NCBI GenBank assembly: GCA_963802255.1
Contig: CAWDHY010000001.1
Span: 28,728-92,727 of the forward strand
Reading direction: 5' to 3'
Length of the DNA stretch: 64,000 nucleotides
Source: Candidatus Magasanikiibacteriota bacterium
Lineage (GTDB): Bacteria > Patescibacteriota > Patescibacteriia > Magasanikbacterales > GWA2-37-8
Shown here: piece by piece, positions 1 through 64,000 of the stretch
Layout of the letters: every line of letters starts with the position of its first letter
Numbering within the stretch: position 1 is the first letter of the stretch
Notes under the pieces: generated by a model
Told to the model about the DNA's origin: nothing
What the model saw: only the letters and a program-made list of their open reading frames with translations
Databases searched by the model: none
Program-made: the position numbers and the translations under genes

Positions 1-421
1 TCGCCACGCTCACATTAAGGCTTGTTTTTTGGCCTTTCATCGGTATAACCACGCTTGTGTCACAATATTTAAGAAGATTGTTTGTTACCCCCGTTTTTTC
101 ATTACCAACAACAAGTGCAAGAGGTTTTTTTGGCTTCCATTTAAATAAATCAAGGCTTTTTTTCGTCTGTTCCAAAGCCACTATATTATACCCTTTTTCA
201 CGCAATTGGGTAAGCAAACGCCAGGTCTGTTTCTGATATTCCCAGGGCATCCATTTTTCCGCACCCAAGGACACCTTGTCCAATTGAGGATGGGGGGGCC
301 GGGCGGTATATCCGCATAAATATATTTTTTCTACACCCGCGCCATCCGCGGTCCGAAACATAGCGCCCACATTATGCGCGCTTCTAATATCCGGTAAAAT
401 CAAGACAAATTTTTCTTTCAT
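1..421 (-). CDS. SpoU/TrmH-family RNA 2'-O-methyltransferase (C-terminal part lies beyond the window start)
   Basis: Minus-strand ATG at 421..419, then MKEKFVLILPDIRSAHNVGAMFRTADGAGVEKIYLCGYT...LALVVGNEKTGV. This carries the SpoU methylase motifs. The ORF runs off the window. The ATG overlaps the TGA stop of the upstream recombinase (ATGA). Confidence 0.7.
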   Translation of the reverse strand, partial: MKEKFVLILPDIRSAHNVGAMFRTADGAGVEKIYLCGYTARPPHPQLDKVSLGAEKWMPWEYQKQTWRLLTQLREKGYNIVALEQTKKSLDLFKWKPKKPLALVVGNEKTGVTNNLLKYCDTSVVIPMKGQKTSLNVSVA

Positions 422-1239
422 AAATCAAGCGGACTAACAATATTTTTCAAATTATTATTTGCCACATGGGTATAGATCTGAGTGGTCTGCAATTTAGCGT
501 GGCCCAATAATTCTTGAATATATCTAATATCCGTCCCATTTTCAAGCAAATGTGTGGCAAACGAGTGGCGCAATGTATGCGGAGTAACATTTTTAGCAAT
601 ATCAGCTTTTTTTGCAGCAAAAACCACAATTTTTTGTATTGTCGCCTCTGTTAATCTATCGCCACGCCCATTAGTGAACAAAAAATCATTTGGTTGCTTC
701 AAACTTTTTTGTTTTATCAAAATCTCCTTAAGCGACTCCGGCAAAAGAGTCATTCTATCTTTCTTACCTTTGCCTTGGAATATCCGCAGTAATCCTCGAT
801 CAAAATCTATATCCTTCATCCTAACATGTGTTAATTCACTCACCCGCAGTCCACAACCATATAACATAGATATAATACAATTATGCTTCAGATTCACCGG
901 GGCAGCAAGTATTCGCACCACTTCTTCCTTAGATAAAACTACCGGGATATGCTTTTCCTTTCGCGGATGCATTAAATTGATAAAAAATTGACGGTGCCAA
1001 ATCGTTTTATAATAAAATAACAGGGCATTATAGGCTACAGAGACCGTGCTGGTTGATCGTGAACCTGCTAAATAATCCAGGTAATCCTTAATATCATTGG
1101 CCGTCACCTCGCGCGGGTCTTTCAGACAAAATCGCAGAAACTCATTATTATAACGGATATATGAATCGGCAGTTTTTTGGCTATAATTACGAATTCTTAA
1201 CTCCCGAGATAAATTTTCAAATGTGTTGCCCTCCCCCAT
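418..1239 (-). CDS. Tyrosine site-specific recombinase, XerC/XerD-like (phage integrase family)
   Basis: 273 aa. N-terminal SAM-like core-binding region (ANDIKDYLDYL). Catalytic residues R (CGLRVSEL), K (GKGKKDR), HTLRH, LLGH and IYTHV Y, spaced as in Xer proteins. Too short to carry the IntI-specific insertion. Confidence 0.85.
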   Translation of the reverse strand: MGEGNTFENLSRELRIRNYSQKTADSYIRYNNEFLRFCLKDPREVTANDIKDYLDYLAGSRSTSTVSVAYNALLFYYKTIWHRQFFINLMHPRKEKHIPVVLSKEEVVRILAAPVNLKHNCIISMLYGCGLRVSELTHVRMKDIDFDRGLLRIFQGKGKKDRMTLLPESLKEILIKQKSLKQPNDFLFTNGRGDRLTEATIQKIVVFAAKKADIAKNVTPHTLRHSFATHLLENGTDIRYIQELLGHAKLQTTQIYTHVANNNLKNIVSPLDL

Positions 1240-1350
1240 ATTATTTGCTAAAATTAATGCGCTATACCCCCATGGGCTATAACCTCAATTTAGCAAAAAT
1301 TTTATCATATTTTAGCCATTTTAGCTACTAGTTATGATAAAGGTAGTTAT

Positions 1351-1731
1351 ATGACATTTTATTTAATTTTTAACCAAAAAACTATGAAAACAACACCAAG
1401 TCATTTCATGATTTCTGTAAAGGACATGGAAAAATCTTTAAACTTTTATCGTGATAAATTAGGATTAAAAGTTTTATACAAAACTGATGAATGGTCAGAA
1501 CTTTCTTTTGACAACAATTTAGAGCTTGCACTTAAAAAAGATGAGAAAGGTGCTAATTTAAATTGTGCTGGTATCGGTTTCCAAGTAGATGACTGCGAAG
1601 AAGCAACAAAATATTATGAATCAAAAGGAGTTGAATTTACTACAAGATGTCAAAAGAAAGAAGATATTATCTTAAGTCAGTTTAAAGATTCTGATGGAAA
1701 TGTAATTTGGCTATCTCAAAAAATTAAATAA
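1351..1731 (+). CDS. VOC family protein (glyoxalase/bleomycin-resistance/dioxygenase fold)
   Basis: MKTTPSHFMISVKDMEKSLNFYRDKLGLKV... is a typical VOC betaalphabetabetabeta N-terminus. The likely start is the internal ATG at 1384. Confidence 0.65.
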   Translation: MTFYLIFNQKTMKTTPSHFMISVKDMEKSLNFYRDKLGLKVLYKTDEWSELSFDNNLELALKKDEKGANLNCAGIGFQVDDCEEATKYYESKGVEFTTRCQKKEDIILSQFKDSDGNVIWLSQKIK

Positions 1732-1734
1732 AAC

Positions 1735-1806
1735 ATCACATAACACGCGATATCTGCAAGGGCTAAAGCCACATTTCTATGAAACGTCAGATATCGCGAA
1801 ACGTTA
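1735..1806. repeat. 72-nt imperfect palindrome (attC-like stem-loop) directly after the VOC gene stop
   Basis: CACATAAC-A-CGCGATATCTG ...31 nt... CAGATATCGCG-AAAC-GTTATGTG. The outer 8-mers are exact reverse complements. The inner 11-mers are exact. The bulges are asymmetric (1 nt versus 4 nt). Confidence 0.6.
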
Positions 1807-1813
1807 TGTGAAA

Positions 1814-1870
1814 TATACTTTTTCTTTTCGGGCTATCGTCCGCGCTTCACCAAAATAAATAAAATTTGAT
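1814..1870. repeat. Left terminal inverted repeat flanking ORF 1928..2800
   Basis: tatactttttctttt-cgggctatcgtccg-cgcttcaccaaaataaataaaatttgat. Its 15-nt and 28-nt arms are perfect reverse complements of 2907..2921 and 2866..2893. Confidence 0.8.
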
Positions 1871-1927
1871 TTTTTCTTTTATAAAAGGGAAAATAAGGAA
1901 AATAATTTATTAGTTAACTATAAAACT

Positions 1928-2800
1928 ATGTCAATCGAAAGACCAACACCACAGGATGTCGTGAGTCCCGAATCTCGCGAAAGTGAGGAGTCAAAATACG
2001 CTCTTGATTCTAATCAAGAATTTTTGGGCTTCCAAAACGTGGAGGTAACAAAAACAGACGATACAAAGCCATGGAAACCAGCTCTCGAAGTAAAAGTAAC
2101 AAAAACCGATGGTTCAGTTGCTGAAAATCTTGACGCTAACACGCCATTTTTCACATTTCGTGATTCAGAAGGAAACGAAATGACGGTCACTGCGGCCGCA
2201 GCTGGACACATTGATCAGTTGCACATCAAAGGTGAAGACGCCGGCAGTAAGTTTGATTATTCATCACTTGAAGCATTGTTTAAGGATGTTGCCCAAAAAT
2301 TACCACAGGAAGTTGCCAGTGCGCCGGGCGTGTCTGACTTTGCTGTAGACATGGGACGGCACATGGGAAAGGAAGGAATCGCAAGCATGGCAGAATTAAA
2401 AACAGAAGGTATTTTAAGCGAAGCAGACTTGAGTACTGCTGAATCTGTTCGTGCGGAAGTACAGGAGCTTAACAAGTCCGGTGACGAAGCTGCAAAAAAA
2501 GCATTTGCAGAAAAATTCAAAGCAGATAATCCTGACTGCAAAGTACAGTTTCAGCTTGTCCGCGGAACCGTGCTCGTTCCAACCGTAGATACGCCAAAAC
2601 GAGACACTACTAAATTATTCATGGTATTTGGCCCTGGTGCAGATGTAAAGAAAACTGCATATACAATGGCACCAGGTAGACATATGCCACGACACCCAAA
2701 TCCAGGCCAACATAAAAATCAAGAAGGTATACTTAATGAGGAAACCTTTAAAGAATCAGCTGACGCATGGTTTGACACGGTAATGTTGACCGGAAAATAA
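1928..2800 (+). CDS. Hypothetical acidic protein (no recognisable domain), TIR-flanked cargo ORF
   Basis: 290-aa ORF. GC looks higher than its neighbours by eye. Flanked by inverted repeats and followed by a perfect 14-bp stem terminator. Confidence 0.55.
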   Translation: MSIERPTPQDVVSPESRESEESKYALDSNQEFLGFQNVEVTKTDDTKPWKPALEVKVTKTDGSVAENLDANTPFFTFRDSEGNEMTVTAAAAGHIDQLHIKGEDAGSKFDYSSLEALFKDVAQKLPQEVASAPGVSDFAVDMGRHMGKEGIASMAELKTEGILSEADLSTAESVRAEVQELNKSGDEAAKKAFAEKFKADNPDCKVQFQLVRGTVLVPTVDTPKRDTTKLFMVFGPGADVKKTAYTMAPGRHMPRHPNPGQHKNQEGILNEETFKESADAWFDTVMLTGK

Positions 2801-2807
2801 AAAGGAA

Positions 2808-2856
2808 TTGACGGGACGCAATTCACCCCTTTTGTTTCCCTCTTGCGTCCCGTCAA
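2808..2856 (+). terminator. Hairpin terminator
   Basis: TTGACGGGACGCAA-21 nt loop-TTGCGTCCCGTCAA, a perfect 14-bp stem. Confidence 0.6.
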
Positions 2857-2865
2857 TATGGATAA

Positions 2866-2921
2866 ATCAAATTTTATTTATTTTGGTGAAGCGACCCTAA
2901 CGGGTTAAAAGAAAAAGTATA
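2866..2921. repeat. Right terminal inverted repeat (reverse complement of 1814..1870)
   Basis: atcaaattttatttattttggtgaagcg-accctaacgggtt-aaaagaaaaagtata. Further imperfect similarity extends to about 2990, including the 18-bp palindrome GGGCTTTTATAAAAGCCC at 2949..2966. Confidence 0.8.
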
Positions 2922-3054
2922 CATCATATAACAGCGTGCATGCGGTTCGGGCTTTTATAAAAGCCCTCTCCCATATTTGCTACACAAACATCAGGTGCAA
3001 TATTACTCGGCAGGCATTAAACTTAATATATAATTCATCAAATATTTTCTTAAT

Positions 3055-3600
3055 ATGGATCCACTAAAGATAATTCGAAAGTATTATCAAGTTGATTCAA
3101 AGTCTTATCAATTTTTAGTAGAACATGGCAAAGCAGTTACTAAGAAAGCTATCAAAATTGCAGAAAAAAATCCTCATCTTCATCCTGACGTGAAATTCAT
3201 AGAAGAAGCATCCATGTTACATGATATTGGAATGTTCTTAACTAATAATCCTGGAATTGGATGTTTTGGTAAAAAACCATACATCTGTCATGGATATTTA
3301 GGTAAAGAACTTTTAGAAAAAGAGAGCTTACCAAAACACGCATTAGTTTGCGAAAGACATGTTGGGGTGGGAATTTCAATCAAAGACATTGAGGAACTAA
3401 AATTACCAATACCTAAAAGAGATATGATTCCAATTTCGATAGAAGAACAAATTATTTGCTTTGCTGATAAGTTTTTTTCAAAATATGAAGGCGGTTTATC
3501 TAAAGAAAATAGCCTTGATAAGATTAGAACTGGATTATTAAAATTTGGTAATGACAAAATAAAAATATTTGATGAATGGATGATAAAATTTAAATGTTAA
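3055..3600 (+). CDS. HD-domain phosphohydrolase
   Basis: H...HD motif in SMLHDIGMF, with downstream conserved His and Asp. 181 aa. Confidence 0.75.
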   Translation: MDPLKIIRKYYQVDSKSYQFLVEHGKAVTKKAIKIAEKNPHLHPDVKFIEEASMLHDIGMFLTNNPGIGCFGKKPYICHGYLGKELLEKESLPKHALVCERHVGVGISIKDIEELKLPIPKRDMIPISIEEQIICFADKFFSKYEGGLSKENSLDKIRTGLLKFGNDKIKIFDEWMIKFKC

Positions 3601-3743
3601 TGCCTACCTGCGTAATACAACACCTAACACGGCATACACGGCTACGGTTTGCTCCGCAAACCTTCGCCCATATTGCACGGGTGTAGCCTGTCGGCTATTA
3701 TACACCCACGCAACATCGTATACGCCGAAACGTTATACGAAAT

Positions 3744-4901
3744 ATGATTATGAAAGCAAAATATCCTAATTTTATAATTTTAACATTCGCTATTTTAGGA
3801 ATGATTTTTTTGAGTGGCTGTGGGTTGCAAGATGTCAAGCAGGAGTCGGTACCGGAAGAAAATTTTCCAAAAATCGCAAGCTGGCTTTCGAAAAAGGATG
3901 AAATAATCGCCGGCAAACATCCTTATGACTTGATTATGACGGCCTGGTTTACTCCCGAAGAAGCGGAAAAAATTAAATTAGCAAATCCCAGCGCAAAAAT
4001 ATTAGCAGGACTATCCGCCAATTGGGTTTGGGATAATCGCGACTGGATGACTTTTTTGATAACAGCGGCAAATTATGGAAAAAAAGAGCCGATAGAAATG
4101 ACCGAGGAAATGTATTTACATAAGCTTAATGGTGAAAGATGCGCTTTCGGTTGGGCGTCTCCGGAGTGGGGGCACGAAGAAATTTATGCCATGGACCCGA
4201 GAAATGATAGGTGGATTGAGCTGATAACTTCTTTTTATAAAAACGTTTTGGACCAGGCGACACACGATGGTATCATTGTGGACATGGTGACGGAAAAACA
4301 ATGGTGGTGTCCCGAAGCGATCAGCAATGAAGAATGGCTCAACGCTACGAAAAACATTTTTTCAAAAATAGAAAAAATTAATACCAAGGACAAATTGGTT
4401 ATTATGAATGCCGGTAAGGACATCCAGGATATCGATGAATTTGGCGAATATTTTGACGGGTATCTGATGGAGAATTTCATGGGCAACCAGATGAAAACGA
4501 AGTTCGAAGATGGTTTGGCGGCGGCCGACAGCAAATACATTGTTATTTATGGAGTTGATACTGATGATACCGGCCAGAAAGATTTAAAAAAAATGCGCCT
4601 TGGCTTAACATTGAGCTTGCTAAATGATAATACTTATTTTACCTATGATTTTGGACCAAGAGACCACGGACAAGCATGGTGGTTTGATGAGTATAATGCT
4701 GAACTTGGGAGCGCTCTTGGAAAATATTATAAGAAGGACAACGCATACTGGAGGGAATTTGAAAAAGGAATTGTTGTGAGCTCTCCTTACAATGATATTG
4801 TTGTTTCATTTGATAAAGAATATGTTGATGCGACAACAAAAGTTAAAGCTAAAATATTTAATATTGGAAAAGAAGACGGGAGGATATTTTTAAAAAATTA
4901 A
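3744..4901 (+). CDS. Lipoprotein, putative TIM-barrel glycoside-hydrolase-like protein
   Basis: Lipobox LSGC at residues 23-26. A GH114-like assignment is only a weak, by-eye family resemblance. Confidence 0.5.
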   Translation: MIMKAKYPNFIILTFAILGMIFLSGCGLQDVKQESVPEENFPKIASWLSKKDEIIAGKHPYDLIMTAWFTPEEAEKIKLANPSAKILAGLSANWVWDNRDWMTFLITAANYGKKEPIEMTEEMYLHKLNGERCAFGWASPEWGHEEIYAMDPRNDRWIELITSFYKNVLDQATHDGIIVDMVTEKQWWCPEAISNEEWLNATKNIFSKIEKINTKDKLVIMNAGKDIQDIDEFGEYFDGYLMENFMGNQMKTKFEDGLAAADSKYIVIYGVDTDDTGQKDLKKMRLGLTLSLLNDNTYFTYDFGPRDHGQAWWFDEYNAELGSALGKYYKKDNAYWREFEKGIVVSSPYNDIVVSFDKEYVDATTKVKAKIFNIGKEDGRIFLKN

Positions 4902-4938
4902 TAAAGAAATAAAAAAATAATTAAATTAACTTAAAAAT

Positions 4939-5553
4939 ATGATAAAATTTCCCAAAGCTTCGCCTACAGTGCGCGCGGTTGCAGCTGTCATATTAGTCGC
5001 GGCTGCCGGTACAGTTTATCTGGCAAGAACCAAGCCGTTGATGTTTCAGTCTGTAACAGAAAAAATTGAAAGTATCATTACGCCCAAACCGCCGATAGGT
5101 AATCTGACACCGGCACGTGATCTGCGAGGTACTTGGAAGTCATCATTATCCGGCAAAGGCCTACAGTTATACGGCAGACACACCACTTACGGCTCAATTA
5201 CTGACATGTATGAAGACGGCGATATTGAACTGATTATTAATAACGTTCAAAATAATATTGCAGTCGGCACCATGCGCTATATCAATCTTTGCGGCTGGGG
5301 AGAAACCACTGTCACCATTCCTGGCGCAGAAGGAGTCATTAATGTGCCCAAAACTTGCGTGGCCGATACCGGTCCACAAGAAATCAGTATTCAAGTAAGC
5401 TCAAGCGCTCTGGATTTTGGAACAATTTCTGTTGACGGCATCACGGCCACAATGCAAGGCAATTTTACAACCGATATTATAAGTGGCACAATGACGGTAA
5501 CCATGCCGGGTGGAGTATTAAAAGGCACTTTTAATTTGTCGCGGCAAAGATAA
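4939..5553 (+). CDS. Hypothetical signal-anchored secreted protein
   Basis: N-terminal hydrophobic segment AVAAVILVAAAGTVYLA. Gly/Thr-rich beta-type C-terminus. Confidence 0.5.
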   Translation: MIKFPKASPTVRAVAAVILVAAAGTVYLARTKPLMFQSVTEKIESIITPKPPIGNLTPARDLRGTWKSSLSGKGLQLYGRHTTYGSITDMYEDGDIELIINNVQNNIAVGTMRYINLCGWGETTVTIPGAEGVINVPKTCVADTGPQEISIQVSSSALDFGTISVDGITATMQGNFTTDIISGTMTVTMPGGVLKGTFNLSRQR

Positions 5554-5611
5554 TTTGTAATGGAAAGTGTTTACTTCCTCTCAACTTCAGAAAGCAATTG
5601 ATTTATAAATT

Positions 5612-7735
5612 ATGACTGGCATGCTAATAAAAAAATTTAATCAGATCTCCAAAATTGATACTAAGATAGCCGGAGGCAAAGGCGCTTCACTCGGAGAGAT
5701 GACGCAGGCAAATATTTCTATACCGGGAGGTTTTGTAATTCTTTCCAATGTATTTGACGTCTTTATTGAAAAAACGGATCTAAATATTGAAATCGACGCG
5801 GTTTTGGACACAGTTGATATCAATAAAGTCCATACTGTCGAGAATGCGTCTGAGAGAATTAAAGCAATGATTCTTTCTAAAGAAATTCCAAAAAATATAG
5901 AAACGAAAATATTAAAAAATTTTAAAAAATTGGGTTCAAAATTTGTAGCGGTCCGGTCTTCGGCCACGGCAGAGGACTCTATTACCGCCGCATGGGCAGG
6001 ACAATTAGAAAGCTACCTCAACACGACAGGCAAAACACTTTTGGAAAATGTTAAGAAATGCTGGTCCTCGCTATTTTCTCCCAGGGCCATATTTTACAGA
6101 TTCAATAATAAGTTAGACAAGAAAAAAATTTCGGTTGCAGTCGTCATCCAAAAAATGGTTCAAGCGAAAAAATCAGGTATTGCTTTTTCGGTCCATCCCA
6201 TTACAGAGGATAAAAACCAGATAATTATTGAGGCTGGCTTTGGTTTGGGGGAAGCAATTGTTTCCGGGTCAATAACTCCGGATAGTTATGTTATTGATAA
6301 ACAAGGGCTTAAAATAATTGATATTAATGTAAATGAGCAAAAAAAAGCATTATACAAAAAAGCCGGTGGTGGAAATGAGTGGAAAAAACTGGGAGAAAAA
6401 GGTAAAAAACAAGTTTTATCTGGAAAAGAGATTGTTGAGTTGTCAAAACTAATCATGAAAATTGAAAAGCTTTACGGTTTTCCGTGTGATATTGAATGGG
6501 CAAAAGAAAAAAATCATTTTTATATTACTCAAAGCCGGCCGATTACCACATTGCCTAATACAACTAAAAGAAAACAAACAATTTTGAACTATATAAAAGG
6601 CCAAAAATGGTTTTTTGGCGTAAGAGCCGACGAGTCTTTATTATTTTATTCAGCAAAACAGGACGGATGCAATGAATACATAAAAAAAGAATACGGAGCC
6701 GAGTTTGCGGAAACTTTGCTCATCCCCTTGCTAAAAAACCGCCCAATCAGAGTTTTTAATCTTTCGCAGGCAAAAAAATTCCATGAATTCTCCAATAAAA
6801 AAATTCTAAAAAATCCGCGCATTATATTAACTTATATCGCTAAAAATAATCGCCTATACCAAGAAATGGAATCTAACGGAAAAAGATTAGCGACGGCAAT
6901 AAAAAACTGCGATTATCACAAAAGTGCGGGGTTGTTTAATAAAATATGTAACCTTTATAAGGTTGCCGGCGCGCAGTATATTATTATTTTTTCTTTAGGC
7001 CTTAAATTGACTGAAAATATAAATAACCTGAAAAATATTGGAGGGATTGTACAAAAGCATGATGAATGGAGGAACAGCGTGGCATTTAAAGAAGAAGAGC
7101 TGGGTGAAAATCTTTTTTATTTTTTTAAATTTTTATCAGAACAAAGGAAGCTAGAGATTGCGCCTCATCATTTTATGAAATTATTAACTTTAAATGAGAT
7201 TAATAATTGGTTAAACGAGAAGTTAACGGACGCGGAAATAAGAGGCATCATAAAATCAAGAAAACAACATGGTTTTATATATTTAAATTTAAATAATGAA
7301 CGCCGTGAGATTATTGACAGTTCTACGGAAATTAAAAAAATTCAAAAATATTTTTTTAAATTGGATAGAGCGGAGAAAAAATCAAATAACCCCAATATCA
7401 TTAAAGGCCAAACTGCTTGCGGTTCAAATGAAATAATAAAAGGAAAAGTTATTGTTATTAAAGATAAATCTGAATTAAAAAACAAAAGCCGTTTAATAAA
7501 GGGTAAAATTTTAGTAGCTATCCAGACTACGCCTCACTTTATTCCTTATATGAAAAATGCCAAAGCGATTATCACCGATGAAGGCGGATTGACCTGCCAT
7601 GCGGCAATTGTGGCCAGAGAATTTAATAAACCTTGTATAATCGGAACCGGTACTGCAACGCACATATTAAAAGACGGTGATGCGGTTGAATTGGAAATGA
7701 ACGATGGCACCATAAAAATTATTATAAAAAAATAA
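5612..7735 (+). CDS. PEP-utilising enzyme family protein, PpsA/rifampicin-phosphotransferase-like (N-terminal ATP-grasp, C-terminal phosphohistidine mobile domain, no PEP-binding TIM barrel)
   Basis: The N-terminus KIAGGKGASLGEM is the pyruvate phosphate dikinase PEP/pyruvate-binding-type ATP-grasp. The C-terminus GGLTCHAAIVAREFNKPCIIGTG is the PEP-utilisers mobile domain with its catalytic His. 707 aa. Confidence 0.8.
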   Translation: MTGMLIKKFNQISKIDTKIAGGKGASLGEMTQANISIPGGFVILSNVFDVFIEKTDLNIEIDAVLDTVDINKVHTVENASERIKAMILSKEIPKNIETKILKNFKKLGSKFVAVRSSATAEDSITAAWAGQLESYLNTTGKTLLENVKKCWSSLFSPRAIFYRFNNKLDKKKISVAVVIQKMVQAKKSGIAFSVHPITEDKNQIIIEAGFGLGEAIVSGSITPDSYVIDKQGLKIIDINVNEQKKALYKKAGGGNEWKKLGEKGKKQVLSGKEIVELSKLIMKIEKLYGFPCDIEWAKEKNHFYITQSRPITTLPNTTKRKQTILNYIKGQKWFFGVRADESLLFYSAKQDGCNEYIKKEYGAEFAETLLIPLLKNRPIRVFNLSQAKKFHEFSNKKILKNPRIILTYIAKNNRLYQEMESNGKRLATAIKNCDYHKSAGLFNKICNLYKVAGAQYIIIFSLGLKLTENINNLKNIGGIVQKHDEWRNSVAFKEEELGENLFYFFKFLSEQRKLEIAPHHFMKLLTLNEINNWLNEKLTDAEIRGIIKSRKQHGFIYLNLNNERREIIDSSTEIKKIQKYFFKLDRAEKKSNNPNIIKGQTACGSNEIIKGKVIVIKDKSELKNKSRLIKGKILVAIQTTPHFIPYMKNAKAIITDEGGLTCHAAIVAREFNKPCIIGTGTATHILKDGDAVELEMNDGTIKIIIKK

Positions 7736-7782
7736 TAAACTAGGGATCTTTAATATGATGATGCCGGGAGCAATTCAAATAA

Positions 7783-8775
7783 TTGCTTCTTTGTGTTAAA
7801 ATGAATGATACGCATATGATTACATACATATTATTTGTCATAGGGTTTTTTCTGCTCATCAAAGGAGCCGGTCTTCTAGTTGACGGTTCAGCATCAATCG
7901 CGAAGAAATTGAAGATTTCCAGTATTGTCATTGGCCTGACAATCGTCGCTTTTGGCACTTCCGCGCCGGAATTTATAGTCAATATCTTCGCCAGCGCTCA
8001 AGGAAGCAGCGAGCTCGCTATTGGCAACATTTTGGGCAGTAATATAGCCAACATATTACTGATACTCGGCATTTCGGCCATTATTTACCCAATCGTCGCC
8101 AAAAAGAACACCGTTTTAAAAGAAATTCCACTCAGTCTTCTTGCCATCATCTTAGTCGGAGTAATGGCTAATGATAGAATAATAGACGGCAACGGCTTCT
8201 CCGGTCTGACAAGAATTGATGGCATCGTTCTTTTGTCTCTATTAATAATTTTTCTTTACTATACTTTTGGTATTACTAAGTCAAAAAGTGATATCCCTGA
8301 TGACGGCAAAATAGAAGTTTTTAGTTATTTCAAAGCGATAATGTTTATCATTATCGGCCTTGCCGGATTAACGCTCGGCGGAAAATGGATTGTTGATGGC
8401 GCGATAAAAATAGCGCAAATTTTTAATATCAGCCAATCATTAATTGGATTGACAATAGTCGCTATCGGCACTTCATTGCCTGAACTAGCCACCTCCGCAG
8501 TAGCCGCCTACAAAAAACAATCAGATATAGCTATTGGCAATGTCGTCGGCTCCAACATATTAAATATATTTTGGATTCTCGGTTTGAGTGCTGTCATCCG
8601 TCCCCTGCCGTTTAACACCAGCTCCAATATAGATATATTGATGACGATATTCGCCAGTTTAATTTTATTTCTGGCGATGTTTGTCGGTAAAAAATTGGTT
8701 ATACAAAGATGGCAAGGCATATTGATGATAACGGCCTATGTTGGCTATATCGTTTTCCTGATCATGACTAAATAG
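7783..8775 (+). CDS. Ca2+/cation antiporter, CaCA family (YrbG-like)
   Basis: Two alpha-repeats, GTSAPEF and GTSLPELATS. Multipass membrane protein. The start may be at 7801. Confidence 0.8.
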   Translation: MLLCVKMNDTHMITYILFVIGFFLLIKGAGLLVDGSASIAKKLKISSIVIGLTIVAFGTSAPEFIVNIFASAQGSSELAIGNILGSNIANILLILGISAIIYPIVAKKNTVLKEIPLSLLAIILVGVMANDRIIDGNGFSGLTRIDGIVLLSLLIIFLYYTFGITKSKSDIPDDGKIEVFSYFKAIMFIIIGLAGLTLGGKWIVDGAIKIAQIFNISQSLIGLTIVAIGTSLPELATSAVAAYKKQSDIAIGNVVGSNILNIFWILGLSAVIRPLPFNTSSNIDILMTIFASLILFLAMFVGKKLVIQRWQGILMITAYVGYIVFLIMTK

Positions 8776-8781
8776 AAAATT

Positions 8782-9930
8782 ATGAAAATCGCGTATATTC
8801 ACAGCAATAAAAAAATCGGCACAGGTTCTCATTATATCAACGACCTGATTGTGTCTAAACTGCAAGAATATAATGTGGATGTACAGAGTTTTTATCCGCA
8901 ATTCATCTTAACGGACGCACCGGTGCATTTTAAGGGGCTAAATAATATCCTCTTTTTTTATTCACTGCTTGAAAAACGGGACAAAATATTGAAGTGCGAC
9001 ATAATTCAAGGAACAACATACACGCCTATTGCTTTTATGCGCTTCTCAAAGCCGGTGATATCGCACTTCGGTTCAACAACCATAGGTTTTTTAAAGGCCG
9101 TTCCAAAAACTAACAACATCGAACCGGAATGCGCGGATATTTTTTATGCGCTTAAAAAAGCCGGCGCCATATCTGAAATTAACATTAAAACCAGGCGCCC
9201 GCTGAATGACATCGTAACAATTGAACATTATGCCGCTGAAAAAGCTGACTTTATTATTGCCACTTCAGAAATAGTAAAAGATAATCTGGTTGAAGCCGGA
9301 ATCACGGCATCAAAAATTGAAGTTATTTATAACGCGATTGAAGACTATTGGTTTGATACTCCGAAACAGGATTTTTCCTTAAACCCGTCGCTTGTCTTTT
9401 TGGGCAGAATCGGCGATGACGCGTTCACATTGAAACTAAAAGGTTTAGACCGTTTAATATATTTTTATAAAAAATTTCCGGAAACGCCAAAACTATCAAT
9501 AGTAATGTCCCGCAATAAAAAATTGATTTTATGGATGAAAAATAATATTCAAAATCACCAGGTTGAGTCAAATGTAATAAAAACTGACATACCAAATAAA
9601 TTAGCTAGTCATGAAGGGAGTATCCTGTTGATTACATCCCGCTATGAAGGATTTTCGCTTAGTTTGATTGAGGGAATGTCTCAGGGGCTGGTCCCGGTAA
9701 GCTTCCCAATTGGTGTTGCACCGGAAATTATCCGCAATGGTGAAAATGGCTTTCTTGTTAATGACATTCATGAAGCTGAAGAGAAAATTCGTTGCCTACT
9801 GAACGATACCGACCTTAGAAAAAAAATGTCAAAAAATGCAAAAAATACTTCCCAGAAATTCAGGTCTGACGTATTGGCTCATAAAATGATTGCCTTATAT
9901 AATAATATTTGTCACAGGAAAACAATCTGA
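8782..9930 (+). CDS. Glycosyltransferase family 4 (GT-B)
   Basis: EGFSLSLIEGMSQGLVPV...GENGFLV, an EX7E-type motif. Confidence 0.75.
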   Translation: MKIAYIHSNKKIGTGSHYINDLIVSKLQEYNVDVQSFYPQFILTDAPVHFKGLNNILFFYSLLEKRDKILKCDIIQGTTYTPIAFMRFSKPVISHFGSTTIGFLKAVPKTNNIEPECADIFYALKKAGAISEINIKTRRPLNDIVTIEHYAAEKADFIIATSEIVKDNLVEAGITASKIEVIYNAIEDYWFDTPKQDFSLNPSLVFLGRIGDDAFTLKLKGLDRLIYFYKKFPETPKLSIVMSRNKKLILWMKNNIQNHQVESNVIKTDIPNKLASHEGSILLITSRYEGFSLSLIEGMSQGLVPVSFPIGVAPEIIRNGENGFLVNDIHEAEEKIRCLLNDTDLRKKMSKNAKNTSQKFRSDVLAHKMIALYNNICHRKTI

Positions 9931-9950
9931 AAACTGCATTAACCAATATT

Positions 9951-10193
9951 ATGAGCAAAAAAAATGTTGATGAGATAATCGGCTGGTACGGTACCACTGC
10001 AATCGTTTTGGCATATGCACTCTTGAGTTTTGGCTTTATTGCTTCCGACACTTTAATATACCAAATATTAAATATCACAGGCGCGCTTGGCATTGTGTAT
10101 ATATCTTTTAAAAAGAAAGCCTACCAGCCCGGAATTTTAAACATTATTTGGGTGGTAATCGCTATGATTGCCATAATAAAATTATTTGTGTAA
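9951..10193 (+). CDS. Small three-TM membrane protein
   Basis: About 80 aa from the internal ATG (MSKKNVDEIIGWYGTTAIVLAYALLSF...). Three hydrophobic helices. Confidence 0.4.
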   Translation: MSKKNVDEIIGWYGTTAIVLAYALLSFGFIASDTLIYQILNITGALGIVYISFKKKAYQPGILNIIWVVIAMIAIIKLFV

Positions 10194-10239
10194 AATGCTA
10201 TTAAGTGAGGTAAAATAGTCATAAAGTAATATTTGACAT

Positions 10240-11097
10240 ATGGTCAAAAATACGACAAATATCGGCAAGCATGAATTGGGGGTAGAAAAATTCTATTCAC
10301 ATGGATCAAAAAGACGCTCTCTTGAAGCGGATGGCTTTCTCTCATTTGGCTACTGGGACAAAGATACTGAAGAATACCTGGAGGCGGCTCAAAATTTAGT
10401 AAATTTTTTTCTAAAAGAAGGAGAAATTGAAAACCCGGAAAATGTTCTTAATGTGGCCTGCGGATACAGCGCGGAATCATTTCGTTTTTTTGAAGCCCTT
10501 AAACCGAAAGAAATGCGTTGCATAGATATTACTCAAGCACATATTGATTTTGCTAAAAAAAGAGCTGAACAAAAACATCTTGACGATAAATTAAAATTTG
10601 AAAAGAAAGATGCCTGCAGGACAGGCTACCAAAATGAATTTTTTAGCCATGTTGTCGGTATAGAAGGGCCAGCTCACTTTAATACCAGAACTGATTTTTT
10701 TAAAGAATGCTATCGGGTGCTAAAACATAAAGGTAAATTAATGCTGACCGATATCACTTTTGATCCGGTTGCGGCGAGTAAAAATTATCTGGTAAAAAAA
10801 ATGACTGAATTAGGCTCTCGTCACTGGCACATGCCAAAAGATAACTGGGTAAATGTGGAAAAATATTGCGAACAACTGCGCCAGGCAGGATTTAGAGTGG
10901 AAAAGTGCCTGCGCATAGGTGATAAGGTGTTCCCGGCGTTTGCAAAATATAATACACGGATTAAATCCATGTTGCGAGCTGTTAAAACTCGGGGGATACC
11001 TCTTGGTGTCGGGCTGTCTTTCATCTCATGGCTCCTTGGATACGGCTATAGGCACAAAGTAATTGACTACATTTTTATAAAAGCTGAAAAAATTTAA
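10240..11097 (+). CDS. Class I SAM-dependent methyltransferase
   Basis: Motif I VLNVACGYS. Post-I acidic residue. LKHKGKLMLTDI. Confidence 0.75.
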   Translation: MVKNTTNIGKHELGVEKFYSHGSKRRSLEADGFLSFGYWDKDTEEYLEAAQNLVNFFLKEGEIENPENVLNVACGYSAESFRFFEALKPKEMRCIDITQAHIDFAKKRAEQKHLDDKLKFEKKDACRTGYQNEFFSHVVGIEGPAHFNTRTDFFKECYRVLKHKGKLMLTDITFDPVAASKNYLVKKMTELGSRHWHMPKDNWVNVEKYCEQLRQAGFRVEKCLRIGDKVFPAFAKYNTRIKSMLRAVKTRGIPLGVGLSFISWLLGYGYRHKVIDYIFIKAEKI

Positions 11098-11109
11098 TAG
11101 TATTATATT

Positions 11110-11685
11110 ATGCCAACACTAAAAGGATCTAAAACGGAACAGAATTTGCTTAAATCATTTGCCGGCGAATCACAGGCGAGAAACCGCTACGATTTTTTTG
11201 CCAGTGTCGCCAAAAAAGAAGGGCTGGAGCAAATTAGCGCCATATTCATGGAAACAGCGCTCAACGAGAAAGAGCACGCCAAAAGATTTTTCAAATTCTT
11301 GGAAGGAGGCCCTGCTGAAATTACCGCCACTTATCCGGCTGGGGTTATCGCAAACACTTTAGAAAATTTGAAAGCCGCGGCCGAGGGAGAATTGGAAGAA
11401 TGGAGCAAACTCTACCCGGAATTTGCTAAAGTGGCTGGAGAAGAGGGTTTTATGGATATAGCAGCGACCTATAAAGCTATTGCTAAAGTGGAACAAGCTC
11501 ACGAGAACCGTTACCGCAAACTGTATGAAAATTTGGAGGCCGGCAAAGTGTTTGTACGCGAAGGTGTAATGGTCTGGAAATGCCGAAATTGCGGATATTT
11601 GCATGAAAGTGAAAAAGCTCCGGATAAATGCCCGGCTTGCCAGCACCCGCAAGCATTCTTTGAACTGTTTACGGAAAATTATTAA
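11110..11685 (+). CDS. rbr: Rubrerythrin (diiron domain plus C-terminal rubredoxin-like CxxC...CxxC)
   Basis: ExxH diiron motifs. C-terminal WKCRNCGY...CPACQHP. Confidence 0.9.
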   Translation: MPTLKGSKTEQNLLKSFAGESQARNRYDFFASVAKKEGLEQISAIFMETALNEKEHAKRFFKFLEGGPAEITATYPAGVIANTLENLKAAAEGELEEWSKLYPEFAKVAGEEGFMDIAATYKAIAKVEQAHENRYRKLYENLEAGKVFVREGVMVWKCRNCGYLHESEKAPDKCPACQHPQAFFELFTENY

Positions 11686-11690
11686 TATAA

Positions 11691-11718
11691 AAAGAGCGGC
11701 CTTGCTAGGCCGCTCTTT
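11691..11718. terminator. Bidirectional hairpin terminator between rbr and ruvC
   Basis: AAAGAGCGGCC-ttgcta-GGCCGCTCTTT. Confidence 0.7.
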
Positions 11719-11728
11719 TATTTAAGAA

Positions 11729-12238
11729 TCATTTTCCTTTGATTTTCTTTTTCCAAAGAGACTGGCCGGCGCAAAGTGCCACGGCAAGCGCATCGGCAGC
11801 ATCATCGGATTTTATTTTTTTTGGAACGCGCAAAATCGCAGCAACCATTTTCTGCATCTGCCCTTTTTCAGCTCTTCCATATCCGGTAATTGCCTGCTTT
11901 ACCTGAAGCGGTGTAAACTCATCCACCGGCAAATTATTTTCCACCGCTGTTAAAAGTATTACGCCTCTGGCCTGCCCCACCTTTATTGCTGTCTTCGCGT
12001 TTTTGAAAAAAAACAAATCTTCAACCGCCATTCTGGTTGGGCGGTATTTTTTTATCAAAAAAACCAACTGCTTATGCAAGTCGGCAATTCGATCAACAAA
12101 CACTCCGTTGACCGGTGTTTCAATACACCCATAGGCACGTGGCAGCCAGCCATTAACCCGGTCTTTCTCAATGATACCATAACCAATACGGCCATAACCC
12201 GGGTCAATACCGATGATTATTTCTTTAGCGACAGACAT
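11729..12238 (-). CDS. ruvC: Holliday junction resolvase RuvC
   Basis: IIGIDPGYGRIGYGII N-terminus. 169 aa. Confidence 0.9.
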   Translation of the reverse strand: MSVAKEIIIGIDPGYGRIGYGIIEKDRVNGWLPRAYGCIETPVNGVFVDRIADLHKQLVFLIKKYRPTRMAVEDLFFFKNAKTAIKVGQARGVILLTAVENNLPVDEFTPLQVKQAITGYGRAEKGQMQKMVAAILRVPKKIKSDDAADALAVALCAGQSLWKKKIKGK

Positions 12239-12262
12239 ATATTAATTTACAGACAATTATAC

Positions 12263-12994
12263 TTAATCGGCGTTTGTATACCAATCCTCAATATCATCGT
12301 TGGATTCAAACTTACCAAATAAATTTTCCAATTTTCCCTGCAATTCCGGGTCTGCAATAATCTTATCCTTTGCTTCCCAAATTAATCCGGAATCTCTCGG
12401 TTCAATGTTCATTTCTTTAAGTTTGTCTAAAACTTTTTTAAAATTTTCAACTTTTGATTTAATATCAACAACACCTTCATCCCCAATCTCAATTTCCTCC
12501 GCTCCGGCATCAATCATTAATAATTCAAAATTATCCCGACTCATTGTTGCAACCTGTTCGTTCATAATTTGCGCCCACCCGAACTGATTGAACATCCAAA
12601 GAACTGATCCGGAACTCCCGAGTGAGCCTCCACTATCAGAAAGAATATGTTTTACGTCTTGTACCGTGCGATTTTTGTTATCTGTGACGGTTTTGATAAG
12701 CAAAGCCACACCTGAGGGACCATATCCTTCATATAAAATTTCTTCCATCCGGACGCCATCTCCGGATTCACCTGTTCCCTTTTTTATGGCGCGTTCAATA
12801 TTATCCTTTGGCATACCCGCGGATTTGGCTTTTTCAATCGCCAAACGCAGAGAAAAATTCATAGCAGGATCACCCCCGCCTTTACCGGCGGCGACAGTGA
12901 GTATTTTTGCGACCTTGGTAAACATGTTGCTTCGCACAGCGTCTTGTTTGCCCTTGCGCCCCTGTATATTGTGCCATTTACTATGCCCGCTCAT
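12263..12994 (-). CDS. yebC: YebC/PmpR family DNA-binding regulator
   Basis: MSGHSKWHNIQGRKGKQDAVRSNMFTKV. Sits upstream of ruvC as in the canonical operon. Confidence 0.9.
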   Translation of the reverse strand: MSGHSKWHNIQGRKGKQDAVRSNMFTKVAKILTVAAGKGGGDPAMNFSLRLAIEKAKSAGMPKDNIERAIKKGTGESGDGVRMEEILYEGYGPSGVALLIKTVTDNKNRTVQDVKHILSDSGGSLGSSGSVLWMFNQFGWAQIMNEQVATMSRDNFELLMIDAGAEEIEIGDEGVVDIKSKVENFKKVLDKLKEMNIEPRDSGLIWEAKDKIIADPELQGKLENLFGKFESNDDIEDWYTNAD

Positions 12995-13101
12995 AATTTT
13001 ATTTATGATTTACTATGCATGTTTGTTTTATATTACTTTGAAAACGTTCAAAAATCAAGCAAAAAAACCGCCGGCTCAATGCCGACGGCTTTTTTTTCAT
13101 T

Positions 13102-16100
13102 TTATCGCTTAAAGCCAGTACCGGAGGGAATCAGCCGGCCGATAATCACGTTTTCTTTCAGACCTTCCAAATAATCAATCTTACCGGTAATAGCAGTGTT
13201 GATAAGCACACGAGCTGTCTCCTGGAACGAAGCGGCTGAAAGGAAGCTTTGAGTTGAGAGCGAAACACGAGAAATGCCGAGCAATAATTCACGGGCGGTC
13301 GCTTCCTTACCTCCATCTTTGCGCGCTACGCGATTCGAAAATTCCAATTGTGCTTTCTCCACGACTTCACCCGGAAGCAAATCAGTATCACCGGCATCTT
13401 CAACATAAACACGGCTGAACATTTGTTTTATAACAAGCTCCATGTGTTTATCATTAACTTTCTGGCCTTGGGAAGAATAGATGTTCTGTGTTTCTTCAAG
13501 CACATAGCGTTGTACAGCGGCACGTCCTTTTAAGTCAAACAGTTCATGCAAATTTACCGAGCCATCTGTGAGTTGGGTACCTTTTTCCACCTTATCGCCA
13601 TTTTTAACATACATCTTATATCCGAGCGGAATAATATATTCACGCACCTTCGGACCATTATACGACAAAGTCATGGTACTCTTCCCCACCTTTACTTGGC
13701 TTGGATATTTAGCTTTTACTTCGTCGCCTGAAGAACCACGCACAACCAGAACAGCATCAGAATCAACCATTTCCCCATCTTTAACCAACACTTCATCTTC
13801 GGCGGCGAATTTTATTTTTGTTTCATCCATGCCTTCAAAGTGAATCCTGATAATTTTTTGACCGCGACGGCCTTCAAATATTTTCTTGCCGGATGGCGAA
13901 GTAATAATTTTCCCATCGGCATCTTCAATTTCAATTGTACCGTCAACATCAGCTAAAAATGCCTGATGTTTTGGATTGCGGCACTCAAAAAGCTCTTCAA
14001 CGCGAGGTAAGCCTTGAGTGATATCAGAACCCGCTATACCGCCGGTGTGGAAAGTGCGCAGAGTAAGCTGGGTGCCCGGCTCGCCAATTGATTGGGCGGC
14101 GATAATGCCTACGGCAGTGCCCAATTCCGCCGGTTTATTGTAAGACAAGTCAAAACCATAGCACTTCTGACAAACACCTTTCGGTAATTTACACTGTAAT
14201 ACACTTCTTACATGCACTGACTTGACATCACTGTCATCAATTGCTCTGGCGGCTTTTTCATCAATCACCTCACCTGACTTTACTAAAATTTTATTGCCGG
14301 CTTTAATATCTTCCAAAGCATAACGGCCCCAGATGCGGTCTGATAATTTTTCACCCATTTCTTGCGACTGTTCGGCGGTAAATATTTCACCGATATTATC
14401 TCCGCAATCTTCTTCCAATACTACAACGTCCTGTGCAACATCCACTAAGCGTCGGGTTAGATAACCGGCGCCAGAGGTTCGCAGGGCGGTATCAGACAAA
14501 CCTTTTCTCGTACCATGAGAAGAAATAAAGTATTCAATTGCGGAAAAGCCCTCTTTAAAGTTGCCTTTAACCGGCAATTCAATAACATCGCCCGAAGGTG
14601 AAGCCACCGGACCTTTCATACCGATAACCTGGCCTAGCTGACCCCAAGAACCTCGCGCTCCCGATTCAATCATGGCGAATACCGGTCCATTCTCATCCAA
14701 AATATCTTTTGTGCCGGTGACTACCTTATCTTTCGTTTCCGCCCAAATTTCAATAATTTTCTGATGTCGTTCGGCCTGAGTTAAAAGACCATCCTGATAT
14801 TGTTCTTCAACCAGTTGGACTCTACCGTCCGCTTCTTTGACTATCGGATCTTTTTCCACAATTTTCGGAAAGTCATCCATGCCCAACGAGTACGCCGCTT
14901 TTGTGGCGTAACGGAAACCAAGATTTTTTAAATCATCTAAAAACAAGGCTGTTTTTTCCTGGCCATAGTATTCCAGATGCAGAGAAATAATCTTACCAAG
15001 TTTCTTTTTATTAATCAGCTCATTGTAATATGGCATCTTATCAGGCATAACGGAGTTAAAGAGCAGGCGTCCGATAGATGTCTCAACGATTGCCCCCTGA
15101 TCTTCGGTAAACTTTGACAAATCGGTAAAACGAACTTTTATTTGTTGATGCAAGGTTATAACCCGGCTCTTGTACGCCAACACCGCTTCTTTCTCGGTTG
15201 AAAATGCCATCACTGCCTTTGATGCTTTTTCATCAGCTCGAGTGAGATAAAAACAACCAAGGACGATATCCTGACTTGGCGCAATAACAGGAGCGCCTGT
15301 TGCCGGTTTTAAAATATTCTTTTCAGCCGCCATCAGATTGTCAGCTTCCCATCGGGCCTCTTTTGATAAAGGCAGATGCACAGCCATCTGATCGCCGTCA
15401 AAGTCAGCATTAAACGCAGTACAAACGAGAGGATGCAATTGAATGGCATTGCCTTCAATCATCCTTGGGTGAAATGCTTGAATTCCAAGACGATGAAGAG
15501 TCGGCGCACGATTCAAAAGTACGCGAGTAGTTTGAGTTAATCCTTCCAATATGTCCCAAACTTCATCACGTTCCGATTCAATAAACCGTCCGGCGGAGCG
15601 GACATTATGAGCCAATTCTCGTTTAATAATTTCAGCCATAATAAATGGCTTGAAAAGCTCCAGCGCCATGCGCTTCGGCAAACCACATTCATCGATATTA
15701 AGATTCGGCCCCACAACAATAACTGAACGCCCGGAATAGTCCACACGCTTCCCAAGAAGATTCTGACGAAATCGTCCTTGTTTGCCTTTCAATATGTCGG
15801 CCAGGGATCGTAATTGCCTCTTCTGTCCGGTTGATGCTGTGACTGTTTTGGCGTGACGGGCATTATTATCTATTAATGCATCAACCGCCTCCTGCAACAT
15901 ACGCTTTTCATTACGGCAAATTACTTCAGGGGCGTTGAGTTCAATCAGTCGGGTCAAGCGATTATTGCGGTTAATCACGCGACGATACAAATCATTCAGA
16001 TCAGAAGTGGCAAAACGTCCGCCATCCAGCGCCACCATTGGACGCAAGTCCGGTGGAATTACCGGTATGCATTTCATTACCATCCATTCCGGACGAATTT

Positions 16101-16971
16101 TATTCATTGACAAGCTCTTCAGGAGTTTTTTCCGACGAATTATTCTTTCTAACTTTGCTCCTTTAACACTCGCCTGCTCCTCGGTCATGAGCTTCATTGT
16201 TTCATCAAGGTTAACGCGCGCCAGAAGTTCAAAAATAGCCTCGGCACCTATGCCAGCTTCAAATAAATGGCCATAGCGCAAAGATAATTCCTGGTATTTA
16301 TTTTCGGATATAATGTGCATCACACTTAATTCGCGCAATTCTTTTTCAGCAGCCTGAAAATCCGCTTCCAATGCTTTGGTTTTCCGGTCGCTTTCTTCGC
16401 GAATTTTGTCCATCGCGGCCGCTGTTACCTTCTTTTCATTGGCTTGCTTAATCTCATTATTATACTCATTTTCTATCTGTTTCTTTTTGCTCTTAAATTC
16501 CTGGCGGAGAAGATCAAAAGTTTGTTTCTTTCCTGCTTCATCCACTTTCGTAATAATAAATGAAGCGAAATAAATTACTTTTTCCAAAGCTTGGGCGGAA
16601 AGATCCAAAACGAGGCCAATTTTACTCGGCACAGAACGCAAAAACCAAATATGCGCAACAGGCGTAGCCAGCTCGATATGGCCCATTCGCTCGCGTCGGA
16701 CAAGAGATGTGGTAACTTCCACGCCGCACTTATCGCAGACAATGCCTTTATAGCGAATTTTTTTGTATTTTCCGCAATAACACTCCCAATCCTTTGTCGG
16801 GCCAAATATTTCTTCTGCAAACAAACCGCCTTTTTCCGGTTTTTGCGTACGGTAATTTATTGTTTCAGGCTTACGCACTTCTCCATATGACCAACCGCGA
16901 ATAATTTCCGGCGAAGCAATTTTAAGCCGGATCGCGTCGAAGTCTAAAGTGCTTTGAACATCTCTATACAT
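13102..16971 (-). CDS. rpoC: DNA-directed RNA polymerase subunit beta'
   Basis: Zn-finger CYCGKYKKIRYKGIVCDKCG. NADFDGDQM catalytic motif. 1289 aa. Confidence 0.97.
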   Translation of the reverse strand: MYRDVQSTLDFDAIRLKIASPEIIRGWSYGEVRKPETINYRTQKPEKGGLFAEEIFGPTKDWECYCGKYKKIRYKGIVCDKCGVEVTTSLVRRERMGHIELATPVAHIWFLRSVPSKIGLVLDLSAQALEKVIYFASFIITKVDEAGKKQTFDLLRQEFKSKKKQIENEYNNEIKQANEKKVTAAAMDKIREESDRKTKALEADFQAAEKELRELSVMHIISENKYQELSLRYGHLFEAGIGAEAIFELLARVNLDETMKLMTEEQASVKGAKLERIIRRKKLLKSLSMNKIRPEWMVMKCIPVIPPDLRPMVALDGGRFATSDLNDLYRRVINRNNRLTRLIELNAPEVICRNEKRMLQEAVDALIDNNARHAKTVTASTGQKRQLRSLADILKGKQGRFRQNLLGKRVDYSGRSVIVVGPNLNIDECGLPKRMALELFKPFIMAEIIKRELAHNVRSAGRFIESERDEVWDILEGLTQTTRVLLNRAPTLHRLGIQAFHPRMIEGNAIQLHPLVCTAFNADFDGDQMAVHLPLSKEARWEADNLMAAEKNILKPATGAPVIAPSQDIVLGCFYLTRADEKASKAVMAFSTEKEAVLAYKSRVITLHQQIKVRFTDLSKFTEDQGAIVETSIGRLLFNSVMPDKMPYYNELINKKKLGKIISLHLEYYGQEKTALFLDDLKNLGFRYATKAAYSLGMDDFPKIVEKDPIVKEADGRVQLVEEQYQDGLLTQAERHQKIIEIWAETKDKVVTGTKDILDENGPVFAMIESGARGSWGQLGQVIGMKGPVASPSGDVIELPVKGNFKEGFSAIEYFISSHGTRKGLSDTALRTSGAGYLTRRLVDVAQDVVVLEEDCGDNIGEIFTAEQSQEMGEKLSDRIWGRYALEDIKAGNKILVKSGEVIDEKAARAIDDSDVKSVHVRSVLQCKLPKGVCQKCYGFDLSYNKPAELGTAVGIIAAQSIGEPGTQLTLRTFHTGGIAGSDITQGLPRVEELFECRNPKHQAFLADVDGTIEIEDADGKIITSPSGKKIFEGRRGQKIIRIHFEGMDETKIKFAAEDEVLVKDGEMVDSDAVLVVRGSSGDEVKAKYPSQVKVGKSTMTLSYNGPKVREYIIPLGYKMYVKNGDKVEKGTQLTDGSVNLHELFDLKGRAAVQRYVLEETQNIYSSQGQKVNDKHMELVIKQMFSRVYVEDAGDTDLLPGEVVEKAQLEFSNRVARKDGGKEATARELLLGISRVSLSTQSFLSAASFQETARVLINTAITGKIDYLEGLKENVIIGRLIPSGTGFKR

Positions 16972-16997
16972 ATAATTATTGTTTTGGTTAATGTAAA

Positions 16998-19900
16998 TTA
17001 TTCAACCACTTCAGCTTTCTCCGTTTTCACCGGCGCTTCGACCTCTTTCGGCGCCTCAGACGGTTCATTTTTTACAGGTGCATAATTTCCAACATTATCC
17101 CTCTTTAAGAGTTCAACATCCAAACCCAAACCTTTAAGCTCTCGGACAAGAACGTTGAATGATTCAGGAACATTCACTACTTTAATATCCTCACCTTTGA
17201 TTATTGCTTCATACGCCTTGGAACGGCCGGGTACATCATCCGATTTAATAGTCAAAATTTCCTGCAACACATGTGCCGCACCGTATGCCTCAATTGCCCA
17301 GACTTCCATTTCACCAAAACGCTGCCCGCCTGATTGGGCGCGCCCGCCAAGCGGCTGTTGAGTGATGAGAGAATACGGACCAATTGAACGCTGATGTATT
17401 TTATCTTCAACCATGTGGTTGAGTTTTAGCATGTAGTTGTAGCCGACGGTAACCTTATGATCAAATGCCTCACCGGTACGACCGTCGAAAAGAGCCGACT
17501 GACCGTCAAGCGGAAAACCCGCTTTGCCCAACTCAGATTTAATTTGCTCTTCAGTTACACCATTAAATGCCGGCGTAGCTACTTTGTAGCCGAGCTCATT
17601 AGCAGCTAAGCCCATATGATTTTCCAAAATCTGTCCTAAATTCATACGGGAGATAACGCCGAGCGGTGAAAGGATAATATCAACCGGAGTGCCATCTTCC
17701 AAAAACGGCATGTCTTCCACCGGCACTACACGGGAGATAACGCCCTTGTTTCCATGACGGCCGGACATTTTATCGCCAACCTGCACTTTCCGCATGTCAG
17801 CGACACGGACGCGGACTTGTTTTATCACACCAGGCTCAAGTTTGTCGCCGTTCTCGGCGCAAAAAACTTGCACATCAATCACCTTGCCGTGTTCGCCATG
17901 CTCAAGATATAAAGAAGAATCCCGGACATCACGCGCTTTCTCCCCAAAAATGGCACGCAATAATTTTTCTTCCGCACTTAATTCAGTTTCTCCTTTTGGC
18001 GTGATTTTACCGACCAAAATATCGCCGGACTTAACTTCAGCGCCAATTCTTACGATACCTTCAGCATCAAGATTTTTTAATTTTTCTTCTGAAACATTCG
18101 GAATGTCGGAAGTAACCAATTCGGGCCCGAGTTTTGTCTCGCGAATATCGACGGTATAGTCTTCAATATTAATAGAGGTATACCGGTCCTTCTTCATGAT
18201 GCGATCGGATAAAATGACCGCGTCTTCGTAGTTAAAGCCATCCCATATCATGTATGCGACAAGAACATTTTGCCCGAGAGCTAATTCTCCGTCTTTGATA
18301 CACGGGCCGTCAGTAAGCGCTTGTCCTTTTTTTACCTTTTCACCAATACTCACAACCGGATGCTGATTTACACATGTTGCCGCATTTGAACGCAAGAATT
18401 TTTTAAGCAGAAATTTATATATTTGACCTTTCTTGTCAGTTAAAACAATGTGGCTGCCGTTCAATTCGGTAATTTCTCCTTCAACCGGGGCTTTGATAAT
18501 ATAGCCGGAATTTTCCGCCGCAGCGCGTTCAACGCCCGTACCGACTAAAGGAGGCTCAGGCTTAATACATGGCACTGCTTGGCGCTGCATGTTTGTACCC
18601 ATGAGAGCGCGGGTAGCGTCATCATGTTCTAAAAACGGAATGCACGCTGTCGCAACTGAAATAATCTGATTTGAAGACACGTCAACATAATCAACTTCAC
18701 TGGAGGAAACAACACCCGGTTTTCCAAGGATGCGCGCTGAAACTAATTCCTCGGTAAAATATCCTTTCTCATCAACATGAGTAGTGGCCGGAGCAGTAAC
18801 GGATTTTTCTTCGCGAAAAGAATTCAAATATACAATTTCTCCTGTCAGCCGGGATTTCACCGGAATAAATTTTTCTTTTGACGAACTCAATTTCTTAGCA
18901 ACATCTTTTGTAATTTGAGTTCCATCTTTATATCCGCCGATATTGCCCCGTAAAATTTCACCTTCAGTTAGAGAGGCATCATTTGCCACTTCTTTCAAAA
19001 CTTTTCTATAAGGTGTTTCAATAAAACCAAACTCATTCACGCGGGCAAAACTGGCAAGGTGGTTGACCAAACCGATATTCGGGCCTTCCGGAGTGGCAAT
19101 CGGACAAATGCGCCCGTAATGAGTATTGTGCACATCGCGCACTTCAAAACCGGCTCGGTCGCGTGACAATCCTCCCGGACCAAGAGCTGATAAACGGCGC
19201 TTATGTTCGAGCTCGGACAAAACATTAATTTGATCCATGAATTGCGACAACTGCGAACTCATGAAAAATTCCTTAATGGCGGAAATAACCGGCCTGGCGT
19301 TTATCAATTTATTTGGTGTCAGCTGTTCGACTTCATATGTACTCATACGGTCCTTCACCACGCGTTCCATTCTGGCCAAACCAACCCTGAAACGATTTTG
19401 CACTAACTCACCTACCGCGCGAATGCGGCGGTTACCCAAGTGATCAATATCATCCGGATCTTCCTGTGTTGAATTCAGGCGAATAATTTCTTTTACGACA
19501 AGCAATAATTTTTCCGGAGAAAAAACACGGTTCTCTTTTTTCTGATAGTCCTCAGATGATAAACTAAGGTCAAATTTTGTATCGAATTTATATACGCCGA
19601 CCGGAGATAAATCATAACGGTCAAAATTAAAAAACATGGCGTAGATAAGCGATTTAGCGTTATCCGCCGTAGCCAAGTCGCCCGGACGAATTTTTTTATA
19701 AACTTCAATTAAGCCCTCATCTGTATTTTTTGCTAAATCTTTTGCCAACGTTGACTCAACGTAATCAACATGCGGATTCACATTTGCGTCTTTCAATGCC
19801 TCCCTCAATTTGTCGTCGCTGTCATAACCAAATGCCCTAAGAAGAGAAGTAACGGCAACTTTTCTCTTGCGGTCAATCTTTACCCATAACACGTTATTCA

Positions 19901-20426
19901 TGTCTGTCTCAATCTCCAGCCACGCGCCGCGGTTTGGAATTATTTTCGCTCCATAGTATCTGCGGCCACGAACATTTTCACCGGTAAAAAATACACCAGC
20001 GGAACGGATAAGCTGTGATACAACAACGCGCTCAATGCCATTGACGATGAAAGTGCCGCGCTCTGTCATCACCGGCATGTCGCCCAAATAAATTTCCTGA
20101 GTTTTGCTCTGACCGGTCTTTTTATTTGTCAAACGCGCATTAACCCGTAATGGCGCCTCAAAAGTCATATTGCGATCACGGCATACCATTTCATCAAATT
20201 TCGGTTCATCCAAATAATATTCTTCCAAAAATAGTTCCAAATCTCTTTCAGAGAAGTCGGTAATAGGAGAAACTTCCTCAAAAAGATCCTTAACACCGAA
20301 CTTCAAAAAATGATCATAAGAATTTTTTTGAAGTTCGATCAGATCGGGAAAGGGCATAGCGTCTTTCACCGGAGTGAAAAAACTGCGCAATTCTGGAGTC
20401 ACTCCGCGGTATTTATATGAAGGCAT
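16998..20426 (-). CDS. rpoB: DNA-directed RNA polymerase subunit beta
   Basis: 1142 aa with conserved rpoB blocks. 26-bp gap to rpoC. Confidence 0.97.
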   Translation of the reverse strand: MPSYKYRGVTPELRSFFTPVKDAMPFPDLIELQKNSYDHFLKFGVKDLFEEVSPITDFSERDLELFLEEYYLDEPKFDEMVCRDRNMTFEAPLRVNARLTNKKTGQSKTQEIYLGDMPVMTERGTFIVNGIERVVVSQLIRSAGVFFTGENVRGRRYYGAKIIPNRGAWLEIETDMNNVLWVKIDRKRKVAVTSLLRAFGYDSDDKLREALKDANVNPHVDYVESTLAKDLAKNTDEGLIEVYKKIRPGDLATADNAKSLIYAMFFNFDRYDLSPVGVYKFDTKFDLSLSSEDYQKKENRVFSPEKLLLVVKEIIRLNSTQEDPDDIDHLGNRRIRAVGELVQNRFRVGLARMERVVKDRMSTYEVEQLTPNKLINARPVISAIKEFFMSSQLSQFMDQINVLSELEHKRRLSALGPGGLSRDRAGFEVRDVHNTHYGRICPIATPEGPNIGLVNHLASFARVNEFGFIETPYRKVLKEVANDASLTEGEILRGNIGGYKDGTQITKDVAKKLSSSKEKFIPVKSRLTGEIVYLNSFREEKSVTAPATTHVDEKGYFTEELVSARILGKPGVVSSSEVDYVDVSSNQIISVATACIPFLEHDDATRALMGTNMQRQAVPCIKPEPPLVGTGVERAAAENSGYIIKAPVEGEITELNGSHIVLTDKKGQIYKFLLKKFLRSNAATCVNQHPVVSIGEKVKKGQALTDGPCIKDGELALGQNVLVAYMIWDGFNYEDAVILSDRIMKKDRYTSINIEDYTVDIRETKLGPELVTSDIPNVSEEKLKNLDAEGIVRIGAEVKSGDILVGKITPKGETELSAEEKLLRAIFGEKARDVRDSSLYLEHGEHGKVIDVQVFCAENGDKLEPGVIKQVRVRVADMRKVQVGDKMSGRHGNKGVISRVVPVEDMPFLEDGTPVDIILSPLGVISRMNLGQILENHMGLAANELGYKVATPAFNGVTEEQIKSELGKAGFPLDGQSALFDGRTGEAFDHKVTVGYNYMLKLNHMVEDKIHQRSIGPYSLITQQPLGGRAQSGGQRFGEMEVWAIEAYGAAHVLQEILTIKSDDVPGRSKAYEAIIKGEDIKVVNVPESFNVLVRELKGLGLDVELLKRDNVGNYAPVKNEPSEAPKEVEAPVKTEKAEVVE

Positions 20427-20677
20427 AGGAATAAAAATTTTAAAAATTGAGAATAAATTATTTAAAAATTTTTAAGTGGACAAAAAAATCCCCCTGTGAT
20501 CAGGATTTTTTTCGAAGAATGCAGTATTTTAGTTTGATAGCAAGGTTGACATGAAATTGTTTTTACCTTGCGCGCAGCTCATCTATAAATGATAAATGGC
20601 CACACTTAGCCAAAAACTGGCTATTTATTTCCGCCTTGCCAATTGGCGCTAGCGGTTAATTTATTGAAAGTAGCTTG

Positions 20678-20706
20678 ATTTTATCGTAAAAATAGCGAAT
20701 TGTCAA
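20678..20706 (-). promoter_or_regulatory. Sigma70-type promoter for rpoBC (minus strand), TTGACA-17-TAAAAT
   Basis: Reverse complement of 20678..20706 is ttgacaattcgctatttttacgataaaat. The implied rpoB leader is about 245 nt. Confidence 0.55.
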
Positions 20707-20714
20707 CTTTGAAC

Positions 20715-20923
20715 GGTGGATAATTGTTTGTCAAGAATACCCACTTTTTCTGCTAATATTAGCCAAATATTAAAATATTCCAAAAAAGTTATCCACAGCT
20801 AGTCCACTGAAACACCCCTAGATACTCAATAACTTCTCCACCGAGACTATATTCATCTTGTTATCAGCGCACGTTGAAATTACGGCCAAACTAACATTTT
20901 TCTTCAAGAAATAATTATCCACA
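20715..20923. promoter_or_regulatory. Cluster of DnaA-box 9-mers in the rpoB-ftsK spacer
   Basis: TTATCCACA at 20789..20797 and 20915..20923, both perfect. TTATCCACC (reverse complement) at 20715..20723. Confidence 0.55.
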
Positions 20924-20924
20924 A

Positions 20925-20953
20925 TTGACATTGTCCGGATTCACTTCTAAAAT
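20925..20953 (+). promoter_or_regulatory. Sigma70-type promoter towards ftsK, TTGACA-17-TAAAAT, with its -35 abutting a DnaA box
   Basis: ttatccacaaTTGACAttgtccggattcacttcTAAAAT. The implied leader is about 270 nt. A stem plus U-run at 21139..21170 lies about 60 nt before the ftsK ATG. Confidence 0.5.
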
Positions 20954-21228
20954 ATTTAACAACGTTAAAAATTTTTTACCTCTATAAAGCTGCGGTGGAG
21001 CTGATGTCTTAATCGAATCATTTTTTAGAAGCAATCTCTCTTCACCCTTCTTCAGCTTTTTAGCTGTATTAGGGTGGCGCGTCTAGAAAGATTCGTCTCT
21101 TAATACATGCAGCTCTTTTCGCAGCTTCATGGAGGTAAAACTCGGTTCTTTAATTTGGCCGGGTTTTTTTATACACACGATATTATTTGTTTATACCGCT
21201 AAAAAATGCTAAAATATCATCAACTATT

Positions 21229-23592
21229 ATGAGCAGAATTCCGAAAAACAAAACTATCTCAGAACGGCAATCTAACCTTGGCCCGCAAATTAGCCATGGT
21301 CTTTTATCTATCTTGCTTTTTATTGTCGCCGGTCTGGCCACCTTGAGTTTTTTTGACATGGCCGGAGTAGCCGGAAAATTTATTGACTCTCTTTTAGCTC
21401 TAACCTTTGGCCAGGTTCGCTATGTCTTCCCCGTAATTCTTATTATCGTCGCCATTCTTCTGATAAAAGACCTCGACTATGAATATCGGTCCACCCATAT
21501 ACTTGGATCAATACTATTTTTTCTTAGCTTTAACGGTATTGTCCATCTATATAAACCGGCAGCAGAAATGGTCGATTTGGCGATGCAAGGCTATGGTGGC
21601 GGCCTCGTAGGATTGGCATTCGGCTGGCCACTGGGAAATTATGTCGGTTTTTGGGGAGGATTTATTATCCTGGCCGGGTTAGTTTTAATATCAATAATTT
21701 TTATTTTTAACACTTCGCTCGCTGAGCTGGTCGCATTAAACAAAAAAGTTTTTTTGGCTCTCGGCTGGTTTGGAAAACAAATCATCACTTTTTTTGGCGC
21801 ATTTAAGAAAGATGACAAATTGGAAATGCGCATTGAGGGTGAATATGAGCCGGTAAAGGCCAAAAAACCACACCCCGTTCAGGATGATGAAGAAGAGGCG
21901 GATGATGACGACGAACGTCCTGTTTTTGAAAAGAAATTAATTGCTAAAGAACAAAAAATCGAAAAAGATGAGGAAGAAAAAGAAAGTATCACCGGCAAAG
22001 AGATGGTTAGGCCAACCACTCTTGACTCAAACTATAAATGGCCTTCGTTTGATTTACTTTTTACTTCAAAGTCAAAACCGACATCAGGCGATATTAAAAG
22101 CAACGCCGAGGTCATTAAAGACACCTTTCATAATTTTGGAATTGAGGTTGAAATGGGCGAGATTCGTGTCGGCCCGACAGTAACACAATATTCTCTGAAA
22201 CCGGCTAAAGGCATAAAACTTGCGCGTATCACTGGATTATCAAACGACCTTGCTTTAGCACTTGCGGCTCACCCGATACGCATTGAAGCACCGATTCCCG
22301 GAAAATCGCTTGTCGGTATTGAAGTGCCAAACCAAAAAGTCGCCATGGTCACGCTCCGGGAACTATTAGAAAGTCAGGAATACAAAACACGCGGCCACAA
22401 TATGGCAATCGCTCTTGGAAAAGATGTGGCCGGGAAAGTATGGTTTGCCGATTTACCAAAAATGCCTCATCTGCTTATTGCCGGAACTACCGGCTCAGGA
22501 AAAACCGTTTGTATAAATACTGTAATATTAAGTTTATTGTATCAAAATTCTCCGGAAACATTGCGCTTTATTATGGTCGATCCCAAAAGAGTCGAGTTAA
22601 CCCTGTATAATGGCATTCCTCATTTACTTACTCCTGTAATTACCGACCCGGCAAAAACAGTGGCCGCTTTAAAATGGACAATTAATGAAATGGAACGACG
22701 TTTTGACATGTTGGCTTCGAGCGGCTGCCGGGACATAAGCTCATATAACAAACGCTCCTCAGAAAAAATGCCGAACATAGTTTTCGTTATTGATGAACTT
22801 GCCGACCTGATGGCGATGGCCGCTTCTGAAGTTGAAGCTGGAATCATTCGTATCGCTCAAATGGCGCGCGCGGTCGGCATTCACCTGGTAGTCGCGACGC
22901 AAAGACCGAGTGTTGAAGTTATCACTGGCCTAATGAAAGCAAATATCCCCGCGCGCATTGCCTTCTCTGTTGCGTCACTAATTGATTCGCGGACAATTCT
23001 TGACTGTCCCGGAGCGGAAAAACTACTCGGACGCGGAGATATGCTTTATCTGACAGCCGATCTGTCCAAACCAAAACGTGTTCAAGGCGCATTTGTGTCT
23101 GAAGAGGAAATGAAACGCGTAGTTGATTGCGTAAAAGGAGATGAACCGCCGGTATATGATGAAACAATTGTTGCAAAGACTTCTTCGGCCGGAGGCACGA
23201 TGAATTTATTCGGAGGCCCGAGTGATGACCGCGATCAACTTTTTGATGAAGCAAAAGCGATTGTAATTGAATCAAAAAAAGCTTCGGCATCGCTTCTACA
23301 GCGTCGTATGAAGGTGGGATACGCACGAGCCGCGCGACTGCTTGACGAGATGGAAGAAGCTGGTATAGTAGGACCAGCGGACGGCGCAAAACCCAGGGAA
23401 GTTTTTACTGAACATCTATCCCCGGAACCTGAAGAAGAGATGCCACCAGATGAAGCGACAATGGATGCCGGAGGTACAATTTTTGATGACGTGGAAAGAC
23501 AAGAAGAAATATCTGGGGAAGACACGACAGAAGAAAACCTGCCTGAAAACGGAGAAGAGCTGCCGGCCGAAAATGAAGAAACAATACAATAA
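21229..23592 (+). CDS. ftsK: DNA translocase FtsK/SpoIIIE
   Basis: N-terminal TM helices. Walker A GTTGSGKTVCIN. C-terminal gamma domain. The ATG at 21229 is preferred over the TTG at 21187. Confidence 0.9.
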   Translation: MSRIPKNKTISERQSNLGPQISHGLLSILLFIVAGLATLSFFDMAGVAGKFIDSLLALTFGQVRYVFPVILIIVAILLIKDLDYEYRSTHILGSILFFLSFNGIVHLYKPAAEMVDLAMQGYGGGLVGLAFGWPLGNYVGFWGGFIILAGLVLISIIFIFNTSLAELVALNKKVFLALGWFGKQIITFFGAFKKDDKLEMRIEGEYEPVKAKKPHPVQDDEEEADDDDERPVFEKKLIAKEQKIEKDEEEKESITGKEMVRPTTLDSNYKWPSFDLLFTSKSKPTSGDIKSNAEVIKDTFHNFGIEVEMGEIRVGPTVTQYSLKPAKGIKLARITGLSNDLALALAAHPIRIEAPIPGKSLVGIEVPNQKVAMVTLRELLESQEYKTRGHNMAIALGKDVAGKVWFADLPKMPHLLIAGTTGSGKTVCINTVILSLLYQNSPETLRFIMVDPKRVELTLYNGIPHLLTPVITDPAKTVAALKWTINEMERRFDMLASSGCRDISSYNKRSSEKMPNIVFVIDELADLMAMAASEVEAGIIRIAQMARAVGIHLVVATQRPSVEVITGLMKANIPARIAFSVASLIDSRTILDCPGAEKLLGRGDMLYLTADLSKPKRVQGAFVSEEEMKRVVDCVKGDEPPVYDETIVAKTSSAGGTMNLFGGPSDDRDQLFDEAKAIVIESKKASASLLQRRMKVGYARAARLLDEMEEAGIVGPADGAKPREVFTEHLSPEPEEEMPPDEATMDAGGTIFDDVERQEEISGEDTTEENLPENGEELPAENEETIQ

Positions 23593-23595
23593 TCT

Positions 23596-24315
23596 GTGTC
23601 AATATTCTGCTTCAAAAAATTAAACCCGCCCAAACAGCGGCTGGGTCAGAAATTGCGCGTAACACGCGAGGCTTTTGGCGTTGATGTCTTAACGGCCTCT
23701 CACGCTATACGTGTTCCGGCAAAATATGTGGAAGCGCTGGAAAAAAATCATTTTAGCGAGCTACCCAAAGCAAAGGTCTACCGCCAAAATTATATAAAAG
23801 AATACGCGAAATTTTTGCACCTGAATGAAGACGAAATTCTTGAACAATTTTCCAATGAAAATGGTTTTAAAGGTATTGATATTGCACATCCCAAACAATC
23901 AGTAAAAAATGCTCCGCTTTTTTCAATCTCAATCTTAGCTCGCAACCTGCTTATCGCCTGTTTTATCCTGCTTTTTGCCGGATATTTATCATGGCAAGTT
24001 AAGCGGGTACTTGAACCACCCCGCCTCATCGTGTACAATCCTGCGGAAGGTATAACGATGACTGAAAGAACGGTCGCGGTACAGGGCGAAACGGAAAGGG
24101 AATGCAAACTGGCAATTAATGGGCAGGAAATAATGCCTGATGAAAAAGGACGTTTTAATCTGCAAGTGGACCTTTCTGACGGATTAAATACAATCGTTAT
24201 AACCGCCACAAAAAAACACGGAAAAATTTCAACGGTAACGCGGCACATTGTAGTGAAAAATATCGGATATATAGAAAGAAAAATTAGTTTTTTAAATTAT
24301 TTTTATCCAAACTAA
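23596..24315 (+). CDS. rodZ: RodZ-like cytoskeletal protein (HTH + TM + C-terminal domain)
   Basis: N-terminal XRE-like HTH ([25 protein letters not shown]). Single TM ([14 protein letters not shown]). Periplasmic C-terminal domain. Confidence 0.65.
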
Positions 24316-24326
24316 CCGGACAAATT

Positions 24327-25400
24327 ATGGCAAAGCAAGTAAGCGAGGAGGTTCAAAATAAATTAAAGGCGGCTGAAAGTGCAATTGAACAAATCAAATC
24401 AAGATTTGGCGAGGGCGCAATTATGAAATTCGGCGAATCAAGAACAATGCAGGTAGACACTGTACCTACCGGCTGTTTATCACTTGATATCGCTCTGGGT
24501 GTACGAGGTGTACCGCGCGGCCGCGTAATTGAAATCTACGGTCCGGAGGCATCCGGTAAAACCACTTTGGCTCAGCATATTGTGGCTGAAGTTCAAAAAC
24601 TAGGTGGTATCGCCGCTTTTGTCGATGCCGAGCATGCTCTGGACCCTGATTACGCAAAAAAAATAGGTGTCAAAATTGACGAACTGTTAATCTCACAACC
24701 CGACACCGGCGAACAAGCGCTTGAGATTGTTGAAACGCTGGTACGTTCAAACGCTGTGGACATTGTTGTAGTTGATTCGGTGGCCGCGTTGGTACCAAAA
24801 GCGGAAATTGAAGGTGATATGGGCGATTCACACATGGGTCTGCAAGCACGCCTTATGAGCCAAGCACTCCGTAAGCTAACCGGTGTCATTTCCAAGTCAA
24901 AAACCGTGTTGGTTTTTATTAACCAGACCCGCATGAAAATTGGGATTGTTTTTGGTAATCCGGAAACAACTACCGGCGGCGTCGCCTTAAAATTCTATTC
25001 ATCCATCAGAATTGAAGTGCGTCGCTCGGCCCAGATTAAACAAGGTGATAAAATTATCGGCAATCGGGTAAAAGTGAAAGTCGTTAAAAACAAAGTGGCT
25101 CCTCCGTTTACAACCACTGAGTTTGATATTATGTACAATGAAGGAATATCTATTTCCGGCGATGTGCTCGATACGGCAACAAACTATAAAGTGATTGACA
25201 AAAGAGGAAATAGTTATATGTTTGGTGAAGAAAAGCTCGGTGTCGGCAGAGAAAACGCCAAGAACTATCTGAAAGCAAATCCAAAATTACTGGAAACGAT
25301 AAAAAAGGCGACTATAAAAAAATCCGAAGAGGGTGAACTTCTGGAGGGTGAGGGCGTAATGCCGCCGAATGAAGATGCGCCGCTACCAACGGAAGAATAA
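24327..25400 (+). CDS. recA: Recombinase RecA
   Basis: [13 protein letters not shown] Walker A. 357 aa. Confidence 0.97.
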
Positions 25401-25437
25401 AATAAAAAAAACTGCCAACCTGAAATTGGCGGTTTTT

Positions 25438-26490
25438 TTATTTCCAAACACCGACTATTTTTTTACCGCATTTTAAACAAGAGAAGTTTTTTAAAATATT
25501 TTTTTCAACTGAAAAACCGTGGCGCTCCAGAAGCGGTTCACCACAAACCGGGCACATCGTCGTGCTCATCTTTTTATCAAAAATATTGCCGGCATAAACA
25601 TAATGCAAGCCCGCTTTAATCCCAATATTACAAGCCCTTTCCAGACTCGCCAAAGTAGCGGCCGAATTATCAGCCATCTGATAAGCGGGGTAAAACGCGG
25701 ATATATGCCAAGGAATATCCGCTGAAATATCTTTGATAAAATTTGCGATATCACGCAATTCTTTTTCACTATCATTTTTATCCGGTACAAGCAGGGTGGT
25801 GACCTCAAGCCATTTCCCGCGTCCATGAATTTCCCGAATCGTTTCAAGCACGGGTGCAAGTTTTGCCTTACAAATTTTTTGGTAATACTTTTCGCTAAAA
25901 CTTTTTAAATCAATGTTATATGCATCAATATACGGCTCCAAAAAATCAAGCGTTTCTTTTGTTTCATAACCATTGGAAACAAATACACCCTTGATACCAT
26001 GCAGCTTCGCCAGTTTCATCACATCAGCCGCGTATTCAGCAAAAATTGCCGGCTCATTATACGTAAAAGCAATCGCCGGAATGCGATGCTCAACGCAAAA
26101 ATTAACAACCTCCTCGGGAGATAATTCTTCGCCTGATTTGGTGATATTTTCTCCGGTGCCACCAACTCTGCTTGCCTGGGAAATATCAAAATTCTGACAA
26201 AACTCACAGCCAAAATTGCAGCCGACCGTCCCAATGGAAAATATTTTTGAGCCGGGTAAAAAATGATATAGAGGCTTTTTTTCCACCGGGTCAACACCTG
26301 CCGAAACAGCCCGGCCATAAACAAGTAAAAATAATTTCCCCCCGATGTTCTGCCTCACCCCGCAGGCGCCTCTTTTACCGTCTCCGATACTACAACGCCA
26401 AGAGCAAGCTGAGCACTCAACAGCTTTTTTATCTTTTATTGTATATAAGACAACTTCTTTCATATTATGAATAATAGCAAAATTAAACAT
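25438..26490 (-). CDS. Radical SAM enzyme, AmmeMemoRadiSam/PflA-like
   Basis: CNFGCEFCQN (CX3CX2C) with YHFLPGS upstream. N-terminal Cys cluster CSACSWRC. Confidence 0.7.
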   Translation of the reverse strand: MFNFAIIHNMKEVVLYTIKDKKAVECSACSWRCSIGDGKRGACGVRQNIGGKLFLLVYGRAVSAGVDPVEKKPLYHFLPGSKIFSIGTVGCNFGCEFCQNFDISQASRVGGTGENITKSGEELSPEEVVNFCVEHRIPAIAFTYNEPAIFAEYAADVMKLAKLHGIKGVFVSNGYETKETLDFLEPYIDAYNIDLKSFSEKYYQKICKAKLAPVLETIREIHGRGKWLEVTTLLVPDKNDSEKELRDIANFIKDISADIPWHISAFYPAYQMADNSAATLASLERACNIGIKAGLHYVYAGNIFDKKMSTTMCPVCGEPLLERHGFSVEKNILKNFSCLKCGKKIVGVWK

Positions 26491-26551
26491 TTATTAACAG
26501 AAAAACCAGCCGGACGGCTGGTTGAAGAAAGGTGCTTCGATGATTGGAGTA

Positions 26552-26941
26552 TCAGAGAAAGGAGCGGACTCTGGACAGGAATTCATTTGCGGGGCATGGC
26601 GCCTTCTCAATGGCGCCGACAAAACCAAATGAACGTATTTCGTTCGCGCTCAGATGAGCGACTGCGCTTGAGTACAATATCGCCCTGACGCGCATGTCTA
26701 TCTTGAGCAGTTGGTGAACAGCGATCTTGCCTTCATCCTTTTCATGTATGCCCTGCATATCAAGTAGGACGAGGTCAAATGGTTCGCCGTTGGTGCGTGC
26801 CGTAGCATATGCGTTTACGGCATCAAAACGGTCACTCACTGTCACCACTTCAAACTCTCGCGACAGCATCCTTCTAACCGCCCGTCGCACACTCTCGATA
26901 TCATCCATGACCAAAACACGCCTTTTTTTATCCGTCATCAC
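26552..26941 (-). CDS. Stand-alone response-regulator receiver (CheY-like REC) domain protein
   Basis: VLVMDD acidic pocket. Phospho-acceptor D in LVLLDM. Conserved K near the C-terminus. No output domain. No histidine kinase in the window. Confidence 0.7.
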   Translation of the reverse strand: MMTDKKRRVLVMDDIESVRRAVRRMLSREFEVVTVSDRFDAVNAYATARTNGEPFDLVLLDMQGIHEKDEGKIAVHQLLKIDMRVRAILYSSAVAHLSANEIRSFGFVGAIEKAPCPANEFLSRVRSFL

Positions 26942-27119
26942 CCCTCCTGGTTTTAAAAAACTGTTTTGAGAACGAAATACCGCATAAAGAATAGCACATT
27001 ATTATCGTTTTGTCAACCCTTTTCCTGTTCTTGCACGGTTCTCGGAGCTATGATAAACTTGGTTTAATATTAAAAAATGTCCCAATTTGTATTTTGGGAC
27101 GTAAAATACATTCTAAATT

Positions 27120-27797
27120 ATGGATAACGCAACAATTCCTACGCCTCAGACAACTCCATCGCCAGTCGGCCCGGTCAATGGAGGCGGAAATAATAAAACG
27201 CTGATAATAGTGATTATTGCAGTAATCGTAATCGGAGGCGGTTATTGGGCTTTCCACAGATGGCAGCAGCAACGCGCAGTTTCAAATCTTTTAAAGGGTT
27301 TAGGTATGGATGGCGGAGCGGCCAATATGCTTGGTGAAGGCATGGCAAATTTTGCCGATGAAATGGCCAAGGAAGCGGCGAGAGAAGAAGCAGAAGCAAA
27401 CAAAAGTCCGGCTGATAAATTTCGAGATGCTGAGGTAATCGAAATCGCCAATGATTCCCACAGTGAATTGGCGTCAGAAATAGAAGATGCTATAAAAAAG
27501 ATTTTTGATGATGCCAAAGTAACAGGTTTTACCAGCGGCTATATGGGTATGAACAGCGGTTCAGGCGTGGTACAATATACAGTGCCAAAACTTCTCGCCT
27601 TAAATGATATAAATGATTTAAGTAAAGAACTCCAAAATAACGGATTCACAATAATGACAACCGGACAGCAAAGTGAATCTGCCACAATTATGGCGCAAAA
27701 GGATTCTGTGACTTATACTGTAGGCTATAATAAAGACGAGCAAGAGATTACAGTGATTATTATTAAGACCGAAGGCGAGGTCGGCGCTTCGGAATAA
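27120..27797 (+). CDS. Hypothetical membrane-anchored protein
   Basis: Pro/Thr-rich N-terminus, then a single TM (LIIVIIAVIVIGGGYWAF). Confidence 0.5.
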   Translation: MDNATIPTPQTTPSPVGPVNGGGNNKTLIIVIIAVIVIGGGYWAFHRWQQQRAVSNLLKGLGMDGGAANMLGEGMANFADEMAKEAAREEAEANKSPADKFRDAEVIEIANDSHSELASEIEDAIKKIFDDAKVTGFTSGYMGMNSGSGVVQYTVPKLLALNDINDLSKELQNNGFTIMTTGQQSESATIMAQKDSVTYTVGYNKDEQEITVIIIKTEGEVGASE

Positions 27798-27825
27798 ATT
27801 ATTTGTTAATTAATTATTTTTATAT

Positions 27826-28245
27826 ATGGACGAACAGCAATTAAATCAACAGCCAGCTGCGCCGCAACCGGCCCCAGCGCCAACTCCGGCTCCGGCACCG
27901 CAACCGGCCCCAGCGCCATCTCATCCGGCTGGAAACCAGCCAAACTCAGGAATGGCGATAGTCGCATACATATTATTTTTCATCCCACTTTTGACTGACG
28001 CGAAAAATGATCCGTTTGTAAAATTCCACGTGAAGCAAGGTATCGTAATCTTCGGGCTTGCCGCTATTCTATGGGTAATCCGCATGATGATGCCATGGTA
28101 TTGGCTTTGGAATTTTTATTGGATATTTAATCTGGTTGGTCTTGCCATTCTGGTATTCGCTATTATCGGCATCGTCAACGCTGCCAACGGCAAACAGGAA
28201 AAATTGCCGCTGATCGGCAAATTGGGAGACATGTTCAAGTTCTAA
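27826..28245 (+). CDS. DUF4870-like small membrane protein with a Pro/Ala-rich N-terminus
   Basis: AYILFFIPLLTDAKNDPFVKFHVKQGIV matches the DUF4870 signature. The N-terminus is encoded by a tandem DNA repeat (caaccggccccagcgcca, two copies). Confidence 0.55.
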   Translation: MDEQQLNQQPAAPQPAPAPTPAPAPQPAPAPSHPAGNQPNSGMAIVAYILFFIPLLTDAKNDPFVKFHVKQGIVIFGLAAILWVIRMMMPWYWLWNFYWIFNLVGLAILVFAIIGIVNAANGKQEKLPLIGKLGDMFKF

Positions 28246-28288
28246 ATAATAAAAAACACTCCTCGTCCAGGGGTGTTTTTTTATTTTC

Positions 28289-28933
28289 TTATTTTTTTAT
28301 CAGTCTATTGTACAAAAAATAAGAATATACAAACGGAATAAACGCGGCGGATAACACAGTTACCATTACAATCCAGATGGCAATATCCGTGAAAAAAATC
28401 CCGAGCAGAGAAATTATGCCCGCTGCCTTAAATAATTTAGCACCCAAAACATGCGTTTTTTTCCATACTTCTTCACTACTTAGTGTCCACGGCGTACGAA
28501 TGCCAATAGAAAAATTCATCTGCGCTTTCCCTATCATCACTCCGACATAATAAAATAGAGCCGCAAATGCCGGTATCAAAAATTTGACCATATCAAATCC
28601 TCCGCCGATATTCCACCATAATGTCAGGACGTAGAGATACAACAGAAAAATAAAAAGTAAAATAATAAAGTTGTCAAAATACTTGCGAAACTTTTCGATA
28701 TTTTCTTTTTTAGGGTCAATGCGTGGCACCACTAACAACATGATATACATTGCCATAGATATTATCGGCATTAAAAAAACACCCCAAAACTTCGACATAT
28801 AGCCGTTTACTTCACCCGCGGAATTCCAGTGGCTCGCCATTTTTTCCGGCAGAACCGGGTAAAAAATCAGACCGATAATGACGGACATCAGCACAACTAA
28901 CAAAGATACGGCTTCGCTCTTATTTATTTTCAT
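28289..28933 (-). CDS. SdpI/YhfL-family membrane protein (immunity-protein-like)
   Basis: GIRTPWTLSSEEVWKKTH is the SdpI family signature. Multi-TM. The start is taken at MKINKSEAV to avoid overlapping the upstream GT4. Confidence 0.6.
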   Translation of the reverse strand: MKINKSEAVSLLVVLMSVIIGLIFYPVLPEKMASHWNSAGEVNGYMSKFWGVFLMPIISMAMYIMLLVVPRIDPKKENIEKFRKYFDNFIILLFIFLLYLYVLTLWWNIGGGFDMVKFLIPAFAALFYYVGVMIGKAQMNFSIGIRTPWTLSSEEVWKKTHVLGAKLFKAAGIISLLGIFFTDIAIWIVMVTVLSAAFIPFVYSYFLYNRLIKK

Positions 28934-28955
28934 ACCTAACAAAAAATTGAACAAA

Positions 28956-30107
28956 TTATTTTTTATAGACAGCCTCAACATCATCAACAATGTCCTCCCA
29001 ATTAAAATTCTTTTTTATGAAGGTTAACGCTTTTTCACCATGGCGCTTTACTGATTCCGGAAAATCCAAAAGATAAATAAGCATCTCATACAGATCATTT
29101 ACATTCTTTGATTCAAAAGTAAATCCCGCGTGATCAATACTTTCAAGATTCTCAGGTATATTACTCACGAGCACGCACCTGCCATAGCTCATGGCCTCAA
29201 GAATAGTAATTGAGAGCCCTTCAGCCTCCGAGGGGTGAACATACAAATACGCATTGGCAAATAATTGGGCCAGTGATTCCCCCTGCTGAAAACCGACAAA
29301 AATAATATTGGCCGAATCGGCGGCAATTTTCTTTAAATATTCAAGATAATCATCACTATAACTCGGCGCCCCGACTATCACCAATTTACGAAGTCTCCCG
29401 CCCGGCCAATTTTTCTGATTTGTACCATGCATTTTTTCCAATTTCTTATATGCCTCAATGAGATAATGTATTCCTTTGTGCTTAATCAGGCGGGCGACAG
29501 TCAAAATATAACTATCCTTTGAAATTCCAAATTGGCGGATTTTATCATCACGCGCTTCACCAGTCTTATGAAGGTCAGTGCCATTTGGAACATAAATAAC
29601 TTCCTTGTTAAACATATGCCGGCAATACTGCTGGATGGATTTTGATACCGCGATGCAGGCGTGTGGAAAATGAACCGCGGCCCACTCTCCAAAGCCCAAA
29701 TACCACCTGGCAAAAGCGCCCCATTTTTTATGAAAACGGTCGATACTATGGAATGTTACGACTACCTTTGCGCGCGGCTTAAATATTCGGGGAATCCAGG
29801 CCAAAGTTGACGGTCCGACTCCGTGATAATGAATAACGTCAACTTTTTGAAATAAAACATTAATGGTAGAAAAAAATACATGCGTAATTGTATCAAAATT
29901 TTTTGTCGGGATAGATGGAGTATAAATAATTTTAACTCCTTTATACACAGCATCTTTTTTTTCAACCAAATAACCCCGCGAATACGCAATAACTTCATGG
30001 CCTTTAGCTACAAGCCGCGTCGCAAGCTCTTCTACGTGACGCTCCACTCCGCCGCCCTTCCCGCCGATAAATGGCACTGTTTTTTGTCCGATGATGGCGA
30101 TTTTCAT
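28956..30107 (-). CDS. Glycosyltransferase family 4
   Basis: N-terminus MKIAIIGQKTVPFIGGKGGGVERHV. C-terminal EAEGLSITILEAMSYGRCVLVSNIPEN. Confidence 0.8.
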   Translation of the reverse strand: MKIAIIGQKTVPFIGGKGGGVERHVEELATRLVAKGHEVIAYSRGYLVEKKDAVYKGVKIIYTPSIPTKNFDTITHVFFSTINVLFQKVDVIHYHGVGPSTLAWIPRIFKPRAKVVVTFHSIDRFHKKWGAFARWYLGFGEWAAVHFPHACIAVSKSIQQYCRHMFNKEVIYVPNGTDLHKTGEARDDKIRQFGISKDSYILTVARLIKHKGIHYLIEAYKKLEKMHGTNQKNWPGGRLRKLVIVGAPSYSDDYLEYLKKIAADSANIIFVGFQQGESLAQLFANAYLYVHPSEAEGLSITILEAMSYGRCVLVSNIPENLESIDHAGFTFESKNVNDLYEMLIYLLDFPESVKRHGEKALTFIKKNFNWEDIVDDVEAVYKK

Positions 30108-30141
30108 AATCCTACTAAGTAAATTATTCTTCCATATATAT

Positions 30142-30447
30142 TTAAACTATCATTTGTGCAAAAAGCGCTATCAAAGTTAAAACAATAAGCCAAAGAACGG
30201 TCCGAAAAAACATTTTTATTGCGTCTTTTTTTTGTCCCTCCAAATACATAATTACCGGCCTTCCCAAGATCAAAGCACCGACAATTGCGGCCGATAAAAC
30301 AAATAACAGCAGAAAAGAAACCGGACCGAGCAAATTGTCCATTTTGCCAAAAATTGCCTCCGCGTTCTGCATAATAAACGCGACCACTATTGTGTAGCCT
30401 GCGACGCCGAACGCATTTACAAATGCCGCAAATTTTTGATTTTTCAT
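30142..30447 (-). CDS. Hypothetical small membrane protein
   Basis: Three hydrophobic segments. 101 aa. Confidence 0.45.
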   Translation of the reverse strand: MKNQKFAAFVNAFGVAGYTIVVAFIMQNAEAIFGKMDNLLGPVSFLLLFVLSAAIVGALILGRPVIMYLEGQKKDAIKMFFRTVLWLIVLTLIALFAQMIV

Positions 30448-30456
30448 AGAATAAAA

Positions 30457-30933
30457 TTAAATATTTAATCTCCAAATAAAAAAATTTAAGACGGCGGCAA
30501 AGCTAACCCAAAGTATATATGGAATTAACAACCAGGCAGATACCCGGCTAATCCGGTAAAAAATTACAATCGTGACCAGAATAGTCATCCAAAGACATAT
30601 TATGGCTACAAACGCGGCAAATGGCGAATGATAACCGAAAAATAATACCGACCAAAGAATATTTAGCAACAATTGAGCCGCAAAAATAATTAAGGCAATT
30701 TTAACATCGCTCCGATTAATACCTTTATTCCAAACCAGAAATACTGATATGCCCATTATTAAAAATAATATGGTCCAAACCGGTCCAAATAGCCAATTAG
30801 GCGGATTGAATGATGGCTTAGCAAGCGATGCGTACCATGTTGGAATCGAAGGAGTGGTAAATAAAGAACCGACTATGCCGGCGCTTTCACAAATAACGAT
30901 GGATACAATCAAACGTAATATGTTTGCTAACAT
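30457..30933 (-). CDS. tspO: TspO/MBR tryptophan-rich sensory protein
   Basis: PSFNPPNWLFGPVWTILFLIMG is the canonical TspO motif. Confidence 0.85.
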   Translation of the reverse strand: MLANILRLIVSIVICESAGIVGSLFTTPSIPTWYASLAKPSFNPPNWLFGPVWTILFLIMGISVFLVWNKGINRSDVKIALIIFAAQLLLNILWSVLFFGYHSPFAAFVAIICLWMTILVTIVIFYRISRVSAWLLIPYILWVSFAAVLNFFIWRLNI

Positions 30934-30950
30934 AAAAAATTTATTAATAA

Positions 30951-31844
30951 TTAATTAGGAGTCACAGCTGCGAGCACTACGGCACAAACGACTGCAAGAA
31001 TGAGCCCCGCATACTGGTGTTTTTTTAACTTCTCTTTATTAAATACAAGGCCCAACAATGCGGCCAGAGCAATATAACTTTCGCTGATGCTGATCGCAAT
31101 TGTTATGGGTATATATAGGGTGCTATAGGAATACGAAATCCAGGCGGCATTATCCAAAAGACCGACACCAATAATTAACGACTTATCCCTGTGCCAATCT
31201 CTAAAAATTTCTTTTATTTTTGATTGTGACGCAAGATAAATAAAACTGATTAATGCCAAAAATAAACTGGTAAACCAATTAATAAGCAGCGGGTTGGTTT
31301 CTCTTGAGCCTACGCCAAAAAGAAAATTTGTCGCACCCATGCATAAGGTGCCAAAAAATGCCAGCCAAACCCCTTTTTCTGCCTTGATATTTTTTAAATG
31401 ACTGAAAGATTTAACTGATACCAAGAAAATTCCAATAATCAATAAGACGATAAACACGAGTTGTAACCATGACAACCTTTCCCCAATAATAACAAAGGAT
31501 AAAATGGCGGTAACCGCCACTTCAAAAGCCATGATCGGTTCAACTACGCTGATTTTCCCGTCTTTTAACGCCTGAAAATTTAACAAGGCCGCTACTAATA
31601 TTGTAATACTGGCCAAAAATAAAATAAAAAGGGCGGGAAAATTAATGATCAAACCTGCAAGATCCTTGTATATTAGGGGGAATAATACAACAGACGCAAT
31701 AAAAGTTATAAAGAACAAAGCGATCCATTTTCCAAATTCACGACTGCTTTTTTGGATTAAAAAATCCCCTACCCCCCAACAAATTAATGCGATAAACGCG
31801 AATAAAATACCCATATTGGTATATTTAGGATATAACAAAAACAC
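30951..31844 (-). CDS. EamA/DMT-family transporter
   Basis: Ten TM helices with duplicated EamA halves. Confidence 0.8.
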   Translation of the reverse strand: MFLLYPKYTNMGILFAFIALICWGVGDFLIQKSSREFGKWIALFFITFIASVVLFPLIYKDLAGLIINFPALFILFLASITILVAALLNFQALKDGKISVVEPIMAFEVAVTAILSFVIIGERLSWLQLVFIVLLIIGIFLVSVKSFSHLKNIKAEKGVWLAFFGTLCMGATNFLFGVGSRETNPLLINWFTSLFLALISFIYLASQSKIKEIFRDWHRDKSLIIGVGLLDNAAWISYSYSTLYIPITIAISISESYIALAALLGLVFNKEKLKKHQYAGLILAVVCAVVLAAVTPN

Positions 31845-31974
31845 CCTGTTGTATAGGGTGCTCGCCGGTAGGTTGACGCAAATATTATAGTTTCTTTATG
31901 ATATAAAAAATCCGCCATCTTGTCGAGGGCGGAGAGCTTGTTGGGCTTGTAATAATTAATCCCAGTATTACGGG

Positions 31975-33666
31975 CTACTCAGCCGAGACTAGATGTTTGA
32001 CTGTCCCGTGCGTTGCGCGGACTTCGACCACATCACCATCATGTATCCGCTCAGTACCATTTTCTGTGCCAATTATGCAAGGTATTCCAAACTCACGGGC
32101 AATAATACCGGCCGGACAAGTTACGCCGCCTTCGTTTGTCACGATGCCGGCCGCTTTCTTGAAAATGGGAATAAAGGCCGGCCATGTCATACCGCCAGTA
32201 ACGACAATATTACCGGGTTTAAATTTAAGAAAATCTTTTTCATCCAAAATAACTTTAGCCGCTCCTTTGGCATAACCAGGGCAAGCCGTTTGACCATAAA
32301 TCAAATCCTCCGAACTTGCTACCTCCCCAGTTGTAGCGTCCAATTCGCGTTTTAAGGAATCAGCCTCCACGTCGTGAAGTAATTTATAATCACCTTTTTC
32401 AAGAATGACCAACAAGCCGCTGGCGGCACGTTTCTCCAACGTATCACGACCGATCAGGCCACGCCATGCTAAATTTACTTCGTCAAATGAGAGGCTCCCT
32501 AACAATTTTTTAGGAATGCCAGATTTAACGGACAACACTTCCAAAACACCATCCAAAATATGAAATCCCATAAGATTTATTTTGCGTCGCTCTTCCCGCC
32601 ACTCGGCTAAACGGCAAAAGAAATCCAGGGGATTCTGCTTCAGCCCGTGCTTTTTTAAAATTTGTTTTTTTTGAGCCTCTTGAGCTGACGGATAATCAGA
32701 CAACCGACGGCATATGTCGCGATATATCTGCTTCCAATTCGTCACATAGCGTTCCAATTCCTTGGCGGTTTCCTGCAACGAAATATGGGCGATTTTCCCG
32801 TAATTAGATTGGTAAAAATCAAATTGGCGTTGATATCGCAACACCTCTTTTGTTTGCAGAAATTCAACAATGTGCGCACGCATTTTCCTGACTGAGATTT
32901 TTTTGCCGGACATTTTTTCGGCCATTCTCAGCAGCATCAACTGACGTTCGTTCGGCAAGGTCAAGGAATTTGGCGCTGAAAGCACGGCCACTTCTGATTT
33001 ATCTAAACCTTGCTGCTGTGCGATCTCGTGCATGCGCGAAAAATCAAAACCAGCATCAAAAGCGTCAATAAAAATACTTGACTGCCAAAATCGGTCATAA
33101 GCACTTCTCACTGATCGGAAGTGCTCTTCAAATTCCGCGGAATCCTGATTTAAAGATGAGCGACTATAACTATTCCAGTACAAATTCTCCATTTCTTTAC
33201 CGGCATAAACAAATTTTTCATGTAGCGCTTCCGACTCATTTTGGTCTTCGTAACGACGATAGCAATAGGCGGCAATGTCATTGGCGTTACTGTAATTAAT
33301 ATAAAAATAGAAATACGATTGTTTCAGATACAGATAGGCGCGGCCAAAATTTCGGCCAAACGATGACACTAACATATTGTTAAAGGCAAATGCAGCCGGC
33401 CAAAGATTGATTAGCTCCCCGGCACCCTCCTGACGATACAGCCGTTCAGCTAACGGTTTTTGCGTGAGCTCTTCGACTTCAATTATGTCGGTAATATTCA
33501 GGCCATAGGTACGGCAAAGCCGGCTAAGCGTATCAAATCGAATACCGTTGACTTTACCATAGTAAAGCGCGGCTACGGAATTGCGATTTAAGCCGGTTTC
33601 TTTGGCCACATCGGCAATTTTTTTTCCGCTTTTCTTCAAAAAGTCCGAAAATTTGTTTATTATCAT
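31975..33666 (-). CDS. HTH (XRE-type) DNA-binding protein fused to a PEP-utilisers mobile domain whose catalytic His is replaced by Pro
   Basis: N-terminal HTH (IADVAKETGLNRNSVAALYYGK). C-terminal GGVTCPAGIIAREFGIPCIIGTENG, where the paralogue at 5612..7735 has GGLTCHAAIVAREFNKPCIIGTG. Shared upstream block (I/L)xGQTAC(G/P)G. Confidence 0.75.
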   Translation of the reverse strand: MIINKFSDFLKKSGKKIADVAKETGLNRNSVAALYYGKVNGIRFDTLSRLCRTYGLNITDIIEVEELTQKPLAERLYRQEGAGELINLWPAAFAFNNMLVSSFGRNFGRAYLYLKQSYFYFYINYSNANDIAAYCYRRYEDQNESEALHEKFVYAGKEMENLYWNSYSRSSLNQDSAEFEEHFRSVRSAYDRFWQSSIFIDAFDAGFDFSRMHEIAQQQGLDKSEVAVLSAPNSLTLPNERQLMLLRMAEKMSGKKISVRKMRAHIVEFLQTKEVLRYQRQFDFYQSNYGKIAHISLQETAKELERYVTNWKQIYRDICRRLSDYPSAQEAQKKQILKKHGLKQNPLDFFCRLAEWREERRKINLMGFHILDGVLEVLSVKSGIPKKLLGSLSFDEVNLAWRGLIGRDTLEKRAASGLLVILEKGDYKLLHDVEADSLKRELDATTGEVASSEDLIYGQTACPGYAKGAAKVILDEKDFLKFKPGNIVVTGGMTWPAFIPIFKKAAGIVTNEGGVTCPAGIIAREFGIPCIIGTENGTERIHDGDVVEVRATHGTVKHLVSAE

Positions 33667-33685
33667 AGATATTTGTTAGATAATG

Positions 33686-33771
33686 ACTAGTATACTATGC
33701 AATACTGTGCATATCATTGAAATTCTCTATATATTGTACCATATTGCTATATTTTTGCATAGTATACTAGC
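33686..33771. promoter_or_regulatory. Inverted-repeat operator pair in the divergent promoter region
   Basis: ACTAGTATACTATGCA (33686..33701) against TGCATAGTATACTAGC (33756..33771), 15/16 reverse-complement match, 54 bp apart. Confidence 0.5.
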
Positions 33772-33852
33772 TAATACCCATTGACAAAATCGATTTTTTT
33801 GGTATATTTGTCCTACAGACTAATTGTCTGTCCTTTTAAAAGGAGGAAACAA

Positions 33853-35433
33853 GTGAGTTGCCAAAAGAACAACCGTCGCATCGTCCTTATCAAGCCGCCA
33901 CTGTATACCTGCGCAACGTTTGCCCCCATCAGGTCATCTCAGCCGCTGGGAATCTGGCGACTGGCCAGTTATCTCGAAGCCAAGGGTTACGAAGCTAAAA
34001 TCATTGACGGCGTCATTGAAGGCTGGGATCGCAAGGTTCTCATGCCGGCGGAAGCTCTTTACTCGCATCGCGAACATCTTAGTGAGAAAGCCAGAGCGCT
34101 TCGCTCTATGAATCCGTCTGATTTTCTTCGCAAGTATCCAGTTGCGGATGCGGAGGGTAGAATTAACCGGGCATTGGTCCGAACTGGATTATCGTGCGAT
34201 ACGATTGTGGAGCAAATCCGCGATTTTAATCCGGGCTGGATCGGCATCTCGATTATTGCTACCTGCGAGCACCGTGGCGCCATGGAGTTGGTCAAGCGTT
34301 TGCGGCGTGAGTTTCCGGAGAGCAAAATTGTGGCTGGAGGGCAGCATGCAACTGATATGGCCGAAACTGTGCTGCGTGATTCCGAAAGCTGTATCGATTT
34401 CGTGGTAAAAGGCAACGGCGAGTTCGTTCTCGAAAAATTGCTCTCTGGACAGAATTGTGACCACGGATTGGCTTGGTTGGAAAACGGTGTCTTGGTGGAG
34501 CGACCTGACGCGCCGCTCACCCCGATTCATATTCTACCGCCATTCAACCCGGAACTTCTGGCCCACATAGCATATCCGTTGCCGGCGACCCACTCCTACG
34601 GTACTCAGGGTCGCAAATACACTGATTGGATGTTTTCTTCGGGATGCCACAGACACTGTGACTTCTGCCGCGAAGGCTCGATAAATAGCGGCTATCGCCA
34701 CTTAACGCTTGAACAGGTAAATGCACAGCTCCGGCTCTTCAAAGCGTATGGTTACGAAGAAATTATCTTTCAGGACGACAGCTTGCTCGGCGGACCCAAC
34801 AACGACGGGGCAGATTTCTTCCTGGAAGTGGCCAAGCTTATGAAAAAGTACGGCTTGAATTGGCACGACAACGGGGGCGTGGAGTTCGAGAGATTGAATG
34901 AGCGCGTCGTTGCTGACATCATTCGTCTCAACCATGAACCTGGCATGGGGAATTGCACCGCACTCTACATTCCTTTTAACCCTCGATATATCGGCGACAA
35001 TCGATCGGCCGAGAGGAATATGCGGACAAGAAATAACAAACTCGACCTATTGAAACGTCTGAAGGAGAACGATATATACACGTTCACTTCCTGGATCTGG
35101 GGCCACGTTGACCAGGGAATGGAAGACATGGAGGCTAATACGGTTTGTTACGAGAAACTCCTTCAAGAGGGGGTCGTCGACCAGGTTGTGATATTCGGTT
35201 TATCATATTTGCCGAGGACTAAGGACTGGGAAAGTTATCGCCACCACATTGTCGACTTGCAAGATTGGGAGGGTTACTCAATCTTTGTTCCACACGCTAA
35301 AACGACAAAAGCTAGCTTTAACGATGTCAACATGGCGGTCCTCGACGCCTACCGGCGTCTGAACGTATTGCAAAAACATGTTGAACCTTGGGCCTACGGC
35401 TTCCCACTCGTCGTTCCCGACGATTGGCGCTAA
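33853..35433 (+). CDS. B12-binding (class B) radical SAM enzyme
   Basis: N-terminal cobalamin-binding Rossmann region (IVLIKPP...GISIIAT...IVAGGQHAT). Radical SAM CHRHCDFC. GTG start at 33853 sits 6 nt after AAAAGGAGG. GC looks clearly above the window background by eye. Confidence 0.8.
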   Translation: MSCQKNNRRIVLIKPPLYTCATFAPIRSSQPLGIWRLASYLEAKGYEAKIIDGVIEGWDRKVLMPAEALYSHREHLSEKARALRSMNPSDFLRKYPVADAEGRINRALVRTGLSCDTIVEQIRDFNPGWIGISIIATCEHRGAMELVKRLRREFPESKIVAGGQHATDMAETVLRDSESCIDFVVKGNGEFVLEKLLSGQNCDHGLAWLENGVLVERPDAPLTPIHILPPFNPELLAHIAYPLPATHSYGTQGRKYTDWMFSSGCHRHCDFCREGSINSGYRHLTLEQVNAQLRLFKAYGYEEIIFQDDSLLGGPNNDGADFFLEVAKLMKKYGLNWHDNGGVEFERLNERVVADIIRLNHEPGMGNCTALYIPFNPRYIGDNRSAERNMRTRNNKLDLLKRLKENDIYTFTSWIWGHVDQGMEDMEANTVCYEKLLQEGVVDQVVIFGLSYLPRTKDWESYRHHIVDLQDWEGYSIFVPHAKTTKASFNDVNMAVLDAYRRLNVLQKHVEPWAYGFPLVVPDDWR

Positions 35434-35480
35434 AAAATCGCCAATCATTACGCACTTATAAGATTACGTGATCGTTCCCA

Positions 35481-35508
35481 AGAGAAGGCGAAAGCGCCTT
35501 CTCTTTTA
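35481..35508 (+). terminator. Intrinsic terminator after the radical SAM gene
   Basis: AGAGAAGGCG-aaag-CGCCTTCTCT-TTT. Confidence 0.65.
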
Positions 35509-35569
35509 ATTATCTCGATTGTTTTCTATTTAAACAACAACACCATATTGGGGTGTTGTTATTTAAATG

Positions 35570-35654
35570 CGGAAGGGGTGGGATTCGAACCCACGGTCCC
35601 TTGCGGGACACGGCTTTTCGAGAGCCGCACTTTCGACCACTCAGACACCCTTCC
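35570..35654 (-). tRNA. tRNA-Ser (anticodon CGA)
   Basis: The reverse complement folds as a class-II tRNA. Anticodon loop CTCGAAA. Long variable arm. T-loop GGTTCGAATCC. Confidence 0.85.
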
Positions 35655-35673
35655 AGATGATGCCGCCAGTCAA

Positions 35674-35800
35674 AATGCGGAGAGGGTGGGATTTACCCCT
35701 TCACTCCGTTCTCGGGGCATAAACTTCTCATCCCATCTCCATCCATATTTTTCTATCTACGCCAAAAAGCGTGGATAGAAAATGCGGAGAGGGTGGGATT
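35674..35800. repeat. 21-bp direct repeat duplicating the 3' end of tRNA-Ser(TGA)
   Basis: aaatgcggagagggtgggatt at 35674..35694 and again at 35780..35800. The second copy overlaps the 3' end of the tRNA gene. Confidence 0.75.
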
Positions 35801-35871
35801 CGAACCCACGGTCCACTTTCATGGACAACAGTTTTCAAGACTGTCGCTTTCGACCGCTCAGCCACCTCTCC
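35785..35871 (-). tRNA. tRNA-Ser (anticodon TGA)
   Basis: The reverse complement is GGAGAGGTGGCTGAGCGGTCGAAAGCG...CTTGAAA...GGTTCGAATCCCACCCTCTCCG. Confidence 0.85.
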
Positions 35872-35973
35872 AATTTGCCGTATATTAGCACATTTTCATA
35901 AAAAAATCAACCCCAACACTTCCTAAATTTCTTTATATACTTCAAGGCACATTTCTGCTAAAATACGCGCTGT

Positions 35974-36540
35974 ATGAATAAACAAGTGGAATTTAATGGG
36001 CAAATAATCAGATATTCAATAAAACGAAACCGCCGGGCTCGACAGGTGCGGATTTTAATACACCCGAACGGAATCATCACAGTGAGCACCCCCTATTTTA
36101 CATCCCAAAAATTTATCAACAATTTTATTATTAAAAAACAGGACTGGATCAAAAACATGCTCGCCAAATGCCACCCGGACGACCCTCAAAAAAATAAAAT
36201 ATCAAAAAATGATTTTCATAAAAATAAAAAAAGAGCGCTTCACTCGGTAAATGAAAAAATTATTGTTTTTGGTTCCATATATAATCTTCGGCCAAACAAA
36301 ATTTTTATACGCAATCAGTCAACACGCTGGGGTTCGTGTTCGGGCCGTGGCAACCTTAGCTTCAACTTTCGGCTAATTTATTTACCTGAGCCACTTCTGG
36401 ATTATCTGGTGGTCCATGAACTATGCCATGTGAAGGAGATGAATCACGCCCCCCGGTTTTGGGCGCTGGTGGCGCAGACAATTCCTGACTATAAAAAAAG
36501 AAGAGCGGCCTTGCGCGAAGCCGGCCGCCGATTACTGTAA
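35974..36540 (+). CDS. YgjP/DUF45-family zinc metallopeptidase-like protein
   Basis: HELCHVKEMNHAPRFW (HExxH plus downstream His). Confidence 0.7.
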   Translation: MNKQVEFNGQIIRYSIKRNRRARQVRILIHPNGIITVSTPYFTSQKFINNFIIKKQDWIKNMLAKCHPDDPQKNKISKNDFHKNKKRALHSVNEKIIVFGSIYNLRPNKIFIRNQSTRWGSCSGRGNLSFNFRLIYLPEPLLDYLVVHELCHVKEMNHAPRFWALVAQTIPDYKKRRAALREAGRRLL

Positions 36541-36550
36541 AAAATATTTT

Positions 36551-37294
36551 TCACTCCAATAAACTGACAAAAAGTATTACGCCAACACCGCAAAGCATAA
36601 AAAGAAAATCAATAAAAAAACTTTTTAAACTTAAATTTTTACGCAGCTCAGGCAATAGGTCACTCGCGGCAATATAAATAAAACCACCGGCTGCGATTGG
36701 CAATAAATATTTCTCGATGCCAACCGAATATTGAGATAGAAACCATCCAAATATACCCCCGGCCACAGTCATAAGCGCCGTCATAAAATTCAAAAACAGG
36801 GCGCGTTTTTTTGTAAAACCAGAATAAATCAATACTCCGAAATCCCCTATTTCCTGCGGTATTTCATGTAAACCCATGGCCACGGCGGTAATCAGGCCCA
36901 GCCGTATATCCACAACAAACGCACCCGCTATCACAAGTCCATCAATAAAATTATGGACTGAATCTCCGATCAGATTCATATACCCCATTGAATGATGGGT
37001 ATCGCAATTACCTCCCTTATGACAATGGCGCCAGTGCAAAATCTTTTCAATTAAAAGATAAAACAAAATGGCGGATAGCACCAATGAAAAAAATAATTTT
37101 GCGTTTAATTGTTCAATGCCTTCGGGCATCAGATGCAAAAACGCGCCTCCAAGCAAAGCGCCCGAAGACAATGCTACCAATTTCATCAAAATTTTGTTCA
37201 ACGAACTCTCCTTCATACTCAGCGTAAAAACCCCAACCAGGGCACACGCGCTAATGATAAATGTCGTTAACAATATCCAAAAAAATACGGTCAT
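36551..37294 (-). CDS. zupT: ZIP-family zinc transporter
   Basis: HNFIDGLVIAGAF and HEIPQEIGDFGVL motifs. Confidence 0.8.
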   Translation of the reverse strand: MTVFFWILLTTFIISACALVGVFTLSMKESSLNKILMKLVALSSGALLGGAFLHLMPEGIEQLNAKLFFSLVLSAILFYLLIEKILHWRHCHKGGNCDTHHSMGYMNLIGDSVHNFIDGLVIAGAFVVDIRLGLITAVAMGLHEIPQEIGDFGVLIYSGFTKKRALFLNFMTALMTVAGGIFGWFLSQYSVGIEKYLLPIAAGGFIYIAASDLLPELRKNLSLKSFFIDFLFMLCGVGVILFVSLLE

Positions 37295-37295
37295 A

Positions 37296-38084
37296 TTAAA
37301 TTATTTTTTTAATTGCTGATAAAACTTTTTTTGTCGCTTTTTCGCCTGCGGCGATAGCTTTTTTTCCGTTAAGAAATTCATGACCCCAAATATCTCCAAC
37401 CTCAGGCACGATTACCACGTCGGCTTCAGCGGCGTCCCGTTCGGCAAGATGGTAGCGCAATAAATTAATTGACTGCCAAGCCAGCTCACCAACTGAAAAT
37501 TTTTCTTTTCCGGTGGCAAAAAAATTCCCGTCCAAATTTACCGCAATTATTTTATCAGCACCCATTTTTTTAAGCGGTTTGATAGGCAATGGAGCGGATA
37601 GCCCACCATCAACAAAAACCCTATTACCAATTTTTACCGGCTGAAAAATAAGCGGAATGGCGCAAGATGCCATTATTGCTTCGCATAAATCGCCCTCTTC
37701 CAAAAAAACCGCCTCGCCTGTAATCAAATCTGTAGCAGTAATAACAAACGGGATCTTTAAATCCTTAAAACCGGCTCCGCCTAAAAAATCAATTAAAAAT
37801 TTCCTAATTTTTTTACCTCTTAATAATCCCTGGGACAAACTCGGATCAAGCAATGACAAGAATAGCTTCCAATCTGCCGAGTTAACAATTTTTTCCATCT
37901 GACCGACATTACGCGTGACAGAATACAATGCGCCAATTACAGACCCAATTGATGATCCAGAAATATAATCAATCGGAATATTATTGCGCTCCAGCACCTT
38001 TAAAACTCCGATATGGGATAGTCCCCTCGCCGCGCCGCTACCTAGGGCTAAACCGATTTTTTTTTGTTTTTTCATATTGGACAA
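37296..38084 (-). CDS. Patatin-like phospholipase
   Basis: GSGAARG oxyanion motif. GSSIG (GxSxG). DGG. Confidence 0.8.
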   Translation of the reverse strand: MSNMKKQKKIGLALGSGAARGLSHIGVLKVLERNNIPIDYISGSSIGSVIGALYSVTRNVGQMEKIVNSADWKLFLSLLDPSLSQGLLRGKKIRKFLIDFLGGAGFKDLKIPFVITATDLITGEAVFLEEGDLCEAIMASCAIPLIFQPVKIGNRVFVDGGLSAPLPIKPLKKMGADKIIAVNLDGNFFATGKEKFSVGELAWQSINLLRYHLAERDAAEADVVIVPEVGDIWGHEFLNGKKAIAAGEKATKKVLSAIKKII

Positions 38085-38131
38085 CAGGCGGATTTTTTGT
38101 TATTATAGCAAAAAATTACTGGATATTCAAT

Positions 38132-39400
38132 ATGGAAATACTTTTAATATCGGCATTCTTCATTTTTTCAGCCTGCCTTGCGTGGATCAATTTTCGCTAT
38201 GCATTATGCTTTTTTATTCTTCTTCTGCCGGCTTATATTATCCGTTTTTATCTTGGCCCTCTGCCTTCAACATTGCTGGAAATTTCTTTTGGCTCGCTCG
38301 CCTTAGTTTGGCTCATAAAATATGCCCGCAAAGACTGGTGTGAAATAAAAAATTTTTTTCAACAGCACAAAGTATTGTTTGTACTTATTTTTATTTTTCT
38401 ATTTTCCACGCTTATTGCCGCGTTTGCAAACCCAATCCCCCTTAAAGCGCTTGGCATCTGGCGCGCATATTTTTTTGAGCCGATAATAGTATTTTTTATA
38501 CTGGCCGGCAGAAGCAAAGAGGCGCCACCAAAAGACCTGATAAAATTTTTAGCATGGTCAACCGTCAGTATTTCATTGCTGGCGATTATCCAAAAAATTA
38601 CCGGTAACTTTTATCCGCCCAGCTTGTGGAATGACGAGTTATTCGGCCGTCCAACGTCTTTTTTTACAACTCCTAACGCTATCGGATTATATCTGGTGCC
38701 AATACTGCTGTTGCTTATTCCGTCAGTTATCCGCATACTGCAAAAAAAGCGCGAGTCAGGAGATTCATTGATATTGTTGATATTTTTAACCGGCCTGTTT
38801 GCCACGATATTATCTTTTTCACAAGGTGCTTGGGCGGCTATTGCGGTCGGCTTTATTATTTTTATTTTTTTATTTGGCAAGCGCCGCCTCGCTGTTTCTA
38901 CTTTCATTGTTCTTGTTCTTTGTCTACTGCTCGCGCCTAATATCAGGCAAGCTTTTCTTTTCCAAGATCAGGCCGGACAAAACCGCGTCACCCTTTGGAA
39001 ATATTCTACGCAGTATCTGACAAAAACTCCGACCAACTTTGTTCTCGGCTCCGGATTACGCCGTTTTTTTACTGAAGTGCAAAAACCATATTATAATGTC
39101 AAAGAAATGGAGCGCCTGATTTATCCACATAATTTATTTTTAAATTTTTGGTTGGAAACCGGCTTGCTTGGGATGTTGTCTTTTATCGGTATTCTACTTT
39201 ATCTTTTTTACATCGGCCTAAAAATTTTTAAAAAAGATCACCTACTTGGTGCGGCCATAGCCGCGTCTTTAATCGCCTTTGTCATTCACGGCCTGGTTGA
39301 TGTCCCTTATTTTAAAAATGATCTGGCTGTAATATTTTGGCTTATTGCCGCAACAATCATCGCTTCCTCCGATTTTATCAAAGAAAAAACAGCGTCTTAA
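38132..39400 (+). CDS. O-antigen ligase/polymerase family membrane protein
   Basis: Multi-TM protein with a Wzy_C-like loop (HNLFLNFWLETGLLG). Start taken at the ATG at 38132 to avoid overlapping patatin. Confidence 0.7.
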   Translation: MEILLISAFFIFSACLAWINFRYALCFFILLLPAYIIRFYLGPLPSTLLEISFGSLALVWLIKYARKDWCEIKNFFQQHKVLFVLIFIFLFSTLIAAFANPIPLKALGIWRAYFFEPIIVFFILAGRSKEAPPKDLIKFLAWSTVSISLLAIIQKITGNFYPPSLWNDELFGRPTSFFTTPNAIGLYLVPILLLLIPSVIRILQKKRESGDSLILLIFLTGLFATILSFSQGAWAAIAVGFIIFIFLFGKRRLAVSTFIVLVLCLLLAPNIRQAFLFQDQAGQNRVTLWKYSTQYLTKTPTNFVLGSGLRRFFTEVQKPYYNVKEMERLIYPHNLFLNFWLETGLLGMLSFIGILLYLFYIGLKIFKKDHLLGAAIAASLIAFVIHGLVDVPYFKNDLAVIFWLIAATIIASSDFIKEKTAS

Positions 39401-39412
39401 CGCTGTTTTTTC
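39388..39412. terminator. Bidirectional hairpin terminator
   Basis: AACAGCGT-ctta-ACGCTGTT-TTTT. Confidence 0.65.
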
Positions 39413-39429
39413 TTATTAAACCAAATTTA

Positions 39430-39888
39430 TCAGGCTTCTTCAATTTCATCCCGCTCCCGACCGCCCGCATGGACGATCTTTTTTTCATTTATCATTAATA
39501 CAGCTAGTATAATTAACGTACCGACAACTGCCAGAAAGTAGTATCTTAAACCAACTGCCATGCCTATCGCGGCTGTAATCCACAAACCGGCGGCTGTTGT
39601 TAGCCCAACAATACGGCTTTCCTTGTGCAATATCGCACCAGCCCCCAAAAAACCAATTCCGGTAATAATTTGGGCGGCAACGCGGGCCGGATCATCCGGA
39701 AAGGCGCTGACTGAAAGAATGGTAAATAAAGCTGAGCCGACTGTTACCAGCGCATATGTCCGGGCTCCTGCGGCCTTACCCAATTTTTCTCTTTGCCAGC
39801 CAATCGCCCCGCCAAGTATAAGAGCAAGTATCATCTGACCAAGAAAATAAATCTGAGGTAAAACATTGTGCCAATTATAGTTGTCCAT
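39430..39888 (-). CDS. MgtC/SapB-family membrane protein
   Basis: ILGGAIGWQRE signature. Confidence 0.8.
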   Translation of the reverse strand: MDNYNWHNVLPQIYFLGQMILALILGGAIGWQREKLGKAAGARTYALVTVGSALFTILSVSAFPDDPARVAAQIITGIGFLGAGAILHKESRIVGLTTAAGLWITAAIGMAVGLRYYFLAVVGTLIILAVLMINEKKIVHAGGRERDEIEEA

Positions 39889-39894
39889 AGAAAA

Positions 39895-40860
39895 TTATTG
39901 TTGAATTTTTTGATCTTGATATGGCGGGTACAGCTCTTTATCGATCGTACGCTCAAAACAAGTTTTGCCAACTCCGTGTTTCCAGCTCTCAGACCCGGAT
40001 TTATACGCCGGCATGGCTACGGCCGGTGAATTCATGTTATTCTCTTCGCTCACCAAATTAAATGTGGCGCACAGTTCAAATGTCTCCGATCCTTTAACAG
40101 CGTATTCAAATGCTGTGTTATTTTCCGGATCAGTCGGCACGACAAAACCACTGATCTTATCATCCAAGTCCGTTAATGTTGCCGGCAAATATTCTTTACT
40201 CCTCCAATAATTTATCACCTGCATTTGTAAGTCCTGTAAACGAATTACACGCTCATAATCAAACCGGCGCAGACGTTCTGTTTTGGGCGAGCCAATAATG
40301 AAAAAACCGGCTACAACTGCCGCTGTGACTATGGCAATAGTTGCCCAAACAAAATATTTTGTGGATTTCATCGGTTTATCGTGTTTCAATTCGCGCAAAT
40401 AGTAGAAAAAAATCATTCCGGCGACAAGCAAAACCGACAACGCTTTCAAAATAAAGCGCACTGTCATCTCGCCCTCAAGAAAAATCAGAATGGTCCTGAC
40501 CAGATCGCCGATCATAACCAGTGCCGCGACAAACAAAGTAAAATATATCAGCCATTTTCTTATTTTCATTTCGCGTATGGCCGGACTTTTCACGTAACTT
40601 TTATTTAAATATCTTGAAGTAATAATAAAAACCGGAAAGACAATTATTAGCGAAGCAATGGCAAACCTGATTAAACCGGAACTGAAAATCATCTGATAAT
40701 AATCCGTCTGAGACAACAAGTCGGGAATTAAGTAATTGATAAATTGAAAAAGCAAAATCAAAAAATTCACCGTGCTGTAATACAACATGATGATAACAAA
40801 CAAATGGAGAAAAACATGCTTGGGCGAAGCTTTTTCCTTGGAATTGGCTTCATGTTCCAT
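39895..40860 (-). CDS. Hypothetical membrane protein
   Basis: Six or so N-terminal TM helices and a soluble C-terminal domain. Confidence 0.5.
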   Translation of the reverse strand: MEHEANSKEKASPKHVFLHLFVIIMLYYSTVNFLILLFQFINYLIPDLLSQTDYYQMIFSSGLIRFAIASLIIVFPVFIITSRYLNKSYVKSPAIREMKIRKWLIYFTLFVAALVMIGDLVRTILIFLEGEMTVRFILKALSVLLVAGMIFFYYLRELKHDKPMKSTKYFVWATIAIVTAAVVAGFFIIGSPKTERLRRFDYERVIRLQDLQMQVINYWRSKEYLPATLTDLDDKISGFVVPTDPENNTAFEYAVKGSETFELCATFNLVSEENNMNSPAVAMPAYKSGSESWKHGVGKTCFERTIDKELYPPYQDQKIQQ

Positions 40861-40977
40861 ATACTTTGAATTAATTATTAACTGGGATTATATTGTATCA
40901 TTTATTGACTTTCCCGTAAAATATGCTATAATCCTTTTACTTTCAATTTTTCGGTTCGAACCTATGAGCAAACAAAT

Positions 40978-41050
40978 GGGCCGATAGCTTAGCTGGTAGA
41001 GCGCCGCGTTTGCAACGCGGAGGTCCGGGGTTCGAATCCCCGTCGGTCCA
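40978..41050 (+). tRNA. tRNA-Ala (anticodon TGC)
   Basis: GGGCCGATAGCTTAGCTGGTAGAGCG-CCGCG-TTTGCAA-CGCGG...GGTTCGAATCCCCGTCGGTCCA, with the G3:U70 identity pair. Confidence 0.9.
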
Positions 41051-41198
41051 CGAGCAATGCAACAGTTTGCATTGCGAGCGGGGATGAGAACGGCGGAGCG
41101 ATGTCGCGCGAGTTTGCTGAAGAGCGCGACCGCGAGCCGGTGGCCAGACCGCCGAGCCGGAAGACTAGGCGAGTCGAGGCCGAATCCCCGTCGGTCCA
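41033..41198. repeat. 18-bp direct repeat of the tRNA-Ala 3' end bracketing a 130-bp GC-rich spacer
   Basis: cgaatccccgtcggtcca at 41033..41050 and 41181..41198. The spacer carries two strong hairpins (GCAATGCAA/TTGCATTGC and GTCGCGC/GCGCGAC). Confidence 0.8.
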
Positions 41199-41251
41199 CA
41201 ACGCTAAGCGTTGTGATGGAGGCGATGAACGTTCCACATTATAAATAAAAT

Positions 41252-41323
41252 GCCGAGGTAGCTCAGTGGTAGAGCGAAGGACTGAAAATCCTTGCGTCGT
41301 GAGTCCGATCCTCACCCTCGGCA
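41252..41323 (+). tRNA. tRNA-Phe (anticodon GAA)
   Basis: GCCGAGGTAGCTCAGTGGTAGAGCG-AAGGA-CTGAAAA-TCCTT...CCCTCGGCA. Confidence 0.9.
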
Positions 41324-41404
41324 CAAACGTTATGCGTTGTAGTTGTGTCGCGTAAGCGACACATAAAATTTAGCACCACCGCAGTGACGGTGGTGTTTTA
41401 CCAC

Positions 41405-41478
<74 letters not shown>

Positions 41479-41536
41479 CGAAATATTGATTGAATCATAT
41501 CAATCAATATTTTTAAAACCAACAAAAGGAGGAAAA

Positions 41537-41839
41537 ATGGGAACGCGTCATGTTTTTACCTGTGGGATTACCAAAAAAACGATTGATATCAGAAAATCCG
41601 ACACGGTAATGATTGCCGGCCAAAATGAGGATGGAAACAAATTTGTGGTTTACGTTCGCATGCGGATTTTCTTCGACCGGTTCGTAAATCACGAAAACGT
41701 TCCGAATCCTTTGCCCGGATTGCGCCCCTATCGGTCAAAAAAGTTTCCGCACATCCGTTTTCTTTTCGATCCTTCACGCTTTGGCGCGAGCATCCAGTCT
41801 TGGGGTCCGTGCAAGGTCTTCACCGACCTGCTGAAATAG
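41537..41839 (+). CDS. Hypothetical protein (about 100 aa)
   Basis: ATG 7 nt after AAAGGAGGAAAA. The longer track ORF 41345..41839 is rejected because it runs across tRNA-Pro. Confidence 0.4.
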   Translation: MGTRHVFTCGITKKTIDIRKSDTVMIAGQNEDGNKFVVYVRMRIFFDRFVNHENVPNPLPGLRPYRSKKFPHIRFLFDPSRFGASIQSWGPCKVFTDLLK

Positions 41840-41931
41840 CAGTTCTGCTCCCCTTGACATTCTACAAAAAAACAGGTAAGATCCAGAGTTCTTTTCACAG
41901 GGGCAAAAATGCCCAAACAGAAGGAGTAACG

Positions 41932-42651
41932 ATGGATAGAAACAGGAAGGTCGTGCCGATCAAGCGGAAGGTGCTGGCAAAAGAGATAAAAAAGAGGGAG
42001 GAGCGGCCGGTCTGCCACATCGCCAACAAGGTGCTGGGCAGCGCCGAGTCCAGGGTCGAAATCGTCGGCCTGGACGAAACGCTCTTCATCCGCGAGGAAC
42101 TCTTCTTCAGCCAGTTCGTCGCCAGGGTTTCGGGAAAAAACGCCCGGACGAACAACAGCTACCGCAGGATCCCCGGCCTCACCAGGCATGATGGTGGTCC
42201 GGTCAAATGGCGGTTGAACCTGACCGTCTTCACAGACAAGGCCGAGAACAGCCAAAAAGAGCTCCTCGAGTGCATCTGCCGGCCGAGCTCCCCGATCGTA
42301 CGACAGCTGACCAGAGCCGACATTCTCGGCAAGTTGATTTCCGCCGTACAGATGATCGCCCCCGACAACACGGAGGTTCTCATCGACGAGGCGGCGTTCT
42401 TCACGAGAGTGGTCATCCCCTTCGCCCGCGGAGCCAATCCGCTGATCATGGCGAAAAAAATATTCGGTCTCGAGCGGGCGACCAGACACCCGGTGATCAA
42501 GTGGCGGTTCAACCTCAGCGAGTGCGTGGACATGCTCTCCGCACGCCAGATCACCGCCCTGAGCAAACTCGCCGGCGACGACTGGCCCGATTCACCGTCT
42601 CTCTTCGGAGCAGACGAGCGCAACCGGAGACGCGCTTCGGCCGGACGCTAG
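41932..42651 (+). CDS. Hypothetical protein with an internal duplication, encoded in a GC-rich island
   Basis: ATG 7 nt after AAGGAG. Repeat PVKWRLNLTVF.../PVIKWRFNLSEC.... About 58-60% GC by eye, against roughly 40% background. Confidence 0.5.
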   Translation: MDRNRKVVPIKRKVLAKEIKKREERPVCHIANKVLGSAESRVEIVGLDETLFIREELFFSQFVARVSGKNARTNNSYRRIPGLTRHDGGPVKWRLNLTVFTDKAENSQKELLECICRPSSPIVRQLTRADILGKLISAVQMIAPDNTEVLIDEAAFFTRVVIPFARGANPLIMAKKIFGLERATRHPVIKWRFNLSECVDMLSARQITALSKLAGDDWPDSPSLFGADERNRRRASAGR

Positions 42652-42682
42652 ACGGGACAAGCTGTTCTTTAATTTATTTCAT

Positions 42683-42741
42683 AACGCCGTAACGGTATTT
42701 GGCGCGATTCTTTTCCGCCGAAACCGCTACGGCGTTTTTTT
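42683..42741 (+). terminator. Intrinsic terminator closing the GC-rich island
   Basis: AACGCCGTA ... TACGGCGTT-TTTTTT (9-bp stem). Confidence 0.6.
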
Positions 42742-45712
42742 ATCCGCGTTTCCAAATACCGGAGGCAAAAGATATTATTTTTCTTGCGGCACCAATTATT
42801 ACACTCTTTTTTGCACGCCCAAAAAAACCAAGCAAGAGGGCGGTTAACCCGCCGGCTGTAGCGGTAAAATATTTTTCCGCCACTTCTTTTGAATTGTTTT
42901 GCGTCACAATCAATTCATTTTTTATAGTCTCCTCTGATAAACCAGTTACTATAATATCCGAATTACCGCGTGGCCAAACCTGAATTTCATTTCCGGACAA
43001 TTCAACTATTCCGGTTATTTCGACTTTTTCTCCTTCAGCAAATGCATTTTTATCAATGGCCGCTCCTTTTTTAAAATACACTTTTATTTCTCCGGCGCCA
43101 TTGTCTAAATACATATAACTACTTTTAATTTCTGTAATTTCACCGCTAAAATTTACCAGCGACCCGGCATGTTCTTCGTTTATTTCGTCCAGCTCAAGAA
43201 TGTTTGCCTTAATTTGCTTATTAGTTTCTAAGATATCGACCGCCTGCTGATTTTTCATTTTTACTCTTTTGATACCGCTTGCTTCTGAAATAATACCTGA
43301 TATCTCTACGGAGTCACCAAGCGCTAATCCGGGAAAATCTTTGTTATACTGATAAATTTGTATTCCGCTTATATTGTCATATATATAGAAAATTTGGCTG
43401 CCAAAAGTTGCCGGTAAGGCAACGACAATGCCACGAATAATAACACCTGCATCGGCGTTTTCTTGCCGCGCTTCCTGAATTGACAGCGGACGATAATATA
43501 CTGCCGTTGAATTATTTGTACTTTTTTTTGCAGCCAATACTCCAATAGCCGAAATATCCGGTAAAAATATATTTTCTTTTCCGGGCGAGGGTGATTCAAC
43601 CCAGCGCCACTCATCAGCAAACGCATAACTCATGCCCTCAACGCTTTTACCATACTTCACCAAATCCACCACACTGTTGTCGCGGTTAATTAGCTCGACA
43701 CGACCGCCAGTGTTATCTAGAACTAATCCCGTAGCTGCACGAAAAAATACCAGCTGTGACTGAGGATTAATAATTGTATTATCCGGCAGAACAAAATCCT
43801 TATCTTTTACTCTTAGCGCCCAGCCAGATAAATTTACAGAAATTTCAGATACATTGCATAATTCAATAAATTCTTTTGTATCAACACCGGGCGGATTGGG
43901 GAAAATTTCACATACCACGATTCCGGTCTCTCCAAGCGCCAACCCTGAGCCAACCGTAATACTGATTTCTTTCTGCCCAAAACTGCCAAGCGTGCTTGAA
44001 GCAGAAACTATAACAATGTAAGTTCCTGAAGAAGCGAAAGAATGCGCCAATTCTCCGCCTTCAGCCACATTGCCATCGCCAAAATCCCATCTAAACGATA
44101 ACATACCGCCCCGTTCGTCAGCAGAATCATCAGCGTTAAACACAACCATCTCCCCGATTTCAGCTGTCGAAGGCGCAATGATTTTCCAGACAATTCCAGA
44201 ATCGGCCATACTGAAAACATTTTCCTGTCCCGGCGTAGGTTGTGCCGTCCACACAAATGTGCCTGATGCAGTCCTGGCGAAACTTTCCGCTTCCGGAGCA
44301 CTATCATATGCAATTTTATCAATTACTTCTCCTGCCGGTGAAATTAACACGGCTTCTTCTTTGCTTGTATTGTTGAACGAAATATTTGTCGCCGAGCGTA
44401 ACCAATACACTATGCTCTGAGCCGGGAGCATGCCGGACAAGGAATAAGTTTTCACCGCATCGCCAATTTTCCAACCATTTAAATCCACCGGTTCATCCTC
44501 TAAATTTTTTATTTCAATAAATTCATCAGAAGTGTCAGACCCGGCCGGATTAGGAAATATTTCATTTATTACTACCCGGGCGGAGAAAGTTGAACTGGTA
44601 GCTATTGAAGTCGTCGCTGTTATAATTTGCTCTGTTACAGTATCTTGGGCGCTTCCATTCCCCCCGCTGGATACTGGCGGCGGGGCAGTAATCATATTTG
44701 CCGCACCCGGTGTAAGACTGGTGGTAATCACCCAGTCGCTGTCACTATCTGTGTCTAACCCATCAACCCGCCTCGCTAATGATTGCCCTTTCTTAGCCGA
44801 CAAATCGGAAGAATAATCAATTCTATCGACGATCTGCCCATCCGGATTTTTTAAAATCACACTATCTCCGCTATTATTTAAAAAACTGGAAGTCAAAAGA
44901 TCCAAATACATCCAGCCGACTGCAGAAATATAACCCGCTACCGGTTTGCACCCGGTTTCTCTGGAGTCGCAAACTACACCACCGTCCATATCAAGCGAAC
45001 TGGTTCCAGGATTAAAAAGTTCGACCCACTCACTTCCCGTTTGCGGGTCAGAAACAAATTCATTTATCCTAATCATCCCCCACAACGTCGTCGTAGATAT
45101 AACCGGAGTTGTTGTAGGGGTCGGTGTTGTCGTCGGTGTTGGAGTTGTTGTCGGCGAGATAACGCCGCTTGAAGTGGCAAAGACACTATTTATTTGCCCG
45201 ATTGTGTTGCCCGTTACATGCTCTCTCCAATTTGTATTATCATAAATAGCTTCGTACGGATTAACACGCTCCAATGAAAAACTTGGCGCGGCAATATAGC
45301 TAAATTGTTCAACAAAATTTCCATCCGCATCTTTCAGTCCTATTTCCTCCCCACTTTCACTTAAACTACCCCATGATGAATCAAAAATTGACCCTGAAAA
45401 AGCTGGATAATCCACAGAAAAAAGATCACTGTTCTGGCAAATTGCCGCATACTCTCCCGGATCAATCATGCTATCTGTGCTACTTACTGTTAAGCCATGA
45501 TTCGTGCTATCTTCCCAAAATTTCCATGCTCCTAAATCTACCGGGTCAGAACCCTTATTCCATATTTCAATCCATTCATGGCCGCTGGCTTCATACGCGC
45601 CAATTTCATTTATTATAATATCGCTATTCGCCGAAAATGCGACTGCCGCACAAACAAAAAAACCGACAATAGCCAGCGCCGATGCCGGAAAAAATTCCCT
45701 CCTCATAAGCAA
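42740..45712 (-). CDS. Large secreted surface protein with four lamin-tail domains (LTD), a PKD domain and a Thr/Pro linker
   Basis: Signal peptide. LTD repeats (INEI...EWIEIWNKG..., RINEFVSDPQTGSEWVELFNPG..., VINEIFPNPAGSDTSDEFIEIKN..., VVCEIFPNPPGVDTKEFIELCN...). PKD (FRWDFGDGN). TTPTPTTTPTPTTTP linker. C-terminal hydrophobic tail. Confidence 0.8.
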   Translation of the reverse strand: MLMRREFFPASALAIVGFFVCAAVAFSANSDIIINEIGAYEASGHEWIEIWNKGSDPVDLGAWKFWEDSTNHGLTVSSTDSMIDPGEYAAICQNSDLFSVDYPAFSGSIFDSSWGSLSESGEEIGLKDADGNFVEQFSYIAAPSFSLERVNPYEAIYDNTNWREHVTGNTIGQINSVFATSSGVISPTTTPTPTTTPTPTTTPVISTTTLWGMIRINEFVSDPQTGSEWVELFNPGTSSLDMDGGVVCDSRETGCKPVAGYISAVGWMYLDLLTSSFLNNSGDSVILKNPDGQIVDRIDYSSDLSAKKGQSLARRVDGLDTDSDSDWVITTSLTPGAANMITAPPPVSSGGNGSAQDTVTEQIITATTSIATSSTFSARVVINEIFPNPAGSDTSDEFIEIKNLEDEPVDLNGWKIGDAVKTYSLSGMLPAQSIVYWLRSATNISFNNTSKEEAVLISPAGEVIDKIAYDSAPEAESFARTASGTFVWTAQPTPGQENVFSMADSGIVWKIIAPSTAEIGEMVVFNADDSADERGGMLSFRWDFGDGNVAEGGELAHSFASSGTYIVIVSASSTLGSFGQKEISITVGSGLALGETGIVVCEIFPNPPGVDTKEFIELCNVSEISVNLSGWALRVKDKDFVLPDNTIINPQSQLVFFRAATGLVLDNTGGRVELINRDNSVVDLVKYGKSVEGMSYAFADEWRWVESPSPGKENIFLPDISAIGVLAAKKSTNNSTAVYYRPLSIQEARQENADAGVIIRGIVVALPATFGSQIFYIYDNISGIQIYQYNKDFPGLALGDSVEISGIISEASGIKRVKMKNQQAVDILETNKQIKANILELDEINEEHAGSLVNFSGEITEIKSSYMYLDNGAGEIKVYFKKGAAIDKNAFAEGEKVEITGIVELSGNEIQVWPRGNSDIIVTGLSEETIKNELIVTQNNSKEVAEKYFTATAGGLTALLLGFFGRAKKSVIIGAARKIISFASGIWKRG

Positions 45713-45713
45713 A

Positions 45714-46832
45714 TTATTGAAAATGTAAAACCACTATTTCCGGACGGTTGCCGGTACGGATAGTCGGTCCCCATGTCCCAACCCCGCTAGTAGTATAAAT
45801 TGAAAAATCACCATCAACTGACAACCCATAGTCATAACCTCTAAAAATCATCTTAGTAATATAGCCGAAAGGAAATATCTGGCCCTTGTGAGTATGACCT
45901 GACAGTTGGAGGTCTATTCCTGTCTCTTTTATTTTATCAACTTGCACAGGACTGTGATAAAGCAGAACGGCCGGCTTATCCAAATCAAGATCTTTTTGCT
46001 CATTAATAATTTTTACCAGGTCGCGACTCTCAAAACGATCAGAATAATTTAAACCGACAATTTGCAGCCCTTCCAGACTCACCGTTTCATCAGATAAAAA
46101 ACGGACCTTCGTTTCGTCGAGTATTTGCTTTGCCCTGCCAACACCAAAATATGTCTCATGATTTCCGGTAATAAAAAATGTTCCAAACTGCGCAGTTATT
46201 TTATCTAGTGGCTTCACATGAAGATTCAGCTGGCCGTCCATCCCGTCAAATAAATCCCCTGTAATAAAGACAGCCTCGGGCTTTTCATAATTAATTTTAT
46301 CAACTATCTTGTCTAAAAAGTTTTGATTAAATACGTGTCCGAGATGAACATCTGAAATATGTATAGCCGTCTTATTTTTCCAAAAATCAGGCAAGTTTTT
46401 TATAGAAATATTGACATGGCGGACTACCGGATTAAATGCGGACCACACACCCCATAATGTGAAAATAAGCGCCGCCACAACAGATAATAGACCAATAATC
46501 GCTAAATTGGGCTGAAAACCGGCTGAATTAAGCAATGCTGAGGCTACCCATCCGAGAAGCAAGGCCATAATCAGATTGACTAATAACCCCAGCCATAGGC
46601 CGGAGGTAAAATAAATCGCTCTTGTGACCATATTCTCCTTCCAGTGAGCAAGAATGGAAGCGATGATGAAACTAACAGCCAAAATAGAAATCAGAATGGC
46701 CATTGCCATATTTACGTCCGGATTGATGATCTTAAAAAAATGGCCTAATGAGTAATAAACAAAAAAATGACTGGCGAACACTATGCTAATAGTCGCTAAA
46801 ACGATAAAAATAATTGATATAACATAACTCAT
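45714..46832 (-). CDS. Membrane-anchored calcineurin-like metallophosphoesterase
   Basis: Six N-terminal TM helices. GDLFDG and GNHE motifs. Forms an operon with the LTD protein (1-bp gap). Confidence 0.8.
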   Translation of the reverse strand: MSYVISIIFIVLATISIVFASHFFVYYSLGHFFKIINPDVNMAMAILISILAVSFIIASILAHWKENMVTRAIYFTSGLWLGLLVNLIMALLLGWVASALLNSAGFQPNLAIIGLLSVVAALIFTLWGVWSAFNPVVRHVNISIKNLPDFWKNKTAIHISDVHLGHVFNQNFLDKIVDKINYEKPEAVFITGDLFDGMDGQLNLHVKPLDKITAQFGTFFITGNHETYFGVGRAKQILDETKVRFLSDETVSLEGLQIVGLNYSDRFESRDLVKIINEQKDLDLDKPAVLLYHSPVQVDKIKETGIDLQLSGHTHKGQIFPFGYITKMIFRGYDYGLSVDGDFSIYTTSGVGTWGPTIRTGNRPEIVVLHFQ

Positions 46833-46960
46833 ACGGAGTATAGTTTAGCTCAAATTCATTTTTCGGGCAAGTATCATGGATAAGAACCATACTCTCTCAT
46901 CTGTATAGATATATATTATATATTTTATGAATGTCACTTAATTATGAAATTTGTGTACGC

Positions 46961-46972
46961 TTGTGTACACAA
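46961..46972. promoter_or_regulatory. 12-bp perfect palindrome TTGTGTACACAA, preceded by a direct repeat of TTGTGTAC
   Basis: Seen directly. A DnaA box TTATCCACA (reverse complement) follows at 46987..46995. Confidence 0.5.
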
Positions 46973-47061
46973 AAGTGCATATCTCTGTGGATAACTCATC
47001 ATATATGTGGACAGCAAACGCTAAAACAGTCACTTATTTCTCTATAATTAGCGTTTTTTCA

Positions 47062-47085
47062 GTTTGTATACACTAGTGTATACAA
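47062..47085. promoter_or_regulatory. 24-bp perfect palindrome TTTGTATACACTAGTGTATACAAA (candidate operator)
   Basis: Perfect dyad, seen directly. Sits about 70 bp upstream of the consensus promoter. Confidence 0.55.
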
Positions 47086-47151
47086 AAATTTTGCAAAAAT
47101 TCATCACTTTTTGGCTAACTATAAAGAAAATACGGCATAAATCGTCCCACC

Positions 47152-47180
47152 TTGACAAGAACGCAAAATTGTGATATAAT
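47152..47180 (+). promoter_or_regulatory. Consensus sigma70 promoter TTGACA-17-TATAAT with a TG extended -10
   Basis: cTTGACAagaacgcaaaattgTGaTATAATat. Confidence 0.65.
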
Positions 47181-47187
47181 ATATTGG

Positions 47188-47520
47188 TAGTCTGATAAGT
47201 AACCGTCGTTCCTTTGCACAATCCACTACTGATTCCAAACTGCAAAAATACAAGCCGAAATACCACGATCAAAAATAATTGAAATCTTGGCATTCCGACT
47301 TCAACCAGGGTATCTCCGATATTGGCTTATTGTGTCGTATATCGACCAGTAAGTATGGAGTTCTACCCCCAAGCGGTTGGGATCATCATTCTACGGCGTA
47401 ATGCCGACATTCCCCGAAAGGGGAAAGAAAGCTTGCACGTAGACAAAAAAAGGGCCGAGGCCTTAAAACAACATTGTTATACGGGCACATCGGCCTTTTA
47501 TATTTATAAAAGTTAACCGG
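47188..47520 (+). ncRNA. Candidate roughly 330-nt structured non-coding transcript (family unidentified)
   Basis: Downstream of the perfect promoter. No credible ORF. Several GNRA-capped hairpins (CCCCgaaaGGGG, CCCAAgcggTTGGG). A second promoter follows at 47526..47554. Confidence 0.3.
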
Positions 47521-47525
47521 TTCAC

Positions 47526-47554
47526 TTGACCAGATAGCGAAAAATTTGTATAAT
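47526..47554 (+). promoter_or_regulatory. Sigma70 promoter TTGACC-17-TATAAT for the dksA-like gene
   Basis: TTGACCagatagcgaaaaatttgTATAAT. Confidence 0.55.
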
Positions 47555-47598
47555 AATTACATAGAACATTTTTGCAAGAGGCGCAAAAAAATAATCAT

Positions 47599-47988
47599 AT
47601 GACAAAGAAATTGGATTTTTCAAAGGAATTCTTGAGCCAGATATCAGGGCAGCTTGAGGAACAAAAAGCCAAGCTTGAAGGCGAGCTAGGCAAATTTACA
47701 AAAAAGAGCCAGCATGTAGCTGATGATTTTGATACTCAATTTCCAAAATACGGAGACAAGGAAGATGAAAATGCGGCCGAGGTTGCCGAATATATCAACA
47801 ACCTTCCTATTGAAGAGGGTCTGGAAAAAACATTACGGGACATAAATAAAGCACTTGAGCGCATCGGAAAAGGAACTTATGGCGTATGCAAATATTGCGG
47901 TAAGCCAATTGAAGAGAAACGCCTGATAGCGCGACCGACATCAAGTGCCTGTGTTGAGTGTAAAAAAACTATTACTCAAGAATTGTAA
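47599..47988 (+). CDS. DksA/TraR-family C4 zinc-finger protein
   Basis: CKYCGKPI...CVEC C4 finger. N-terminal coiled coil. Confidence 0.75.
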   Translation: MTKKLDFSKEFLSQISGQLEEQKAKLEGELGKFTKKSQHVADDFDTQFPKYGDKEDENAAEVAEYINNLPIEEGLEKTLRDINKALERIGKGTYGVCKYCGKPIEEKRLIARPTSSACVECKKTITQEL

Positions 47989-47990
47989 TT

Positions 47991-48443
47991 TTGAGTAATA
48001 TAATTATGGCAAACAATACCCGCCTGACTTTAATAATTGTCGGCGGTTTTTTATTTTGCGCCGACCGTATATTCAAATCATTGTCCGCATCATCGTTTAG
48101 TAAAGAGAATATTTTCGGCGGATTCTTCGGATGGTTTCCTTCTGTAAATTCCGGCATCGCTTTCGGCTTAAAATTACCTCAAATATTAATCATCTTTTTA
48201 TCAATACTATTCATTATTTTTTTATTGGAATATTTCAGACGCAATGAAAATATGCTTCTGCGTTTTGGAATTTTTTTTATTTTGCTTGGCGCTATTTCAA
48301 ACTTATTTGACCGTCTAATTTATGGAAAAACATTTGATTATCTTATCCTATATATTAGCTTATTCAATATTGCAGACATATTGATCGTGACGGGCGCTGT
48401 AATGTGCGCTATCTACGCGTACAGCAGAAAAACCATTAAATAA
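47991..48443 (+). CDS. lspA: Lipoprotein signal peptidase II
   Basis: FNIADILIVTGAV motif. Four TM helices. Confidence 0.85.
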   Translation: MSNIIMANNTRLTLIIVGGFLFCADRIFKSLSASSFSKENIFGGFFGWFPSVNSGIAFGLKLPQILIIFLSILFIIFLLEYFRRNENMLLRFGIFFILLGAISNLFDRLIYGKTFDYLILYISLFNIADILIVTGAVMCAIYAYSRKTIK

Positions 48444-48446
48444 ATT

Positions 48447-49964
48447 ATGTTTTTCAGACTTAACTCGGCCGCCATCGTCGGTCTTGATTGCGAACCGGTT
48501 GATATTGAGGTTGATATCAACAAAGGACAGACAAATTTTGGCATTGTCGGTTTACCCGACGCATCAATAAAGGAATCTAAAGAAAGAATATATTCTGCTA
48601 TAAAAAATTCCGGCTTTACCTATCCGTATAATTTTCGCGTTTTGGTAAACCTGGCACCGGCAGGCCTGCAAAAAGAAGGCGCCCTATATGATGTGCCGAT
48701 GGCTGTGGGAGTAATTGGCGCCAGCATGAACAAGCCCTTCAATCTCGATAATGCCATTTTAATAGGCGAACTGGCTCTGGATGGGGCCATCAGACATGTA
48801 ACCGGAATTTTGCCGCTATCGATTTATGCTAAAAAACGCGGTTTATCAAGTATTTTCGTCCCTGAGGAAGATGCCCCTGAAGCAGCCATGGTTGATAATG
48901 GGCCTGCGATATATCCGTTAAAGAATCTTAAACAATTAATAAACCACATAAGCGGACTGGAGCAAATAGAACCATATAAAAAAATTATCGATGAGGAACA
49001 GGAACAATTTGTTACGCACGAACTTGATATGGCGCTCGTAAAAGGCCAATCATTTGCAAAACGCGCTTTGGAAATAGCGGCCGCCGGTGGACATAATATC
49101 CTAATGAACGGCCCTCCCGGATCCGGCAAAACATTGCTGGCCCGGACATTGCCGTCAATCTTACCGCCGCTGGCCAGAGAAGAATCTTTGGAAGTGACAA
49201 AAATATTTTCTATAGCAGGACTTCTTCGCCGGGAATATGTCCGGGTACGCCCGTTTCGCGCGCCACATCACACGATCTCAAACGTAGCGTTGGTCGGTGG
49301 CGGACGATTACCCAAGCCGGGTGAGATATCTCTCGCCCACCGAGGCATTTTGTTTTTGGATGAATTTTCTGAATTTCCGCGACAGGTTTTAGAAGCAATG
49401 CGCCAGCCGCTTGAAGACGGCACCGTTACAATTTCAAGAGCGCAAGGCACACTGACATTCCCGGCGAGATTTATTTTGGTTGCCAGCCAAAATCCCTGCC
49501 CCTGCGGGTACGCCACAGACCCCGAAGAACCATGTACTTGCACAGCTTCACAGATAAACCAATACCAGAAAAAAGTCAGCGGCCCAATACTGGACCGGAT
49601 TGATTTACACGTCGAGGTGCCAAGGGTAAAATTTTCCGAACTCACATCTGTCGAAATGGCCGAACCGTCAAAGAAAATTCGCGACCGCGTATGTGGTGCA
49701 CGGCAAATACAGCAAACTCGTTTTGCCGGAACGCGCATTCATACAAACGGCGAAATGACTAATGCTGAAATAAAAGAATATTGCAAAATAAATATCGCCA
49801 CATTAGATATTCTCCGGGCCGCCACAACCAGGATGCGGTTATCGGCACGCGCTTATAATCGTATTTTAAAAATTTCAAGAACCATCGCCGACTTGGATAA
49901 TAAAATTGATATCAGTGAAGAGCACGTGGCTGAGGCTCTGCAATTCAGAGCAAAAGAATCTTAA
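48447..49964 (+). CDS. comM: YifB/ComM Mg-chelatase-like AAA+ ATPase
   Basis: N-terminal Lon-like domain. Walker A GPPGSGKT. C-terminal ChlI domain. Confidence 0.9.
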   Translation: MFFRLNSAAIVGLDCEPVDIEVDINKGQTNFGIVGLPDASIKESKERIYSAIKNSGFTYPYNFRVLVNLAPAGLQKEGALYDVPMAVGVIGASMNKPFNLDNAILIGELALDGAIRHVTGILPLSIYAKKRGLSSIFVPEEDAPEAAMVDNGPAIYPLKNLKQLINHISGLEQIEPYKKIIDEEQEQFVTHELDMALVKGQSFAKRALEIAAAGGHNILMNGPPGSGKTLLARTLPSILPPLAREESLEVTKIFSIAGLLRREYVRVRPFRAPHHTISNVALVGGGRLPKPGEISLAHRGILFLDEFSEFPRQVLEAMRQPLEDGTVTISRAQGTLTFPARFILVASQNPCPCGYATDPEEPCTCTASQINQYQKKVSGPILDRIDLHVEVPRVKFSELTSVEMAEPSKKIRDRVCGARQIQQTRFAGTRIHTNGEMTNAEIKEYCKINIATLDILRAATTRMRLSARAYNRILKISRTIADLDNKIDISEEHVAEALQFRAKES

Positions 49965-50006
49965 AAAACAAAACACCCCAGAGATGGGGTGTTTTGACTT
50001 GAGCGG

Positions 50007-50705
50007 TTATTTAGCCACCACAAGTTGCTTTGTTTTCTCTTTATTATAGATTTCTATCGCCACACGCTTAACGCCGAACTTTAGAGCTTCTGACTTTGAA
50101 GTATCCAGCCAGACGTCCATACGGCCATAACCATAGCGCTTGTTCATTCTGTCATCTACAGTGAATATTTTATCACCATAGAGCGCAGGAATTTTAACCC
50201 TGGTACCAAACGGTAGCCAGTTAGCCGCAATCATGCCATCATAGACATGTTTGCCGGAAGCTGCTATATCTGGAGTATCATCGGTTTGGTCCGGTGTAGA
50301 TGTATAGGCAGTAATCACCACATTCACCACTCTATCCGGCTTAGTATTTTCTGCCCTCTTGCCAGCGACCGCTGTAGGCACAGTTTTTTTGGCTAATCTT
50401 ACAATAATATCCTTTTCCAACTGATCAATTGATTGTATTTTAGCCACTTTCTTATCTTCAACAATGGCTTTCTCAGCAATTTTGGCTAAAGTAAGCACTT
50501 TATTATCTTTTTGACTTTCTTTTAGCTCTTTAACCTTATTTTGTTTGTAATAAAGGGCCAAATAATGGTCTAATGAGGTATAGGAATATAGGATTTCACT
50601 AGAATTAGCCAAGGTAACGGTCGGGATAAAGGCAAAGACAACAATGGCAGAAGCAAACCACAGTTTGCTGCTGGAAAACAAGCTTTTTCTTAATGTATTG
50701 TCCAT
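50007..50705 (-). CDS. 3D-domain (MltA-like) cell-wall protein
   Basis: Signal or TM segment, then a 3D domain with a conserved Asp triad (DDTPD..D..VDDRM). Confidence 0.7.
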   Translation of the reverse strand: MDNTLRKSLFSSSKLWFASAIVVFAFIPTVTLANSSEILYSYTSLDHYLALYYKQNKVKELKESQKDNKVLTLAKIAEKAIVEDKKVAKIQSIDQLEKDIIVRLAKKTVPTAVAGKRAENTKPDRVVNVVITAYTSTPDQTDDTPDIAASGKHVYDGMIAANWLPFGTRVKIPALYGDKIFTVDDRMNKRYGYGRMDVWLDTSKSEALKFGVKRVAIEIYNKEKTKQLVVAK

Positions 50706-50858
50706 AAATCGCTTATTTAAGCAAAAAATATCCTATATGGGATATTTTCGCTGGATTATTTTAACATGTAATACTATCACAAAATAGGGTTTTTGTCAAG
50801 AGTCAGCGTTACTGCTATAATGATATGGTTCAGACTCACAAAAGAGGTACTTTTACTT

Positions 50859-53699
50859 ATGCCAATAAAACATTTAATCGAAAAAGAGCGCCGGGCGTAT
50901 AGGAATCCAGAACCTGAAAAGAATTCGCGCCGGCAGACAAAAAAAAGTAAAAAATGGTTAAAATTTGCTATTTTGGGCGGCGTAGCTTTTTGTATCGCCT
51001 GTTTTATTATTGGCACTATCGTAGTTGTCGTAATTAGCCGTGAATTGCCCGACCCGCAAAAATTGTCAGAACGCCAGGTCGCTCAAAGCACGAAAATCTA
51101 CGATCGGACGGGAGAACATCTGCTTTATGAGGTTTACCAAGACCAAAAGAGGACCATGGTTGAACTTGACCAAATAGCACCGAATGCAATCAAGGCGACA
51201 GTCGCTGTCGAAGATAAAAATTTTTATACCCACAAGGGCGTACGTCTAATTTCCATTATCCGCGCCGGTGTTAACAATCTAATAGGAAGACAGGCTGGTT
51301 CAGGAGGTGCTTCGACCCTGACCCAGCAGTTAATAAAAAACACAATTATCGGCGGCGAGCATTCTATTTTTCGGAAAATCAAAGAGGCTATACTTGCCCT
51401 GCGGCTTGAAAAAAAATATACCAAGGACGAAATAATGAAAATGTATTTAAATGAAATTCCTTACGGTTCAACAAATTATGGAATCGAGGCGGCTTCGCAA
51501 AGTTATTTCAGAAAAAAAGCAAGTGAACTTTCATTAGCCGAGTCGGCGACACTCGCCGCTTTATTAAAACAACCGACGCGTTATTTAAATAATCTTGAGA
51601 TGCTGAAGGAACGCCGTGACGTCGTGCTCCGTTTAATGTTTGAACAAGGATATACCACAGAGGAAGAAAAGACGGCCGCACAGGAGGAAGAATTAAAAAT
51701 TATCCGCAACGCCGGTATAATGGATGCCCCTCATTTTGTTTTATATGTAAAACAACTGCTGGCTGAACAGTTTGGCGAAAAAATGGTTGATCAGTCCGGC
51801 TTAAAAGTTATTACAACCCTCGATTATGATAAACAGAAAATAGCTGAAGCGGCTATAACCGAATTGGGTGATAAATTTGCCAAAGATGCCAATGCTGATA
51901 ATGCATCCCTGGTGGCGATCGCACCTGCGACCGGAGAAATATTGGCCATGGTCGGCTCGAGGGATTTCCAAAACGAAGAAATAGACGGACAATTTAATGT
52001 GGCGGTTCTTGGTAAACGCCAACCTGGATCATCCTTTAAACCGTTTGTGTATACGGCTGCATTTGAAAAAGGTTTCACCCCGGAAACAGTGCTTTATGAT
52101 GTATCGACGAATTTCGATATGCGCACGGGCGGCGATTATACGCCGGTAAATTATGACAGCAAGGAGCGAGGGTTAGTAACTCTACGCAAAGCACTGCAGG
52201 GGTCACTCAATATTCCTGCCGTAAAAACGCTCTATTTGGTCGGGGAACAATATATGTCTGACTTTGCGGAACGTTTTGGTTATACCACGCTGAAAGACGG
52301 CAATTTCGGCCTGTCTTTGGTGCTTGGAGGCGCGGAAGTGAACCTTCTTGAACACACAAATGCCTACGCCACACTGGCCAATAATGGGCGTTACCACCAG
52401 CCAAGCAGTATATTAAAGGTAACTGATGATAAGGGCAGTACTTTGTTTGAGACAAAGCAAAACGAAGGCAGCGAGGCCATTAAGCCGGAGCTGGCCGCAT
52501 TAATCAGCAGTGTTTTGTCGGATGACAACGCCCGCTCGTATGTTTTTGGCCGTGGTGGCACTTTGACTTTGCCTAACCGCCCGGTCGCCGCCAAAACCGG
52601 CACCACAAACAATTATAAAGACGCTTGGACAATGGGCTACACACCTTCTCTCGCAGCCGGAGTATGGGTCGGTAATACCACACCTGCCCCGATGAAGGGC
52701 GGCGGCAATGCGCTGGCCGGTCAAATTTGGAACAGGTTTATGAAAGAGTCGCTGGCATCCACCTCACCCGAAACATTTCCCGAACCACCGGTAAACGACG
52801 CCGAAAAAGCCGTGCTTCGCGGCGGAGATGGTGTAATAAAAATAAAAGTCAACCGGCTGAATGGAAAGCTGGCAACATCCTCTACTCCTGAAGAGTTGGT
52901 TGTTGAAAAAGAATTTTTGCCACCCCACGATATTCTGTACTATGTAAATAAAGACGACCCCCGCGGTCCAATTCCACCATTTCCAGCTGACGACCCGCAA
53001 TATGAAAACTGGGAAACCGCATTACAGGATTGGGCAAGGCGCGAACAAGAAGCAGGCCGCTTCGTATCTTTTTCAGAACCACCGACAGAAGTTGATCTTT
53101 TTTCCGCTGACCCTGCTCTGGCACCAACAATAGAAATAATTTCACCCTCAGCCAATTCAACAATTTTAGAGCGTACAATGAGTATCTCAGTTAATGCATC
53201 TGCTCCTCGCGGAATTTCCCAGGTTATATTCAAACTGGACGACAACACAATTGCAATTAAATATACCCCCCCGTTCACTATAGATTATTATTTAAAAAGT
53301 TTAAATAAGGGCTCCCATACTCTTTCCGTGCTTGCGAGCGACGATATTGGTAACAGCGCTATTCAGGAAATAACTTTTGATTTGCAAGCTGAACTCGACC
53401 CTCCCGATTTCAGCTGGGTTGACGGCTCGTTAATTATGTTGCGCAACGATGATTTCCCACGTTCAATCGGAATAATTCCATTCCGCTGGGATGACATTAA
53501 AAATATCCAGATTAAGCTTACAGGCAACGGCAAAAACATTTTGATATATACATTTGACCACAATGACAAACTGTTGGTTGATAAACTAAATTTCACCTGG
53601 AAAAATTCCCCCGGCTCAGGGACATACCAGCTGGAAGGTTTACTAACCGATACAAGCGGTAAGACATCTTCAAAAACTTTAGAGGTTCAGGTTGAATAA
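50859..53699 (+). CDS. Class A penicillin-binding protein (GT51 transglycosylase + transpeptidase) with a C-terminal Ig-like extension
   Basis: EDKNFYTHKG. SSFK, SLN and KTG motifs. Confidence 0.9.
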   Translation: MPIKHLIEKERRAYRNPEPEKNSRRQTKKSKKWLKFAILGGVAFCIACFIIGTIVVVVISRELPDPQKLSERQVAQSTKIYDRTGEHLLYEVYQDQKRTMVELDQIAPNAIKATVAVEDKNFYTHKGVRLISIIRAGVNNLIGRQAGSGGASTLTQQLIKNTIIGGEHSIFRKIKEAILALRLEKKYTKDEIMKMYLNEIPYGSTNYGIEAASQSYFRKKASELSLAESATLAALLKQPTRYLNNLEMLKERRDVVLRLMFEQGYTTEEEKTAAQEEELKIIRNAGIMDAPHFVLYVKQLLAEQFGEKMVDQSGLKVITTLDYDKQKIAEAAITELGDKFAKDANADNASLVAIAPATGEILAMVGSRDFQNEEIDGQFNVAVLGKRQPGSSFKPFVYTAAFEKGFTPETVLYDVSTNFDMRTGGDYTPVNYDSKERGLVTLRKALQGSLNIPAVKTLYLVGEQYMSDFAERFGYTTLKDGNFGLSLVLGGAEVNLLEHTNAYATLANNGRYHQPSSILKVTDDKGSTLFETKQNEGSEAIKPELAALISSVLSDDNARSYVFGRGGTLTLPNRPVAAKTGTTNNYKDAWTMGYTPSLAAGVWVGNTTPAPMKGGGNALAGQIWNRFMKESLASTSPETFPEPPVNDAEKAVLRGGDGVIKIKVNRLNGKLATSSTPEELVVEKEFLPPHDILYYVNKDDPRGPIPPFPADDPQYENWETALQDWARREQEAGRFVSFSEPPTEVDLFSADPALAPTIEIISPSANSTILERTMSISVNASAPRGISQVIFKLDDNTIAIKYTPPFTIDYYLKSLNKGSHTLSVLASDDIGNSAIQEITFDLQAELDPPDFSWVDGSLIMLRNDDFPRSIGIIPFRWDDIKNIQIKLTGNGKNILIYTFDHNDKLLVDKLNFTWKNSPGSGTYQLEGLLTDTSGKTSSKTLEVQVE

Positions 53700-53759
53700 A
53701 TATATTTATTCAAAAATAAAAACACCCGCCGAAAAAGCGAGTGCTTTTTTATTTATTAT

Positions 53760-54884
53760 CTATTGCCTGATTGGCATAACTATATATAAATAATTTTCGT
53801 CATTTTTTCCCACCAACACACACGGGCTGTCGCCGTTGATTATTTTTAAAGTACCCTCTTCGCCGGTAATACTGTTTAATCCATCCAATAAATATCTGTG
53901 ATTTAAAAGTATTGCATTTTTTTCTCCCTTGATGTTCGCCTCCATGCCGGACCGATATTCACCTGTCTGGTTTGATGTTGATGCAATTTTTATTTCTCCT
54001 TCAGCCTGTAATATATCAAACGCAACCGCATTCACTCCCACTGTAGTAAACAAACTCGCCGCCTTAATTTCCTTTACCATTTTCGCGATTGAGAACTCTG
54101 CTGTCGTCTTAAAATCTTTCGGAATAATTTGTGTATAATCCGGATATTGCCCCTCAACCAAACGCGATATCATCTGTACGCTGTTGTAATTAACAGCAAT
54201 TTGATTTTCGCTTAAAATGACACGCACGCTTTTTTCCGGCTCCAGTTCGCTCGTTGAGGAAAGTATGTGCGCTATTTCCTGTGATGTTCTACCCGGGACG
54301 ATAACTCTGAAAGATTCCTTTCCTTGCAATAATTTAATTTTTTTCTCCGCCAAGCGATAACTGTCGGTCGCTGCCATTACCAATTGGCCGCTGTCTTCCT
54401 GATTAAAAGCAAATAGAACCCCGGAGAGTTCAGGGCGAATATCATTACGCGCGGCTGCGAGGTTTACTTGTGATAAACCCCTTTTCATATCCTCAACCGG
54501 CACCAAAAACCCTTGGCCCTCTCCAACCGCCGGAATTACTGGGTATTCATCAGCTGGTATGCCCTTAATTTTTGTTGATGATTTTCCGCAGGACAAAACA
54601 AGCTCATTATTGCTTAATTCAATATCAATTTTTTCATCTGCCAGTAAATTAATAAAATCTGTCAGTGTCCTTGCCGGAACTGTGAAAGAGCCGGGTTGTT
54701 CAATTTTCGCTCTTACAGAAACAATAATGGCTAATTCCAGATTAGTCGATATAATTTCAACCTTTTGTTCATCGGCCTTTATTAAAACATTACTCAATAT
54801 TGGCAAATTTACGCTTTTTGTAGCCAAATTTGTTACCAGCGAGAGGGCGGCTGCCAAATTTTCTTTTATGCAAGTAATCTTCAT
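53760..54884 (-). CDS. dnaN: DNA polymerase III beta sliding clamp
   Basis: 374 aa with three-domain clamp organisation. Sits downstream of dnaA. Confidence 0.9.
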   Translation of the reverse strand: MKITCIKENLAAALSLVTNLATKSVNLPILSNVLIKADEQKVEIISTNLELAIIVSVRAKIEQPGSFTVPARTLTDFINLLADEKIDIELSNNELVLSCGKSSTKIKGIPADEYPVIPAVGEGQGFLVPVEDMKRGLSQVNLAAARNDIRPELSGVLFAFNQEDSGQLVMAATDSYRLAEKKIKLLQGKESFRVIVPGRTSQEIAHILSSTSELEPEKSVRVILSENQIAVNYNSVQMISRLVEGQYPDYTQIIPKDFKTTAEFSIAKMVKEIKAASLFTTVGVNAVAFDILQAEGEIKIASTSNQTGEYRSGMEANIKGEKNAILLNHRYLLDGLNSITGEEGTLKIINGDSPCVLVGKNDENYLYIVMPIRQ

Positions 54885-55145
54885 ATCTTATTAATTGGTA
54901 TTATTTTATATATTTATATAATAGTAATAATAAGGGGTGTTAATAGTGGGGATAATTGAATTTTTTAGCTTGTTTAAAAGGATTTTATACTAGTAGTATG
55001 TGTACAGTCATGAAATCGTCGAGGGACAGATGGTGAGGATAAATAGCAGGTGTTATCTGTTTTGTGTGTAGCAACCGGGTTAGGGGGATAAGGTTTAAAA
55101 GTTAGGCACCAATTTTAGAGGTTTATCCACACAATATAAACAAAA
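54885..55145. other. Candidate oriC (dnaA-dnaN spacer)
   Basis: Perfect TTATCCACA at 55123..55131. Variants (reverse complement) at 54946, 55034 and 55084. AT-rich run at 54901..54934 as a possible unwinding element (DUE). Confidence 0.55.
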
Positions 55146-56585
55146 TTAGACATTATTTATATACAAACGCTGTTTTATTAATTCTATCTCTTGCTTTAGT
55201 TTAGGACTATTTTCAACATCGCGGCGTATTTTTTCATAAGCATGCATTGCAGTTGTGTGGTCGCGCCCGCCAAGTTCGCCGCCAATTGTCGGGTAAGACA
55301 TTTTTATTTCCTCTCTCATAAGGAACATAATAATTTGCCGCGGGTAGGAAACGCGTTTCTCTCGGCTTTTATTGGAAATATTATCCGAGGGTATGCTATA
55401 GAATTGGCACACAGTCTCGATAATCTGGCGCGGGGACAGCGATTGCTTCATTGAAGCCGTTTCGATTGAACATAGCAAAGATTTTACCGACTCAACCGAT
55501 GGTATCAGATTTTTTAGTTGGTGGTAGGCAATAATTTTATTTAATGAGCCCTCGAGCTCGCGGATGTTAGACTGAACGGAGGCGGCGATTGTATGCAAAA
55601 TCTTTTCTTGCAAGTCAAAATTCTTTTCAGAACATTTCTTTTGTAAAATAGCGACCCGGGTCTCAAAGTCAGGCATTGTGATATCAGCGATCATCCCCCA
55701 CTCAAAACGCGATTTCAATCTGTCTTCTAATGTTGGTATTGCTTTTGGTGGCCGGTCGGAGGTTAATATAATTTGTTTGTTTTGTTGGTGGAGTTCGTTG
55801 AAGGTATGGAAAAAAGATTCTTGAGTTCTGTCTTTGCCGGCGATAAACTGGATGTCGTCTATTAATAGTAAATCGATATTGCGGTAATGGTTTTGGAACT
55901 CTTTGGCAGATCCTTCTTTGACCGACTGAATAAAGTCATTCGAAAATTTTTCCGCGCTGACATATAGAACCGCAGCGTTGGGATTATTTTTTAATATTTG
56001 CGTACCGATAGCCTGGATTAAATGGGTCTTGCCAAGACCGACGCCACCATAAATAAACAAAGGGTTATAGGCATCACCCGGCCGTTCGGAAACGGCTTTG
56101 GCCGCAGCGTAGGCTAACTCCGAACCGCTGCCAACTACAAAGTTTTCAAAAGAATATTTTGGGTTTAAAGCAAAACCACCGTTTTGCGTAGCCGGTTTTG
56201 TTTGTGACCGTACTGCATCCGATGGGTCGTTTTCTCTGGCATAGGTATTCGCGTAGTTTTCAAGCTCGTTGGCGGCCTGCTCCACTAAATTTTTTATATT
56301 ATCAATTTTGTACTCAAGACGTCTTACCGGCTTTCCCATGATGCGTTCCATGGACTTGATTATCATATGGTGATATTTTTTTTCAAACCACGCGCGAGCA
56401 AAGGTGTTCGGCACACACAACAGAACCTGTCCTTCTTGGACCGAAACAATGCCGGTATTTTTAAACCAGGTAATAAAATTGGCTTTTGAAATTGATAATT
56501 CCAGTTCGGCAAGCACTGCCTGCCATATTTCGTTATTGTTCATAATTATTAGCACCGTAGTTTTTAATTTATTGAATTTTATCAC
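55146..56585 (-). CDS. dnaA: Chromosomal replication initiator DnaA
   Basis: AAA+ Walker A GGVGLGKTHL. C-terminal HTH. 479 aa. An extra DnaA box lies upstream at 56635..56643. Confidence 0.97.
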   Translation of the reverse strand: MIKFNKLKTTVLIIMNNNEIWQAVLAELELSISKANFITWFKNTGIVSVQEGQVLLCVPNTFARAWFEKKYHHMIIKSMERIMGKPVRRLEYKIDNIKNLVEQAANELENYANTYARENDPSDAVRSQTKPATQNGGFALNPKYSFENFVVGSGSELAYAAAKAVSERPGDAYNPLFIYGGVGLGKTHLIQAIGTQILKNNPNAAVLYVSAEKFSNDFIQSVKEGSAKEFQNHYRNIDLLLIDDIQFIAGKDRTQESFFHTFNELHQQNKQIILTSDRPPKAIPTLEDRLKSRFEWGMIADITMPDFETRVAILQKKCSEKNFDLQEKILHTIAASVQSNIRELEGSLNKIIAYHQLKNLIPSVESVKSLLCSIETASMKQSLSPRQIIETVCQFYSIPSDNISNKSREKRVSYPRQIIMFLMREEIKMSYPTIGGELGGRDHTTAMHAYEKIRRDVENSPKLKQEIELIKQRLYINNV

Positions 56586-56723
56586 AACAGAGCCAAATAA
56601 TCGAACTTACAAAGTGTAGGATATGTGGAAGAAATGTGGATAAGATTAGCGAAAACGAAGACAAACCTTGACTTGACTCCCAAGATAAGCTATGCTTATA
56701 TCATTCTACTAATATTTTTCAAT

Positions 56724-56900
56724 ATGCCAAAAAGAACGTATCAGCCAAACAAGCGAAAACGAGCAAAAAGCCACGGTTTTAGGAAAAGAATGGCGACAAA
56801 GGGGGGTCGCAATGTCTTAAGCCGCAGGCGCGCTAAAGGCAGAAAGAAGCTCACTGTCTCAAGCGAACGCAAGGGGAAGCGTACGCGAAAAACCAGATAA
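56724..56900 (+). CDS. rpmH: 50S ribosomal protein L34
   Basis: [45 protein letters not shown]. Has a C-terminal extension. Confidence 0.85.
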
Positions 56901-56947
56901 TTGTCAACACGGAATATATTCTTTGTAGTGTCAGCAGAATAGATTAT

Positions 56948-56974
56948 AAAACCCGCTAAAATAGCGGGTTTTTT
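56948..56974. terminator. Bidirectional terminator between rpmH and yidD
   Basis: AAAACCCGCT-aaaat-AGCGGGTTTTTT. Confidence 0.7.
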
Positions 56975-56982
56975 GTTGTCTT

Positions 56983-57255
56983 TTAGGGCAGATCAACGCC
57001 CCCGGCGCTCCATGGATTACAGCGTATTACTCTCCAGATTGCCTTGGGAATGCCGACAAAAAGACCATATTTTTTTATTACTCCATGCCCGTATTCGCTA
57101 CAACTGGGATAAAAACGGCAATATCCATGAGGGAACAGACGTTTTAGTGGTCCGTGGTCTGGCGAAAAAGTCTTTTGGTAAAACCTTATGATTATTAAAA
57201 CCGGTATCCGTGGCAAATATATCAGTTTATAAAAAAAATCGAGTGGTTTTCGCAT
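56983..57255 (-). CDS. yidD: Membrane protein insertion efficiency factor YidD
   Basis: YQKTFSPDHG...CRFYPSCSEYG. Confidence 0.8.
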   Translation of the reverse strand: MRKPLDFFYKLIYLPRIPVLIIIRFYQKTFSPDHGPLKRLFPHGYCRFYPSCSEYGHGVIKKYGLFVGIPKAIWRVIRCNPWSAGGVDLP

Positions 57256-57256
57256 A

Positions 57257-57649
57257 TTATTTCAGGGTTTTTGCTTTGCTCAGTAATTCTATCGCCTGTT
57301 TCTCAATTTCTTCATATGTTTTGTCCAAACATCCGGACTTGGCGATAAACAATAAATAATAACCATTATTAATTTTAGAGCCTTTAATCAGCAGGCGTAT
57401 TGATTCTCTCAGTTGCCGGCGAAAACGGTTTCGCTTTATCGCGCTCTTGGATATTTTTAACCCCACAGCGAAAGCGACGCGGAGCTGTGTTTCAAATTTT
57501 TCCGGGTTTTCTTTTGGCGGGAAATGTTGTTTTGCCTTTGATAGCTGGAGTGCTTTTAATGATAAAAAAGAACCGTTGATAAAATAGCCGTGTTTAATCA
57601 GCAGATTAAAATCTCTTGTTTTTGCCAAACGATTTTCGGGCTGTAACAT
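57257..57649 (-). CDS. rnpA: RNase P protein component
   Basis: 130-aa basic protein with KRNRFRRQLRE. Followed by yidD. Confidence 0.8.
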   Translation of the reverse strand: MLQPENRLAKTRDFNLLIKHGYFINGSFLSLKALQLSKAKQHFPPKENPEKFETQLRVAFAVGLKISKSAIKRNRFRRQLRESIRLLIKGSKINNGYYLLFIAKSGCLDKTYEEIEKQAIELLSKAKTLK

Positions 57650-57655
57650 ATCAGG

Positions 57656-57874
57656 TCAGATAATATCAATAATTTTATTTTTTCCTTTTACGCCCTTAAT
57701 TATTTTGACGTGCTTTTTTGCAACATCAAATTTTTTGGCGACGAGTTCAATTAATTTTTCATTTGCCGCTCCTTCGACCGGCGGTGCGGTCAATTTCACC
57801 TTAAAAGAGCCGTCGGGCTGTTCAGTTATTTTATTTATTGAAGAGCGTGGTATAACATGGATATTAATTCTCAT
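57656..57874 (-). CDS. DUF167/YggU-family protein
   Basis: 72 aa. APPVEGAANEKLIELVAKKF. Confidence 0.65.
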   Translation of the reverse strand: MRINIHVIPRSSINKITEQPDGSFKVKLTAPPVEGAANEKLIELVAKKFDVAKKHVKIIKGVKGKNKIIDII

Positions 57875-58715
57875 ACTGTTGATTGGCGCGTATTTTCTTT
57901 AGTAATGCTAAATCTTTTTCGACCATGTCCGGTTTTGTCTCCAAAATAAAATTTACTTTTTCGAGAGCCTTATTGCCAATTAATGCCTTAAAACCCTCGA
58001 CGCCGATTTTTCCTTTTCCAATATGTTCATGGTGGTCGCTATGGGAGTTAAATTCCGTTTTTGAATCATTACAGTGTGACATCTTAAGCCTTTTTAAACC
58101 TATCGTTTTGTTAAAATGTTTTAATGTTTCAGCGACATGTTTTATATCGCGAATATCATATCCGGAAGCAAACGCATGCTGGGTGTCAAAACATACGCCG
58201 ATGTCGTATTTTTTAAGTTTTGGATGATCTATAATTTTTGCGATACCTTCAAATGTTCCGCCGATAATATCGCCGGCGCCGGCTGATATTTCAATTAAAA
58301 AACGTGTTGAGCCCTTATATCCGGCGAGTGTGGTTTCCAGCGCGCTAACCAATTGTTGGAATCCTTTTTCACTGCCGAGAGTGGAGTAACTGCCAAGATG
58401 TGTCATCAAATATTTAGCGCCAAGAATTGTGGCGCGTTCCAGTTCTTGGCGGACAATGCTTATTGAAGCATGTTTGATGCGCGGGTTGGCGGATGCAAAA
58501 TTTATAAAATACGGAGTGTGGACATACCACTCCTTTTGTTTTGCAATTTTGCAGTTAGCTTTAAATTCAGCGGCAATTTTTTTGTTTAGTTCCGGGGTCC
58601 AGCCGCCCTGCGGAGAGCGGGTGAACATTTGGAACACTTCACATCCGATTTTTGCCGCGTTTAAAGGGGCATTCACAAGCCCTCCCGCTATGGAAACATG
58701 CGCCCCGAAGTACAT
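57864..58715 (-). CDS. nfo: Endonuclease IV (AP endonuclease family 2)
   Basis: MYFGAHVSIAGG N-terminus. Metal-binding His and Glu pattern. Confidence 0.9.
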   Translation of the reverse strand: MYFGAHVSIAGGLVNAPLNAAKIGCEVFQMFTRSPQGGWTPELNKKIAAEFKANCKIAKQKEWYVHTPYFINFASANPRIKHASISIVRQELERATILGAKYLMTHLGSYSTLGSEKGFQQLVSALETTLAGYKGSTRFLIEISAGAGDIIGGTFEGIAKIIDHPKLKKYDIGVCFDTQHAFASGYDIRDIKHVAETLKHFNKTIGLKRLKMSHCNDSKTEFNSHSDHHEHIGKGKIGVEGFKALIGNKALEKVNFILETKPDMVEKDLALLKKIRANQQYEN

Positions 58716-58716
58716 A

Positions 58717-59997
58717 TTATTTAATTATTTGTTTTTTGAGGAATTCCACTACCTTTCTATTTTGCACTGTGCGCGCAATCGTGTCCAGCACCTCCGGCCG
58801 TTTGAGATTTTCTTCGACCTTCGGATCATTCCCATACGTGGCTTTTATCAGCTCAACTTCTTTATTTAATTCTTCCTTGCTAACTTCAATATTGTTTTCA
58901 ATCGCCACTTCTCTCGCAATCAACGAAGCTTTTGCTCTTTTAACGGCGCCATCCTGAAAATCACGATAAATTTCTTCCTCTGTCTTTTTTAGGTCCTGAA
59001 GGTATTTTCCCATTTCAATACCCCTGTGTTCCAAGTCATGTTTTAACTCGTTGAACATTTTTTGCTTTTCCGATTTGATCAGTACCTCCGGGATGTCGCC
59101 AAATTCGCTCATCTCAATAATTTGTTCCAAAATAGCGGCCTCCAAGCGTTGTGATTCCTTGTGCTCCGCCTCGTGTGCTAAATTTTCCCGAAGTAAAGAT
59201 TTCAGTGTTTCAATATCTTTTTGTCCTAAGCTTACGGCAAAGTCATTATTCAGTTCGGGCAGTTTCAGAGAATATATATTTTTTGCTTTTATTTTGATAT
59301 CAACATTTTTACCGGCAAGATTTTTTTGGAAATGTTCCTTCGGGAATATTAAGCTGAATTCCTTCTCATCATCCTTTTTAAGATCAATAAGCTGTTCTGC
59401 AAAACCCGGGATGTAGTGCTCTTCATTTAAATACACCTGATGATCCTTAGCCTGACCTCCTTCCAAAGGGACCTTGTCAATGAACATATCCATATCCACG
59501 ACAATTTTGTCTTCCTTAGTGGCTGCGCCATCTTTTAAGACTTCTTTAGTTCGCATCTTTTGGAGATCGTTTAGAGCCGCTAAAACCTCATTATCTCCTA
59601 CTTCAATTTTTTTTGTTTCAACTTTAATTTTGCTAAAATCAGCCAGTTTAATTTTTGGCAGCAAAGCCACTTTTGCTTTGAATACGATGTCATTGCCCGG
59701 AGCCAGTTTTTCGATCGTCACCATTGGCATGCCGACTGTTTGTAATTTTTCGGCGTCAACCGCTTTATAGAAATTATTGCGCACAATCTCTTCGAGAGCG
59801 GTTTCAAGAATTTTTTGTTCACCCAGCTGTTGTTTCACAACTTCATACGACGCTGTTCCAGGGCGGAATCCTTTAATAGCGGCAGTTTCCGATAAGCGTT
59901 TTGCCGCGTGTTCCAGATCTTGTTGGTATGCGGGCATCTCAACAGTGATGGTTAACTCAACCTCCGAATTATCAAGCTTTTTAAGTTCGTGTGGCAT
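58717..59997 (-). CDS. tig: Trigger factor
   Basis: Ribosome-binding N-terminal domain. Central PPIase-like domain. C-terminal domain. 426 aa. Confidence 0.9.
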   Translation of the reverse strand: MPHELKKLDNSEVELTITVEMPAYQQDLEHAAKRLSETAAIKGFRPGTASYEVVKQQLGEQKILETALEEIVRNNFYKAVDAEKLQTVGMPMVTIEKLAPGNDIVFKAKVALLPKIKLADFSKIKVETKKIEVGDNEVLAALNDLQKMRTKEVLKDGAATKEDKIVVDMDMFIDKVPLEGGQAKDHQVYLNEEHYIPGFAEQLIDLKKDDEKEFSLIFPKEHFQKNLAGKNVDIKIKAKNIYSLKLPELNNDFAVSLGQKDIETLKSLLRENLAHEAEHKESQRLEAAILEQIIEMSEFGDIPEVLIKSEKQKMFNELKHDLEHRGIEMGKYLQDLKKTEEEIYRDFQDGAVKRAKASLIAREVAIENNIEVSKEELNKEVELIKATYGNDPKVEENLKRPEVLDTIARTVQNRKVVEFLKKQIIK

Positions 59998-60115
59998 ATG
60001 TAAATATTAATTAAAGCAATTGGCAGTTTAGCGGAAAATGGCCGGGCTGTCAATTTAAATAAGAAAACCAGTCCGGAGACTGGTTTAAAGAGATGCCTTT
60101 TTGCAGATGGGGCGC

Positions 60116-60550
60116 TTAGTCGCGGCGTCCGCGGATGGCGCTTAGGTCAATAGAGCAGCGATCCTTGGTCGTCTCGTCATCGAGCCGAGTGGGGCGCAGA
60201 CCCGTGTCGCGAAGATCGCGACTGGTCCGAGGGCCAACCATGTTGTAAGTCGTGGAGACCTTTGGCTTCACACCAATATGCGGGGTAGCGGGTAGCGGTT
60301 CAACGGAGATGGCCTTTGTTTCTTCACTTCCGCCGGGGTTTTTTTCCGATTCAACGATAATTGGCGGCGGTGGGATGGTCTCGAAGGTTCGCGTAAACGA
60401 GCGGAGGGTCAAGGCCCGGGTTTCGGGCTTTGTCAGGCTGGCAAACAGCGAAACGATCAGTTCGATTTCGGTTTCAGAAATGTTTCCCTGCTCAATCTGA
60501 TGCATGATTTGGCTGACACATGCCAACATCTCATCAATTTGCTGAGACAT
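60116..60550 (-). CDS. Hypothetical protein encoded by a GC-rich insert
   Basis: 144-aa ORF with no recognisable domain. About 55% GC by eye. Bracketed by strong hairpin terminators (60065..60086 and 60618..60645). Confidence 0.45.
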   Translation of the reverse strand: MSQQIDEMLACVSQIMHQIEQGNISETEIELIVSLFASLTKPETRALTLRSFTRTFETIPPPPIIVESEKNPGGSEETKAISVEPLPATPHIGVKPKVSTTYNMVGPRTSRDLRDTGLRPTRLDDETTKDRCSIDLSAIRGRRD

Positions 60551-60617
60551 TTTTGCCTCCCCTTGTTGGAAAGATCGACACGTAACGCTACCATATACTG
60601 ATTAATTTGTCAATAAT

Positions 60618-60645
60618 AAAACACCCCGCCGAAGCGGGGTGTTTT
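60618..60645 (-). terminator. Intrinsic terminator downstream of hppA
   Basis: AAAACACCCCGC-cgaa-GCGGGGTGTTTT. Confidence 0.7.
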
Positions 60646-60687
60646 GAATCGTTACATATAGCCCTGTATTGAGATGGGCCGGTTTTA

Positions 60688-62682
60688 TTATATCAGCAAA
60701 CCGACAATGAGGAGTGCGACGATGTTCGCCACCTTGATCATTGGGTTTATTGCTGGGCCGGCAGTATCTTTGTAGGGGTCTCCGACTGTGTCGCCGGTAA
60801 CAGCAGCCTGATGGGCAAATGAACCTTTACCGCCATGGTTGCCCTCTTCAATATACTTCTTGGCATTATCCCAAGCGCCACCGCCGGTAGTCATTGAAAT
60901 AGCCATGAATAAACCGGTGATGATTGTGCCCACGAGCATACCACCCAAGGCCTGCGGGCCAAGAGCAAAACCGACGATAACCGGAGCGAAGACGGGAATT
61001 AACGCCGGAAGAACCATTTGGCCGATTGCCCCTTTGGTTACGATATCAACTGCTTTGCCATAGTCCGGTTTATTCGTACCCTCCATAATTCCGGAAATTT
61101 CTTTAAATTGGCGTCGGACCTCTTCCACGACTTGACCTGCGACTACTCCGACGGATTCCATCAAGCGGGCGCCAAATATATATGGCAGAAGGCCGCCGAT
61201 GAATAATCCGGCCAGAACCTTTGGGTCATTGATCAGGAATTGCATCGTGGATGGAAGTTTATGCGTATAATCAGCAAACAATACGAGCGCGGCTAAGCCG
61301 GCAGACGCAATAGCATAACCCTTTGTCACCGCCTTTGTAGTGTTGCCGACAGAATCCAAAGGGTCAGTAATGTCACGAACCTCTTTTGGCAAATCGGCCA
61401 TTTCGGCGATGCCCCCGGCGTTATCTGTTATGGGGCCATACGCATCAATTGTAACGATAATACCGGTAAGTGAAAGCATCGCCACAGCCGCAATCGCGAC
61501 CCCAAATATACCGGCTAACCAAAAAGAGGAAAGAATGGCGGCTACGATAAATAGTACCGGTAACGCGGTGGATTTCATTGAAACAGCCAAGCCGGAAATG
61601 ATATTTGTGCCATGTCCTGTGGTTGAGGCCTTGGCGATTGATTGTACCGGTTTATATTTTTGGGAAGTATAATATTCAGTAACGAGTACCATTACTCCGG
61701 TTAGAACCAGACCAATGATACCAGTTAGATATAGATTGTTGGCTTTTATTCCCTCGAGTCCCGATGCCAGCCATTTTGTTATCGGATAAAAACCGATAAG
61801 TGCTAATATCCCGGCAGCAGCGAGTCCTTTGTATAGTGCCTTCATTACTTTTTTGTCTTTTCCGACGCGAATGAATAATGTTCCAATAATAGAGGCAATC
61901 ATGGATACTCCGCCCAGTATAAGCGGCAAAATTAATATTTTAATATTGCCGGGGAAAATAAGCGAGGCGAGTACCATAGCCGCTATGGCTGTGACAGCAT
62001 ATGTTTCAAACAAATCAGCGGCCATACCGGCGCAATCACCGACATTATCGCCAACGTTGTCCGCGATTACAGCAGGGTTGCGCGGGTCGTCTTCAGGAAT
62101 GCCTTTCTCAACTTTTCCGACCAAGTCGGCGCCAACGTCAGCCGCTTTGGTGAAAATGCCTCCGCCGATACGGGCGAAGACTGAGATTAAGCTTGCGCCA
62201 AAGCCAAGACCGACAAGAGCGAAGACATCTTTTGTAATAATGTAAAAACCAGCTACGCCAAACAGCGCTAAACCGGCGACTAATAGTCCGGTAATTGATC
62301 CTCCGCGGACGGCCATATTTAATGCTTCCTTAAATCCTGTCTTCGCGGCTTCAGCAGTGCGGACATTGGCTCTGACCGAAATGCTCATGCCGATAATCCC
62401 GGCTGCGCCTGAAAGAAGAGCGCCAACTAAAAAGCCAAAAGCCGTTACCCAGTCTGCGGCGATACCGATAATAAAAAACATTACTATGGCTACTGCAGCG
62501 ATAGTTTTATATTGTCTGCTTAAGTATGCCTTTGCGCCGTCCTGAATAGCGCGGGCAATGGCTTGCATACGTTCGTCGCCGGCAGGTTGTTTATTAATCC
62601 AGCGAATAAGAATCACGCCGTAGATCACCGCGGCTAAGGCCGGGACGATTGCTCCAAGAGCGATAATGACACTCGGTGTCAT
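60688..62682 (-). CDS. hppA: Membrane-bound proton/sodium-translocating pyrophosphatase
   Basis: GDNVGDCAG and DNAGGIAEM motifs. 664 aa with 15-16 TM helices. Confidence 0.95.
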
Positions 62683-62777
62683 AAGAAATAGTTAATAAAT
62701 AAACATTTTTTTTAGCCTCTCTCATCTTGCTTTTATGCGATAAATATAATATGCTATTAGAGCCGTATCGTCAAGAT

Positions 62778-64000
62778 ATGAAATATAAGGTTTTATTAAA
62801 AATTCTGCATTTGCTGATTGGGATAAAAAGGTTTTTCTGGTGGCTAGGTCCAAAGATATATTATATATTAGCCAAATTTTCCGCCAAAATTTGGCATTTT
62901 TTTGCTTTCTGGAATTATAAGCTGGAATATTATTTAAGGCGGGTTGGTTGGGGGAAAGACCAAATTTGGTGGCTTAAACGTGATAATCTGCAGATAATTC
63001 TTCTGGCGGTTCTTTTTATTTCCGCTTTGCCGCAGACAAAATTGCTTTCAAAAGAAATTGGTACGAGTACCAGACAGGACACAATCGCTTATCAGCTTTT
63101 CGGGCCGGGTGAAGATTACGGAGTTGAGGAAATTTCAGTTGGCGTAGACAGTGATTTTATACCAGTAGTTGCTTCGGCTTGGCGGTCGGGGGCTGTTGAA
63201 AGCGAATTATCCGGCGGAGGTTCGCAGGATGGCGTAATACTTAGCGAATTAGGGATGATGGCGATGGGGGGCAGTGCAGTTTACAAGCCGTCTCTTATGT
63301 CCGGTGTTGTTGTTATTGGGGCGGAGCGTAAAAATATTATTGATTATACAATTGAGCCGGGAGATTCTCTCTCGAGTATTGCATATAGGTATGGTATCAG
63401 TGTTGCCACATTGATGTGGGAAAATAGTCTCGGCGCAAACTCGATTATCAGACCTGGGAACATAATACGTATTCCGCCAACTACAGGCGTCATGCATACA
63501 ATCAAAAAAGGAGATACATTGGGCAAGATTGCTTCCGCCTATGGGGTTAAACAGGAAGAGGTTATTAAATTTAACAATTTGCAGGAAGACGGGACTGATT
63601 TAATTATTGGTGAGAAAATTATGGTGCCGGGTGGGGTTAAACAGGAGGCGCCGGCAGTCAGAACTCCGTCACGGTATATTCCAACACAGGGTTCATATAG
63701 CGGGTCAAAACCGGCTTCGTCTTCTCAAGCTCCGACTTTGGCCGGTTATGTTTGGCCTTCAGCTGCGCGAACGATTACGCAGTATTATGGTTGGCGCCAT
63801 CATGGCTTAGATGTAGCCGGTCCATTAAATACTCCCAATTATGCGGCGCGCGCCGGTACGGTTATCAAATCCCAGTGTGGGTGGAACAGCGGTTATGGCT
63901 GCGTTATTATGATTGACCACGGCAATGGAGTTGTTACACTTTACGGCCACCACAATAAGCTTCTGGTGAGCGTTGGCGACCGTGTGACAACCGGTCAAAC
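62778..64000 (+). CDS. LysM-domain M23 peptidase (3' end beyond the window)
   Basis: N-terminal TM. Two LysM repeats (DYTIEPGDSLSSIAYRYGIS, HTIKKGDTLGKIASAYGVK). M23 motifs HHGLD...GH. Confidence 0.8.
   Translation, partial: MKYKVLLKILHLLIGIKRFFWWLGPKIYYILAKFSAKIWHFFAFWNYKLEYYLRRVGWGKDQIWWLKRDNLQIILLAVLFISALPQTKLLSKEIGTSTRQDTIAYQLFGPGEDYGVEEISVGVDSDFIPVVASAWRSGAVESELSGGGSQDGVILSELGMMAMGGSAVYKPSLMSGVVVIGAERKNIIDYTIEPGDSLSSIAYRYGISVATLMWENSLGANSIIRPGNIIRIPPTTGVMHTIKKGDTLGKIASAYGVKQEEVIKFNNLQEDGTDLIIGEKIMVPGGVKQEAPAVRTPSRYIPTQGSYSGSKPASSSQAPTLAGYVWPSAARTITQYYGWRHHGLDVAGPLNTPNYAARAGTVIKSQCGWNSGYGCVIMIDHGNGVVTLYGHHNKLLVSVGDRVTTGQ

What the first reader, a model, noticed from the sequence alone, without database searches (positions are those of the whole stretch)
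46833..47598. Regulatory hub with 24-bp and 12-bp perfect palindromes, a DnaA box, and a textbook promoter driving a roughly 330-nt structured transcript with no ORF
The elements, in order:
- TTGTGTACgcTTGTGTACACAA at 46951..46972.
- TTATCCACA (reverse complement) at 46987..46995.
- A stem plus T-run at about 47044..47060.
- The perfect 24-bp dyad TTTGTATACACTAGTGTATACAAA.
- A perfect TTGACA-17-TGnTATAAT promoter at 47152..47180.

The downstream roughly 330 nt have no credible ORF. The only candidate uses a TTG start with no RBS. The region contains several GNRA-capped hairpins, and it ends just before a second good promoter for the dksA-like gene.

I could not match it to tmRNA, RNase P RNA or SRP RNA signatures by eye. 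It could be 6S-like, or a novel small RNA or riboregulator of the DksA-like factor.
Basis: partly seen in the sequence, partly recalled or inferred. Interest (0 to 1): 0.6.

Follow-up and report, generated by a model that had tools for sequence, protein, structure and literature searches.

The report
New structured RNA gene beside dksA
The intergenic region holds a real, stand-alone gene for a roughly 314-base folded RNA that matches no catalogued RNA family, is conserved in 17 related ultra-small (CPR) bacteria, and is preceded by a conserved control region containing binding sites for the replication initiator DnaA.

Summary
All listed elements are present, with coordinates off by at most one base. 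The promoter at 47152-47180 is the only perfect sigma-70 consensus in the 64-kb window.

The transcript (about 47187-47500, + strand) is a real, conserved, non-coding structured RNA:
- I found 17 distinct homologues (54-85% identical) in Magasanikbacteria-like Patescibacteria.
- Each lies directly upstream of a DksA/TraR-type gene, whatever the upstream neighbour is.
- The core is a three-way junction. 32 of 46 pairs show compensatory changes, and 91% of cells are paired versus 33-45% for slid controls.
- There is no Rfam 15 hit and no conserved ORF.

The RNA has its own promoter and terminator. The dksA-like gene keeps its own promoter, including in relatives that lack the RNA, so this is a stand-alone gene, not a leader.

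The palindromes and the DnaA box belong to the RNA gene. Every homologue has two copies of the 24-bp dyad TTTGTATACAC-nn-GTGTATACAAA bracketing 1-6 DnaA boxes, about 30-fold above background.

The chromosomal origin itself appears to lie 8 kb away, between dnaA and dnaN. The RNA's function is unknown. A 6S-like role is neither supported nor excluded.

The parts
46950..46973 (.). Distal copy of the 24-bp dyad. It is degenerate in this genome: TTTGTGTACGCTTGTGTACACAAA, matching 19 of the 22 specified consensus positions.
   Evidence: Sequence. A distal dyad lies at -207 to -313 from the RNA 5' end in the 14 homologous loci with enough upstream sequence, and L104 has one too.
46986..46994 (-). 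DnaA box: TTATCCACA on the - strand, TGTGGATAA on the + strand. Weaker box-like 9-mers flank it (AGTGCATAT at 46974-46982, TGTGGACAG at 47007-47015).
   Evidence: A perfect TGTGGATAA in the same orientation is present in each of the 14 loci tested, with 1-6 boxes per locus. Density is 10.1 per kb versus 0.32 per kb in 609 kb of unrelated loci.
47020..47052 (.). Degenerate GCTAA...TTAGC motif, followed by a T-run at 47054-47059.
   Evidence: Relatives carry a compact GCTAAnnTTAGC palindrome at the same place, just upstream of the proximal dyad, and again between the dyad and the -35. There is no gene on this strand for it to terminate.
47063..47086 (.). Proximal 24-bp perfect dyad TTTGTATACACTAGTGTATACAAA. 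It consists of two TGTATACA palindromes 12 bp apart.
   Evidence: I7. The sequence is nearly invariant and sits at a fixed distance (-116 to -131 from the RNA 5' end) in every homologue with that sequence available. Exact matches to the dyad pattern occur only in RNA-bearing loci, 13 of 101.
47108..47119 (.). Conserved TTTTTGGCTAA block between the proximal dyad and the -35.
   Evidence: Conserved column block in the alignment of the 150 nt upstream of the RNA.
47152..47180 (+). Promoter of the RNA gene: TTGACA, 17-nt spacer, TG-extended TATAAT.
   Evidence: 12/12 match. It is unique in the window. TTGACA plus TGnTATAAT-like elements are conserved in all homologues.
47187..47500 (+). Structured non-coding RNA of about 314 nt. 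The 5' end is inferred from the -10 element and the 3' end from the U-run.
   Evidence: nhmmer and covariance-model homologues in 17 loci. Fold z = -5.6. G+C is 0.44 versus 0.27-0.33 in the flanks. No conserved ORF.
47187..47229 (+). P0: 5' hairpin, variable in sequence and length among homologues.
   Evidence: Minimum-free-energy fold. The region is variable in the alignments.
47231..47243 (+). P1 5' strand, GAUUCCAA-A-CUGC. It pairs with 47373-47384 and closes the three-way junction.
   Evidence: 8 of the 12 pairs show double changes across the family (for example UUCC/GGGA, CCGC/GCGG, ACUA/UGGU).
47251..47302 (+). P2: long irregular hairpin with an A-rich loop. Its 3' strand carries the invariant ACUUC.
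   Evidence: (helices 3-6).
47309..47367 (+). P3: GGUA-CUCC ... GGAG-UACC stem with an upper stem capped by CG-UAUAU-CG.
   Evidence: helices 7-9: 100%, 100% and 86% paired; 13 of 20 pairs with double changes.
47373..47384 (+). P1 3' strand, GCGG-UUGGGAUC.
47390..47443 (+). P4: irregular hairpin UCUACG...CGUAGA capped by CCCC-GAAA-GGGG (47412-47423).
   Evidence: Distant homologues have a different sequence with the same hairpin architecture.
47449..47499 (+). P5: extended terminator hairpin. The outer stem is AAAGGGCCGA/UCGGCCUUUU, the inner stem is GCCU/GGGC, the loop is conserved and A/U-rich, and a U-run follows.
   Evidence: A G+C-rich stem plus 4-7 U's ends every homologue.
47526..47554 (+). 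Separate promoter of the dksA-like gene: TTGACC-17-TATAAT.
   Evidence: 11/12 match. It is conserved after the RNA terminator in relatives and is present alone in relatives that lack the RNA.
47599..47988 (+). DksA/TraR C4 zinc-finger gene (129 aa), the invariant downstream neighbour. It is followed by lspA and a ComM/YifB-type gene.
   Evidence: Pfam PF01258, E = 5.9e-09. Synteny.

Best explanation
The region contains a stand-alone gene for a previously uncatalogued structured non-coding RNA of about 314 nt (47187-47500, + strand).

Shown:
- It is transcribed from its own consensus promoter with an extended -10, and it ends at its own hairpin-plus-U-run terminator.
- The RNA folds into a variable 5' hairpin (P0), a conserved three-way junction (P1 closing P2 and P3), an irregular GNRA-capped hairpin (P4) and a conserved extended terminator hairpin (P5).
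- The family is confined, as far as sampled, to Magasanikbacteria-like Patescibacteria (CPR).
- It always sits immediately upstream of the separately promoted dksA/ylyA-like-lspA-comM gene block.

Inferred:
- Transcription of the RNA is controlled through a conserved upstream region in which two copies of a 24-bp dyad bracket an array of DnaA boxes. That would couple RNA synthesis to DnaA, and so to replication status, and to an unidentified dyad-binding protein. I put this at about 0.5.
- The RNA acts in trans as a protein- or ligand-binding RNA through its invariant junction. The fixed linkage to an RNA-polymerase secondary-channel-type factor makes the transcription machinery the best single guess for its target. 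That last step is a guess, at about 0.15-0.2.
For: Promoter and terminator:
- Searches identify them in the window. Both are conserved in all homologues.

Homologues:
- Five came from genome contigs found through the upstream Metallophos gene.
- Five came from an RNA-only pattern scan of metagenome contigs, and all five have dksA directly downstream. The two other matches to that pattern were chance hits.
- Eight more distinct members came from contigs encoding DksA homologues.

Structure:
- RNAalifold gave 18 of 70 pairs compensatory with only 6 sequences.
- The covariance-model alignment of 15 members gave 90.9% of cells paired versus 33-45% for slid partners, 32 of 46 pairs with double changes, and 0 of 500 shuffles as high.
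- The MAFFT-only alignment gave 88% versus 28-45%, 20 of 46 pairs, and 0 of 500.

Strand:
- Invariant U-G pairs in P1 and P5, together with the promoter and terminator orientation, fix the + strand.

Not a known family:
- Rfam gathering scan of the window, permissive scans of the region and of 9 homologous loci, and ARAGORN all found nothing in the RNA.

Not coding:
-.

Stand-alone rather than a leader:
- The dksA promoter is conserved after the terminator.
- It is present alone in the RNA-less loci L082 and L095, which also lack the dyads and DnaA boxes.
- The terminator-to-ATG distance varies from 72 to 418 nt.

Control region:
-.
Against: - There is no transcript data, so both ends and the abundance are inferred from sequence signals only.
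- Function is not established by anything here.
- The unbroken adjacency to dksA would also fit a cis role, since terminator read-through cannot be excluded. The U-run is only 4 U's in this genome.
- In the more distant members, a segment upstream of the terminator (CUCGCCUU / CUCGUCUU) could pair with the terminator's 5' strand like an antiterminator.
- The DnaA boxes lie about 200 bp upstream of the start site, which is far for a simple activator or repressor.
- Sampling is limited to 17 loci reached largely through synteny. The covariance model was searched only over 775 kb of fetched loci, so copies elsewhere in these genomes or in other lineages would have been missed.
Confidence: 0.62

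Rival explanations
1. The RNA is a cis-acting leader or attenuator (riboswitch-like) of the dksA-lspA-comM operon. The conserved junction would sense a ligand or protein and set read-through of the P5 terminator into dksA.
For: - It is always directly upstream of dksA and on the same strand, in 17 of 17 loci.
- It ends in an intrinsic terminator with a short U-run.
- Distant members have a possible antiterminator segment.
- Two segments, S1 and S2, are both complementary to the same 3' strand, which hints at alternative pairing.
Against: - A conserved sigma-70 promoter lies between the terminator and dksA, and it serves dksA alone in relatives without the RNA.
- The spacing to the ATG varies from 72 to 418 nt.
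- No antiterminator is evident in the ten close members.
- In L098, covariation favours the S1:S3 pairing (-17.1 kcal/mol) over S2:S3 (-7.0 kcal/mol).
- There is no match to any riboswitch or T-box model.
Confidence: 0.12
2. The locus is primarily a replication-control DNA element: a DnaA-titrating or DnaA-reactivating site like datA or DARS, or an auxiliary origin. In this reading the dyad-DnaA box-dyad array is the functional part, and the adjacent strong transcription unit serves mainly to modulate DNA topology or DnaA occupancy.
For: - The DnaA-box array is enriched about 30-fold and is conserved in position and orientation.
- It is bracketed by two invariant dyads.
- The locus lies 8-10 kb from dnaA-dnaN in this genome and in L103.
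- Genes usually diverge from the module.
Against: - The RNA itself is under strong structural selection, which a by-product transcript would not be.
- There is no AT-rich unwinding element or DnaA-trio run next to these boxes.
- The dnaA-dnaN spacer at 54885-55145 has the canonical arrangement of box, GC cluster, TTA/CTA trios and an AT-rich stretch, so the origin is most likely there.
- In L102, neither dnaA nor dnaN lies within 10 kb.
Confidence: 0.1
3. It is a highly diverged member or functional analogue of a known housekeeping RNA that Rfam models fail to recognise. The main candidate is 6S/Ms1-type RNA polymerase-sequestering RNA. RNase P RNA also has to be considered, because rnpA is present at 57257-57649.
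For: - Its size (309-392 nt), consensus promoter and own terminator fit a housekeeping RNA.
- It is linked to an RNAP-binding-type factor.
- rnpA in the window shows that an RNase P RNA must exist somewhere in this genome.
Against: - There was no hit even at E <= 10 to the 6S, Ms1, RNase P, SRP or tmRNA models, either in the window or in 9 homologues. ARAGORN found no tmRNA.
- The fold has no rod with a central bubble, no P4-type conserved strands, and no 5'/3' terminal pairing.
- Close relatives lack it at this locus, and the family is narrow as sampled.
Confidence: 0.08
4. The conserved sequence encodes a small protein.
For: The window has TTG-start ORFs of 40 and 64 aa inside the region.
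Against: - No ORF is shared across the family in position, frame or start codon. L002 has none of 25 aa or more.
- Single-base indels occur inside conserved blocks.
- The substitution pattern is paired compensatory change.
- There is no ribosome-binding site.
Confidence: 0.02

Closest known systems
Orphan structured bacterial ncRNAs defined by comparative genomics (for example the raiA motif RNA, and also OLE, ROOL, GOLLD and HEARO)
   Same: It is a stand-alone, promoter-to-terminator RNA of a few hundred nucleotides. It has multi-helix junctions and invariant junction nucleotides, and its structure is supported by covariation. It is restricted to one lineage, has a recurrent but non-operonic gene neighbour (as raiA RNA has raiA), and has no known function.
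   Different: It has no sequence or structure match to any of these families in Rfam 15. It occurs in a different phylum (Patescibacteria). It has a distinctive conserved upstream region with DnaA boxes and dyads. This comparison with the named classes rests on my own knowledge of them.
6S RNA (Rfam RF00013) and Ms1 RNA
   Same: It is a presumably abundant small RNA expressed from a strong sigma-70 promoter. Its genomic link to an RNA-polymerase-binding-type factor makes RNAP a conceivable partner.
   Different: It is about 314 nt against about 180 nt for 6S. It folds as a three-way junction plus hairpins rather than one long helix with a central bubble. It has no Rfam hit. RNAP binding and pRNA templating are untested.
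Riboswitch or attenuator leaders
   Same: It has a conserved junction-centred fold followed by an intrinsic terminator, upstream of a gene on the same strand.
   Different: An independent conserved promoter lies between the terminator and the gene. The gene keeps that promoter where the RNA is absent. The spacing is variable, and no consistent antiterminator is present.
DnaA-box clusters outside oriC (E. coli datA and DARS; B. subtilis DnaA-box clusters) and DnaA-regulated promoters
   Same: It has an array of same-orientation, closely spaced (12 or 20 nt) consensus DnaA boxes in an intergenic region near, but not at, the origin.
   Different: The array is bracketed by two copies of a 24-bp dyad of unknown specificity and is fused to a structured-RNA gene. 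DnaA binding is untested.

Membership tests
6S RNA | Match to the 6S covariance model (RF00013 and related 6S-like families) | tested here: not met
   There was no hit at gathering score. There was none at E <= 10 on 46800-47650 and none at E <= 1 on 9 homologous loci.
6S RNA | A single extended helix of about 180 nt interrupted by a large central bubble | tested here: not met
   The consensus fold is P0 plus a three-way junction (P1/P2/P3), then P4 and P5, totalling about 314 nt.
6S RNA | Binds sigma-70 holoenzyme and templates pRNA | not testable with these tools
   This requires biochemistry.
RNase P RNA / tmRNA / SRP RNA | Match to the family model, and for tmRNA a tRNA-like end and a tag ORF | tested here: not met
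   Rfam scans found nothing. ARAGORN found only 5 tRNAs and no tmRNA. The 5' and 3' ends do not pair, and there are no P4-type conserved strands.
Riboswitch / transcription-attenuation leader | Lies within the 5' UTR of the regulated gene, with no promoter between the element and the gene | tested here: not met
   TTGACC-17-TATAAT at 47526-47554 lies after the terminator. It is conserved in relatives and present alone where the RNA is absent.
Riboswitch / transcription-attenuation leader | Conserved mutually exclusive terminator and antiterminator pairing | tested here: inconclusive
   A possible antiterminator segment appears in distant members only. None is evident in the ten close members. 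The S1/S2 redundancy was noted.
Stand-alone bacterial ncRNA gene | Own promoter and own intrinsic terminator, conserved across species | tested here: met
Stand-alone bacterial ncRNA gene | Conserved secondary structure supported by compensatory changes, with no conserved ORF | tested here: met
   Searches support the structure. One search covers ORFs.
Stand-alone bacterial ncRNA gene | A discrete transcript is detected | not testable with these tools
   No expression data were available.
DnaA-controlled locus / DnaA-box cluster | Consensus 9-mer TTATCCACA sites, clustered and conserved | tested here: met
   Density is 10.1 per kb versus 0.32 per kb in background. A perfect box in the same orientation is present in each of the 14 loci tested and in L104.
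DnaA-controlled locus / DnaA-box cluster | DnaA binds the sites and affects transcription or initiation | not testable with these tools
   This requires EMSA, ChIP or genetics.
Chromosomal origin (oriC) | DnaA boxes adjacent to DnaA-trios and an AT-rich unwinding element | tested here: not met
   No trio run or distinct AT-rich element lies next to these boxes. Such an arrangement is present in the dnaA-dnaN spacer at 54885-55145.

The most novel reading that the evidence does not exclude
The RNA is a CPR-specific regulator of the transcription machinery. In this reading it is a functional analogue of 6S/Ms1 RNA with an unrelated fold, working with the adjacent DksA/YlyA-like RNA-polymerase factor. 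Its synthesis would be wired to the replication initiator DnaA through the dyad-DnaA box-dyad control region, giving these minimal-genome bacteria a direct replication-to-transcription coupling device.
Probability: 0.12. Interest if true: 0.85.

Novelty: new variant of a known kind. Interest (0 to 1): 0.6.

Why it matters
Patescibacteria (CPR) make up a large share of bacterial diversity. They have tiny genomes and few recognised regulators, and my literature searches found no lineage-specific non-coding RNA described for them.

A roughly 314-nt RNA is kept under strong structural selection and is expressed from the only perfect promoter in 64 kb. It is guarded by an elaborate, almost invariant operator array that includes DnaA boxes. 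An RNA maintained this way is likely to do something central.

It offers three things:
- a defined new RNA class for structural and biochemical work;
- a candidate first example of a DnaA-controlled structured RNA;
- a conserved 24-bp operator whose binding protein could be identified.

If the link to the DksA-like factor is functional, it would bear on how these organisms regulate RNA polymerase.

Tried and rejected
1. Known RNA families. Rfam at gathering score on the whole window, permissive scans of the region and of 9 homologous loci, and ARAGORN all found nothing in the RNA.

2. Coding potential. No ORF is conserved.

3. Trans or cis antisense pairing with the dksA translation-initiation region. 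The 17-nt complementarity in the window (47209-47225 with 47612-47628, I3) is not conserved. Duplex energies are no better than for shuffled targets, with z between -1.4 and +1.8 in 14 loci. The first attempt timed out.

4. The first RNAalifold model paired CAUUCCGACU (S2) with GGUUGGGAU. With more sequences this was replaced by S1:S3 (P1), with S2 inside P2.

5. Origin of replication at this locus. This was rejected in favour of the dnaA-dnaN spacer. GC skew over 64 kb is uninformative because it is confounded by gene orientation.

6. The 24-bp dyad as a general motif. The window has only the two copies in this spacer. By recall, it does not resemble parS, LexA, NrdR, CIRCE, CRP or dif sites. 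The literature search gave nothing specific.

7. Viral contig scan with the RNA pattern: 0 hits.

8. The 75 Metallophos loci without dksA synteny: no RNA by nhmmer or by the covariance model.

9. Literature searches for CPR ncRNAs, 6S RNA in CPR and DnaA boxes in Patescibacteria found nothing relevant.

10. MAFFT Q-INS-i structural alignment was not installed.
Full report
**Setting.** The finding covers the 766-bp spacer between a Metallophos-family gene on the - strand (45714-46832) and a DksA/TraR zinc-finger gene on the + strand (47599-47988; Pfam PF01258, E = 5.9e-09). The zinc-finger gene is followed by lspA and a ComM/YifB-type Mg-chelatase-like gene. The closest genome contigs are Magasanikbacteria-like Patescibacteria (CPR) MAGs.

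**Checking the observation.**
- The promoter at 47152-47180 (TTGACA, 17-nt spacer, TG-extended TATAAT) is a 12/12 match. It is the only perfect consensus in the window.
- The 24-bp dyad at 47063-47086 is perfect.
- The stretch 47187-47505 folds at -97.1 kcal/mol against -70.8 ± 4.7 for shuffles, z = -5.6. It is richer in G+C than the rest of the spacer.
- The 'stem plus T-run' at about 47044-47060 is not a credible terminator.

**Is it a known RNA?** No.
- Rfam 15 at gathering threshold finds only five tRNAs in the window.
- A permissive scan of 46800-47650 gives only junk hits far below threshold.
- ARAGORN finds no tmRNA.
- A permissive scan of nine homologous loci finds nothing in the RNA region.
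- Literature searches found no description of such an RNA in CPR bacteria.

**Conservation.** Homologues came from three routes.
- Loci fetched through the upstream Metallophos protein. nhmmer found the RNA in 5 of 80 loci, and these are exactly the five that also keep dksA next door.
- An RNA-only pattern (GACTTC...CGTAYATCG...GGTTGGRAT) scanned over metagenome contigs. It gave 7 matches. Five are true homologues, and all five have the dksA-like gene directly downstream. The other two are chance matches in a secretion-gene region.
- Contigs encoding DksA homologues of 64-83% identity. These yielded further, more diverged members.

In total there are 17 distinct sequences of 309-392 nt, 54-85% identical to the window copy. 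The upstream neighbour differs among them: Metallophos, an LTD surface protein, a PemK toxin cassette, a cold-shock gene, a methyltransferase, or EF-G. The downstream neighbour is always dksA-lspA. Two relatives whose DksA is 74-75% identical lack the RNA and have only a 140-nt spacer. A covariance model of the core found no other copy in 96 sources totalling 775 kb, including the whole window.

**Structure.**
- With six sequences, RNAalifold already gave 18 compensatory pairs out of 70.
- With more sequences, the long-range helix resolved as P1: 47231-47243 (GAUUCCAA-A-CUGC) pairs with 47373-47384 (GCGG-UUGGGAUC).
- P1 closes a three-way junction with P2 (47251-47302) and P3 (47309-47367).
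- On the covariance-model alignment of 15 members, 90.9% of cells pair, against 33-45% when partners are slid by 1-3 columns. 32 of 46 pairs show changes on both sides, and no shuffle out of 500 reaches the observed values.
- That alignment is fitted to the model, so I repeated the count on the plain MAFFT alignment of the ten closer members. It gave 88% versus 28-45%, 20 of 46 pairs with double changes, and 0 of 500.
- The outer part of P1 changes wholesale between lineages (UUCC/GGGA, CCGC/GCGG, ACUA/UGGU, CCCC/GGGG).
- The 3' part consists of P4 (47390-47443, capped by CCCC-GAAA-GGGG) and P5 (47449-47499). It is conserved in sequence among close members, so it shows little covariation there. 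In distant members it has different sequence but the same two-hairpin architecture.
- Invariant U-G pairs, together with the promoter and terminator, fix the + strand.
- No ORF is conserved.

**Stand-alone gene or leader?**
- Every member ends in a G+C-rich hairpin followed by 4-7 U's.
- Immediately after that comes a second sigma-70 promoter for dksA (47526-47554 in the window), conserved in relatives.
- The RNA-less relatives keep that same dksA promoter (TTGACT-17-TATAAT) and nothing else.
- The distance from the terminator to the dksA ATG ranges from 72 to 418 nt.
- There is no conserved pairing between the RNA and the dksA initiation region.
- I therefore read the RNA as an independent gene inserted ahead of the dksA promoter.
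- A cis contribution through read-through is not excluded. The U-run is short here, and distant members have a possible antiterminator segment.

**The 'regulatory hub'.** Aligning the upstream regions of all members showed that the palindromes and the DnaA box are not incidental.
- Each locus has a nearly invariant proximal dyad, TTTGTATACAC-nn-GTGTATACAAA, at a fixed distance of about -120 from the RNA 5' end.
- Each has a second copy 100-190 bp further upstream.
- Directly after the distal copy sits an array of 1-6 DnaA boxes, mostly in one orientation and often 12 or 20 nt apart.
- Box density there is 10.1 per kb, against 0.32 per kb in 609 kb of unrelated loci. A perfect TGTGGATAA is present in every locus examined.
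- A third motif, GCTAAnnTTAGC, recurs around the proximal dyad.
- Exact dyad matches occur only in RNA-bearing loci, and the RNA-less dksA loci have neither dyads nor boxes. These sites therefore belong to the RNA gene.

**Is this the replication origin?** Probably not.
- dnaA (55146-56585), dnaN (53760-54884), rpmH and rnpA lie 6-10 kb to the right.
- Read on the - strand, the dnaA-dnaN spacer has TTATCCCCA, a CCCC cluster, the run TTA TTA TTA CTA TTA, and then an AT-rich stretch. From my knowledge of the Bacillus-type origin, this is the box / GC cluster / DnaA-trio / unwinding-element layout.
- The RNA module has no such trio run or unwinding element.
- In one distant member, neither dnaA nor dnaN lies within 10 kb.

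**Mechanism.**
- Shown: a conserved promoter-to-terminator unit encoding a structured RNA, and a conserved multi-site upstream region that includes DnaA boxes.
- Inferred: DnaA and an unknown dyad-binding protein control its transcription.
- Inferred: the RNA acts in trans through its invariant junction (ACUGC, ACUUC, GG-A-C--C, GCGGU).
- Guess: its partner is the transcription machinery, based only on the fixed linkage to a DksA/YlyA-type factor.
- It fails every testable membership criterion for 6S RNA, so any similarity would be functional, not familial.

**Verdict.** This is a real feature and a new structured-RNA family of unknown function with an unusual, conserved, DnaA-linked control region. 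It is worth experimental follow-up.

Noticed in passing
window 54885-55145: The dnaA-dnaN spacer looks like the chromosomal origin. Read on the - strand it has several DnaA boxes, then TTATCCCCA, a CCCC cluster, the run TTA TTA TTA CTA TTA (DnaA-trio-like) and about 50 nt of AT-rich sequence next to the dnaN start.
   Followed up: partly
window 20700-20930: Another DnaA-box cluster lies in the rpoB-ftsK spacer (boxes at 20715-, 20789+ and 20915+). It sits next to the window's only exact GCTAATATTAGC palindrome (20752-20763), the same motif that recurs in the RNA gene's control region in relatives.
   Followed up: no
window 47231-47243, 47289-47300 and 47373-47384: Two segments of the RNA, S1 (GAUUCCAAACUGC) and S2 (CAUUCCGACUUC), resemble each other, and both can pair with the same 3' strand (GCGGUUGGGAUC). 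This holds in most homologues. Covariation favours S1:S3, with S2 used in P2, but a conformational switch is not excluded.
   Followed up: partly
window 56727-57649: rpmH (+ strand, about 56727-56860) and rnpA (- strand, 57257-57649) are convergent rather than forming the usual rpmH-rnpA operon. They are separated by a terminator-like hairpin (about 56950-56976) and about 280 nt of relatively G+C-rich sequence with no called gene and no Rfam hit.
   Followed up: no
L003 2300-2695 and L098 1750-1915: In two homologues, 250-400 nt of extra sequence lies between the RNA terminator and the dksA promoter. In L098 this includes G+C-rich hairpins. Its nature was not examined.
   Followed up: no
L098 2690-3664: An IS110-family transposase (DEDD_Tnp_IS110) is inserted between dksA and lspA in one Parcubacteria-labelled relative, breaking the otherwise constant dksA-lspA adjacency.
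   Followed up: no
window 42740-45712: There is a 990-aa surface-type protein with four Lamin-tail domains, a PKD domain and a weak OB-fold hit. It recurs next to this locus in several relatives.
   Followed up: no
L098 589-933 (- strand): A sub-threshold Rfam match to the cspA thermoregulator (39.8 bits against a gathering score of 78, E = 5e-07) lies upstream of the cold-shock gene that neighbours the RNA module in this relative.
   Followed up: no
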